DNA of 64,000 bases, from assembly GCF_002113885.1 (NCBI RefSeq), contig NW_018407656.1:659864-723863 (forward strand). The letters run 5' to 3'. Numbering within the stretch: position 1 is the first letter of the stretch; each line of letters starts with the position of its first letter. Source of the DNA: Mizuhopecten yessoensis. Its lineage: Eukaryota. The notes below the pieces were generated by a model. The model was not told the origin of the DNA. It searched no databases and was given only the letters and a program-made list of their open reading frames with translations. The translations under genes were made by a program, and so were the position numbers. Below are positions 1-64,000 of this stretch, piece after piece.

Positions 1-621
1 GACATGTAAGGTTTTATCCGGACTCCGACATTCCGGAAACGTACGTTCTGGGCGCTGGTATAGCCTCACACTTTTGACCCTAGATACCGATTGTTGCTTC
101 GGATTGACAAGCTTGATCCCGTTTATCCAGGCACATTTATAAGGATTGAAACGAATGAGTTTTCAGAAAATACACACAAGAACAGTAAAATATTTTCAAG
201 CCGCTGATTGAAAACTTAAGAAATCGAGAGAAACGATGCCGGACTGTATATATATATAGATATGAAGTCTGTTCGGAACATTTTGTGACTGTCCTGACGG
301 CATACATTGTATGGGCATGCAAATTTAAAAGAGCAAACTAGCCACAAAATTTACCAAAGGATAAAATCCGAACTCCGATACAAAAATTCGACAACAGGAA
401 CCGAGGAGACACAAAAGCAACCGGAAATACCTCTTTATTTCCCCAAAATAGCAGAGAGGACACCTGGGACTCGCGGAAGGTACAAGGTTCTTGCAACACT
501 GCGTGGCATCCTTCACACAGGTGATGTTTCTCGTTATCCCCAACGATCTATGTCATGGACTGATAGAGTTTATCATGTGTAGATATAGGGGACAATGACT
601 TATACAATCTGTCACTCCTGT

Positions 622-745
622 GTGTTGTAGACAGATATATATGTTGACCCAGGGATAAGATTTTAGAAAGTAGCACGAGGGTTTGCCAAGTACTAAACTT
701 CAAAAAGTCTTATCCCGAGGGTTTAAATTTCTCTGTCTGCAACAC
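622..745 (+). repeat. Long imperfect palindrome, core of a probable Crypton-like non-autonomous element
   Basis: gtgttgtagacaga (622-635) pairs with tctgtctgcaacac (732-745). gggataaga (652-660) pairs with tcttatccc (708-716). The centre is cgagggtttgccaag. The Crypton assignment rests on recalled similarity only. Confidence 0.6.
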
Positions 746-2691
746 TAACGCGGTTCATATTATTTCCCTGTAGTGCATTCATTTTACATATGAACCGCAC
801 CCGAAAGCAGTTTAATGTTGAAATGAACGTTTATATGGTTGTTTTACACTGTATTAACATAAAAAATAATCCAAAAGGAAATACATTTTCAGTCTCCCAT
901 TTTAGTAAAACTGGACATTGCAAACACTGCTAGTCAACGTAATATAAACCAGGGACATATTTATGGAAAGTGAATGCCAAACGCATACTTTAAAAAACTG
1001 CCTGCAAAAGCTTCACAGCAAGTATGTTTAATAATTGTATATTTATTTGAGACGATGTCAGTTGTCGACTGTGTTTTGACGGTAAGTAGCCTTTCGCCGA
1101 TCAAAACAGCAATTGAATGACGTCAAGAAAATGCAGCAAGCTGCTGGACACCAATTTTTTTTTTATGAAAATGACTAAATAACAATCCAACAACCTCGAG
1201 GGATCGTATCCTACATTCTTGAATTTATTTAATTATAATTATTTTATAAATTGTTAATGGCATTAATTTTGCTTTTAGCACTATTGTCACTCAATATTTG
1301 TCACAACGCACGCAAATGTACATTTTTAAACGCACGTTTAAATGTCAACGTTTAGGTAATAACGTCATCTTCTGAGAAAGAGAAGCAGCGATTGTTATAA
1401 ATATTTCTATTGACCAAACGTATTTTCGTCGCCAGGTTCTTATGACGTCACGCTTGATAACAATACAGAGCGCCATTTTGAATGTGTATTTACCGCAACT
1501 TTGCCGTTTGCTGCTATTATCTGGTAAGATTTCCGGATTTTTTTTATATTAATAGTGAAGTTATGTAAAAACAATAAAGTATGCTGCAAAGGTAGACAAC
1601 ACAACCGCTTATTCTGTCGTCACTTCATCTAAACTTGAAACTGAATATCTAAGCTAACGCAGAAAATAGAATGTACCGTTCAGATTGGACCATACTAAGA
1701 GAGACGTCTTCACATGTGAAGATAAAATATTTCGTATATCTTCACTGCATTATGATATATTTTATCAAATCGAAATACATGATATTTCACTAGTAAACTA
1801 TAATAATAACAGATACCGTTGATTTTATTATCATATTTTTGAAGACAGTATGCGGCCTTAATTTCCCAGAAGGCTTTCACGTATGGAGAAGCAACGGAAG
1901 TGACCAAGGGTTTACAGATCAAACACCGGCTTGGGGGTTTGAAAAAAAACGCCGTTCAATCCATGTATTTATGTTTTTACTATAGAACAATTGTTTCATT
2001 TTATTTATTTGTTCTTAAATAATTTATTTATTTACTGCGTTTTGGATATGCGTCGTCCTTTAAACGACATTGGCGCCAATAATTAACCGTAGTCATTTGA
2101 GCGTTTGACGCAGGGACATTCTCCATGTTATCCGAAGTGAAGCGACAAGACCTCTCACTGAACAAGATTAATCTATAGACGTCATAAGTAAACCACGTGT
2201 TACGTCACGAGAGTTTATGCTTTCATACTCGAATGAAATGCATTTCTGCTGGTTATATTCAAATAGTGTGTTGCAGCGCAAATGTAAATATATTGCGATG
2301 ACGTGATGTATCAGAACATCAGCCGACAAGGCATTGGACATTTTTTATCACCAAAGATTTATGCAATTTATGTTCACTTCCAAGTCGAGATTTTGAAAAG
2401 TATAGTTCTCAAATTGGAAGTCAACGAGTGCAGTCGTGTAGGACAAGCAGGCTCTTGCGAAGATGCGAAGATATGAAGCTGTGTTATCTTTAACTTCAAG
2501 TTGTCGATGATTAATGAAATGCCTGTACAAGTAGTATTTCTCTTTCAAAAAACGACACATCACCAATAAGCTAAAGGATGGACAAGAATTGTATCTCCTT
2601 TCTTTGAAAGCACCTGTCTAAATTAAGTTGCATTTCAATAAAAAAAAAAAGCAAGTGTGCGTAACAAGTTTAATTTGGCTTGATTGCTATT

Positions 2692-2898
2692 CTGTAAACG
2701 TGGTAAGTTTTGCGTGTGGAAATGTTCCCGGGGGAACTTTTCGCGTTGGGAATGGTTCTGAAATCTGAATATATTCTATATATCTATAATCTATACACAC
2801 ATGCATACAGTATCCTGGTGTGGATATTTTCGCGCTAATTTGCCCGACAAGAAAAACACGAATAGTTCAATGCCACAAAAACATCCATATCTAAAGTG
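2692..2898 (+). mobile_element. Decayed MITE, family A (ctgtaaa...ttttcgcg termini), copy 1
   Basis: Starts ctgtaaacgtgg. Shares ttcgcgttgg-aatggttc and tgga(t/c)attttcgcg blocks with 20540-21075 and with the reverse complement of 28236-28319. Confidence 0.6.
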
Positions 2899-2927
2899 TT
2901 CATCATTTTTTTTTATCTAAACCTCCA

Positions 2928-3316
2928 TTCGGAATGTTTCGTGACTCTTCATATATACTGAACCCTCTTCGTCCAATTTTGAATACACATGACTAAAGAA
3001 TGTTCTGTGGAAATAATACAACTCTTGGGACGTCATAGACTGTCTAAAACATCAATTTGATTTCCGCCCCTCGATGAGCCCTTGCGGTGGCCACGTGCTA
3101 TTTTTTAAGTCAATGACTGTTGGTGCTCACTCATCAGCAGAGTAAAATTCTCGCTGATCCATAATCATACTCACCAAGATTTGACAAGGACATTAAAACA
3201 TATTTGGTCTTGTGTTCAGTAGTGAGAAATATCCACTAACAGGTTGGATATCAGTGATTTGTGTAAACCACTGTGACAATAGGGAAAATCACCATGTTGA
3301 TATAATGAGTTAGAAA
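2928..3316 (+). repeat. Diverged dispersed repeat, copy 1 (paired with 6352-6704)
   Basis: Shared collinear blocks ttcggaatgtttcgtgactct, tgttctgtgg, cttggga, gatatcagtgatt and aatgagtta. Confidence 0.8.
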
Positions 3317-3848
3317 TAAAAAGTTGATTTTCAGTAAACGAGTTTTCAGCTAAAATGAATTCATTTTGTTTGTCCTTATGGGTATACCGATATAGTATGT
3401 TGAGATACCTTCCAAAGTAAATAAAACTGTTGACGACCTAACAATTTCTTCTGTGTTGATACAATAGTTTTTTTTTTACGAAAATGACATATTTACCCAA
3501 TTGTTTTCCCGCGCTTTAAGCTAAGCACGATAGATTTCGGTATGAATGTCTTGGGCATTTTGAAAAATGGTTTTGGCAACGATAGCGGTTCAATGTTCTC
3601 TACACACATGATTAAAATTGTGACGTGATTTAACAATGTGATACAGTATGTTTGTCTGTGTTTTATTGGTGAGAATAAAACATATAGATAGCTGTACTGT
3701 TTACAAAGTACATAATTCTGCTATTAACCGTTGTTTTTAAGTACTATATTGTGTAAGGTAAGGGTTCAATATGAGTAAAGTTAAATTGCATCAAAGTCCC
3801 TTATTTGATGTAAACAATGACAAAGTACAGGTACATGTAAAATTGGCC

Positions 3849-4186
3849 GACCCAAATTGCTCAAAGTTTGATTAACTTAAACCAGTAGTTAGTACACAAT
3901 GGATTTTTTTTCGGCAATAAGTAACAACAAAGACTTTCAAAACAAACTTTATCCTCAAACACACCAACCATATAGCAGTGAAATAATATAAGACAAACAT
4001 TGTTTTGTTGCCCCCATGCAACACTTTTTTCGTTTCCTATCTTTCATACATTCTTTCCTTTCTTTGTACTTTCTTTTACAGGCAGTGTCTTCCTAGGTAT
4101 AAGATGTTTTTGATTTTGTGATACCCCAATTTTGTTTTTGTCCCAACCACTGGTTCGCTCTAACCAACCTTTGAGCAACCTGGGCC
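3849..4186. mobile_element. MITE with ~42-bp imperfect TIRs (PIF/Harbinger-like GGCCC termini)
   Basis: Left end gacccaaattgctcaaagtttgattaacttaaaccagtagtt matches the reverse complement of the right end, ggcccaggttgctcaaaggttggttagagcgaaccagtggtt. No clean TSD is visible. Confidence 0.65.
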
Positions 4187-4559
4187 AGTAAGGTCTTCGT
4201 CTGCAAAACGTCTCAATGAAGTAGAAGTAAAATTACAATTGTGCTGTTCCAACATCTTTCATCAGACGTGATACATGATGTAATATTTACGGTGTGGTGT
4301 TAGAAGTGTTGTCTGCTGCTACTAATATCGGATTGATAAATATTCCGTTTGTAGCAAATGCCCAATGAATTTAATTCCTTGAAAAATGGTATCCGCTCTA
4401 CCTTCTCGCTTCACCCATTTTTCTTCTACAGAATACATGCATATAAATACTTTGATATTTTACTACCAGTTGACTGGTGATACGCCGTCATTTTTGTCTC
4501 GCCTGCGACGGATGTGGCGGAGGCGGGACTTAGATGTTACTTTTCCCTGCGGCGACGTC

Positions 4560-4925
4560 AACGTTATGTTTTTGCGTTTAGCTCTATTTCTCAAAAAGTA
4601 TTAGTGCTAGACCAACCAAATTTGGACCATACATGCATGTGATATACTTTACCTCAATCCATGCATCAGTTGCTGAATGTGCCCTACATTCCGCGGTCAA
4701 ATGACTTTGACAGCATCTTCATCAATGTTAAGTTTTTGTGTTTAGCTCTGTTTCTCAAAAAGTATAAGTGCTAGACCAACCAAACTTGGACCATACATGC
4801 GTCTTATATTCATAACCCATGGATTATAAACCATGCATGATATAATGAATGTGGTCTACATTTCGTGGTCCGGTGACTTTCACAGCTTCTTCCTCAATGT
4901 TAAGTTTTTGCATTTAGCTGTGTGT
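4560..4925 (+). repeat. Satellite array A, ~164-172 bp unit, about 2.2 copies
   Basis: aa(c/t)gtta(t/a)gtttttg...tttagct recurs at 4560, 4724 and 4896. gtgctagaccaaccaaa-ttggaccatacatgc occurs twice. Confidence 0.85.
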
Positions 4926-5046
4926 TATATGCTGTATCTCAAACATGTACAGTGTTAAACTAATTAAACTTTGACTGTAAGTTGGGATGATCATTACCAT
5001 CTTAAGGGTTACAACGTCAATGTTTTAACGGAATGAGACAACAAAC

Positions 5047-5690
5047 ATGGCAGCAGTATACTTGCTTCTGATTGGACGAAATTCAGATATTGTTCGATTT
5101 CGCTCAAATTTTATATGTAGGTGTAAAATCAGTTTTCTGATTTGACAAGTTCGATTTTGCTAAAAATGTGTATGTATGTGTATTTTAGCATTGCAAACTC
5201 TACTGCGGCGTCTGTTTTCTGATTTGACAAGATGGTTGTTGTATATTGGCTTCTGATTGGTCGAAATTCAGATATTGTTCAATTTTGCTCAAATTTTATA
5301 TGTAGGTGTCTTTTGTCACTGCGAACTCAGCCGCATTATCCGTTTTCTGATTTAACAAAATTACCACCTTATACTGGGTTCTGATTGGTCGAAATTCAGT
5401 TATTGTTCGATTCAATCTTTAAAATATACATGTATTTTGGCACTGCAAACTCAGCCGCAACATCTATTTTCTGATTTAACAAAATGGCCACTGTATATTT
5501 GCTTCTGATTGGTCGAAATTCAGTTATTGATCGATTTTGCTACAATTCAGGAGGTATGTGTATTTACACACTGTGAACTCAACCGGGGCATCTGTTTTCT
5601 GGTCGGACAAGATATTCGTCGTATACTGGCCTCTGCATGATTGGTCGAAAATCACATGTATTTTGATTTTGCTCAAATTTGGTATGCATT
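5047..5690 (+). repeat. Satellite array B, ~125-130 bp unit, about 5 copies
   Basis: tgattgg(t/a)cgaaa core at about 5068, 5253, 5381, 5505 and 5638, with ttttctgattt(g/a)acaa blocks between. Confidence 0.85.
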
Positions 5691-6351
5691 TGTTTTTCCG
5701 AATGCGGGGGTAGTTTGGGGGACATCTGTAATGGCCAGCTCCCATTGCAATTAGCACTTGTGCCTTTTATACCTTCATGTTGATGTATTGCCAAACTTGT
5801 TTATAAAATATAAAATTCCGAACTTCGGCTCAAACTTACAATGCTTGACACATTGAATCTTATGCTCAAAAGTGGGGACAGGCGAGACATATAATTACGC
5901 GTAATTCTTGTTTTAGGAATTTGACAATGTACATTAACCTCAAAGTATGTTTTTATCGACAAAGTTGAGGTCATCCGAACTTTCCTTGCCGATATGACTA
6001 AACCAATTTTAGATTTGGAACATGAACAAAAAGCTTGATTGGATGTTTGTGCCATTTACCTGGATTTTCTGTAGCGTCTGTAGCTGGATTGTTTTAGGTA
6101 TAAGATGCCCTGATTATTGAGTAGGTAAGCAATGGCAGCCTTTTTGGAAGGTTTTTTGACTTTTGACACATTGCTGCTGACGTTTCGTTTCGTCTTTTTT
6201 AATGTTTCGCAATTTTGAATTCTAAAGTCCGTTTTCGTTAATTTTTATCCGACACATGTATACCGGTTTAAAAGTTGTATGCAAAGGTAGCCTGTTTAGA
6301 ATTATGTTCTACTCCGCCAAAACATATTACTCTTGCCAGTCGCTAAAATAT

Positions 6352-6704
6352 TTCGGAATGTTTCGTGACTCTACATACGTGTTCTGTAGCTCTCTTCGTC
6401 CTGTTTGGTATACATACATATTGATAAAGACTGTTCTGTGGAGATAATATAGCGCTTGGGACATCATAAACTGCCTAACACATCCATTTGATAACCATCC
6501 CTCTGAGATATGGGTTGTTGTGGTCTACACGTCATATTTTTGAGTCAGTGACTCTTAGTGCTCGCGCATTACAGATTCACAAATTACATTTACACATCTC
6601 GACATGTGTTCAGTATTTACAGGTTAGCGATATCAGTGATTCCTAAAAGCATTTGTAAAATTATGATAATTATAACTATGCATTGTTGAAAAAATGAGTT
6701 AAAA
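6352..6704 (+). repeat. Diverged dispersed repeat, copy 2 (paired with 2928-3316)
   Basis: Same collinear blocks as copy 1. Confidence 0.8.
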
Positions 6705-9700
6705 TGGATCAGATATTATATTTTGAGTAAGCAATAATGTGAATTTAATCTGAAAATGTTCGATTTTACGATTTTACTTTTCGGAGAACCGGAGCATCCG
6801 GACTAACGAAATTCCACATGCATGTACCACTGTTAGCAGAAAACATCTGTCTAGATTCTACCAGCTTCAACTTCTATGTGGGAGAGGACATAGTAAAAAA
6901 TCACAGTAGATTATCATTGCTTTTGGATTTCGATGAACCGGAAAAATGATTTAAAAGGTAATCGAACATAGTAAGTTGACACCTTTTCCTTAGTATTGAT
7001 ATTCTTTTATTCGTAACGAATTCTAGGCGTTTTAAGATATGTTCATCATTATATCAAATCCAGCGATAGATTTTAAACGGTGTTTTATGTTGTGTATTGT
7101 TACTTTTTGAATGTTATATATATCTATACTTCACGTTTTTGCCTATTGTCATTGTTGTCATGTAATTGTGAATGTATGACGGGAGAAGGCTGAGATAACT
7201 TGTAATAACTTGTATCAAATCCCTTGTTCAATTGGCAATACAATATGTTTAAAGTAAACTTATTTTAATTATAATTAGATTTTACTGGATCCCATTGATC
7301 CGATAGCATTTCACGTTTAAACTCAATTACATGTATGGTCTATTTATTTGTTTTTCAATATTTGTAATTCTAAACAATTGTAATCAAACATTCGGATTAC
7401 AAAACTACGTGTAATTGGGTTCTAAGATGTATCAATCGGAAAGCTATTATGAGGTTCAAAATCGTTAAATAGCATTTCGTAGTCTAGATTACCTGCTATC
7501 CTTTATCAAAGCTCGCTACCATTAAATACTGCAGTGTCTTCAAATACCTCTTTTGAAACTTGATTTATCGTTTGTAATTAATTTAGTTTAAAGAAGACCA
7601 TTTTCAGTTCCTCTCATCTCTGAAACAGCAAATTAAAAACGAAATCACAACATATTTATCAAACTTTAGCCCAGGTATTACAGACTTTGTTTATTGGGTT
7701 AGACTGAAGGAAGATATTAACAAATCGTTACGTCATACACACAAAAAATGTAATTGACATTCCATAGAAAAACGCCTACTGGGATGGAGTTATGTCGTCA
7801 GTGATAAAGATTTGTAATATTTGAAAGAGAATTCAAATTGCAAAAGAAATGGATTCGATAATAGATATCTCCCGGTTTCTGGAATCTGTTTCGTAAAATG
7901 GGAAATCTACATACGAAAATGATGAGTGTACATTACATTCAAATAATTTGAAAAAAGTTGTGCAAGTAAAATTGAGAATCGTTTTAAATACAATTCTGTT
8001 TTCTCGGTACATTTTAAACAAATTGAAGTTTCATTACTTCAGGTTATCGATCAAACAAAAATTAAATGATTGATTTCGTGTAGAATTTACGTTTTTGAAA
8101 ATCGATTAAAGAAACAGATAACAATGGTGAATATACTCGAAGTTGTGGAGCTAATAACATGAGTTACGGTTCTGTTTTAAAGCTAAGACAACGTAAAAAA
8201 CACGCTGGTATATTGTCTAACAGTGTCAATGTATTCGGTTTCCTATTACCTCGCAAACAAAAGTATCAATTGAAAAGGCAAATACGGTGACTAAATTGGA
8301 ATTCTTCAAATAACTTCGCACGGAATTTCAAATAGAAAATAGAAGGCGGTGATATGCTCTCTTCTGTCAATTATTTACGTCCCGAGAAATATCTGCAACA
8401 ACGGTCATAAAAGCAGCAGTTTGTGTGCCTTTTAATCATGGCCATGAAAGACGGTTCCGCTTCGTTTCAATTTCTTACAAATTTTATTTCTCCCAAAAGA
8501 AATATAAAATTTTAACAATTCAGTTTAAATGCTACAAAGTTTCAATTTCAAACCGCGACAGGACTGTGATACTATCTCGGAAGGCGATTACTATCGCTGT
8601 TTTCTGTTTTAGTTTATTAGCCTCCGTTAATACGGCTATAGCTTTGGATCGTGAAGTCTCGACAGAATGAATTCGTTATTCTTTAAGTGGATGCGTCTGT
8701 TTGGTCGGTCTTTAAGGCTGAAAGCGAGACCGGGGGATGAACAGGAGAACCACGCGCATGTTTCAAGGAAACAAAATATATTCACTACCTGACGTTTTAC
8801 TTGAAATGTATGATTTTCCTATAGCAACACATGTACACATTGCACATTAATGTCATGCTACATTTGTATACTGTCATAATTTATCAATCAATATTTGGCA
8901 CTATTGATGAATTTGGCATTATATTGAGGAAAAGAGACAATGAAACGGGGACCTTGAGATACCTGTACAAATATGTATATATAGGCAGTAAGCGAGGTGG
9001 CAAATGAAACTAGCAGTGTTATAGGTGTCACATTTTCAGAATAATGTGACCGATAGATGTTGCTGGGTGACGTCATGTCCGCCATGACTGTTTCAGTGAC
9101 CACATCGTCAATGGACACAATTACCACGTGACAATAGCTGTTGTGAGAGCTTAAGACTTCAACCACACAAACAGTGTTATTTTTTATTGCTTATTTAGTT
9201 TTTTAGGGCTTTGCGTTCTCAAAGCAGCTAAGGAATATGAATCTAAAGGCGATGACAACGGATGATACGACCACTCAATGACCTTCGTATAGTGATCTCA
9301 CTGAAATATCATATTCCAGGGACGATAACAAATACACTCCATTGGTCACATTATCCGGACAAAGGGGTAACAACCAAAGATACAAATAAATGTGCAGGTA
9401 GGCATGCGCAAACTCCACCGAAAAGAAACAGTCAGTAAAAAAAATAAAAAATAAAAAAAAATAATCGCAAATCTTACTTTAAAAAGAGTAATGTTATGTA
9501 TTTTTCAGTGAAAGTACATTTTCTAATTCCATTCACTTTAAAAAAAATCAGTTTATCTGTCAACAGTTCCATGTAAATAGCATGAACTCATTTGACAATT
9601 ATGTTTAAGGACTACATTCTCCGTTTCCCTTAAGGACCGCCGGAGCTTGTTTAGGGGTTGTTCGCTTAAAAAAATGCTCTATTGTTTTGCCTGTTGTAGA

Positions 9701-10718
9701 TATTTTGCTTGACTTATAGCTTGATCACTGTTTCAGACATACACGGGAAATCACCAATTTAAAACGTCTTCCTGGAAACGGAAACTAATACGGCTGCTCA
9801 TGTTGACAAAGTGCAGTAGATTTTACCCGATGACATTCCACTAGGTCAATATACACCGAATTTGCCTACGGTTGTCATCAATTTAATGAGAATGCTCATC
9901 ACACCTGGTGCATCTGAATTCTGTGATTAAAAATCAATCGTATTTAACACAGCCTTTACGTGTGACGTGTGAGTACAGACAGGTTACTAGGTACAGTCGA
10001 CATACTATCGAGGCAGACAATGAGTCAAGGATATCCTGAATATCTCATAATGAATAGTGAATAGGTGCATGTAAGGTGTTAGTTTTAAAAATGATCCTTT
10101 TGAGGAATCCAATTATTTTAAATCTTTAATTGGTCGTCAAAAATACGTTTTCTTGTCAAAAAACTTTATCGTAACACTTTCACCAAAACACCCGCACCAG
10201 CGACGAACTTTTCTGACGATTATTTTCAATTGTTCTAAGGTGTAATTACTCCATCCTGATGATCAAATATCCAGACGATTAACTTATTCACTATAACTCA
10301 TTAATCCCCTTTGTTCCATCTTCCAAGTAAAAACCGAACTTCATTGCATCGATAAATTTGCGTTGCATAGAATCATATTAGTTTTCAGGGGATTTTGACC
10401 GATAACTATATGTTAATTGTGACCCAACCGCACTCTGATCATAACACGCTGTGGGCGGTTCTTGAAAAAAAGTAATGGTGAACACTGAATGCTGGTGAAC
10501 ACTTAAAGCTGATGAACAACTGAGGCCGGAGAGCACTAGATGTTCATAAACACTTGCATTGTTGAACATAGATGGTTATTGAACGCAAAAGCTTTAAAAA
10601 CAACAGAAAGGATTAACACTTTAAGGGGGCATACATTAGTCGCCTCTCGGCGTTGCTTCTCTGTTATTTATATGTCCATCAAACAGAAGACGAGGAAGAA
10701 ACAACCCCGATAATGCAA

Positions 10719-10794
10719 GGGTCCCACATAAGTCGCCTCTTATGATCATGCAGTGAGATACTGCAGGCCGTTTTCATTCCCAAATCTGCACGGG
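10719..10794 (-). mobile_element. Short fragment of a SINE/RTE-related bivalve repeat
   Basis: agtcgcctcttatga...aatctgcacggg resembles the recalled motif agtcgcctcttacgac...ggatcctcacggg. Confidence 0.4.
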
Positions 10795-12249
10795 TTCAAA
10801 GTGCAAAGAAGAACATTGGTTGTATCCATCGGGTTTATCACTTAAACAGGCCAACGAAAAATCGTGGCTTGTGAAAATTTAAATAAGTTAAACACTAATG
10901 AACGGTCGCTGAACTCTAGCAGTATTTGAAGATAGACGTTATTTTAACACCAGTTGCTGTAATACCCGCGAGTGCCAGAACACACTAATTAAAACAGTAA
11001 ATGAAAGCGTCATTATAGGTAAATAAAAATACCTCTCTTTCCAATGATCATCATTGGAGCTTTTTATTCTGATGATTCAATAAATATTCTAAAAATTATA
11101 TTGAATTATAAAAACTTATCATCAATAGACTCGGTGATTTAATTACCAAACGCAACGTTGAACGAATAGTTTGACACCTCACAATCGACTCCCGTACAAC
11201 TCTATGTTAGAACACAAGGCCAAATTTTATCTCAAAAAGCCCATCTGTTGACTAATACAGGGTTTTATTTTTCTTAATGCATCTTCAGAATTAAAGAATA
11301 ATTGCGCTGTATTGCTTTGTAATGGAGTAAAACAATTACTTCAGAACAATGGAGAATTTAAACAGCCATAAAAACCTCAAAAGAGCATTTCGTATCGTTT
11401 ACAATGGCGTATGAACCAATGGCCTCATGGAGAAGCAATTGATTCCGGTAACGTTTGATAGGTTCAGGATTAACATACAATGATTAGTTCCTAGTCCCTG
11501 TCTGTCATGAGGAACATCAAATTTGAGGGACTGCGTGCTTCTGTTCCTCGCGAACCCCTCCCGTTGCTATTCACGAGGTGAACCCGTGCGCGTAACGTTA
11601 CTTGAAATGAAGGTCGGTGCTGAATAAATATATTCATACGCGCGTAAAGGTCAACCTCACACGTTTAACAGCTCATTGACCTTTATTTTTTTTGTAAGTA
11701 TGGCCATTACACAACAAAACCACGAGTAGAAAAGGCATCGCTTAATTATGGGATCGAATTCGAAAGAATACGAACAGTTTTGCATATTTTTTTTTAAATA
11801 CCCGTTTTCACGTTTCGCTAGAAACGGGGTATTGAGAGTTTTAAGGAAAATCTGTGTCCGGACATTGCGAACTGCGCCAATTTTCATTGTAAAGATGGCT
11901 ACGCAGGACCGGCTGACGTAATACACATCATGGCGGTATATACGTAATACACATGGTGCACAAATAAAAAATATAGGTTTTCGCTTACTATGTGAAAACG
12001 ATGTAAATGGATGGTTTTGTGGGATACGCGACTTTCATTTAGTTTAACGGACAATAAAACCATAATGCTTACCGCGTCCGGATCGTCACGTTAATAGATA
12101 CCTTCAATCACAGATTGGTTTAAAGAACAACTACAGACTGGGTCAGTCTCACAAATCCAAATTCTAGGAGGCATTCTTAAGTAGGTTTTATGTCGTTTAT
12201 GTCGTTTTAACTCTTTTAATCTGCGTGTTATGGCTGACACAAATGCTCA

Positions 12250-12740
12250 TTTTGTTTATAACCACTACATGATCTCATTGAGATATACTATATCTCTGTG
12301 TTGATGAAACAAAAGTAGATGTTTTTGATAATGTTGATTGTGATGTCACTTCCCCGGTCATCATTGATGTCACTACCCCGGTCATCATTGATGTCACTTC
12401 CCCGGTCATCATTGATGTCACTTCCCCGGCCATCATTGATGTCACTACCCCGGTCATTGATGTCACTACCCCGGTCATCATTGATGTCACTACCCCGGTC
12501 ATTATTGATGTCACTTCCCCGGTCATCGCTAAGTGAAACATGACATTACCTGGATTTGACCTAGATTTACATGGTAGGCGTCGAACACGAAGGAAACAGA
12601 AAACGCTTACTCTTCCGGAATGCGTGGTCTCAGTTCCTTGTACTTTTTCAAGCATCTCCATGTACATCTTCCTTTGTTCATATTTTGCCCTAGTACATCG
12701 ATTTTTAGTTAAATTTCAGTTTTGTTTACGCTTTGTTTTC
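12250..12740 (+). mobile_element. 3' fragment of a probable Penelope-like retroelement, copy 1
   Basis: A frameshifted YNHY/HDLIEIY segment resembles the FYGRHHDLV.KY C-terminus of such reverse transcriptases. The downstream block ggatttgacctagatttacatgg...aacgcttactcttccggaa matches the reverse complement of about 42317-42390. Confidence 0.55.
12341..12527 (+). repeat. 24-bp minisatellite (tgatgtcact[t/a]ccccggtcatcat), about 8 copies
   Basis: Directly visible. It generates the repetitive ORFs 12275..12667 and 12319..12543. Confidence 0.97.
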
Positions 12741-14071
12741 GCTTATTTGTTTATTCAATGCTAGTCATTACAGTTAGAAAAAAAAATATTTGAGTACATT
12801 TGGTGTTGCTTTAAACTCTAAAACACGGAATAATGGACGGTGTACGGGCTGAACTGACAATCAACTTACAAAGTTCCGATCGTTTTTCATTTGTTTCTAT
12901 TGACCTTTTACATGTAGCACCTTAGCAATAATTTCCTAACGAAAGAACGGTCAATTGATATAAAGTCATTTTCATTGATAATACGATGTTTTTCTTTTTC
13001 TATAAAAATGTCTGCATCTTATCGTTTTGTGACCTCGAAGTGGTGTCACATTGGGAATGAAGCATTATTGAAGTAACTGAATGGTGTTGAATTCTTGGTT
13101 TTTGTAAATTATCAATGGCAATCAAAACTGTATCCAATATTTATTATGGAATGAAATTTGATCTCAGAAAAACGATGAATAAATAAAAAAAAAAATATCA
13201 AAATACAAAAATGTATTCATGAAAATAAGTACACGAGCACCAATGCATTTTTCGTTAATGTTTCGCATTAATTAAACAAGAAATTTAATTATGTAATAAC
13301 TCATTAAGAAACTTAATCTATTTAACCGTGCACTTCATAAGAGCAATTACTAACAAAATAATTCATTACATAACAAGTTGTTTGACTTAATGAGATAAAA
13401 ATCGATCTTATTTCTGTTTACAATACAATTTCCGCCGAAATATCGATTCATTAACTGTTTACACAGATAATTATTTTTTCATCAACCCCGCCACCGCGCG
13501 CGCTGGTTTTGTAAACAGTTACCCTGTTGTCGTCGTTACCACTTATATTTATTATTTATGTGAAACGATGTTAGGGAAATGGCCTTATACTTATATAACT
13601 TCAATCGCAAAACCACTTGCAGGTTTGACAGGAACAACCAAAAGGCTTTCTGATTGATATTCCTTTCTTCATCCAGGTCATCGTCTGCAAGTTTTAGATC
13701 AGCATCTGTGTTGTTTGATTTACTCCCCGTTTCAAAAACAATACGCAAAGTCCTTGTGCAAGGATCCGGAGCCCCCAGCATAGATGTACATCGTGATATA
13801 ATCATGAAATCTAACAGCACTTAAAAATCAGCTAAGAAGGCGTTTCAAGCCTACCTAGTATGAAAAGTTATTTACATGTTATTGGAAAAATCAAGCAAAC
13901 ATTGTTATTTTTAATGAAATGTTGTTTTGATGCTTTACCGCACAGCATTAGATTTTGCAGGATTCAAATTTTGTTTTGATTTTGTTCGGGGTTGCAATTG
14001 TCCTTACTTACTCTCTCAAATGGACGCGTTCACACATGGTTACAATGTAATACAGTGTACATGTACTTTGC

Positions 14072-14129
14072 GTTTGTTTGTTTGTTTGTTTGTTTGGGGT
14101 AAAAAAAAATGGTGGGGGGGGGGGGGGGG
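14072..14129 (+). repeat. (GTTT)6 followed by A9 and G16 runs
   Basis: Directly visible. Confidence 0.9.
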
Positions 14130-17100
14130 TTAAAATATAAAATACAAAATTCCGAACAGATGAATACATTTATAGAGCAGTAAGGAAAACTTGATTTATC
14201 TTCTACATGCTACGCAAAATATTTGATATGTTTGAATTTGCAACTGTTTTTTCATTGGCACATATCATCTATTTTACCTATTATGTGTATGTACGGCCGT
14301 CTATATCAACGTTCCTTCAGCGGTGAGAGATTTGAGGTTGTTATACTCTTTTACGTGCACCAAACAGCTAGGTAATCCAGTGTTACAACACAACGCCCGG
14401 AGTTCCCGTCTATATACGTCCATACGTCTTCATTACGTCGATCAAATCAATAACAATAAGACTAGGGGGCTATACAGCAACACCAGCCAAACGCTTGACG
14501 TGAAATAAAAGTGTAATTTAAACAAGCAGTGTTTGACAATGAATTGAACATATGTAACGGTAAATATATATGTTTATGCGCAGTAATCATAGACACAGTA
14601 TTATATTATTTTGTACAAACAATAATAAATAAACGTGTTTAGGTATGTTCCAAATAGTAAAAGCCATATGCCCCATGTGTGTGAGTTATTGCAGATATGC
14701 CGATAAAACGTTTTGAACTAACCGCACTTACGAAAAACGATTGCAAGAAAATAAAGTCAAAATTCGAAAATTCTTTTCACATGACAGTGTGTATATATAT
14801 GTGAATGTTGTCAGTAAAAATCGTCAATTTTCCTTTAACTGTTAAATAAAAGGTTTAGTGCAACGCCGAAAGAAAAGGGAAGACAACAATCAAAACGTGA
14901 TAAACATAGAAAAGAAAACGTGTTTTACGCCGTTAGCAGAACCACGCTTGTGATAAATTATCTTTGAAGTAAGACCTCAGTCTCTGATTGTAACAATATG
15001 AACCAGCCTTCGAGGCATCATCTCGGAAACAGAGAAAAGGTGTAATTAGATCTTCGAACACACTTGTCTGAATCAGAGGAAACAGCCCAACAACCTTTCA
15101 CCGTCTCTTGTAAGTCTTCAAGTCCTTACAGGAGGACCCGAATATTGCTACAACTGATGTCTCAGTCAGTGTAATTAAAATAGCTAGGTACATCGCTGAT
15201 CAAATCCACATCCCTTTCCGCTAATTGTATTGTGTGGGGACGATACAAACATCCGTTGTCAATTTCCACGGAAGATAATTACAGCGTTCGATGATGTATC
15301 CGTTACCGCGGGTAATGAAATCGATACCGGGCTGGGATTGCGGCAGAAAAAGGTTTTAAATCTTTTTAATATCTTCCACTGAAAGAAAAATTTTACACCG
15401 CTGATCTGTTATGTTGTTATTTACTAGGAATAACAATCGAGAAATCATGACACGTTTTAGATTGTTCGTATATAAATGGAATCAAAGTAAAGATATTGAT
15501 AATACCAAGAAACACATTGTCACTGAATTATAAGATATCATAAAACATGGGTGATAAAATTGTCTTATTATTTTCTCACATATGATATTTTAGATTTATT
15601 TTTAATTGCTTTCAAAATAACAAGAATTCCTTATTTACTTTTAAAATAAGAGCAATGGAAGTTAATCTGACTAACCATGCAATAAAATATCAAATATATA
15701 AATCAATGCTCGTGTTCAAATTAATTTAAAACTTCAGATTAACGAGAATGAAACTTCACATAATGGAGCATTTCCTTGAAAGGGAAATAATCTTCGACCT
15801 CAACCGCCAACGAATGACTTGAAAGAATGTCAAGAGAATGGAAAACCGTGTTATCAGATATAATACATGACAAAATCAATTTCTAAGATCTTTGCACTGT
15901 TTGTGATTCCTTTGAAGATGGTGAGATCGATAATAGGAGTATCGATACGTGATGTGTAGTGGTGGGGAGATGTGCACCTGGCCTTGACCTATTTCTGCCT
16001 TCAGTTGAACCACTATAGTGGAGAAAGTCACGTTCCGACTGCAGTGGCACGTTGTAATTAAACCCGTGTAAGATCAGAGTAAGAGAGATTTATAGTTACC
16101 ATCGGAGTAATTGATATGGTTAAGAAATAGAACATGTAAACAGTTGTAACACTTCTATTCCTATAAGTTAAAGTAATGTTTAGTTTAAATACCTCTGACG
16201 ATAGCGATATTCAGTTTGGAGAAATCTGCCGATATTAGAACCTGTTTTTGTTATGTATCATAAAAATATGATTGATTTTCGTTTTTGTTGCATCGGAATT
16301 GTGAAGATTGAGAAAGGCATATGCTATATGCATCTTAGAACTCAAGATCAGTCCAGCCATTGTTTGGTATAAATAAGAAAAGAAAAAGAGCAGTCTCTAT
16401 TGGGTGTCCAAAATGGTTATCTTAATGTTTAGTCTGGATTTTTGTAATTTCGAAATCATAAATATATCAAATAAAATATGATTTGCAGAAGGTACATTTA
16501 TTTAAGGAAAGTATTTCGTATTAATTTAGTTGCAATTAAAATAATAAGTTTTTAAATGAATGACATATAATGACAATTTAGGTTCTTTGGTAAGCATTCA
16601 ATTGATAAAATCATTTCAGTTTGAGCACAGCGTCTTCGATTTTCTTTTTTCAATCCTTGAAGCCCTGACCCAATCAAATCGCCGAGGCTAATTCGGTAAT
16701 AATCGTTTAGAAATCTCAGATCATTGTTAACCCTGATTGTGATGTATCGCTAACATTGTACAAATCACTTTCCTTATCTGTCTGTTGTCTAGCTATCCCC
16801 CTGACGAGAAACCAATGTCTAAGTTGTCAATATCGGCTACGCCATGACAAAAAGATTGACGGCGCGAGCTGCCGACTCGTGGACCGGAAGTGAAATTGAC
16901 AATGAGAGACGCGAATCTCCAATTTCTATATCCTCGATGGAGGAGAATTCTAACAGACAGCTTGATTTGATAGCAAATATTGTATTCACCTGCCAAATAT
17001 TCCAACAAGATTTCACACTTTTTAACTTTATTTTCCCTCTTAATATGTCGGAGTTTTAGATTAATCATAATCTAATGCATTTTGTATTTCCATTTCCTGG

Positions 17101-19823
17101 ATTTTCATGAAAGCTGCTCATTACAATAGGTTTGAAGTTAAATGGGATGATTTTAATGACATTGTTCAAGTGACATACTGAAAAATGGCAATCTGTTCCC
17201 TGCACAGTACAGCTCTCTGTCTTCTTGCAGATGAAATATTCGTCTGTCATCGGATGAGCTGCAGCTGATTTCGTCGCAAAATTGTAATTGCAATCAAATT
17301 AATATTTTATTTCTGCTTAAAAGGAGCCGACCGTTTAAGATTTTTTTTATAAACGTATTATATTTTTAAAACTTATTTTGGAGACATTTCTTAGGATTGT
17401 TTAAACTTTTATTATATACATGTATAACACATGCTTATTAATAATATTTCATTTTAACAGAATCACAATATACCAAATGAGACAGTCCAGTTAAGGGTAA
17501 TCTTAATTTTAATTTATAGAAGATGAAATCGTCCAAAGGAACGGTTATTTTATTTTCCATGGTGCATTTTATTTTCAGAAATCTAGGGCGCGCACTCTGG
17601 TATGCATTAGTGATTTCAATAACAATATAACAGAGGCGAATTAACATTGATTGGTCGGGGTCAAGCTATTGTTTATAACATTATGAACATCGACTATATT
17701 GGGGGTCAGTCGGAGTCATTGAAGTTATGAACGATCGCCATCCGTGCTTCATGTGCAGATGAAGTATAATGTAGACAATAATGTAGACAATATTGCGCTT
17801 ATAATGTATTATTGCAAATTGTTTAAATTCACCATTTAAATGCCGTGTGAATAAAGAATTATGATATTGTTCAATTTTGCGAAATCACAACCACTACATA
17901 AGGTATTTTAAAAGTCCTCTTGAGATTGAAATGCCGAAACTATGATATTGTATTTGGTTGTTATCTAAAGGAAGTTGGAGACAGAAGCGGACGTTATATA
18001 TCAGTATATCTAGCATGTTGTGTAGATCTCCTCGAAAAGAAAAGAAAATCACGTTAATCAATACAACCCACATTAAAGACACATACATGTACAAATTGCT
18101 AGCGTATAATGCGCACAACATATGACATTTAAAAGACGACAAAGGTTTGATGAAGTGTATTTCATTTAATGATGCCCTTTTCATTGATGCTTTCCTCTCG
18201 GCGACTATAACATTCACTTAATCTTGTAGCTTATGGTATCGCTTGTTGTCGACCGAGTCAGGACACGATCGTACGAACGCTTTATTGGTCGTGACATCAC
18301 TGTGACGCTTTGCAGAAATCAGCTTCGGATTTATACCCCACAGGAGTTGCGTTTGTGTCAGGCGTTCTCCCGAACGACGGGAAATCTTCGACATAATTAA
18401 ATCAGGTTCGGGGACTTGATACAGCTTTTTGAAAAGTAGCATAAAATATTGACGGAGAAGAGAGCTTTGTGGGTACCTTAACACCTTCGCGAAGACAAGC
18501 GCCTGTCCGACAGGGATTGCGTAACAAACAGGTGTCAAACGTCTTAACGACTTTGCATCACAGAGTCGACAAAAATGATGGCTGGGCGAATTAGCTGTTA
18601 CAATAAAATGGCTAAATATAGTATCTCTGACTAAAATATCATATTCTTTTGTTCTTTGTGTGACAGAAAGTATAAGGTTGGTTATTTGATTGATTTCAGG
18701 CTAATTTTAATTAATTTTCCAGTTGTCGTTTCTTTTCCTTTTATTGCCATAATAATCTTTTCTTTTGGTTCTTTTGAAATATTTTGCAGTGAGATTTAAA
18801 AACCGTCAACTCTTTTCTAAACGTACTTGTACATTTTACGTTACTTGTGACAATGAATAACTGTCGTCTACTTCAATCACTCGGAACTCAGATATGGTGC
18901 ATCTTGTATATTTTTCTAGAGAGGCTCCGAATAAGGGTAATATGACCGGGAAAACTCGAGCGTGTGAGGGGAACATGTACCCACTTGGCCACCGCGGCTT
19001 CCACTAACATTTAACCATGATAAACAATTGGTTAAATGCAAAGCTGTATTCTTTATAATTAATGCAAATACATTTTGTAGCTTCATCAGAGCGACAGAAG
19101 TTGCTAAAAAATGTTGTTGGTCACGACTGTTCACAATGTCCACAGCATATATCTTAAAGAATCGAAAAAAAAACCATGGGAACTGAATGCCAGTCTTAAG
19201 TATAAGATAAAGTTTTTGCAAATAACACCAAAAGATGAATTGAATAAAAATGAAAAAAAGAAATCTGGTCCACGAAGATGCGTCCTATATTTGTACATGT
19301 ACAACATAGATACAATCAACAGACATCGGTTCACCAATATATGTTCTGGGAGAATCGTTGCTGAAAAGGTCATCCGAAAATATAACAAACTGTGGGAATC
19401 CACAAGAGGAAATATCAGAACGGCCATCACCGTTAGAGATCTACAGAAAAAAGAGACGGGAGCGACTTCTACTTCTTTCGTTGTAATTATCTACCGACTT
19501 TTCCCGATAGTCAAATTTGTTTCATACCATAAAGGTGTTTTTTTTATTCACTGTTCCTAGATTTTTCCTACCTCATGTCACAGCAATAAAAGAGACTGGA
19601 GTCGTTCCGTCATTTGTGCAGTTATTTTATTCCCCCGAGAAGAAACGTACACGAGTATAAGTGTAAGAAAAAAAACTTAAATGTAAAAAAACAATACGCT
19701 ACAAGTACGAGTTACAATTTAATTAAAGTTATATTCCCGAGATATATTTCATATTAAAGTAACATTGATCTATGTTCAATTGTAAATAGATATTTACCTT
19801 TATCGACTATTAAGTTGTTTCAG

Positions 19824-20243
19824 TGTCTGAAGTAACATGTATACAGTATAGTCCACGTCTGGACTCCGGAGGGCGTCCAGTACGTATACGTTCTATACAT
19901 GTAGCTCCGGCTGTCTGCGCGATTTCGCGATTGTACAGTTGGTCTTATTCCAAACTCACTCTCTTTACGCACGACTTTCTCACCTGTCACACCTGGACAC
20001 TTACTAACGACATCACCAAATACAAACACCGACACTACCGGAAAGGTAACACACCAAATATGGACATACACGCCAATATGCAAATGTACGGAAAGTAACT
20101 AACACTCATAGGACAGAACACAGACAATAGACATATGGACTTTCCCTAACAGGACACGTGTACTAGACTCATATAAACTTATTATTACATAAACGTTCTC
20201 AGGTATAAAATACAGACTAAAACCTATATATATATATATGACA
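19824..20243. mobile_element. Possible solo LTR
   Basis: A 420-bp compositionally distinct, strand-skewed block bounded by TGTC...GACA, with an internal hairpin. No convincing TSD. Confidence 0.3.
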
Positions 20244-20539
20244 CTCATCTTTTTCATTCGATCTTAAAAAACCGCTTAAAAAATCATTGAAAAATAGCTT
20301 TTACGTATATACATGTCCATACTTGAATATTGCAGTCAGGCGGTAAACCTGTGTTCGTTTTAAAAATCAATCTCCACTTGTCTGAGTTTTAATATCACTT
20401 CCGAATCCATACCCGATTTCAAAGGATCTATGAACGGATCTTATATTCAACATTTTAATCTCCTTTTATTTGCTCTGCCGAAAAAATGTCCTTGTTTAGT
20501 TTTACATCTACAGAAAAATATACCCATTTTGAGTTTACT

Positions 20540-21075
20540 TTAAAAGTGGAAATATTTGCGTTATGACTGTAAAAATATCGCGTTGAGGACACTTTCGCAT
20601 GAAGACTCTTTTAACAGATCGCGGTGGGGATTTCTTTCGCGTTGGCAATGGTTCATAAATCTATATTTAATATATACATGGATCAATAATCTATAAATTT
20701 ATATATTTGATATATACATGGATCTATAATCTATACATTTATGTTTAATGTATACATGGATCTATAATCTATAAATTTATATTTAATGTATACATGGATC
20801 TATAATCTATACATTTATATTTAATGTATACATGGATCTATAATCTATAAATTTATATTTAATATATACATGGATCTATAATCTATAAATTTATATTTAA
20901 TGTATACTTGGATCTATACTCTATAAATTTATATTTAATATATACATGGATCTATAATCTATAAATTTATATTTAATATATACATGGATCTATAGCCTAT
21001 AAATCTACATTCGCTTGGACATTTTCGCGTTCATTTACTCATTTCCACACTACAAAAAAAACTACTTTTACTGTG
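20540..21075 (+). mobile_element. MITE family A, copy 2, with internal minisatellite expansion
   Basis: taaaagtggaaatatttgcg ... tttcgcgttggcaatggttc [array] tggacattttcgcg ... ttttactg is collinear with 2692-2898. Confidence 0.65.
20655..21005 (+). repeat. 38-bp AT-rich minisatellite, about 9 copies
   Basis: c(a/t)tggatc at 20677, 20717, 20755, 20793, 20831, 20869, 20907, 20945 and 20983. Confidence 0.97.
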
Positions 21076-21566
21076 TTAGAACATAATCGGTAGGTTTTGA
21101 CAACAATTTAAAAAGTTACATAGTGAAAGAAAATGTATCTAAACTAAACACCCTGTTAAATGGTTCATGTTGTCGTCCAGCGCTGCCTATAGAGACTATG
21201 AGCAGACGGGATCAGGACAAACAATTGATCTTATCTCCTACTGGTCTTCTATTATCATTTCCGGAATTCCAGGGTTGCTTCGGACTGGCCATTATTCCCT
21301 CGCCCTATTCAAGCGAACACAAACAAAATGGTTGTACTTTATGGTGTAAATTGAAGTTCTGGATGTTCTAGTCTCATCGTGTCAAATAAAAATGTGTCGT
21401 CCAAAGAGCTATTCTCTTACCTTTATTTACAAGGGTGCTTTTTGATGACAAACAAGTGATAACAAGAGCAAAGACATTATTGGAGATTATATTACACCTG
21501 CACAGAATGTTTCATTTCCGGTAAACAGTTCTGGTGATAACATTACTCTACAATTGCATCTTGGTT

Positions 21567-21850
21567 CTGACATAGTACGATGTTCTTGGTGTTATCTCAC
21601 TGCGTGCTATTTTTGTTTTGATGTTCCATGGTGTGTTATTTCCATCGCAACAACCCATGGTGTGTTATTTTCCTGGTGTTGTCTGATGGTGTTGTTTTCG
21701 TGGTATTTATCTGATGGTGTGCTGTTCTCATGGTGGTGTCTGATGGTGTGTAATTTTCATAGTGTTTCTGGTGTTGTATTATTTTCACACGTTATTGCCT
21801 GATTGTGTTCGATTCTTTGGTAATATCTGAAAGTTTGCTATTTTCGTGAA
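21567..21850 (+). repeat. Decayed ~28-bp GT-rich minisatellite, about 10 copies
   Basis: Recurrent units resembling tctgatggtgtgttattttc-tggtg. Confidence 0.75.
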
Positions 21851-22425
21851 ACATACAGGCAATATAGGACAAAATGGGGTCAGGGATGACATGATACATG
21901 TAACGATACGTCATCATAACTTAAAAAGTCATGTTCGGAACCTGTTCTTGTTTCAATCGTCGATTTAATCAGAGGGAAACGACCGATGAGTTCCATTCAA
22001 AACGGATTGTTCTGGCTACTAGGGTAAAACGTCATGTTCTATTATCACAGTGCAAAATACAGGACATTGCATTACATGGCCTTAAACCTTCTTACATAAC
22101 GAAAGTAATATTCGCAAGAAATGTACTAAACTTTTATGCAGTGAAATCAATTAAAAATGCCATATAAGGTCATCAGTCAACCATTGATCATGCTATCCTA
22201 TCATATCAAATAAAACGGAGTAATAAAACAACGTCACAACAAAGACGTTAATGATCTAATCAGAAAAGTAATCAATACCATCCATTAAAGTAAGATGATC
22301 AAACATAAAGCAAAGAGTCATTCGAGGATCGACATTTTTTTCTTTAATACAAAGCTAATCTTCGTTTTTGAGAGAGAAAAAATCCTCCGGATTCGATTTG
22401 ATTTTGGATATGATGTCACGTGATA

Positions 22426-22627
22426 AGGGGGCATGTGTACTTCCGGTAAACACACATGGCAGCAACATGTCAAAACAATAAGATCATGTCTGACAAGTGA
22501 GTTCATGTACTAGTCAATAAATATCCTTGTCATGACGGATGTAAAATGATGGTAATGTTTGTCTAAATTCATCGTCAAAGTGGCCTTGTTACAGATTCAC
22601 CGTCATACCGAAAGTATACATGCCCCT
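22426..22627. mobile_element. 202-bp MITE with ~23-bp TIRs and TA flanks
   Basis: TA|agggggcatgtgtacttccggta ... taccgaaagtatacatgcccct|TA. Confidence 0.75.
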
Positions 22628-24470
22628 TATGTAACTTTTGACCACCAAATCACGTGACTTTAGTTCAGGAACTTATACGAGGTTTCAATCATATCAGGTG
22701 TCATAAGAATTCGGTGACTGTATGTAGTTCAAAAAATGAAGTTCTAAGGCTAACTTAAGGTTGCGTGTTGTCTTCCTGTTGCGAGTATCTCCTTTCACAA
22801 GAGAGCTCCGAACAAACCAACAGGTAAAGTGTCTATAAAGAAAGATCATTCGGAATTAGTAATTCAGTTGTTAGTTGTAATACAACTGAAATGTAAGGAA
22901 ACGTACTAATGCTTGAAAAAGAATGGGGCATATGAAGTGACATCTAACATTGACAATAACATAGACAGTGACAATGAAATTAAGTTTTTAAAAGCTCCAC
23001 GTTTCACACGCCATGCATATTCAGTTGTTTCTTTCTCTTTTTTCTTCAATTTTCAGGTAGAAGTCGTTTAAAAGTGGTTTAGCACTGCTTAGAGGAATTT
23101 AAACTGCTCTGGTTTTTACAAGATTTTATTCCGTATAAAATCGATTTTTCCCCCAAAAGTCCAATAGCAACGATTAAATGGACACTTTGAGATTTTGAAT
23201 AATTTAGCAAGCGATGTTACTCCGTGTAATGTGGACGTTGGGTGGACGGCTATCGTAAACTGTACTTTTCTTTAAAATGATTATCAATGTGCTGTATAAA
23301 AACACCGGTGCACTTTCGCTATATTGACGATGGCGTGTTTTTCTTTCCGCGAGAACATTTGAGAGTCGTTCTGCATGTCATGATGCGTATCAACATGAAG
23401 TTTGGTGCATTGTGGGTCATTAGATGGATCAATGCGAACACGTCACAAATACGTTATATTTATAGCTTCAAACTGGATGACGTATTCTGTATTATGTGCA
23501 TTTATTTCTCCTCTGTGTTGATATTGAAAAAGAAAAAAAGAAAATAGATCGTTATTTTCGGTGATGTATATTTCAAGTGAAATTAAGAATGTTTTATTCC
23601 ATTCTTTTTTTTAATAGAAGCTCATTAATCGAGGATCCGTAATTACGTATTCCGCTTATCCGTAAAACTCGGACCGTAAATATTAATGCTTGAAGTGCAA
23701 CTCAGACTCTCGAAACAAAATACCTAACGCATTTCAGTTGTAGTAAATGAAATTATTATCACTCAACAAAGATTGTTTTGCGGTAATCAAACATGATACC
23801 ATGCAGTCCTCCCATGCCCATGTTAGGCAGGCTCCTTACCCTTTTCTTAATATATCTATATCCACTACTGCGTAATCAACGACAGTAGTTTGAATTTACT
23901 CCTTTATAATTAACAGTACCGATCAATTTTTTTTAGTACATAAACAAGACAAAAACAAAAATAGAAACACGTGCTATCGACGTAAATATTAACATTTATC
24001 GTTGTAAGGATATGTTATCGTTTTTTTAAAAACATTTATACGGAAATAATAATAAATAAGATTTAAGTGTAATGGGCGGTCAAAAAAGGTCCACAAAACT
24101 ATCCCCGCAGTCGTAAGAAATGCTATATGAAGTCACTGCACTGTTCGTAATGGCATTATACTGTACACATATAAACCAAATTTTTGCGAAATCGGTCAAT
24201 GTAAATTTCGACCAATCAAACGCCGCGGGGGCCATCTTGAAAGTGGACATGATAAAGGTATTTTTCACAGCTACGCATGCCAACCAATACTCATACCAAA
24301 TTTCCTTTTCATCTGCCATGTAGTGTTTGAGAAATCCCACGGACATGTTCACGCGCGGGCGGGTGGGGGTGGGTGATAATTCATGTCACGATCCAATTTA
24401 TTTGATAAGTGTAATACATTTTGATTTAGTATGGTAGATGTTTAAGATTGCGAGGTAATTTTTACAACAC

Positions 24471-24751
24471 TAGGTTTTTATATAAATTTTTTCATTAATA
24501 AACCAGGGAACTAACCAACGATTTGTTACTTAATTAATGAAGGCCAAGCAATTCTTAACATCATAAAGTAAAAGATCTATTTTAAGCCAATCAGAACGTA
24601 GCAGATTGTTTTCCCCATATGAGACAACCCCAAGAGCAGCTAAAACATTTAAACCCGTGTAAGATGCTCGAGCAGAGTATCCACATTGTATTTAACCGGT
24701 ATACAAAAAAAATGTATCGTATATCAACATTACACCCCCAACTCGCCGACT
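24471..24751 (+). repeat. Direct repeat copy 1 (281 bp), left flank of the LINE insertion
   Basis: Nearly identical to 25395-25674; I noticed 4 substitutions and 1 indel. Confidence 0.95.
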
Positions 24752-25394
24752 TTTTTTGTGGTATTTTACATAATGACTGTATAACACATACAGTAATCCA
24801 TTGTACAAAAACTGAAAGTCTTAGAGACGATCTATGGTGTCTTATAAGTACGGCTTTTGATATAGAACTTGGCGTGTTCTTATCCTCTTTGTCTGATTAT
24901 GATTTAATTCATGTATTACTAGGGGGTAGCCTTCCCCACATATTAAGCTCAACTGATTATGTAACCTTTGTACTGCATAATGCTATTTTTATTGACAAAA
25001 TGTTGCTGTTGTATCAGCGTTAATAATGATATAACACGTACAAACGTAAGTACAATAGCAATGTCTAGCTAATTATTATTTATTTTTGTTCTCTTATTTT
25101 GTGTGTGTTTATGTGTGGGTAAGCCTGAGAAGACCTTGTTGGTAGGGCTTTCCCCAACCCTTGGAAACCTCAGGATTTCCAGGCATTCTAATTATTTTGT
25201 ATGATTTGCTGTTCTTTCTGTATTTACTAAACTAATTCAAGTTTCATTAACTTCTCTCTTCATCTCTGTAGTTAACTGATGTATTTATGTGCATGTAAGT
25301 ATCAATTAATAATATTTGATTTGTATTTTGACTACACTGTATATTTTTGTAACTCTTCAATTTGGAGGAAATAAAGAAATAATAATAATAATAA
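24752..25394 (+). mobile_element. 5'-truncated non-LTR retrotransposon (RTE/RTEX-like): ORF2 C-terminus, 3' UTR and (TAA)n tail
   Basis: Open frame FCGILHNDCITHTVIHC...RDDLW...LLGG ending at 25023, resembling the end of a CCHC zinc-knuckle region. An AT-rich UTR follows, then ggaggaaataaagaa and (taa)n. The clade is inferred. Confidence 0.8.
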
Positions 25395-25674
25395 TAGATT
25401 TTTATATAAATTATTTCATCAATAAACCAGGGAACTAACCAACGATTTGTTACTTAATTAATGAAGGCCAAGCAATTCTTAACATCATAAAGTAAAAGAT
25501 CTATTTTAAGCCAATCAGAACGTAGCAGATTGTTTTCCCCATATGAGACAACCCCGAGAGCAGCTAAAACATTTAAACCCGTGTAAGATGCTCGAGCAGA
25601 GTATCCACATTGTATTTAACCGGTATACAAAAAAATGTATCGTATATCAACATTACACCCCCAACTCGCCGACT
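25395..25674 (+). repeat. Direct repeat copy 2 (280 bp), right flank of the LINE insertion
   Basis: Begins immediately after the (taa)n tail and matches 24471-24751. Confidence 0.95.
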
Positions 25675-27766
25675 CTAAAATACGTTACATCAACACATAG
25701 TCCCTCAACGCAAGCAAGTTATTTACCGGCGATCAAATGACATTTTATCTTCCGTCTCCCGCCCGCGTAACGATGTCTGCTAGAGTTAACCGCTCTTTAT
25801 TGTTTGTCACTTCCGTTGCGCAGAGAGAATGGGATGTCCTCAAAACGAGGACAACATGACTTCCGGAAAGAAGCCTAGGGTCGAAGTGGTCGTTATCGGT
25901 GATAAAGATGGCCAATGGTCAGTAGGAATTCACACCATTCCTCTCAGATACGACCGACCGTCTTCCTGGAATGAGTTCATGTCTGCCCAGTTCATTATAC
26001 TTTATGTTTACGGCTCGTGTGTTACGGTAAACGAATGTGTCTGAGTCTCGGCGCTAGTCTATGTGTGTTTGTGACAGGAACATTATCCCTAGCAGTGTCG
26101 TCTGCTCTGCTACTGTCGTTTTCTGGCTGGTGTCACTTACGCTTGCAGTCGACACAAAGCGGCTAGCTAGGGTGGACTGGCGATTGTGCGGATTTAATAG
26201 CGCATTAAAGAAAATGTTAATGATTTACATTTTTTTGACATAATTGCAATTTCCACCTATCATGTAATGAAATTCCAGACGATCATCCTAACATGAAAAA
26301 TAAATACATGAAACTCGATCACATATTTTTGCGTAAATTTAATTTGCAAAAAAAACCACCAACAATTTTACAAAATTGACCCTTATGAAGCAAATATATG
26401 ATGTGATATGCCGGGGGTTAACACAAATTGGAAATAAATTTCATCTAAATATCTAAAAAAAATATATATTTGCAAAAAATATATATTTGAAATAATGTTT
26501 TTCATCATGTGAATGGTAGAATGCATGCTGCAAATAAATTTGGTTGGAAATACATTAAATAGTTGTTCCAGCCAGAGTAACAAGTATTATAAAAAAACAA
26601 TTTTCGTCGTAATATGATCCTTAAAAAGTGAAGGATCGATATTTCAATTTTAAAGATTTTGTCGAATGTATTTTTCCAAATTAATGGGCAAGCGAGTCTT
26701 ATCGAAAGCATCATTTGCATTGATTTAAAATCGACTTAGAATATCCATAGTTGAATCTAACAAAATATCCTTCCCAAAACATTTCAAAAATAATACATAT
26801 CCCCAAAAGAACTAATTTCTTTGTGTTTAATACTTATTTGAATAATATTAACGTGTAAGGTTAGATATTATGTCACCTGTTTATTTTGTGAAAGTCAAAT
26901 CAATGAAAATACACGCAAATTAGAATTTATTAATATATCTCCAGTCAAAATTTCAGAGAGTATTACCAAGTTATGGAAATTTTTGGAAATTCTTATAAAA
27001 GCACAATTCCTCTTTCAGTTAAATATTTTTCCGGAGAAATTTGCTTTTCAAGACTGTTTAAAAAAAAAATGATGAATCGACTTCCATAAGTTGCATTTCT
27101 TGCTATACCATTTCCTTCGTATTAGTAAATACTGTTGGGAAAGTGACCTGTTCGTGTTTCAACGAGCTTTTGCGGAACATATGGCCGGGAGCTACAACAG
27201 TAATACATATGTATTGAGTTTGCGATTCCATTATTTCAGTCACACCTCGCTTTATTAAGTACAATTGTCATTATCAGATATCCATGTCAATTTCTTCCCG
27301 CATGAAATTGATTCCCGCGGTTGTTAAACCCTGTCAGTCAAACTGCGGTTGGATTCTGATTCATATTCTACTACGCATGCGTATTAACCAATTCGAAGAG
27401 GCGGTCACCGTGATATCACCATATTTACTTCGATTATGGTCAGAGAATGACGAGCTCCAGAGCCGCAAACACTTCGGAGGAAATGGCGGCATATTGTATT
27501 CATTTTTACAAAAACATTCTTTTAAATAACCGCTGACGAAAATAAAGTGAAGTCTGTAGAATGAGTGTTGTTAAATCCATAAAGTTATTTTGTTATTTTT
27601 AATAAATGTTCGGCTTATGGCTTATTCGCTGCTAAAATACGCCCCTTCTCCCCCCGTTTTTGAATTACAATATATCTTATATATGTACCTTTTTTCTACT
27701 GGAATAATTATTTGCAGTATTTAAATTACCCTCGAGTCGTTATATTTTAAGTACATTGTACACTTG

Positions 27767-27883
27767 TATGTGGGATATGGATATTCTGCCCTCAGGTGCA
27801 AAATTCGGAATTGGGAATTCGACAAAGCCTCGGTTCTGACCCTAATTCTACACCCTAGGGTAGAATACCTACACACCTACATA
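27767..27883 (-). repeat. Long imperfect palindrome, same architecture as 622-745 (Crypton-like)
   Basis: Pairs tatgtggg/cctacata, tattctgccct/agggtagaata and ggtgcaaaatt/aattctacacc. The centre reads ccgaggctttgtcga on the minus strand. Confidence 0.6.
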
Positions 27884-28235
27884 TGCTTGACTCTATTACG
27901 AAACATGATGACTGACTTGATGAGAAACATAGAAGAGGTAGGCAGACAAAAAAATGCTATTGCAAAATAAAAGTGCTACATTTTTTTCATATTTGAAAAG
28001 TGATCAATTTTGGGAAGTATTCCATTTTGGGAACTCCTACGTTATTTGTTATAGAGTGCAGTTGTGGCCTAAGGGTTGGTTCTGTTCGGGGCGCTCCACA
28101 TAAACTAAACAAAATAAGCGCAATTAGAATATGCACATATTGTCAATTGAATGACATATTTTGCAAGCAGACAAACGCCTGACTACAAAGCTGCTGGGGA
28201 ACACTAGTACAGATAAGACAATGCAGGCATCTGTA

Positions 28236-28319
28236 TACTGTAAAAGAGGACATTTTCGTGGTGTGGAAATGTTCGCGTTTTTTTGCGTTGAGTAAATTAG
28301 CGCGAAAATGTCCACAGTA
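28236..28319 (-). mobile_element. 84-bp mini derivative of MITE family A
   Basis: tactgtaaaagaggacattttcg ... cgcgaaaatgtccacagta. The reverse complement matches the 3' ends of the copies at 2821-2898 and 21016-21075. Confidence 0.65.
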
Positions 28320-29325
28320 AATCACACAATGTAAAACAGAGATAACTCTATATACACGTCGACTATTCTCCTACCAAAATAGTTACCTATGTAAACAGCT
28401 TCAGTTCAGAATATCCACAAGCTTCAATTTACGAAACAATAAATTACAATCCACGAAACCTCTTTTATACCACCTACACAAAGACTATGAACTATCTTGA
28501 AACGTTATTGAAGAAGCCCCTTAGACTTAACACACAAAGATATATGCCAAAATCAAAGTATAAAATAATTACATTCAAAAAGCCTTTGTTGCGGGTGATC
28601 GAAAACCCAATATCCTCAAGGCCAGACAGACTTAGGCTCTATTGTAGTAATCTTAATGATGACGTATAATGCCAACTTAATTAACTGTTCCAAATGTACA
28701 TGCGGATATCTAAAAATAGATGTTTACAATTGCGATTTTATTTTCTATAGATAAATGGAACCAATATTGAGATACCCATTGATTTTATTCGATATTTGTA
28801 TCTGAATTAGTCTTTATCTTCTTCACTTTTGAATGAAAGCGTAAATTAATGGAAGAATATTAAATTTCTCAAGCATGGTCAACCTTTCCCCTCCCCTCTC
28901 TCCCGTTCTTCAAGATCTCATAATCTACATCTTTTGTAACTCGCTCGTGTTTCATTCCTTTGTATTGTTTGTCTGTAGTGCTATTTGGGCTCCTACTTGT
29001 AAGACTTGAACGTTTGTTTTCTATTTTTGCTATATATTTCTGTTTGCTACTTGAATACTGTACTGTCTGCCTTTAATAGCACTCTAAAGTCGGCATCAGG
29101 TTCGCGCTTTAGCAAGGTCGCAAATACATCAACATCTCGCCTCCGACATACATTACAATTTGCGTACACGAAGGCATAACCATCTTAGCTGTTTATAAGA
29201 CGTTAAATCCAATGAACTAAACCAAATGTGTCTGCGTGTCTGTAATCATTTCCGCCTACCTTGATGCAATTTAATGGTATGTTACATTTTCAATCTACCC
29301 ATCTTTTGTTGTATATATATGTTAC

Positions 29326-29550
29326 TACAGTAAAACCTCGATTTGATGGCATTCATGGCATTTGTCAATTCGCTTATCACCAACAGATTTATGTTCCACT
29401 TTCTCATTTTCCGTAATGATTCCTGGATATATCTCACTCGCTGTACTGTCAGACCCCTTTACAATGCCAACATTTCACTTAATGACTTATTGCAGTTTAA
29501 CGACTCTTTACTTTATTTCACCTTGGTAAAGGACGGTTGTAACTTTGATT
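29326..29550 (+). mobile_element. Old Tc1/mariner (pogo/Tigger-like) MITE relic
   Basis: Only the TA|cagtaaaacctcg terminus is recognisable, so the end coordinate is approximate. Confidence 0.3.
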
Positions 29551-32500
29551 TAATTGGTTCCCAGTGCATTTGATGTATGTTCATGTATTTACGGCAATTA
29601 CATATGTCTAAACAATACAAGTTGGAGAATGTAAAGTGTTATTGTATGTTTCTATAACATAATGGTCACTATTTGTTTCCGTTGTGCAGATTGTCGACTG
29701 AGAACATGTTCGTCTCCATTCACAATTTTGTTTCCCGAACTGTGTACGTCACTGTCCAAACAGACAAGGAGAGGAAGAGATATTTGACAGTTTGCAGACT
29801 GTCGTGAAAGTAGGATTTGTTAAAAAAAACCTAGATTGAGCTCAAGCGCGTCATGAAATGGAATTGTAGCTATTCTACCAATTACCATCCCGTATATTAC
29901 ATTACCCGGACGAGGAGCCGAAGCTGTTCTTTCTTTCGCGTCACTTCCCGGCGGTAATGTATCAGATTGTGTCTCCAGAACAACATAAAAAGCATGAATG
30001 ACTTGAAATGATGAACATAAAACGGATTATCTTGAAGGCTTCCGCTGTCATTAAATATTTGCACCCCATAATACAGACAAGATGAATGGATGTTCTCTGC
30101 TTTAGTTACTTGTGGCGTACTTACATACCTATTTCTAACGACCTTGTTAAGCAAGTGTATACCCCCTTTCTCCACTTACAAAAGGGACGGGAGTGCCGCA
30201 GTTGTGAGCTGTTTGCACACGGTATCGCCTTGTATATATACAAGGACCGTTTCCCAAAGAAAATTAGAACTCTCTTAGCAAGATCGTTAAATGTGAAATC
30301 ATTGCTGTCCAACTCATTTTGTGGTTATTCGACATTGCGTGTTGAATTTTACTGATTAAATTCAATTTAAACGTGCCGAGAAGTTTACCGCGCTAACGCG
30401 TATGGTACGTGTCGACACGCGAAGAGTAGTGATGGGGTATTGTCCCGTGATTGCCTTGGAAATCAGTGTCAAGTCATTCCTTTTATTGGGGGACTCGGCT
30501 CCAAATAACTCCTTAATGGTAAACCACACTGCACGTGCGTTAAATTTAGATTCATACACAAAGTATATAAATTCAACAATTAACAACAAACAGCTTTCGA
30601 AAACAGGTTTTAAACAGGGAACAATTTGAAGCAGGTTCTTTACTTGTGTACTTTCGCAAAAGTCGCAGACCTGAGAAAAGGGAATAATTTTATTGAGGAG
30701 GGTCATAGAGCCCAGACCAACCTTATTGGGAAAAGGGAATGTACTTGTGGAAGATCATGTACCCCCTTTCATGTCCCCTGGGGAGCTGGGGGAGCCGAAA
30801 GTCATGAAACCCTTAGCATATCAACGCACTTGACGAAGGGAGTAGAAAGGGCTGCAGAAAGCACTATAGATCCCTATCAGCTTCCAGGCGAGGAAAGATC
30901 TAGATGGGATAGGGATTCCATGTGTTCTGGAACGCATGTCAAATTTGTTAAATCCTCAACCTCCTTAATTCATATCGAGTTCAGGAATGAAAAATGCAAG
31001 CATTCCAAACGTACTTGAAAAATCGATCCAGGCGAAAGCATTGATATCATAATCTTATTGTCAATGAAGTTTAATCAAGATCAAACGATGAAAAATGGAA
31101 ATAAAAGTCAATTAATCTTCATAAAATTGGTTTTCTCTCTCAATAGTTTCTAAAACAGTGTGAGAAAATAAGAAACAGATAGTCAGGTAGGCATTAACTT
31201 CAGTCAATATTGCTTCGTGGCAGTTCACGTTAAGTTAATGTCTTTGAAATATGATTTTAAATTATTAACCATATTTTGAAATGTGAATAAATACAAATAT
31301 TTCGTTCTGTGTTTCGCGTACATCACATTGGAGTTCTTATCATTGATAAATAATTTGTACCCTGTCAGACTGGACTACTAGAAACATCGATCTAAATTAA
31401 TCAAATATCATTTTAACATCATTTCTGATCCCTTATGGGGCTGTGTTCTCGACTAACTCCAAAATCATCCCGTTACGTTAACACATAAAACTATGATCAA
31501 TCTCTTCACAATAAAAAACAACAGTCATTATATCCGAAGAGATTTTTAACTGCATTGAGAAATGCATCAGCCTGGATGGAGAGTTGGATTTGGCGTCAAC
31601 TTTCGTGGTAGCCGTAAGTGTTTCTAGAGAGCATGTTAAACGGGCCATTTGTTACAAGAGTATGATTCAACGCCGACCCAGCGGAAGAACGGGTCCCTGT
31701 AGTCCTTCGGCCCTATTAACAATAAGTAGTCCCATATATCACTCCGCAGTTAATTCTTTTAACAGGAGACTACCACGTACAAAATACCGCGATAAATATG
31801 TATTTGACACCACGTTATCTGGCCGTGAGGTGGCGCCATTATACGAGATTCGTTGTTTTTATGCCATGCAGCTTATTGAAATGTTTAGTATGATTTTTCG
31901 TAGTCAATTTTCATATGAAATTGACAACTTTTCTTTCGGTGTTTTTCCAAACATGCCTCACAGTTGGTTTAATTTAAGTTCTTTTCATACACTCAAATTA
32001 AGCTTTTAAAAGTGTAAGAAGTGTTTTTCTTTAACTGCACTAAGAAGACTGTACTTCTGTTTGCCGAACTTCAATGAGCTTACGATCTTTGTTTGCCGAA
32101 CTCCGGTCTCAATGACGCCGGAGAAAAAGTTTGACATACAACTGTTATTAGATATATATGTAGTCAACCATAAAACAAATACGTGTGAATATATGGCTTA
32201 ATTATGACCATCCTGAGACCAATAAGGCGAAGGCGCCATTGTCTAAGAATATCTTAATATCAACTTTCTCATGGAGGAACATTTTCACATGGTAATATTT
32301 AGCCATTCCGCCTAATGACCACGCAAATGGATCTTTCCTAGTTATATTTTGAAATGTAGATATTGTCATTTCATTTAAATGTTTTGTGATATTCACCAAG
32401 GGAACAACAAATCCAGTTCAGTATGTGGGGATTGCCGTTGTCCTTGAATTATTTGAAGATTATGTAGCCGAAAACATATTAATGTTTTTTGTTTGTTTTT

Positions 32501-32747
32501 TTGTTTGAGAATATTAAATTGCATGATCCTAGATTAGTTTTATTCGTGAGAAAAGGGGAAGGGCGGGTAGACTGTGGTGTGTACGAGTGGGGAAAGTCGA
32601 GAGAGGATGTTTTTGCGGGGGTTGATTTATAGGGTAGGGCTTAGTGAAATGGAGTCTGTTGGGTGGGGGTTGGGCTGGGTAGATATAGGATGAGTTTGTA
32701 GTGTGCACGGGTGGGGAAAGTCGAGGTAGGGCGTGTTTTCTTAGGGT

Positions 32748-32825
32748 TAGGTTGGGATATGACGTGGTGTAATGGGATGTTGTAGGTTGGGATATGACAT
32801 GGTGTATTGGGATGTGGTAGGTTGG
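32748..32825 (+). repeat. 35-bp tandem repeat, about 2.2 copies, inside a G-rich tract (about 32550-32830)
   Basis: taggttgggatatgac at 32748 and 32783; taggttgg at 32818. Confidence 0.85.
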
Positions 32826-33491
32826 CAGAATCTATATTGTGCTGATATAGACAATACTGAAACTCATTATAATACGATGGAAATCCGTTTTCAAGTGAGT
32901 TCAACATGTTTCTCACCGCGTCATACTGTTGCGATGTTAGAAAAAAACTCAAAACGATTAATATTAATTTATACCTGAGCGCCTTGCCTTATATAGCCTT
33001 TTACTGAAATGCTAATAGGTATAAGAGGCTTCCCTCAGGAACATCCCACGACCCCGGGCGTAAAAGACAACCGAACTATACAGTCATAGATGTTCATATC
33101 TCTTCTGTCGATTCTGTCAATATATCTATATTTCTAGCTTAATCAAATGTTCATGCCGAGAATGCAAAGCGTATTTTTAACATGATCTCGCTGAGATCCC
33201 AGATGTCAAGGGAGCCATTTTTATGATGCAGGTATGATGTCAATGTGAGGTTGGAAAAATGATATGGCAAAGAAATCAAGCGCATGATCCAGAGAGTGCA
33301 TTAATACAAGTACCATATACCAAATATCTACTCTCTGTAGCAAAAATGTTAGTTACAATGTGCTTTGGGTGTCGTATGGTATCAAAAAAAATGCCTTTTT
33401 CGTTTCATTTAAGCATTGAACTGCTTTCAGTTGGCATTCGTAGGCAACATGAATGCCAACTCGACAAAGGCAAATTCTACGAAGCGCTTTC

Positions 33492-34599
33492 TTTAAGCAT
33501 TGAACTGTTTTTGTATGGTATTTATGATCTATTTGAATGACGCATTTTTAAGTCCCATCAACGACACAGCTTTCAAAGAGGCTATATAGTGACAATGCCA
33601 TGCAAATGTAAATACATGTATATTCACCATGTACCATTTTTTGGTAACTTACTCATAAAAAAATCACTAACACTTATTGTTATTCAGCATTTCGTTCGAA
33701 TCATGTATCTATCGTATAATAGAACAGTCATTTGTCCAGGGAGTGTTAGTGGTATCTAACGTAACAATAATGACGTCATATGATAATGATGACGTCAACA
33801 ATCGGCTCTTGGCATTCATAGCCTACATGAATGTCATCTTGATTTGGTAGGGTTATAAAGTGGCAATGCCATGTACGATATTAAAACACAATTAAAGAAA
33901 ACATACCCAAACATTGGGTATACACCCGATATGTATATAACCTTGAACACCCGATACTTACACGGAAGCAATATTGGGCCATACGTTAGCCTGTAAGGTG
34001 TCTGTATTTAGTAAACCATTAGCCTTAAACTGTTAAAATGTTGGATACCGAGATTAAACTCATTTTCCACACCGATAAATGATACCCACACTTCCGTTCT
34101 AGGATTTTGTTCTCTCTGCTTTACCCCGGATAGAGTCACAGCACGAAACAATAACGCGTGCTAAACCGGAAATTATTATTGCAAGTGTGTAACATACTGC
34201 ATAACATAAGCGAAATTTAATAATTGATATTTGGTTCTTTTTAGCAGTAAAGGCATTTCCACATTATTCATTTTACCACTACGTTACCACTGTATTCCCC
34301 TATCAATGCATCATGCCATTCAAATAGGGTTTAAATGCAATGGCTCGTATCCTGACGTCATCATTATAATGACGTCATATTTATTACGTTGGATACCATT
34401 CGTTCGATGATCAAGGAGTATCGATACATACACTAGTTTGAACTTTATGCTGAATTTTATAACGCAGGTTTTATTTCTATGATATCAAAAGTATTAAATA
34501 TAAGCACTACAAACAGTGCAAATATGGCAACTACAGTCTGAAAAGCTGTGTCGTTCATATAGACTGTAAATACCATATTGATACAGTTCAGTGCTTAAA
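33492..34599. repeat. Foldback structure with diverged inverted arms at about 33492-33870 and 34280-34599
   Basis: tttaagca-tgaactg, tatggtattta, aacgacacagcttt, attcagcat, tggtatc-aacgtaa and a double tgacgtca are all mirrored. Confidence 0.8.
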
Positions 34600-36936
34600 T
34601 ACATGTAACTCGTTAATCAAGAAATGGCTGAATTTCAGTTTAGACAGGGTTTTTTCATGCAAAGAATCGAACCTCCTTGCATGTACATGTAAGTCAGCTG
34701 CAATTGATGGACAAATGCGGCGTTACTGAAGGCAGTCAACAATTTCCCTTTACGGGAGTTGGATTTTAGGAGAAATTTCAATTAAGATATTTTATGAAAA
34801 TACATGTCGTGAGGTTTTCTAAAAACGTGACATTTACTTTAATCTAAATACATGAAATTTAAAATTGAGGTGACATACCAACAGACCTGACTACGGATGT
34901 GACGTAAGACTATCCGGGTTGTCATCTTGTCAGTTATCTAGAGGTTCTAAATTCAAGTTATAAAGGCGGGTTACATGCCAACTTCTACTCGATTTAAAAC
35001 CACAGGGTCACCCAGTCTGACGATTACATGTCGTCAACCCGTACCAAATAGTACCGCCTCGCTGTATACAACAACGCGAAACAAGCGCGAGGCAAGCACT
35101 GACTCCCCTATATCAACAAATCAATGCTCGTTTTTCTTACCAAAACGCTAACGAGAAACCAATGAGTGGGATGAACTTGCAAATGTATGATATTAGTCTA
35201 TTCTTGTTGTATTTGAAATCAGAAAATCTTTCAAACAAGTAGAGAATTTATATCACTTTTCTCAATTTTCGCGCGCAGATTGACATGAGACTTGCAATGT
35301 GTGAAGGTCATACAGTCTCAAGCGCCCAGATGTGTAAATCAGGGACAGTTAATTGCCCATTATTGACGGTTGGCGCGACGCGAGCACTTTGCAACGAGAT
35401 GGAGAGGAAGACGGTCGGGCATAGAGCAGAAAGCCAATTAACAGGTGACGATGTATGGCATACTGGCGTGACGAAATTCCCCGTGGTGAACGTCATCGGT
35501 CAGAACGGATGTCTATTTGGCGCGAGGTGGGGTAGTAGATAGGTGCTAGCTAGCCGGGTGGTTCGCATAGGCGCATTGTGAGACTGCGTAGCTGCAAATG
35601 GCACCCAGTCCTACTACTGAGCCACTTAAATGGTACCTGCTTAGGCTGAATCGTGTTGTAAAATAGCCAACGATACACAGTAGACAAAAGCATCAGGAAA
35701 ACAAAGTGACCGATTTCAAGCGCGAGACATGGGCAGTGCATCTATTAGCAAGTAGGCAGTGCACAGGCTAAGTTTGACACGTATTCCATCTGCTCAGCAA
35801 CATAGTTTCAACATTTTTTCGTCTTAACATTTCAGATTATCTTGATAATATAATGATTAAAAAAACTCACTTCATTAGCATGCTAGAGATGACGAAACGT
35901 CAAGATAGCGACGTTGCAAAGATTTCTATTTTACGACATCTTGAACCAATAATCAGTCGATCCAGACACTTAAATATAAGCTTTAGCGTTTGTAAAACTC
36001 CAGTACGTATGTTTGTGTCGATGCTGCCAAAATACATACCACGTCATATTCGTGAGCTTGTGACGTCTGCCACATTGACATTTGCATACATGAATTTGTG
36101 TTTAGCAACCAACGTTGTAATTCTGAAGCTGAATTTAAAGGATCTTTCGTTACAAAAATACTTTGTGATGAGATAAAATCATCTGTATTTTACAGCATCA
36201 CCCACGTGCAAACCCATTTATCTTGCCACAGTCTCGTGTAATTGCAAACACTTATTTCATACATCTGAAACTGAAACTGTTTTAGGATTCTACATATATA
36301 CATGTATATGTATTTATCAACACAATTTGAATTTATCGTCATATAAGTTTCATACTAATCAATAAAACGGTGTACAATCAATTTTCTAGTAAGTTTTCTC
36401 GTCAGTCAGTGCTATCGTGTTACATGTATTCATCAATGCTAATAAGTACATGTACATGAAAATCTATAAAAAAAGGAGTTGAGAGCGGAATGAAATTACG
36501 CAATATCGTTTCAACTGCAAATTTGTACAGATATCTATACACTAATGAGCATTCAGGCTTGAAAGTAATAGTTAAATAAACTGTAATATGGACCATTGTC
36601 TAAGTTAATTTTAGAAAAAAACACACTTCAACTCATTTTACCCACGTTGGAATAATTTTTTGCCTGCTCCGAGTTCATTTTGTTTTTGGATACCCCTTGT
36701 TTGTAGTAGTTCAAAAAGAGTTCAGAATACACAAGATAATCAAGCGACGTCACAGACTTTTGTCGTTAGACTGGGAAGCTAAGCGAAAGCATCATTCTTA
36801 TTGACCTATTCATCTAGGTGTACATTGACCTGAATTCTGACTATACATAATAGTACATTGAACATGTAAGATAGTTTAATAGCGCCCATATTATATGCAT
36901 GGAGATAATCTTATGATTTAGACAAACGTTTGGATA

Positions 36937-37332
36937 TAACCTTGACGTGGCTAGATGTAAATATGATGCCACGTTACTAATAATGTTTATGGCATTAAAG
37001 GGTATAGGTGACCTTGACGACACAAAAGAGTTACATGTACCAGACAACTTTGACGACACACGAGTGTAATTACTTTGGTTGCGCACAAACGGGCGCAGAT
37101 GACCTTTACACAAGATTGTAGACGACTTTGACGACTCGCTTTGCTGTATATAATATTGTTGGTGACCTTGACGACACAAAGGAGTGTATGTACATATGTA
37201 ACCTTGACGATACATACACATGTATGCAAGCTTGATGACCCACTAGTTAACGAGCTTAAGGCCTTTTATATACCCACGAATACAAGTGATCTTGACGAGA
37301 CACAATGCTGCGGGTACCGTGATAAGCACACA
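36937..37332 (+). repeat. Decayed array with conserved core accttgacgacaca and variable linkers
   Basis: Core variants at about 36939, 37011, 37047, 37072, 37102, 37125, 37165, 37201, 37229, 37289 and 37316. Confidence 0.8.
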
Positions 37333-39501
37333 TACTCTCTCTGTGGCTATACTGATATGCATGAGAGGGAAGATATCATTGACGTATCAGAATACACGAC
37401 GCATTACAACGTATTACAATATATTCATAACACGGGGGTACTGTAAATAGTTCATAATTGCAACACTTTATGTGATAAATTGTTATCTGATCGTCATATT
37501 TGTGCGTACTATACTTTCAGGCACCATTCTTATTTTTAATTTATTTATCTTTTTTTTTTCATCAACTATCAACATTGAAACATTTATTATTAATTCAGGA
37601 AACAATGTTATGATCCTAAGAACAAGATAAGGGATAAATGTTCCGAAATTAATTTGAAGTTAATCGGACAGTAATTTCCGGAGTTATCGGACAAAGCCTG
37701 TTGTAAGCAGCTAAAATTGTCTGCCTGGATTTATCTTGTTGAGGCATAGTTAGCATAACAATAACGATTTCAGTTCTTTTCCTGATCAATCTTTCCATTT
37801 TTTAAAGTGCGATTATTCTTGACAGATATAATGCCTTCTTATTTCCATCTGTTCCCCACGTTTTCTCTCTGGCCAATGTGAAAAATTATACGAAACCAAC
37901 CAAGTTGTACAAAATAAGAAACTAACCAATCTGTATAAAGTACGAAACTAACCAAGCTGTATAGATAGGTTTTTGATGATTTCTGTACAAATGTGTCCCT
38001 GTACGGTTTGTATTGTTTTATAACCCCCCTTTTATCCATATTGACTGCGCTAAGAAGATGCTTAGATGCATGGAGACAGATATAGCACATAAGCCTAGCC
38101 ACCAGCCTGAGTAATGAGCGAGAATCAGTGCCGTGACCTTGGCAACCAGAACCGTGCATGACCTTCCTTATATAGCACACAACAAGTTGTACCTGTGGCG
38201 CGAGGAATGAAGACTAGATAAAACATGGTCTTATCAACGCTAGATTTGACATGATTTATTATATACTCTATGCTATATATATTTTATGGCCTTAACAGAA
38301 GTTTCAAATGTATTTTTGTCACTTATTCATTTCAGTTTCTAGCTTTAGTATTTTTGTGTGTGGTTATATATACTATTTGCCCATTTAATTTGTTAACCTC
38401 CTAAGGTTAACTTTTATTTTGTGTTGTAAAAGTGTACATTACGCAAATTGGTCGTTTCTGCGTCTAATCAACTGAATTTAGTTAACCTAATTAGCAGAAA
38501 TGTATGCATTAAAATAAAAGCGGACTTTAAGCAATATTATTTCTATCAGAGCAAATGAATTGAGTCAATTGGGTCAATCAAAAAGTCTTCATTTTTTTAG
38601 TGTTTAACTTTTAAATTTCAGTCAGAAGAACCTATCCGTTATCTCGATTGCCATCCAATGTATCACCCTTTTCTCTACCTGGTTCCATGATCTCCCCATC
38701 CACAACCCGGGGCTACTTTTCGCTTTCCCCTTTCTACCATTGATATTGCGTCACCCCTTTCCGCAATTTACTATAAGCGCTTCTTCCCCTTCCCACTCTC
38801 CATCTCATTTGTTTTTTTAACCCTAATCCAATACTCCTCTTTACCATCTTCTATCAAACATATAATCCCTTCCCGCACGTTATTATACCGAATAGAAGGC
38901 ATTTTCTCGTGTAATTTCTCCTATATTGGTGTGATGATGAAATCATGAAAAATAAGCACAAGTTTTGAAAACATAACAAACAATACCACGCAGATACGCT
39001 ATAGAATTAAAAATGTATATAGCACGGAGATAAATACAAAAACAATACATAAATAGACAATTTGATTTTGATAGAATTCGCGAAATTTACATCATGTGTA
39101 AATATTATGATACAGGTTTTTTGTTCAATATTTCCCTTCAGCACTTCTCTCTACTCTCTGCATTATTTATTTGAACTGGCCTATATCTCCGTTATCTTCT
39201 TTTAATTAGTTAACCCTCCCTACCCTCCTAACCTGTCTACAAATAATTTACTAACCCTCCGCAACATGCACTTACAATATCTAGATCCCCTCTCAACCAT
39301 TTAAATTTCTACCTCTCCATCCTATTCCTGATTTTAGCCCCTATTCAGTGTTTTCCTGATTGATAGTTTTTTCGACTCTTATCCCGGCCAACTTTCTTTA
39401 CGTTTTTAATTTCTTACTTGTCTCCTACCTTAATTATTTTACTCACTTTTATCCGTCGCTCTCTTTCTTTCATTCTGCATTTACCTGCCCCTGCCAATAA
39501 A

Positions 39502-40466
39502 CCCTCCCTCTATACCTCCCCCCACCCTATTCCTCCCGTCTATACCTCCCCCTCCTCTCCCGTCTAACTTCCCCCACGCCCCCACTTCCCCCGTCTATAC
39601 CTCTCCCACCCCTTCCGTCTATACCTCCCCACGCCCCCACCTCCTCCCGTCTATACCTTTCCCATCCCTCCCGTCTATACCTACCCCTGCCCCCAACTCC
39701 TCCCGTCTATACCTCCCTTACCCCTCCCGTCTATACCTCCCCGACCCTCCCATCCATACCTCCCTTACCCCTCCCGTCTATACCCCCACCCGATCTGTCT
39801 ATACCTCCCCCACCTTTCCCGTCTATACCTTCCCACCCCTTCCGTATATACCTCCCTTACCCCTCCCGTCTATACCGCCCCACCCCTCCCGTCTATACCA
39901 CCCTACCCCACGCGTCTTTACCTCCCCCTCCAATTTATACCCTTCCCCTCCCTCTATACCTCCCCCACCCCTCCCGTTTATACCTCACTCCTCCAGTCTA
40001 TACCTCTCCCACCCCTTCCGTCTATACCTCCCCACGCCCCNNNNNNNNNNNNNNNNNNNNNNNNNNNNNNNNNNNNNNNNNNNNNNNNNNNNNNNNNNNN
40101 NNNNNNNNNNNNNNNNNNNNNNNNNNNNNNNNNNNNNNNNNNNNNNNNNNNNNNNNNNNNNNNNNNNNNNNNNNNNNNNNNNNNNNNNNNNNNNNNNNNN
40201 NNNNNNNNNNNNNNNNNNNNNNNNNNNNNNNNNNNNNNNNNNNNNNNNNNNNNNNNNNNNNNNNNNNNNNNNNNNNNNNNNNNNNNNNNNNNNNNNNNNN
40301 NNNNNNNNNNNNNNNNNNNNNCCCTCCCGTTTATACCCAACTCCTCCAGTCTATACCTCCCCCACCCCTCCCGTTTAGAGCACACCCCTCCAGTCTATAC
40401 CTCCCCCACTTTTCCCGTCTATACATCCACACCCCTCCCGTCTATACATCCACACCCCTCCCGTCT
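39502..40466 (+). repeat. C-rich minisatellite (cccctcccgtctatacctccccca-like, ~22-29 bp units) spanning an assembly gap
   Basis: Directly visible on both sides of the N run. Confidence 0.95.
40041..40321. other. Assembly gap (281 N)
   Basis: Run of N characters. Confidence 1.
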
Positions 40467-42249
40467 CCTCCTTCTGTTTTAATGTTGCGCCCCCTGACCA
40501 CATTAAAGCACACACTCGAATCCCTATTAAAACCTACGTTCACGTTTTACTTCCATAAACGTTCAAACGTCGCCACAGTTAGTGAGCAAAAATAAAAAAG
40601 CCGTTGAGAGTCACAATGGCAAGCCCTTTCCTATAAAACTAGACAGCCATTTGTCATAATAAAAATAAGGACCCTTGCGCGTTAACAATATCTTGGCATT
40701 TCGAGTCGATTCGCTGGGATTAACACGGACAGGTACATTTCGTATGTACAACGCTGACCCGTAAGTATCTACCATACTGTATGGAACTTCGTCTAATTGG
40801 GACGTATATAAAGACTTATTTCTCCGTCTGCATCCAACCTTTTTTTATTTACTGATATATACTGTTACATACCCGAAATGTAGTTAAAAGTGCCGGCCTT
40901 CTAAACTTACGACCTATCCTTAAAACCGAAACGTCACGTTACAATTGCTTGCGATAGACAAGTTAGCTTTCGAAAAAGAATAATATGAGGACACTTTACA
41001 ATGAAAAACTTAACTGTGTTGAAATTTCAATATCAAGTAAAAAAGTATTGTTCATTTAAAGAGTTTGATCTAGAATTAACTTTGTGTAATTAGTATATAG
41101 GTACATTGTATAGTTGAGACTTATGAAATTTGGTTGTGTTAAGTTTTGGAAATTTGGCACGCCTAGGACAATGCAGTCAGTTACAGTATAAAAAAACGCG
41201 CGGTCTGCTTTGTGCTGTCACTTCGCATTTATCCCGATAACTCCTAGGAGACGATTTCCTGAAATGTGCCTCTCACATTTTATGACCTATTCATGTATTT
41301 TATTTTCCGCACGACAAAGTGAAGATATAAATAAATGTAAATGAATTTGCTACTCTAGACCGTCAACAGATGAAGGAAATCCCGAGAATGTGCATTACAG
41401 CGACTATACTCTAAGGAATAATGCCTATTCACAATAAAAACATTAATACTAGTCTTGAAAAAAACTGAGAATTATGGATTTTACAATTCATGTAACAAAA
41501 AACAGTCGTTCTTATGTTTGATAGATACCTCAGCATACGTAATCCATCAGGTTTATGCTCAACATCATTTATCATTGTAGCTGCAAACCTCCTCGCGAAG
41601 GCATCTTGTGACAAAGTAGATTCGACAGTTCGTTAAATTCGTACAGAGAAGTGATATTTAAAGACTTTGTGCAATAATAGATATTGGTTATATTAAGGTC
41701 GAGTTCTGTTCGTTTCTTTTCGTGTTTTTATCTTGATCCGATATTTCCTAAATCCATGAGTACGGCAACACTGCGCCCCCTTGCAATTATATGCAGGACT
41801 ATGAATGTTTATGGCCAATTATAATCAAAATTTTGTTATGATAAAAGTTATTGCCATCACCTTATGGAGAAGAAATTGGGATCAATTGAAACCTCGCATT
41901 AAGAATAAACGAGCTTCCGATGAACCAAACATTGGCGACAATCTAAAACATGAAATACGTCGTTTAATTAGTCGGCTTGGGAGTCGTATGACTATGACAA
42001 AATGTCACTTCTGTAATTTTTAGATTTTATCGCATTCCGAATCTGATTTAAATGAAAGTGGCGACATCTAAATAGTTTTTAAAACCAGATACGTCACTGA
42101 ATAGACAAGCTTTTGATAAAGACTCCAAACCCTATTACTTCTGAATGCAGGTCTTGGAAAGTTATTATCATGTTAAACTTAATGAATACAAGTTTATATA
42201 AGTTAATAAAAGTTGTGAACCTTTTTAGGGAAAACCACGACAGGATAAC

Positions 42250-42510
42250 ACCAAAAACTACGCAAAGCAATAACAAAGGAGATATTTACATGAAGACCAT
42301 AGAAAAAGTACACTCAAGGCGTTCCGGAAGGGTGAGCGTTTCATGCTTCATCGACGCCAATCGCCATATAAATCCAGGTCAAATCCGAATAATGCACATC
42401 TTCAAAGAAAGAACCAGGGTGGAAATAACGAATCATCATGCATATTTATACAATAATACTCAAGAAAGAATAGCATACTCCCCAATTGGGTCATGAAGGG
42501 TTACAACATT
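42250..42510 (-). mobile_element. 3' fragment of the same retroelement family as 12250-12740, copy 2, without the minisatellite
   Basis: The reverse complement ggatttgacctggatttatatgg...aacgctcacccttccggaa...tgtactttttc...cctttgtt is collinear with copy 1. Confidence 0.65.
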
Positions 42511-44587
42511 TTGAAGGTATTTCAAGTAATGTTGCAGAAAAAACATAAGAGTTAAATAAATAACGTGACTAGTGGCCCGATGGATAAAATTCCTGTATAA
42601 CTTTAATTAAAAATTAAAATTCCTGTTTTATAATTTATAGGTCAAATGATCAGATCCGAAAGGTGAAATTGTTTTTTGTGAAGAATAAGTTATAGTAAAT
42701 TAGTGTCTCTGTTTCATATAGCTCGTTGTTACAGTAAGGGACAAGCAACCTCAAGAAAAGAAAAAAGAAAAAAAAAAATATTGGAGCTCTTCTATGTTGG
42801 AGTAATAACACAGAGCACGGAAACTCACTACCTTAACATGTCTGGTGTAGATGGTCGCTTGATCGAAGTAATTAAACCATCGTCTAAGCCACTCTTCTTC
42901 TGCTTTCTAAAGTACACTGGCCGACAAAAACACGTGCTTGGGTTCTATTCAGCGAACTAAGCTGAAGTGAATAGGATTGGTCACAAGAATGTTCGCAGCT
43001 TAACATAATGTGTTTTCTAGAGAGATGAGACAGGTAAAGTTGTGTATAAGCATGATTTCTTTCTTTTGTACAAAAAAAATACAGATACGTGATACGCTAT
43101 TACTGAGTGTGAAAAATACAAAAGAAATAACGAATTTAGGGCAATATATAAAACTTGCAAAGAACCCAATTTTTATAAAAAAAAAATAGCTTAGTTGCAC
43201 TGTATGAGTGAAGTTGGTCAACTATAAATGTAGATACATTTGTAATTGTGTCAGTGTTTGTTTATTAAACAAATATATTTATGCATTTGCTTACTAGGGT
43301 CAGATTGTAAGTAAAAGCATAACAATATGTTCGGGAAAGAAATCGGCACATTAACAGACCCGTTGCTGCCTCTTCATAGAAGATACCTACAAAATGGTAG
43401 GAATACAGCATTTGAGATTTTAAAAAACTCGACAAGTCAAAAACAGAACTGACTTATTTTTTTGTCTTTTCAAAGGACACAGATGGGTATAAAGCGGTAT
43501 TATTGGTTCCGACTTTTCCATACATTTTATACACAATACATATAGACGCCATTTCACGGGCGAATTAGGGATTTATGCAAGCTTTCCTCCAGACGACCTT
43601 TTCTCAAGTATTTGATTTTGTCTGTAATCGGCTGTTAAACTGGTAAGTAGACATATTTAGCACCTGTGTCTGTCTCCCGCTGTCGGCAGGTACGGTATAT
43701 CACCATGGTAAAGTCTACATGGGTTGTAGTTTATACGTCTATGTATATTTAAATCATTAATAGTCATCATTTTCTCCCATCCTTAAATGGTTTGACTATG
43801 GTAGCTCTGTCCACCCCATCGGCATGACAAGCTACACACGCTCATGACGTCAAATTGAAATCAATTTAATGGCATCATTTTATTTAGCTAAAGTTGTAGA
43901 TTTTTTTAACCTCCTCAGGAATGGAAATGACTGTATACTGCTAGGGAAGATAAGTTCATTTTACGGGAGGCACACCTGTGAAGCGCGGGGAATCCATAAT
44001 CTTATAAAAGTTTGAGATTCTGTTGATCTCGTGCGTCATCAGATCACTTAACAGGTATTAAGTATTACATACATTTTCATTATGTCATCCATGCAAGTGT
44101 GTGATGATCTACATGTAGCAGCATTAAACAGTCCTGACCTTTATTAATCTAGCCGAATTAACTGTACAGTCAATAAAACTTGTTTTAACTCGTGGGTTTT
44201 GCAACCATCAACATTCAAGAGGACCGTACAGAATTACGTAACATTTGATGGTTTACAATTGCAAGAGGCATATTTCCTAACATGGATATATTCTACACTT
44301 CTTTTAATATGCAAAAATGGCTGCATTTGTTCGTTTTTCATGATTTTATTTTTGAATGGCGGTTCGAGCTTATTGCTCGGAGCACTTAACAGCGGGTAAT
44401 AAAGGCTATGTAAAAAAGTTGGCATTTCAATGATGTTCAATGATGTTTCATACTTGTATTTCACAATGCCATAGCTTTCTTTACTTTTATTAGCGATGTT
44501 AAAGAATCCGTGGTGACCTTGAGGACAGACTTGTGCTTTATATTGAGAAAGCATCAATCAAAAATGTATTCCTCAACTTAACGAGAT

Positions 44588-44680
44588 ACATTGAAAACTG
44601 TCTAAACTGAACACCACGTGGACACCACACCCTTCTTCGGAATAGACAGGTTCGCTTTAACTGCATTCATTGGTTTGATT
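44588..44680 (+). mobile_element. Tc1/mariner-type MITE fragment
   Basis: tacattgaaaactgtctaaactgaacac...ttcggaatagacagg resembles recalled bivalve MITEs beginning cagtgaaacctgtctaaaccg. Confidence 0.35.
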
Positions 44681-46540
44681 AAAGCCTGTCGTTTAGGAAA
44701 ATTATATCGGTATGTTTATTATCAAGGTCTACAATGTTTTGCAATTTGGATAATCGAACCAGTAATCACGATATCCGGATTTTCAAATCATGGTAATCCG
44801 GATTAAAAAATGTTTTATCCGGATTAGTTATGTTCTAATACAAGGATATGACAGACTATTGTGATCGTAAATAGATGTAATCGGGGAGAAGTGGTATTTC
44901 ATATGTACAATGTACTTAATAGATAGATAAATTTTCTTCATTTAGATAAATACATTGAAGCGATAATATATCGCTAGCTACTGTTTGTGCAATAAATATT
45001 TTTATCGAGATATATTTCGCTCCTGTGGTTCTATGCAGAACTATAGGTCTGTGTAATAGCTTTCTTCTATGCGTAGTGATGCATCCGGCCATATTTCAGT
45101 ATAACCAGCATCCTTGAAACATAATAACATTCTCTTTCAAGTCTCCGTATACACAATCTCCATTGTAATAAAGAGAGGCGCATTCGGGCGGGAAAACGGA
45201 TATTCACTAAACCGAATCTGCTCAGTACATTTGAAAATGCTAATAAATCTAGTCGATAACATCTCCCAGATGTGACCAAATCGACCCTTAGGTCTTTTTA
45301 AGGCCATTCGGTCCATTGTCGGGGCCAGACGAGAGCCCACATTGTTCACACAATAATCTTATCTGAAAGACCATTCTTCTGTTTCCAGTCAATGCATGTT
45401 TAATACACTGGAAGCCAAGTATTTCAAGCGTTGACAAGACCCAGACGCTCAATGTTTCTGATCGTCTGTGATATCTGGACGCTTGTCACAAATGAAAGGT
45501 GAGATATCGATGGATTTGTAACCAAAGCAACACAATCCAGCATTACTATTTTTTTCTATCGCGCTATGAAATAATAACATGCACATGTACTTGAGAGGGA
45601 TTATCTTTCTAACGTACTCGTAAACGAAACTCCGAGTATTCCGTTTTTATTTCCGGAATCCAATATTTCTTCATCATTGCTTTTCTACCGTTTGCTGTCT
45701 TTAATCGCGACACTACCTAAGTATCTGACGTATTTTAGGAAAGATGTCACGACACAGCGATTAACAACGCCAGGTTCACATGCCTCTAGATCCAGGGTCT
45801 GTCTCGGTAGGAATAATCACCCGGGTCAAAAAGGCCCTAGGTCTTTGCACCTTGCTTTCCAGGCGTGCTGCGGACGTATAGATCAACTGTTCCGGAAGTC
45901 TTGAGCCCAGTCAACTTGACTCAAGTGTTTATCCCGACAATGAAGCATTTTTTAAATGATCCAAAATCACGTGTGTCTGTCACTATGGTTTATTTGCACT
46001 AACAAAGAAAGGTACTGGTTTTGTTTAGGTCGAATTGTCCGGCTTTGACCTAAATGTGTTTCACTTACTCTTTAAGTTCAGAGCCACACAAGTTAGGAGG
46101 TACGTCGATATGCACCTACGACCGTCTGGGGATGACATATGTCCTATTCAGGTTACCAGAACTATTGTTTTAAGTAATGTGTCATATTAACAAATTATAA
46201 ACAACCCTTACCGCTGTATGTATAGTCAGGATCCAAAACAAGTCATGCTTAGTAGGAACCTGTAATCCATATTTAGCCGTTCATGTTTTCCCCTGATCAT
46301 TCCCCAAATCATTTCTTTAATTGACCATCAGCTAAGGTATCTTTTAAAAATCACTACAATTAATTAGCATGTACCTCACTGGGATAAACTTCGTAGTATT
46401 TTGTCATGGGAAATTAGTCTTTATTTGAGCTTTTCTCGGTGAAAATGTGCCAGGATTTCGTATGTTGTTGTCTTGGTTTAAGGTGATATTGCATAGTAAC
46501 GTACATATGAGGAATGTGATTAACCCAAACTCTGCCCAAT

Positions 46541-46690
46541 TGACCGAAGGACAAATATTCTGAAGGCCCGATTGTCTGAATACCCGACTGTCAAAAGGCC
46601 CAGTTAACCGAACGATCCATAGTCCGAAGGACCAGTAAGATCAGAATTGAAAAAGACCCGATTTTACGAAGATGAAGTATTCCGAAATGT
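46541..46690 (+). repeat. Decayed ~16-bp ccgaagg-type repeats, probably subterminal repeats of a DNA transposon
   Basis: ccgaagg, ctgaagg, ccgaac and ccgaaa variants at short spacing. Confidence 0.45.
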
Positions 46691-48479
46691 TCAACCAATC
46701 CCTAAAGCGATTTCTTCCTCCAGTTGAAACTGTATTCAATCTGGTAACAGAAGGTATCATTTGGGCCCCTCTTCCCTATAAAACTCCAGAACATATAGGT
46801 TTAATTGTCTTTATTGTAGTATTCGATTATTCAGTAACGAAATATCAATTTTTAAGACCATTAAATCCCGTCTAGACGTACAGTTGTACATAACATGATT
46901 ATGTAATATACTAGATCCATTATTACCTTTTGTTGCGTCCAGAAAGAAACTCACCAATACTTTACTAACAGATGGTCTATTGTATAGGTATGCAGTAAAC
47001 TAAAACCTTCGATCACATATATACAATTTATAAACTAAACAGTAAGATCCATATGTGATGCGAAGATGACGTCATGTCGAGACAGACAAAGAGACAATAA
47101 CGGAGAATCTCAGCAGACTTACAATAATACTCCAGCACGAGACACGATACTTGATGCTTCGGTTTTATTGCATGCCTTATGGTTCTTGCGACTTCGACAG
47201 CGGTCATAACTCAAGAGAAAGAGTAAGTATACGTTCAATTTTTCAACTTAAGCACGACATATTACCTGCAAAGTCCACCCCCCATAAAAATGCACGACGA
47301 TCTGATCACAAATTCTAACACTTTGCATAAGTTAAAAAAAATGATTTACAGTAAATAGTGATATATGCATTCAGTGAATTGATACTTCAACCATTTTGTT
47401 TTCAACATTGACGTGATCGATATTTGGTTTATAAAACACACAGTTTTGTTACCAGGGTGCGCACGCGCAATTGGCAGCCTCATCCATTTTCTCTAGTTGC
47501 ATCCATCTTTGTCTATCACCTTGTTCGTGGCATATACGCATACACAACGCATGTAGCTTCTGACAACTAAAAAGTTACAATGAATTAAAAGATAGACTGT
47601 GTATCAATAAGAGATTTAGCGACACGTTTAATGTTGAAGTTTAAAAATTCCACTTAAATATAAACTGTACATGTAGGTATTAAAAAATAGTTAAAAATAA
47701 AATTATTTGAAGGAAAAATAAAAAATAAACGATTTTCAAATTAATCTAACAATGCTTTGGGAAATCTGACTGTAAACAATCCACATTATATGTACTTAGC
47801 TATACTGCAGTTTAGCAGAATAAAAAGAGAATTTAACAAAATCAACTCGAGTTTCGCTCCATTCGATGCTTAGTTTACATAGAGAAAGATTAAGTTAGTT
47901 CTCAGTGAATTTAGTTTGATCTGATTTGGAGGCTGTATCGATGACATGTAGACAACACTGAAATACTGTAACCCAGTATACATTGGTTGTTTAAAGCGTC
48001 GCATATCAGTGTTACTCAAAACAGATACAAATCGGTTCAGTGACAAACGTAGTTTAGCAGATACATGTACGTGTACATTATACAATACCAAAATAGACGC
48101 TACAATGTACTTTGAATACAGAATACAGACATCGCCGTTATTATTGATTGTTTCATTTAATAAATTATGAAATATCACAATATTCCTGGAATGAAGATTG
48201 TTTAGTCTAAATTTCGCAGGGTATTCATTGCCGCATTAAGATATTGTAACCACCCGACAGACGACAACGACACCATGTAGGTGGTTTTTCGTTTTTAAGT
48301 AAATTGGTCACAGAGTTACAGTAGTATTCAATTCAAACGCTAAAGAAGACAGAGGAGTACCGAGATGTATCCCGATCACTTTCGACAACTTTATATTATA
48401 CCCCAGTACACATCTTCCCGTGAAAGTGACGTCATTGGACTGATGTATGTACCAATTAAGTTATCAAAGATTGTGATGG

Positions 48480-48697
48480 ATTCCTTCGGCATGATATTAC
48501 AGTGAGGTAGCACTATAAAGTCGTCATCAGATCCGCGCTATCACGAGAAGGGTATTACACCAACATACCCTGTCTCCGGCACACATACACACATGCACGC
48601 AAACACAACACACACGGAGGCACGTCCTTGAATGACCTTAGTTGTGGGTAGGATGTTTAACCCTGTACAACCCACACACCAACTAACTAACAACCGA
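48480..48697 (+). mobile_element. 5'-truncated bivalve SINE (MetaSINE/MESC-like body and tail)
   Basis: cttcggcatgatattacagtgaggtagcactataaag body, CA-rich linker, cacgtccttgaatgaccttagttgtgggtaggatgtttaa 3' block and aact/aacc tail. Similarity is to a recalled consensus. The tRNA head is absent. Confidence 0.6.
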
Positions 48698-49770
48698 AAC
48701 TTTGTTTGGTAACGAAAACACGGATGTTTGGGAATGTCATTAAAAGAACCCCGCCCCGAAAAAGAAATTCGTTTCTGAAAATGTCAGTAGTAATGGATGG
48801 CAATTGGATGCACCGAATATTTCAACGTATCCCTTACCAAATTAATCGTTTATCTCAAGCTAGTCCAAACTAGACCACACTGTAATTGATTTTGCTTTCC
48901 AAACTATATGTATTTCCATTAAAGAGGATATTTCATTTCATATCAGAGTCTTCAAGTGCAATAACTTATGTTATATTTACATTTACAAAACATGTGACAT
49001 ATGACCATTGTTACAGGTACATGTACCATAGATGACTGAAGGACGCGACAAGGCGTGGTTTTAGGTCTTTATCACTTTGAGCAGGTACACAGGAGTATGA
49101 CAATCACTTCTTGAAACTAAAATGGTTAAATGACTTAACATGAGGATTTCATTGTCCCCGAGGTTTGTCGTAATCAACCGCTACTCCTCTATTTGTTTAA
49201 CTTCATATAAATACAGAATGTCCACACCTCTTCTTCCACTTTTTTTGACCCCAAGCATCCTTAATGTGTGATAGAAGGACAAAACAGCTGTATGATACAG
49301 TTTATTTATTTTTTGGCAAACTGTATCTATTGCCAAATTTAACATGTGTATCTTACGTTCATTTCTATTTTGAACATGAAACGACAATTTCTTGGAAAAA
49401 GATCCGTGTTCTGCTAAAGTATACCATATGACATGTATGCCGTCTTCCTTGACTACGGGTTTGACGGGCAATATACATTTTGAAGGCTCTCGGGGAAAGC
49501 TGTGTGACGCGAAAAGTTGTAAACCTATTTTATAGCGTGCACGTGTGCTTTCCTTTTAATGTTGTCGTCAGCTATAGCGTCAACAGCCGGTTCACAAGGA
49601 AAACTAAGTTCATGGAAGAAAGGAGAGTAGGACAATTACGACATAACGTTTGAATTGAACTATTTATCAATCAATTTCTAAACAAAGAATATAGTTGTAT
49701 ATTTCAATAGTTCATTGACAACCATACAAGAAAATCTATAGCCATATGATGAACGTATTCTATTATTACA

Positions 49771-49860
49771 ACCCTCGGGAAGAGTGGTGTTGTCTGAGGA
49801 AGCAAAGTTACCTCGCCTGAAGGCTCGGGCACTATACCTAAATAGACAATTCCCCAACTG
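49771..49860 (-). repeat. Decayed Crypton-like hairpin core
   Basis: Centre cctcgcctgaaggctcggg, flanked by ttgtct and agacaa. Confidence 0.35.
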
Positions 49861-51099
49861 AAAAACATGTCTCTCAGAAATGAACTACATGTATAATAGG
49901 TTTAAACAATTAATAGCTGCTTGCGTTAGCTTATGCTTTACTGTAATGCTGTTCTTGTTGTGGCTTGTCATTGAATATAACAGCATTCGAACTATTTTAT
50001 CATTCCCGTGTGATTGAATTTCTGATCATATTATATAAAGTAAGCTAGATTCAAAAGTCTCTATATAACTCGAAAGAGATAAAAGTTTCGTTCATTTTAG
50101 ATTTCGTATTTTCATTTTATTAAGTTTCTATTTGCTCCAAACCTAGATTATTTGTTTGGTGCTAGCGTCAATATCTTGCCCTGCTAAAAAGACATGATGT
50201 GCAAAGAATACAACGTAATCATAGATGAAGACAGGATAATTATAACCAAACGGAATGCTCCGTTAAATGGATATTTTCAATTTGATAGACGCTCCAGTGT
50301 ATGGGGCATCAGTATCGGGATTGTGGCTTAAAAAGAGATCTGCTTCGCGCTGACACAAATTATACAGAGAAGAGTTCCAATTCCGGTGATGGACTTCCTG
50401 TAGAAGCGAAGAGATGACAATAACGGGTTTTGGGATATTCCTACAATCAAAGCCTATTGTTACCAAATACAGCACATCTTCTCCACACGACGCAATGTCT
50501 TCTGATTGTTGAGCACAATGTTTCTACACTTATTTTAAGAAATACCTTTCTGCTAAATTACACCAATGACCTTATTAGGCGAACAACTGGTTAATTAATG
50601 AGATAAATTCGAAAGGCGGGTCATTTTAAATTTACAAAGCCCAGTCAGTTTTTATAAACTCATGTATATGACAGAGCCACGTCAGATCATCATCAATAGG
50701 TTATGGTCTTATTACGTTTTTTGTTGGTTTTCAAACCTAAAAACCGGAAGCGGAACTTATTGCAAATTCTCTAATGCGCATGCCATGTATGTGTCGAGCA
50801 GAATTATAAGGCCGTATTATAAGCTAGCTAATAGGACGCACATAAAGCAGATCATCGTCGATATTGAAGAGCTACGCTCAGAGAACGATAGTGAGCGTAA
50901 CCCTTGGATTATAGGGGATGTAAGCATACCTAAACCTTAATATTGAAGAGAGCAGATAATATCTCAGCTAAAATAAGTTGTTAAAGAAAACAAATCAAAC
51001 ACAAATATCTGAGCTATGCATATGAATTCTTACAATTCTTTGAAACGTTGCTTTGGTAGTCTGACGGAATATTTCACATACATATAACATGAAACTGCT

Positions 51100-51577
51100 A
51101 CATTGTACCTACTGACCCGTCTACTGAGCCCTTGAACATTGTACCTATTGATCCGTCTACTGAGCCCTTGAACATTGTACCTACTGACCCGTCTACCGAG
51201 CCCTTGCACATTGTACTTACTGACCCGTCTACTGAGCCCTTGGACATTGTACCTACTGACCCGTCTACTGAGCCCTTGAACATTGTACCTATTGATCCGT
51301 CTACTGAGCCCTTGAACATTGTACCTACTGACCCGTCTACCGAGCCCTTGAACACTGTACCTACTTACCCGTCTACTGAGCCCTTGAACATTGTACCTAC
51401 TGACCCGTCTACTTAGCCCTTGAACATTGTACCTTCTTACCCGTCTACCGAGCCCTTGAACACTGTACCTACTTACCCGTCTACTGAGCCCTTGAACATT
51501 GTACCTACTAACCCGTCTACTGAGCCCTTGAACATTGTTCCTACTGACCCGTCTACTGAGCCCTTGAACATTGTACC
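51100..51577 (+). repeat. 36-bp minisatellite (acattgtacctactgacccgtctactgagcccttga), 13.3 copies
   Basis: Directly visible. It is the source of the NIVPTDPSTEPL and MFKGSVDGSVGT ORFs. Confidence 0.98.
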
Positions 51578-53044
51578 CGGACTAATATCCCGATTCGATT
51601 AATATTGATTGCTACAGTTGCAACGGATCCCAATGACGTCACATTGTTGACGTCGTCAGCAGTTCGAGGTTCTTTGCTTGGTGACTTGTCAACCTTTGTG
51701 AATAAGTCTAATTTTCAATAGCATTGCCGTAGATCTACGATCAAAGTAATTTGATTACTTTTATATGGTAATTTAACTACTTTCCAGCAATATCCGATAC
51801 CTGTAAAATCTTTCTAGAATTCAATAATAAACCCCATATTTGCCAGAAAATATCTTGAATCTGACTCGTAGATTAATTATCCACCAGTGGTCATAGTAAA
51901 AATGAGGACGATTCGCTTTCAGAACCACTTTATAGTTATCGGTCATTTATTCATTCATTAAAAACTAAAAAGATACATTTAAACAGTGATTTTTGCGATT
52001 GTTTATGAAATAATACCTAGCAGTTTTGCATTATTTATATCTTCATTCATTCATTCAACCATGAAAATATGGAAAATAAAATCACACATAAGAAGTACTT
52101 TTTATTGAAATATTGAACGGATTATTCCATATTCTGGTCCTGTGGAAGACAATCGCGAAATACAAACGGGTTTTTACTAAAACATGAACATTGTGAATTG
52201 CATGACATATATATTCTTAAGTAAATGTACCCAAATTGTATCACAAAATGATGGTTTCAAGGTTATAATTGGGGTGTACTTGGTTGTCCTTGGTAATGGT
52301 TGGATGGATCAATAGATTGATAAATGGGTGGATAAATTGGTGCATAGAGTTGGTTTTGGCAAACAAAAGAAAACCAGGAAACTACTCCATATTGAATTTA
52401 CTTATCGTTCTGATCGTTGACCCAATGAAATGATATATTATAGTGAGTTAGATCACCTTGAACATGGTTTTTTTTCTTATTAGCATTTTTTAGATATTCG
52501 AACTAAAATAAAAACAACTAAAGGTTCTTAAGTAATAGGACGATGTCATTAAGGTTGAAAAAGTTCCTACTTTAAATTAAGATGCGAATACTATTTTTGA
52601 ACGCTCTTTTATATATGTTGAAAAATTGGCACCAGGAATTCATGATTAAAAGTAAAACTATATATCGTAGATTAGCAAACGGTATGATGGGTGACAAAAA
52701 AATACTAACAATTGTGAAAATTGCCTGCATTCAGATAAAGAGATTGTTTTCCTTCATACGCGCAAGTGCAATGTATATACTATTTTTAAGTAGATTAAAC
52801 AAATTTATCATTACTTATTGAAAATATGATACACTGTAAAAATTCGATAATTGGTTCATTCAACACCGTTCTTTCCTTCACCCATGTTACAGATATGTCA
52901 ACAACAAACAAAAAACAAAAATCTTCGAAATTTTGTTTCAAACCGGAAATTGGGGCATTGAATTTTATCCCGAACGTCACCATAAACCCATAAACGTACA
53001 GAGGGTGAGCATTCCTTTAAATCCGTTAAACAGAACAGAAGTTT

Positions 53045-53300
53045 TTGAGCAATGAAATTTTTCCGAAATTTTGGACAAATTTCGGAAAATTGGAAATTAG
53101 GTCACAGCGACAATGTTTTGTTACCAACCAGAAAATTTTGACTCCAAACATTGTGCCTTATGCAAATAAACATTCATCTAAAGTTTCTTTAAAATCCACC
53201 AAGTATTTAAAAAAACAACCGTGCCAGACAATATTTTGGTGGAAGAATCGTGAAAACAGAGTAAAACTAGCAAGTCTCACACTTTATTTGGGGACTTAAT
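53045..53300 (-). mobile_element. 5' end of a second HINE-like element (truncated)
   Basis: The minus strand begins attaagtccccaaataaagtgtgagactt, a subTIR-plus-inverted-copy hairpin. No 3' end was found. Confidence 0.4.
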
Positions 53301-54059
53301 TATGAAATTAACACACGGTTATTCTAGCAATAAACACAAGGTTGATCAAATCAATTGCTAATGAAATAAAGATTAAAACAAACTCATTTTTCATCACAAT
53401 TAATTAAACATATCTTTGGTTAAAGTTTTGATTACATAATTACATATTTATCCAGTGTCGGATTTTGAAGTCAATTTCACTCTGTTTTCAATACGCTTCC
53501 AAATTCCTTCCAAGAGGACAGGAAGTCAACCGTTGGAACATTGCTTCAGTTTACGGCGATATAAAATGTATCCTGAACTATCTGACATGTATTTCATACA
53601 TTTAGCACTCCGTTTAATTGCCTAAAAAGGTAAAGGTTTAACAAAATGTATTTAAATCGATGCCAACTGGTATTTTCTTTTTTATATTTCAGATTCGACT
53701 TATTCCAACTATCTTTTATTTTTTAATAGAAGATACATTTTTGCATGTTTTTCAAGTAATAAACATAAAACTGGAATATGCTTTGGGACGTTTGTATGGT
53801 TATATCAGTTTAAAAGCAAATAATATGATAAAGCACAAAGTTGTAACTTGAAAGGGTTTAAATCTCATATTCTCCCTTTTTCTGTAGTTCCATATATGTT
53901 TCAGAACACGTCACACCCGGATTTCGATTACTTTGTCATAAATCAGAAATGTACAAAATGGTCATTTGTTCGAGTAAATTTTAACTTTGACTTTCATCAT
54001 CTTTTCACAATTTTTTAATGGGTGTTTCCTTACAAAAAAAAATATTTTCTTAATATATT

Positions 54060-54415
54060 AAATAATACCATTTCTCCTACTTCGTCATTGGTTGAATCAT
54101 AATCACGTGGAAGTCGGTGATTTGTAGCATTCACTCGGTATTACTATTTTAAGAAACATCAGGTCAATATCCACTCTATGACGTCACTTCAATTGTAATG
54201 TCACAATGGCCAATTTCAGTATTGTTCTCGTGGCAATTAGTTTACTTATCGGGTGTGATAAATGATAAAAACACAATAATGTTTATGTCTAATGAAACAA
54301 TGAAAAACGTTTATTTCGGTGAATATGTTCGCTTTCTCAGGTCTATATAACCAAATATTCACCTCCATAAAAGTCCATACTTGATAGATATTCACCATAC
54401 TCGACAGTCCTCGAC
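54060..54415 (+). mobile_element. Crypton-like non-autonomous element relic
   Basis: attggttgaa...cacgtg, tgacgtca, the inverted pair ggtgaatat/atattcacc, and a ctcgacagtcctcg motif. Confidence 0.35.
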
Positions 54416-56082
54416 TAAAAAAGATGGCACTATTTTCACGTTCAGTGACACATTATGTATCTCATTTTATTACTGTGTGCAACCCTCATGCTTTCTTAAA
54501 TGCAAGTTGAAACCTTTTTTTAGAGAATATTAATTTTAATGGCAACAGTTTGCCATTATAATGTATGTCGATGCGGTCCATTAGGTAAACGGGGAAATGC
54601 ACATTCCAGCTGTAATGGGAAACGACTAGCCATATCAGTGTCAGTGATATTGTTATATGGAAAAATAAGGTGTCCACGGGGAATATCACTTGTGTAATTA
54701 TGACAATTTGATTTGGAAAAGTCTTTCATGATTCTTGTAATATTTTGGCTATTTTAGGCCAAAACTCCACACAGGACAGTTAAAAATATAGTATTAGTGG
54801 CATTGATTACTTTAGTCTAGTAAGCGACTGTAGACCTTGAATTGAGAAAAACTCCCTTGCTCGGGGAAATTTTGAGGTCTGAAGTGTCCCAAAGTTGTAT
54901 GTTTGCTTTGTGTGAGTTACTTGTTTAAAAAATATTGAAATATTAAACTTCTACCTAAATATTTTTAAAGAACTTTTTATCAGGCACAAAATACTTTCTG
55001 AACTTGATATTGACAGCAATTCTAAAGACTAGATAAAAAAAATATATATATTTTAATTTCGCAGATAAAGATGAAATATATAAAATATTTATTGACCATT
55101 TTGTTTATATAAAAAACAATTTTAAAAGGCAAAAAGCAATGCTTTTCTATGGTGTATGGTAAACGTTATCAAACTTTATGGTTTGTACCCAGATTTACAC
55201 AATATAAATTATATGTTTTCAAAACATATGGTCTGTCAAGTCCCCTTGTTGTGAAATAAACCCCTATTACAATTGGCTGCCGGCCTTGATATTAATTGGA
55301 TTTAACGAAAGATCAGATGAATACTTTCTTCGGTAATATTGTCTGATTAATCGTCCGCAGTTTGTTATTATTTTCCTTTGGCGATAAATATTTATGTATC
55401 AGATAATAAGAAAATTTTACCGCTACATTAGTTGGTAAATGATAAATGCTTTCGAAAATAAATGATTATCAAACAATCTTGCTGTTAATCTTATGTATGC
55501 ACTTGCTTTTTTAAGGAAATGTGTATCTCTAAAACTGTTTTTGTTTTGTTTCGCTCTTTCAAGATATATATTTTCTTGACTATTTGGTATGTTATATGCA
55601 AAAGTTCAATGTTTACTTTTCAATTTTGAACAAACCTTGTTAACTGATGCACGATGAAAAGTGCCAGTCTTCAATTCGCATATTTTAAATATGGAGATTA
55701 CAATATTAAGGTACTGATTTTGGAAAGGGAGCCGTCTTCTCTTCACTACATATTCGAAATACACAACACAACGATCAAATCACATTTGCCTGACCAGCCT
55801 TTCGTAAAAAAAAGAATTGGCAAGCATCGGTTTTACCAGAAATATACCCAACGGGTGAAATTTCAATACCCCCATACTCATACTTACATAAAATAGACTC
55901 TGTTCACACCTAGACTACAGTATATGCTTACATGCATGACAAAATAAATTGATTACATGATCTCTTGTAAATGATTTGTCTTATTCTTTTATGAAGTAAA
56001 GCAAGTCCGCACTTCGTATCCTCCCTTTCTTCTGCTTTAACAGTAGTTTTGACCAATTTGGAATTCCACCTTTTTGTCCCTA

Positions 56083-56126
56083 GCATCACCGATGAATCTT
56101 AGAGAGAGGAAACAACTATATGATGC
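56083..56126 (+). ncRNA. Degenerate minimal type I hammerhead ribozyme (Penelope-like pLTR type)
   Basis: Helix I gcatca/tgatgc encloses CCGATGA (canonical CTGANGA), a short stem II (tct/aga), GAAA and then c-aact-ata. Confidence 0.5.
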
Positions 56127-57290
56127 AGTGTGGTTTATTTTTTGCCATACTGTATCCATTATCAAATATTAAAGGTGCAATCATATAAGTGTATTACGTT
56201 CAGTTCATCCTTCATGCTTGCCAACCCAAGTATACAGCCGAAGGGCATAAAGTCATTGCTCAGTAATATCACCTAGAGTAAACTACCAGCATTGTTATTA
56301 CCGAACACAAAATTAGGGTCAACGGGATTAGAATAAAACAGGGGTCAAATGTCACGGCGGACACGACTGAGGAAGTATCAAGATGATGAATGAATGAGTA
56401 ATTTGTAAATCAGATCCGTCTCTGGGGGAGTTGGTCGAGGATATTGGTATTCCCTCCATTAGAACATTGAATTAACTTTGAAATCAACACCAAAAAGAAA
56501 ATTATTTTGTTAACAATTACTTGTTCTCCGGCGGCTTTAGATAATCAATAAAGGTTTGGAGGTTGCGTTCCCTTACAACACTATGTTGTTCTTAAAATAA
56601 CGTAAGATAGACGCCAGACCTCGGCAAAAATAAGGATGGTTATGTATTGACAGAGCTAGAATTATAACTTTAGTAAACTTTAGTAGTATGAATTACGTCT
56701 TTCCAAGGAGATGAAGGAGATGATCTCCCTTAAGAGTTTCACTTTGGTTTCATTGCTTTTGAACATATGTATAACATCATTAGAACAATCACCTTATAAA
56801 GCAATGTTGTGTTAAATTTTTATTTATTCAATTTTTATTTATTGATTTTTTATCTTTTATTTTTATTTATTTTGAAAAAATAATGTTTGTTATGATAACC
56901 TTATGAAAAAGGGTGAAAGCTAGCGACGGAAAAAACCCAAAACGCACACTGGAGTGTAGTTTGAATCCTGTGATATCAAAGGGTTTTATTGTTAGACCAT
57001 CAAAAAGAGCCGATATAAGTATAATACATGGTATTTCGAAATGTTTTCTTTTCTGCTGGTGTGAAATACATTTGCCGCCGATAACACAAGCACAATCGAT
57101 TGAAATGCGACTGTTTGTAATGGTCATGCAAGGCCGTAACAATATTGTGTATGCGGGTGCACGCACGTGTAAAACATATAACGATTTGCCTATATGTTTG
57201 AAATGTATTTATTCAACGTACAAAATTAACGATAACAATAACATCAGGTTGTGCGAGGTTGTATTGTAAGTTAAGATATACAACATACAG

Positions 57291-57482
57291 TGGGTGAACA
57301 CCAGATCAATGTCTTCACGAGGTAGCAAGGTTATATATTGTCACAAAGAGGATGGGTGAATCTCAGATCAATGTCTTCACGAGGTAGCAGGGTTATATAT
57401 TGTCACAAAGAGGATGGGTGAACACCAGATCAATGTCTTCACGAGGTAGCAAGGTTATATATTGTCACAAGGAGTATGGGTG
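57291..57482 (+). repeat. 62-bp tandem repeat, 3.1 copies
   Basis: tgggtgaa units start at 57291, 57353 and 57415 and are almost identical. Confidence 0.97.
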
Positions 57483-58009
57483 CATTATATATAGAACATC
57501 ATTATTCAGTCTGCGGTTTGATAGAAAATGCTATTTTTCTTTAGAAAATGAAAGGTTTCTAGCTTTGACAAAACCATTACTTAGGACTTTGTCCACAATT
57601 CAAAAACGAAATAGTGCTAAACGTTTTGTTGAGTAGCGAGAAAACAAAATTAGCATTGTTTTCAAAAATCACGTCATATTTTATATTGGTCTCCTTAAAA
57701 ATGATAGATCATTTCAACTCTGCCATTTAACTTTAAGTAATATATCGGTTCCTCAGTTGTAGCCTGCACATCATACAACGCTAGTAGCTGAAGTTCTGTA
57801 ATATTTTCTGTCCCTAAAGAATAATTATGATGAACCTCAAACGTTAACACCATTGTACAATGTACAAGTGAAGAGCCAAACTTGTAATCTGAGACCACCT
57901 TCAAGTCCAAGTCCGCAAAAAGTGTTCCAGGCAGTCTCTGAATGTAAAACTGAAAGTAACAGCAATGGACTGTTTTTCAAATGGTTTCCTTGCACAGGTG
58001 GTCTCTTAA

Positions 58010-60186
58010 AGGGACATCACGTGAAAAGGCGTTTTTTTTTTAATGAATGTATGTAATGTATGCACTTCCACTTATGTTACCTCGCTATCCCCATATTCAT
58101 AGTCCGTTCCAAATGTCCAGTTTGACCACTTGAATTGTTCGGGAAAGCCCGGCTAAAAATAGCGCCGATAACGTCACCTGATTAGGCAGCAAACACAAGT
58201 GGTGCGAGCGAGATGAAACGGTTTACAAAGGGGCCCTCAGAGAGGGGCCGTCAGGCAACTGCAACTTCTTACCGCACTATGAAACCAAGTTATATGATTT
58301 CTAATTCCGTATTCAAACTTATTGAACAGTAATTATTCATCATCAGAAGTTAATTGCACACTTGCCAATATTAAGAATTTAAATTTATTTAGCTTTTAAC
58401 ATAAATTTGTTGCCAATAAAATTAAACAAAGGATGGGGCACAAGTTTTTACAATTTATCACAGCCTTCTCCCGTGACCGGTACAGGTGGTACGGGGCTAA
58501 ACACTCCCTCAACAATGGGACAAACCTTTCTGTAAAAAGGAATATTCACGAGACGAATATCCCTTTTCAAATGTTTACATAAAGTGCATATATGCAATGA
58601 CAAACTACACGCGAATATAAAAAGGAAACGTTTGTGAATTTATTTATTACATTAAACAACTCAATGTCTTTGGCCATTTTTTTTCTAGACCATGAATATA
58701 AATCTATGTATACTCTCTTTCCCACTTTCACTGTCTCCAAACGCTAACATTTAGGAAGTCATATTAACCATCACACACAATAAACTGTATGGCAAAACCA
58801 CTACGTGTACATGTAGAATATGTGTCAATAAGGAACGTGTTGAGATACTTGATAATTATATTTTTTCAATACTTTACAGAGATTAAAGCATACTTTTAAA
58901 TGGACCTTTTTATGCTGAGACAACTTTTCTTTAATCAGTTCCTTTGGTCCGAAACAGAAGCCGTAGTTATCGGCAGCACGCGCCATTTTTATAACGTAAT
59001 CAAATATTTTTTCCCCTGTTTTCAATACGTATTCCGATTCTATCTGAAGTCGAAAATTTATTCTTTATAGAGAAAAGGTTGTTACATGATCATACATTCT
59101 AAGTCAACATCATATGAAAACATGAACTGTTGAAAAATTACGATTTAAAAAAAAAGTGTTATGCGATCCTATTTACTAGAAGTAGGTTCTCCTTCCTCAG
59201 TTATTCATCCTGGTCCGTCATTTTGACATTTTTAATCTAGCTGCGATAACGTAGCTTTCTGACGAAGAGCGATTTTTTTTTTATATATTGCGTCGTCGCG
59301 CCAGGGCAGGCCGGGTATTATATTAGTACTAATTTAAAACTTGCATGTCAAAACAAAAAACAATCGTTTAATTCAGCAATATAATTAAATCATACCATTT
59401 TACTGATCCCGGTAATATTATAAATTATGTAAATCTAATAGCGCACGTATCTCATTTGACCCCGAGCACCGACAGAGGATCAGAGAACAGAATACGCCGT
59501 GGCCATCACAGCAGTTATCCCTTGGGGGGCCTCATGGCAAAATCAAACTAACCAGTCACTTATCCCTTTCGTTTGCATAAACCACTGTATAATTATAAAA
59601 AACACAAAGTAAACTCTCTCCGATACATGCCCATTAACATATTAAACTAAGTTCATCTGTGTTCAAACTCACACAATGATACTAGCGAGGTTAATAGTTT
59701 TAGATATTTATTCATAACATAAACAGCGCTAGCATTTCTGTCGATTTTATTTCAGCTTAACCGGCCGCTATCCGGAAGAAAACATGCACCGTACTGACTG
59801 CTAGGGCAGTTATTTTCTGCTTTGAATACTTCCCACTGGCAATAATGATTCCGTAACGTACCCCTTGCGCTATCTTTTGACCATTTGGCAACTATTCGCT
59901 TCGTAGCTGACACGGTACAACACTTTTCTTTGGCTTACTTCACACGGCCAGTCATTTTGTTTACAAAGAAATGGTGTGCTATGCGCATGCGCTAGTAGAG
60001 GGAAATCCCTGAACAAAACGTTGGTCAGACAGGTAGAAATACCGATGATTATCTTAGATTTAATCATTTTTATGAATCTATTTCAGCCAAATCCGATCGG
60101 CATTTTCCATAAGGAGTCTCACTTGATATGTTTATGTAGTATTTGGAAAAAAGACAAAAAAAAAGTTACTTCAGCGTGATGCCCCT
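58010..60186. mobile_element. 2177-bp non-autonomous Kolobok-type DNA transposon (TTAA TSD, AGGG termini)
   Basis: TTAA(58006-58009)|agggacatcacgtgaa ... ttcagcgtgatgcccct|TTAA(60187-60190). Purine-start termini with TTAA fit Kolobok rather than piggyBac. No transposase is visible. Confidence 0.8.
58269..59221 (-). pseudogene. Decayed 5-exon gene for an unrecognised ~115-aa protein carried by the TTAA element
   Basis: Exons 59221-59177, 59043-58906 (or 58894), 58743-58661/58662, 58529-58452 and 58276-58269. Introns are 131-175 bp with AG acceptors. There is one in-frame stop in exon 1 and one donor-phase ambiguity after exon 3. Confidence 0.6.
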
Positions 60187-63100
60187 TTAATAGAAGTGGT
60201 CTCTTGGTAATAATGATCTGATTATAATTAATTCCGCTTGCCTGAGTAGGCTTTTTTTTAACGGTAATGAATTTACTACGGTTTGGTATTTAATAATCAA
60301 TCTGTTTGTTCTGAATTACTTAATGAGTAGCTGTTATTATTGACATAGTAAACATATCTCAACACTCGAGCCTCTTTACTCCAGCAACGACTAATCTGGT
60401 TGTCCCGTCATTCTTCTAGGGGTTTAGGGACAAATTAATCCGGTTCTATCCAGAGTTGTCTCCCGTTTATAGCCACTTTAAGGTTATAAGACCAAGGTAA
60501 TCGATTTAATAAGACTCATATGAAAGGTTTTGTCGGGACATAATAATGAGGTCAAGATCAAACGATGCAACCAGTGGAAATACGAATATGTCATCAAGAA
60601 TGAATGTTCAAATCAGTCCATGGTGTTAATAACATGTATTCTTGTGTGCACATTTATCAATCATAAATTAGTTGAGCCTATATTACAATTCATCAAAAAA
60701 TGTTTTTATATCGGTTTTTGGCATGGAACTTAAAATCGTTTATTTTTATATTTATTGAATAAATCAATTAATTTATGAATAATACCCATTATTGAAATGT
60801 GTGTCTACGAAAAGTTTCAAGATGTTTGAAAATTACAATCATATCCCTAGTTGTAGTCAAGCGAAGTTTTTCATATTGCGAAATGTAAGGAATTTACTGT
60901 AAAGATGTACATATTGTTTAGCGATTTCGCACATTCCAAAGCCTGATGATATGAGCAAATGAACGCAATACACACGGAGTAAATGCGACAATGTTTCAGT
61001 TGCGAGAATTTATATATGACTAAATCCCATTTTGTTATAAGATAATTATGTCATCACCTTCCATATTGCTTTTGCTGAAGATCTGATGTGACCATTAAAT
61101 AACCTATTAGTGGATATCAAAAACGGGACAAATATCTCACATTCACACAAGATGTTTTTTTGTCGTAAGATTGATATTCCACCATTAAATTAGTAGTTGC
61201 CTGTTCAAACAACATATTTCATCGCTGGAGATTTATTATGTCATGCGGTTGAAGGGGTAACATTAAGATCATAAAAAGTGGCAACAGATTATACGACACT
61301 CGCTTTCGATCCAACAGGATGCTCACATCCCAGGTATTGTCAATTACCCGAAATGCGATCGCGATAATTATCCCATCTATTTCGAATAACAAATGGTATT
61401 TGACGTATTAAACTATCGATTCACTTGAAACATAAAACTTTTCCAGAATAAAGCGATATTTTAATATTTGTTTGAATTGTAACTGTTCAGAACGTGTATA
61501 TTTACAACATCATACGGGTACAAATAGCCTTGTTTATTGCGAAGCACATCAGGCCTGCATAACATTGCAATACAAATCACTTCGGGAAGGAAATGAAATA
61601 ACTGAGAGTTAAAATTGAGCGCTAAATTAAAAAAAAAAAATTGTGAAAATGATTTTGGCTGATGAAACGATTACTCAAATGAATGAGAATACAATTCTTG
61701 CAGAATATTTTATTATTTATTTTGTTTATTTAAAAATAACTCATGAGTGAATGTCATTAATATCTTGAAATGATCGAAGATATTCATGTAAAAAAACAAA
61801 CAATACCTTGTCAGTATGTTTTAAATTAGACTGTAATGGATTCGCCTATGTGTTTATGTACATTAGCTCACAGCTATATCTTTGTAGCACTTTTGGGTCT
61901 ATAAGGTGAGATAACTTTTGTAACTCATCTTATACTGTAAGTATAACCTATCGTATTGCCAATAATGTATTTTTAAATCAATTATGTTTCTATCCTCAAA
62001 TTAATGTACCATGATGACGACGAACATTAACGTAAATTAACTGTCTATTTGCTTGATTTAGATTGAATACATGTAAGTCGCAATGTTTTCATATAGGCAG
62101 TAAAATCCCAAAGGAGGTATGTTTGCGCTCATTCATACGTACGAATTTACAACATTAATTTCATTACATTTTAAGCGTGTGACGTTTATACAGTAGTCTG
62201 TTCCTGATACTAGTCAGTAACATATCCTCTAAACCAGACTCTAAAGGGAACGTATGTAATGTGATTTGTGATTGTGTTAAACGTCAATGAAAACTGAGTA
62301 TCTCCCCAGACGGGCCTCGTTATAAATATAGACAATGCTTTGAGTAAATCCAATGTGTTTCTTATATAATGACTAGCTTTAACATAATTTTACTCAATAG
62401 GATACACAAAAAAGCTTAAATAAAATAAGCTGTGCACTTTTATCAAAACGTACCGTCTGGAGTTGTGTTTTCGATTATGATCTACTTAGCGCAAAACTAC
62501 ACAAAACTGCCTCTATTATACAACAATAACTACTGCTGTAGATTATATAGGAATAAATTAACACATTGTAACAAATGTGAATTTTCATTTGAACACAATA
62601 CATATATTTAAGATAAATTCGTTTAATTGTAATTGTTGTATGCTGCATTGCATTGACTCCCTTTTAAATTCCAGAGAGAGGAGAAAACGTAAGTCATCCA
62701 GATGTAGATTTTGAGTATCATGCCGATTGGTTCCATTTATGCCAAATCTGTCGAGTCTTGATAATTTTCTAAACCTTGAAATTTCCAAACACGTTTACAT
62801 TGAACATTCATCTTGGAGTAATTTACTTTTGGCTGTGGTTTTGCTCAACTATTAGATTTACCATTGAGTTAAAAATCCTTGAGAATTTCCTCCATTTGAC
62901 ATGGCTGAATTACATATCATTGCTTGAGATTTCCCCTTTATCTTATATTCCCATTTTCAGTTAACGTTACAGTAGACTTTCTCAGTTCATGTAGTTAAGA
63001 TATTTATTAATCAACATTGCCGTAGATTATCTTCATTCATAGTTTACCTAATCAGCTATCATCGCCTAAGATTTATTTCTCAATTTTAAGATTTCCCTTC

Positions 63101-64000
63101 GGGTTACCATTGCTTAAGATTTTATCATATTTGATGTCTGTCATACATATGGGAACTATTTAATATTGCTCTAAGCATACTCAATGTATGGATGGATGTG
63201 TACCATTCTAGTAAATGCACCAAGGTTTCAGTTCTTGAGTGGTATCAATGTATTAAATATAATTCTTCGAAATGTCGTTGTTAACGATTTATTTTTTTAA
63301 ACTATTTCCAGAAGCTAACTATTGAAGAGATGAAAGTTTGGTCTAAAGGACGTAAAAGGTTTGTAAAAATCTAAAATGATTATATATAATTTTACTGTTT
63401 AACATGATGACAGGACAAAATCAAATGACAATTGTGAAAAAAATAAAGAGCATATGCACATGATGGGTTTTTTTTAATTTTAAAATCAAGTTTTTTGTGT
63501 TTCGATAGCTATTTACGTTAGGAACATAATGAATTCTCAGGATCTCAAGGAAAATAAAACATTTGCTCATTACTCTCCTCATTGAATGATTTCCGTAGGG
63601 ATTATCTTATCGACGTCTCTAACACCCACGATAATAAAAAAGCAGGTTTATTTAATTGTTTTCAAATCCATTTCAGAACAAGAGTAAGCAATACAAAGGT
63701 GTAGGCAACCAACCGACATACTTCATTAACCCAACCTCTTGAACAAAGACTTAAAAGAAAATGAAAATATGAGTTTAAGGATACAAAGGATGGATTAAAC
63801 TTAAATATGAATAACAAATGTTGTGAATGCCGGACAAGGAAGGAAATATATCAGTGATATATGAAATTAACAAAATATAAAACAATTTACAAAATGTTGT
63901 CTATCAGAGTAACGCGGTGGTTAACGGAATGGTCAATCCGTTTTGATAGTGATAATGAAGAGAGGACCGAAAGATGAAAAACACATCAGTGGCATTGAGA

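Follow-up and report, generated by a model that had tools for sequence, protein, structure and literature searches.

The window analysed here is a 64,000-nucleotide stretch of the Mizuhopecten yessoensis genome (contig NW_018407656.1), in which the 3′ end of a LINE lies between two long direct repeats; all coordinates refer to the forward (+) strand. The repeats at 24471–24751 (281 bp) and 25395–25674 (280 bp) are near-identical, as a preliminary description of this DNA had noted, with four substitutions and one indel in a global alignment (98.2% identity), and the whole stretch 24471–25674 is free of N bases. The inserted piece and its open frame were both recognized in that description, although their sizes of 643 bp and 90 codons are corrected here. 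Family copies align from 24753, so that the LINE piece measures 642 nt (24753–25394) and the open frame comprises 89 codons (24754–25020) followed by a stop. The base at 24752 is a C in one sequencing run (X7) and hence is assigned to the duplication, which shares a 1-nt microhomology (T) with the element; this places the 5′ copy of the host DNA (about 281 bp) at 24471–24752 on the combined evidence of the alignment, the genome search and the runs. The 3′ copy occupies 25395–25675 and agrees from 25406 onward with the empty alleles described below; its initial TA is possibly derived from the tail, and the duplicated unit is thus about 279–282 bp long.

The insert is the 5′-truncated 3′ end of an element with a full length of about 5.9 kb, assigned below to the Proto2 clade. 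It consists of the last 89 codons of ORF2 with the stop (24754–25023), the truncation falling within a C-terminal C-x2-C-x9-H-x4-C finger, a 3′ UTR (25024–25379) that terminates with AATAAA at 25370–25375, and a (TAA)5 tail (25380–25394). A frame of 145 codons that bridges the 5′ unit and the insert (24586–25023) was rejected as a chance occurrence, as it needs a base at 24705 that is missing in X7. Elsewhere in the window, minisatellite arrays are found at 20655–21011 (38-bp unit), 39502–40466 (C-rich unit of about 24 bp, including the N gap of the window), 51100–51577 (36-bp unit), and 57291–57482 (62-bp unit).

Status of the 280-bp unit

A search of the 988-Mb assembly gave exactly two matches to the 280-bp unit, far beyond chance and both at the window locus, and the unit is therefore host DNA of this locus and not a terminal repeat of the element. 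Among 14 sequencing runs, all in the form of short-read contigs, four (X1, X5, X7, and X11) were aligned to the locus; the tail junction is unread in all four, and positions 25368–25405 were skipped in the comparison. In X1, X5, and X11, which stem from three studies, a single contig joins 24481 to 25406 and skips 924 nt, i.e., one unit plus the insert, which represents an empty allele with a single copy of the unit. A 604-bp contig of X7 runs from 24178 in the left flank across the unit and 30 bases into the element, a filled 5′ junction at the identical base as in the window, although X7 may not be independent of the assembled animal.

At 24489, 24496, 24632, and 24705, four of the five positions that differ, the 5′ copy in X7 agrees with the 3′ copy in the window, and 24632/25556 is a SNP segregating among empty alleles for which the two copies in the window hold different alleles. 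The difference between the two copies is therefore probably in part allelic, which makes their roughly 98% identity, previously used to date the event, a poor clock. The insertion is nonetheless young and polymorphic between animals, as had been proposed, and the insert is 99.5% identical to its nearest copy (among the best 40 of 295 assembly candidates).

The repeat is a genuine target-site duplication (TSD), which upholds the earlier interpretation. That the unit could instead be part of the element (an LTR, a Penelope-like pLTR, or a 3′ transduction) or an older tandem duplication, as the direct repeats at both ends and nothing more might suggest, has a negligible probability and was rejected, since the unit is found nowhere else in the genome, no terminal repeat travels with the element, every family copy is flanked by its own distinct repeat, and the empty allele holds one unit.

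Identity of the element

The longest copy of the family (L034, about 5.9 kb) encodes a 600-aa coiled-coil ORF1 and an intact 1182-aa ORF2; ORF2 is intact also in a second copy (L033). Pfam domains in the L034 ORF2 comprise an APE endonuclease (PF03372, residues 43–252) and a reverse transcriptase (RT; PF00078, residues 591–808), with no other endonuclease domain, and its C-terminus bears the finger inside which the window piece starts. APE endonuclease and RT in ORF2, a common 3′ end with a simple-repeat tail, variable 5′ truncation, and the lack of a terminal repeat of its own identify the element as a LINE. Over about 220 residues compared by eye, its RT is letter-identical to the row M.yessoensis_46_LINE in supplementary file 23 of PMC10294476, an element listed in the tree-based table of that paper (Martelossi et al. 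2023) under the Proto2 clade of the RTE superfamily, with the RepeatMasker type RTE-X. Through this identity, the element, which the preliminary description had left to be placed in an RT phylogeny, is assigned to Proto2 by way of the published tree, and its 5.9 kb are near the 5.7-kb mean of bivalve Proto2 elements given there. Named homologues in a homologue search came from mussels and a limpet, and none of the results bore a clade name.

Related classes fit less well. The strict RTE clade, with elements of about 3–4 kb, one long ORF, at most a tiny ORF1, and a very short 3′ UTR (PMC1291365), does not accommodate a 5.9-kb element with a 600-aa ORF1 and a 3′ UTR of about 350 nt. An ORF2 with only APE and RT in Pfam, together with the Proto2 placement, sets the element apart from Dualen (RandI), and dispersed, unrelated flanks with TSD lengths of 44–712 bp set it apart from R9 and the site-specific R elements.

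Residues 767–770 of the L034 ORF2 read QADD where most LINEs have YADD or FADD, a variant present in 31 of the 50 closest homologues and in 10 of the 70 beyond. An endonuclease motif at residues 272–274 reads SEH instead of SDH, as in 12 of 120 homologues. A search of ORF2 for a broken endonuclease motif found none; the motifs are all present and look complete, and the protein sequence thus offers no explanation for a missing second nick.

The first 37 nt of L034 (the oriented 5′ end, locus positions 8423–8459) match another high-copy repeat, and two other copies start at position 38; these 37 nt are probably filler captured at the 5′ junction. In three further copies (L102, L108, and L111), the 3′ end is joined to a short segment that derives from a far-upstream region of the element, by internal deletion or a template jump.

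Target-site outcomes in two Proto2 families and a CR1-Zenon control

The insert had 295 candidate matches in the assembly, the best 40 of which scored at 92–100% identity. Up to 10 kb of DNA around the 39 other best hits and 12 further 3′-end loci of this family (family A, M.yessoensis_46_LINE) was passed through one pipeline. This gave 51 entries including the window, with a tandem pair on C596 counted once, and 43 evaluable copies after eight had been excluded (five because their 5′ end coincides with an N gap or the end of a contig, two as members of tandem arrays, and one because it lies in a duplication that includes the element); the copies are best-scoring hits, and the exclusions were chosen after the output had been seen, not blind.

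Sixteen of the 43 copies have a long TSD, defined as a direct repeat reaching from the tail to the 5′ junction and consisting of a different sequence at each locus, with lengths of 44, 54, 76, 117, 176, 183, 193, 224, 228, 281, 287, 328, 340, 597, 630, and 712 bp, the 630-bp one accompanied by 43 filler bases. One copy has a short TSD of 18 bp, and 26 have none of 9 bp or more. Paralogous empty sites, available for copies that lie within host repeats, contain the duplicated stretch once in the case of two long-TSD copies (L062 and L066), and comparison with such sites revealed target deletions of 19 nt (L044), 12 nt (L048), 13 nt (L050), and 46 nt (L056 and L046), microhomology included; a one-sided flank paralog test on 12 further copies yielded one of these deletions (L046). 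Long flanking duplications thus recur at other copies, each with its own sequence, but neither a second-strand cleavage about 280 bp away nor the claim that each insertion duplicates host sequence withstood the census, given the 44–712 bp range, the 26 copies without a TSD, and the copies that delete their target. A fixed 280-bp stagger was rejected on the same range of lengths.

A second locus, the one with the 712-bp TSD (L070), was compared with X7, X10, X1, and X5. A 90-bp contig of X7 crosses the tail junction but reaches about 28 bases into the element, short of the 31-base threshold, and the depth in X7 is 11.7 on the unit and 6.4–7.8 on the flanks; among the records listed for these four runs, none bridges an empty allele. 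At positions 1848–1849 of this locus, within the duplicated sequence, X10 carries 507 other bases, which represent an unrelated polymorphic insertion.

A second Proto2 family, which matches M.yessoensis_32_LINE (family B, 58% identical to family A), was represented by 39 of 40 hits retrieved, 35 of them with a 3′ end and 30 evaluable. Eight of the 30 have a long TSD, none a short one, and 22 neither. The long TSDs measure 78–376 bp; four strictly abut the element, two lie across an N gap, and the remaining two stop short of the last shared base, by 194 and 1384 nt. Over a length of 601 bp, many copies of family B show 100% identity. Deletions were measured in only 5 of the 48 copies of families A and B with neither outcome, and the remainder may represent blunt joins, large deletions, rearrangement after insertion, or duplications that have been collapsed.

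As a control from the same assembly, we used the CR1-Zenon element M.yessoensis_3_LINE (family C; 37 loci retrieved, 31 with a 3′ end, 27 evaluable), for which 15 copies have short TSDs of 9–17 bp, one has a long TSD, and 11 have neither. Long TSDs are more frequent in family A without the window (15/42) than in the control (1/27; Fisher p = 0.003), and likewise in family B (8/30; p = 0.027), while short TSDs number 1 in 73 for the two Proto2 families together against 15 in 27 for CR1-Zenon (Fisher p = 1e-9). Long TSDs are therefore an element-specific, family-level trait, because the Proto2 families and CR1-Zenon have opposite outcomes in one germ line, which implicates the element and not the host. 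The ordinary short TSDs retained in the assembly also indicate that flanks are not duplicated at every LINE.

The only long duplication among the 27 control copies belongs to a full-length, 7.2-kb CR1-Zenon element (L156 on C5537) and spans 226 bp at 96% identity, from which it follows that the host is able to make a long duplication for any LINE. Two complex loci were also seen. In L112 (C76625), two family 3′ ends are separated by 971 bp, and behind both lies one and the same flank of 618 bp (93% identity), which reflects either a tandem duplication or a second long-TSD insertion beside the first. On C628, families A and B adjoin, the B copy (L132) lying directly behind the 183-bp TSD of the A copy (L047).

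Proposed integration mechanism and its rivals

The upstream copy of the long TSDs begins with C/T-A-T in 14 of 24 cases when scored by a script that mis-parsed several tail variants and in 21 of 24 on inspection by eye, with the site in the window (CAC-TAG) as an exception, and the three short deletion sites end in CATA or TATA. The family target can be written Y^AT(A/C/G) and can pair with the (TAA)n tail. The 5′ junctions show 0–6 nt of microhomology or filler. TSD length in families A and B has a median of 218 bp (n = 24), with 19 of the 24 above 100 bp, and longer elements do not have longer TSDs (rho 0.03, n = 16); neither the age nor the length of an element is linked to whether it has a long TSD. 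The two TSD copies are more alike in younger elements (rho 0.50, p = 0.012, n = 24), but those of the youngest elements are still 1–3.5% apart, as haplotype mixing would give.

In the standard model, a second nick downstream of the first yields a TSD and one upstream a truncation, with clade-specific peaks at 3–15 bp (PMC4245944). Proto2 families A and B have no such peak, and their outcomes scatter in both directions. Our main reading, to which we assign a probability of about 0.62, is that the window holds a young, polymorphic Proto2 insertion with a genuine 280-bp TSD, from a family whose insertions, in place of short duplications, bring about long ones or deletions; the likely cause is an endonuclease that nicks the first strand alone and makes no set second nick. 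The first-strand nick, at Y^AT(A), would fall on the bottom strand at 5′-(T)AT^R, and the primer end would pair with the (UAA)n tail of the RNA, a tail–target pairing that has been described for RTE elements (PMC6007223). To judge from the outcomes, the protein would place no programmed second nick nearby, and after target-primed reverse transcription the 3′ end of the cDNA would join any top-strand end that the host offers, through microhomology of 0–6 nt or a few bases of filler. Where the break lies downstream by tens to hundreds of bases and strand-displacement synthesis fills the gap, a long TSD would result, and an upstream break or resection would produce a target deletion. In favour of this reading, human L1 shows the same broad spread of TSD lengths in NER-deficient cells, in which it loses the near second nick, with 57–91% of TSDs exceeding 100 bp against at most 10% in HeLa (PMC5223499).

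Three rivals to this reading can be ranked in falling order. The first, which we consider unlikely, accepts the TSDs as real and ascribes them to a programmed distant second nick, with ORF2 staying bound or a second ORF2 being recruited across a DNA loop or nucleosome; it amounts to the second-strand cleavage of the preliminary description, made variable in distance. It would accord with a trait that tracks the element and not the host, with the fixed 126-bp TSD of R9 (cited in PMC9977147), and with the 9 of 24 lengths that fall within 155–232 bp, near the nucleosome repeat. However, the lengths range from 44 to 712 bp without a significant period (six periods from 147 to 210 bp, p ≥ 0.07), which leaves a nucleosome periodicity unsupported; the distal ends share no motif by eye; and the same family also generates deletions.

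The second rival, which we regard as improbable, has the duplicated stretch copied from the sister chromatid or homologous chromosome when a replication fork or recombinational repair completes an insertion that is only half made, so that the same duplex would receive no second nick. The two copies in the window with different alleles of the segregating SNP, and the divergence that persists between the TSD copies of very young elements, are what such copying would leave. Against it stands the 5′ copy in X7, which at four of the five variable positions matches the 3′ copy in the window, so that the difference between the window's copies can stem from the assembly or from later recombination, and the process alone would leave the short TSDs of CR1-Zenon unaccounted for.

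According to the third and very improbable rival, the doubled flank is an assembly artefact that arose when a repeat was collapsed and the filled and empty haplotypes of one heterozygous animal were joined around it. The assembly is indeed fragmented, with 82,659 contigs and N gaps, the TSD copies differ at about the allelic level, the perfect identity of many family B copies is what gap filling from one contig could give, and none of the runs spans a whole filled allele. However, X7 has the 5′ junction at the same base, the 3′ junctions bear a consistent target motif, CR1-Zenon copies in this very assembly retain short TSDs of the ordinary kind, the similarity of the TSD copies tracks the age of the element, and a junction overlap of 0–6 nt is too small for an assembler join, most junctions also lacking N.

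Relation to known elements and significance

The endonuclease of the rotifer element R9 is restriction-like, and long direct repeats have been reported around the C. elegans element RTE-1. Like the scallop Proto2 families, R9 has a TSD of over 100 bp as a family trait (126 bp, cited in PMC9977147 and PMC2861651); it is rDNA-specific and has one fixed length, whereas scallop Proto2 is dispersed, APE-type, and variable. Long and variable duplications at the family level are also produced by Dualen-4b_cRei of Chlamydomonas reinhardtii, with more than half of new insertions having TSDs above 50 bp, but the median there is 900 bp compared with 218 bp in scallop Proto2, the data are new mutations and not standing genomic copies, and the suggested cause, two endonucleases (RLE and APE), does not apply to an element with APE only (PMC9977147). 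Human L1 and zebrafish ZfL2-2 in cultured cells likewise combine a single APE with broad TSD lengths and deletions (PMC5223499, PMC4245944, PMC2666801). In these systems, short TSDs are nevertheless the rule, and those above 100 bp, at most 10% in HeLa, are dominant only in NER-deficient cells; in scallop Proto2, a short TSD was found in 1 of 73 copies, in a wild germ line where CR1-Zenon makes them. The RTE clade proper belongs to the same superfamily and has an AT-rich trimer tail that pairs with the target, but its TSDs peak at 10–12 bp and its elements measure 3.2–3.9 kb with at most a tiny ORF1 (PMC1291365, PMC6007223), in contrast to the 5.9 kb, 600-aa ORF1, and C-terminal cysteine-histidine finger of scallop Proto2.

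The family itself is thus already catalogued (PMC10294476, whose TSD passages concern SINEs and DNA transposons and do not describe what these LINEs do to their target sites), and Dualen-4b, R9, and cultured-cell L1 and L2 are known to make long TSDs. The passages found in the literature searched, a scope outside which lie Repbase Reports and most subscription journals, contain no report of long TSDs for Proto2 or RTE-X, none for C. elegans RTE-1, and no same-genome contrast of TSD outcome between LINE clades. Long TSDs as a Proto2 trait and the contrast between clades within one genome may therefore be new, although Repbase Reports may mention them.

The second-strand cut and the joining of the 5′ end are the least understood step of LINE integration (PMC4245944), and the scallop data indicate that long TSDs need neither two endonucleases, as suggested for Dualen, nor a repair-deficient cell. 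Since a copy with intact ORF1 and ORF2 exists, along with a second intact ORF2, the mechanism is open to experiment. TSD scans of 10–49 bp in 200-bp flanks, as in PMC6007223, miss duplications of this length, and software may label them as LTRs or assembly errors. It is possible, if somewhat short of probable, that Proto2 LINEs, at least in the bivalve QADD lineage, form a natural one-nick class in which a near second cut is missing clade-wide and an insertion always either duplicates tens to hundreds of host bases or causes a deletion. If so, Proto2 would steadily add small duplications and deletions to mollusc genomes, a contribution that has been overlooked, and would offer a natural system for studying what makes the second nick in LINE integration.

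At the window locus, the insertion may sit in a promoter and duplicate part of it. No gene was identified at the promoter-like stretch 25750–25930, which lies 80–250 bp downstream of the 3′ unit and contains an ATG at about 25908 and several CTTCCG/CCGGAA words, which we take to be ETS-type. The duplicated unit itself contains a CCAAT word, at 24588 and 25512.
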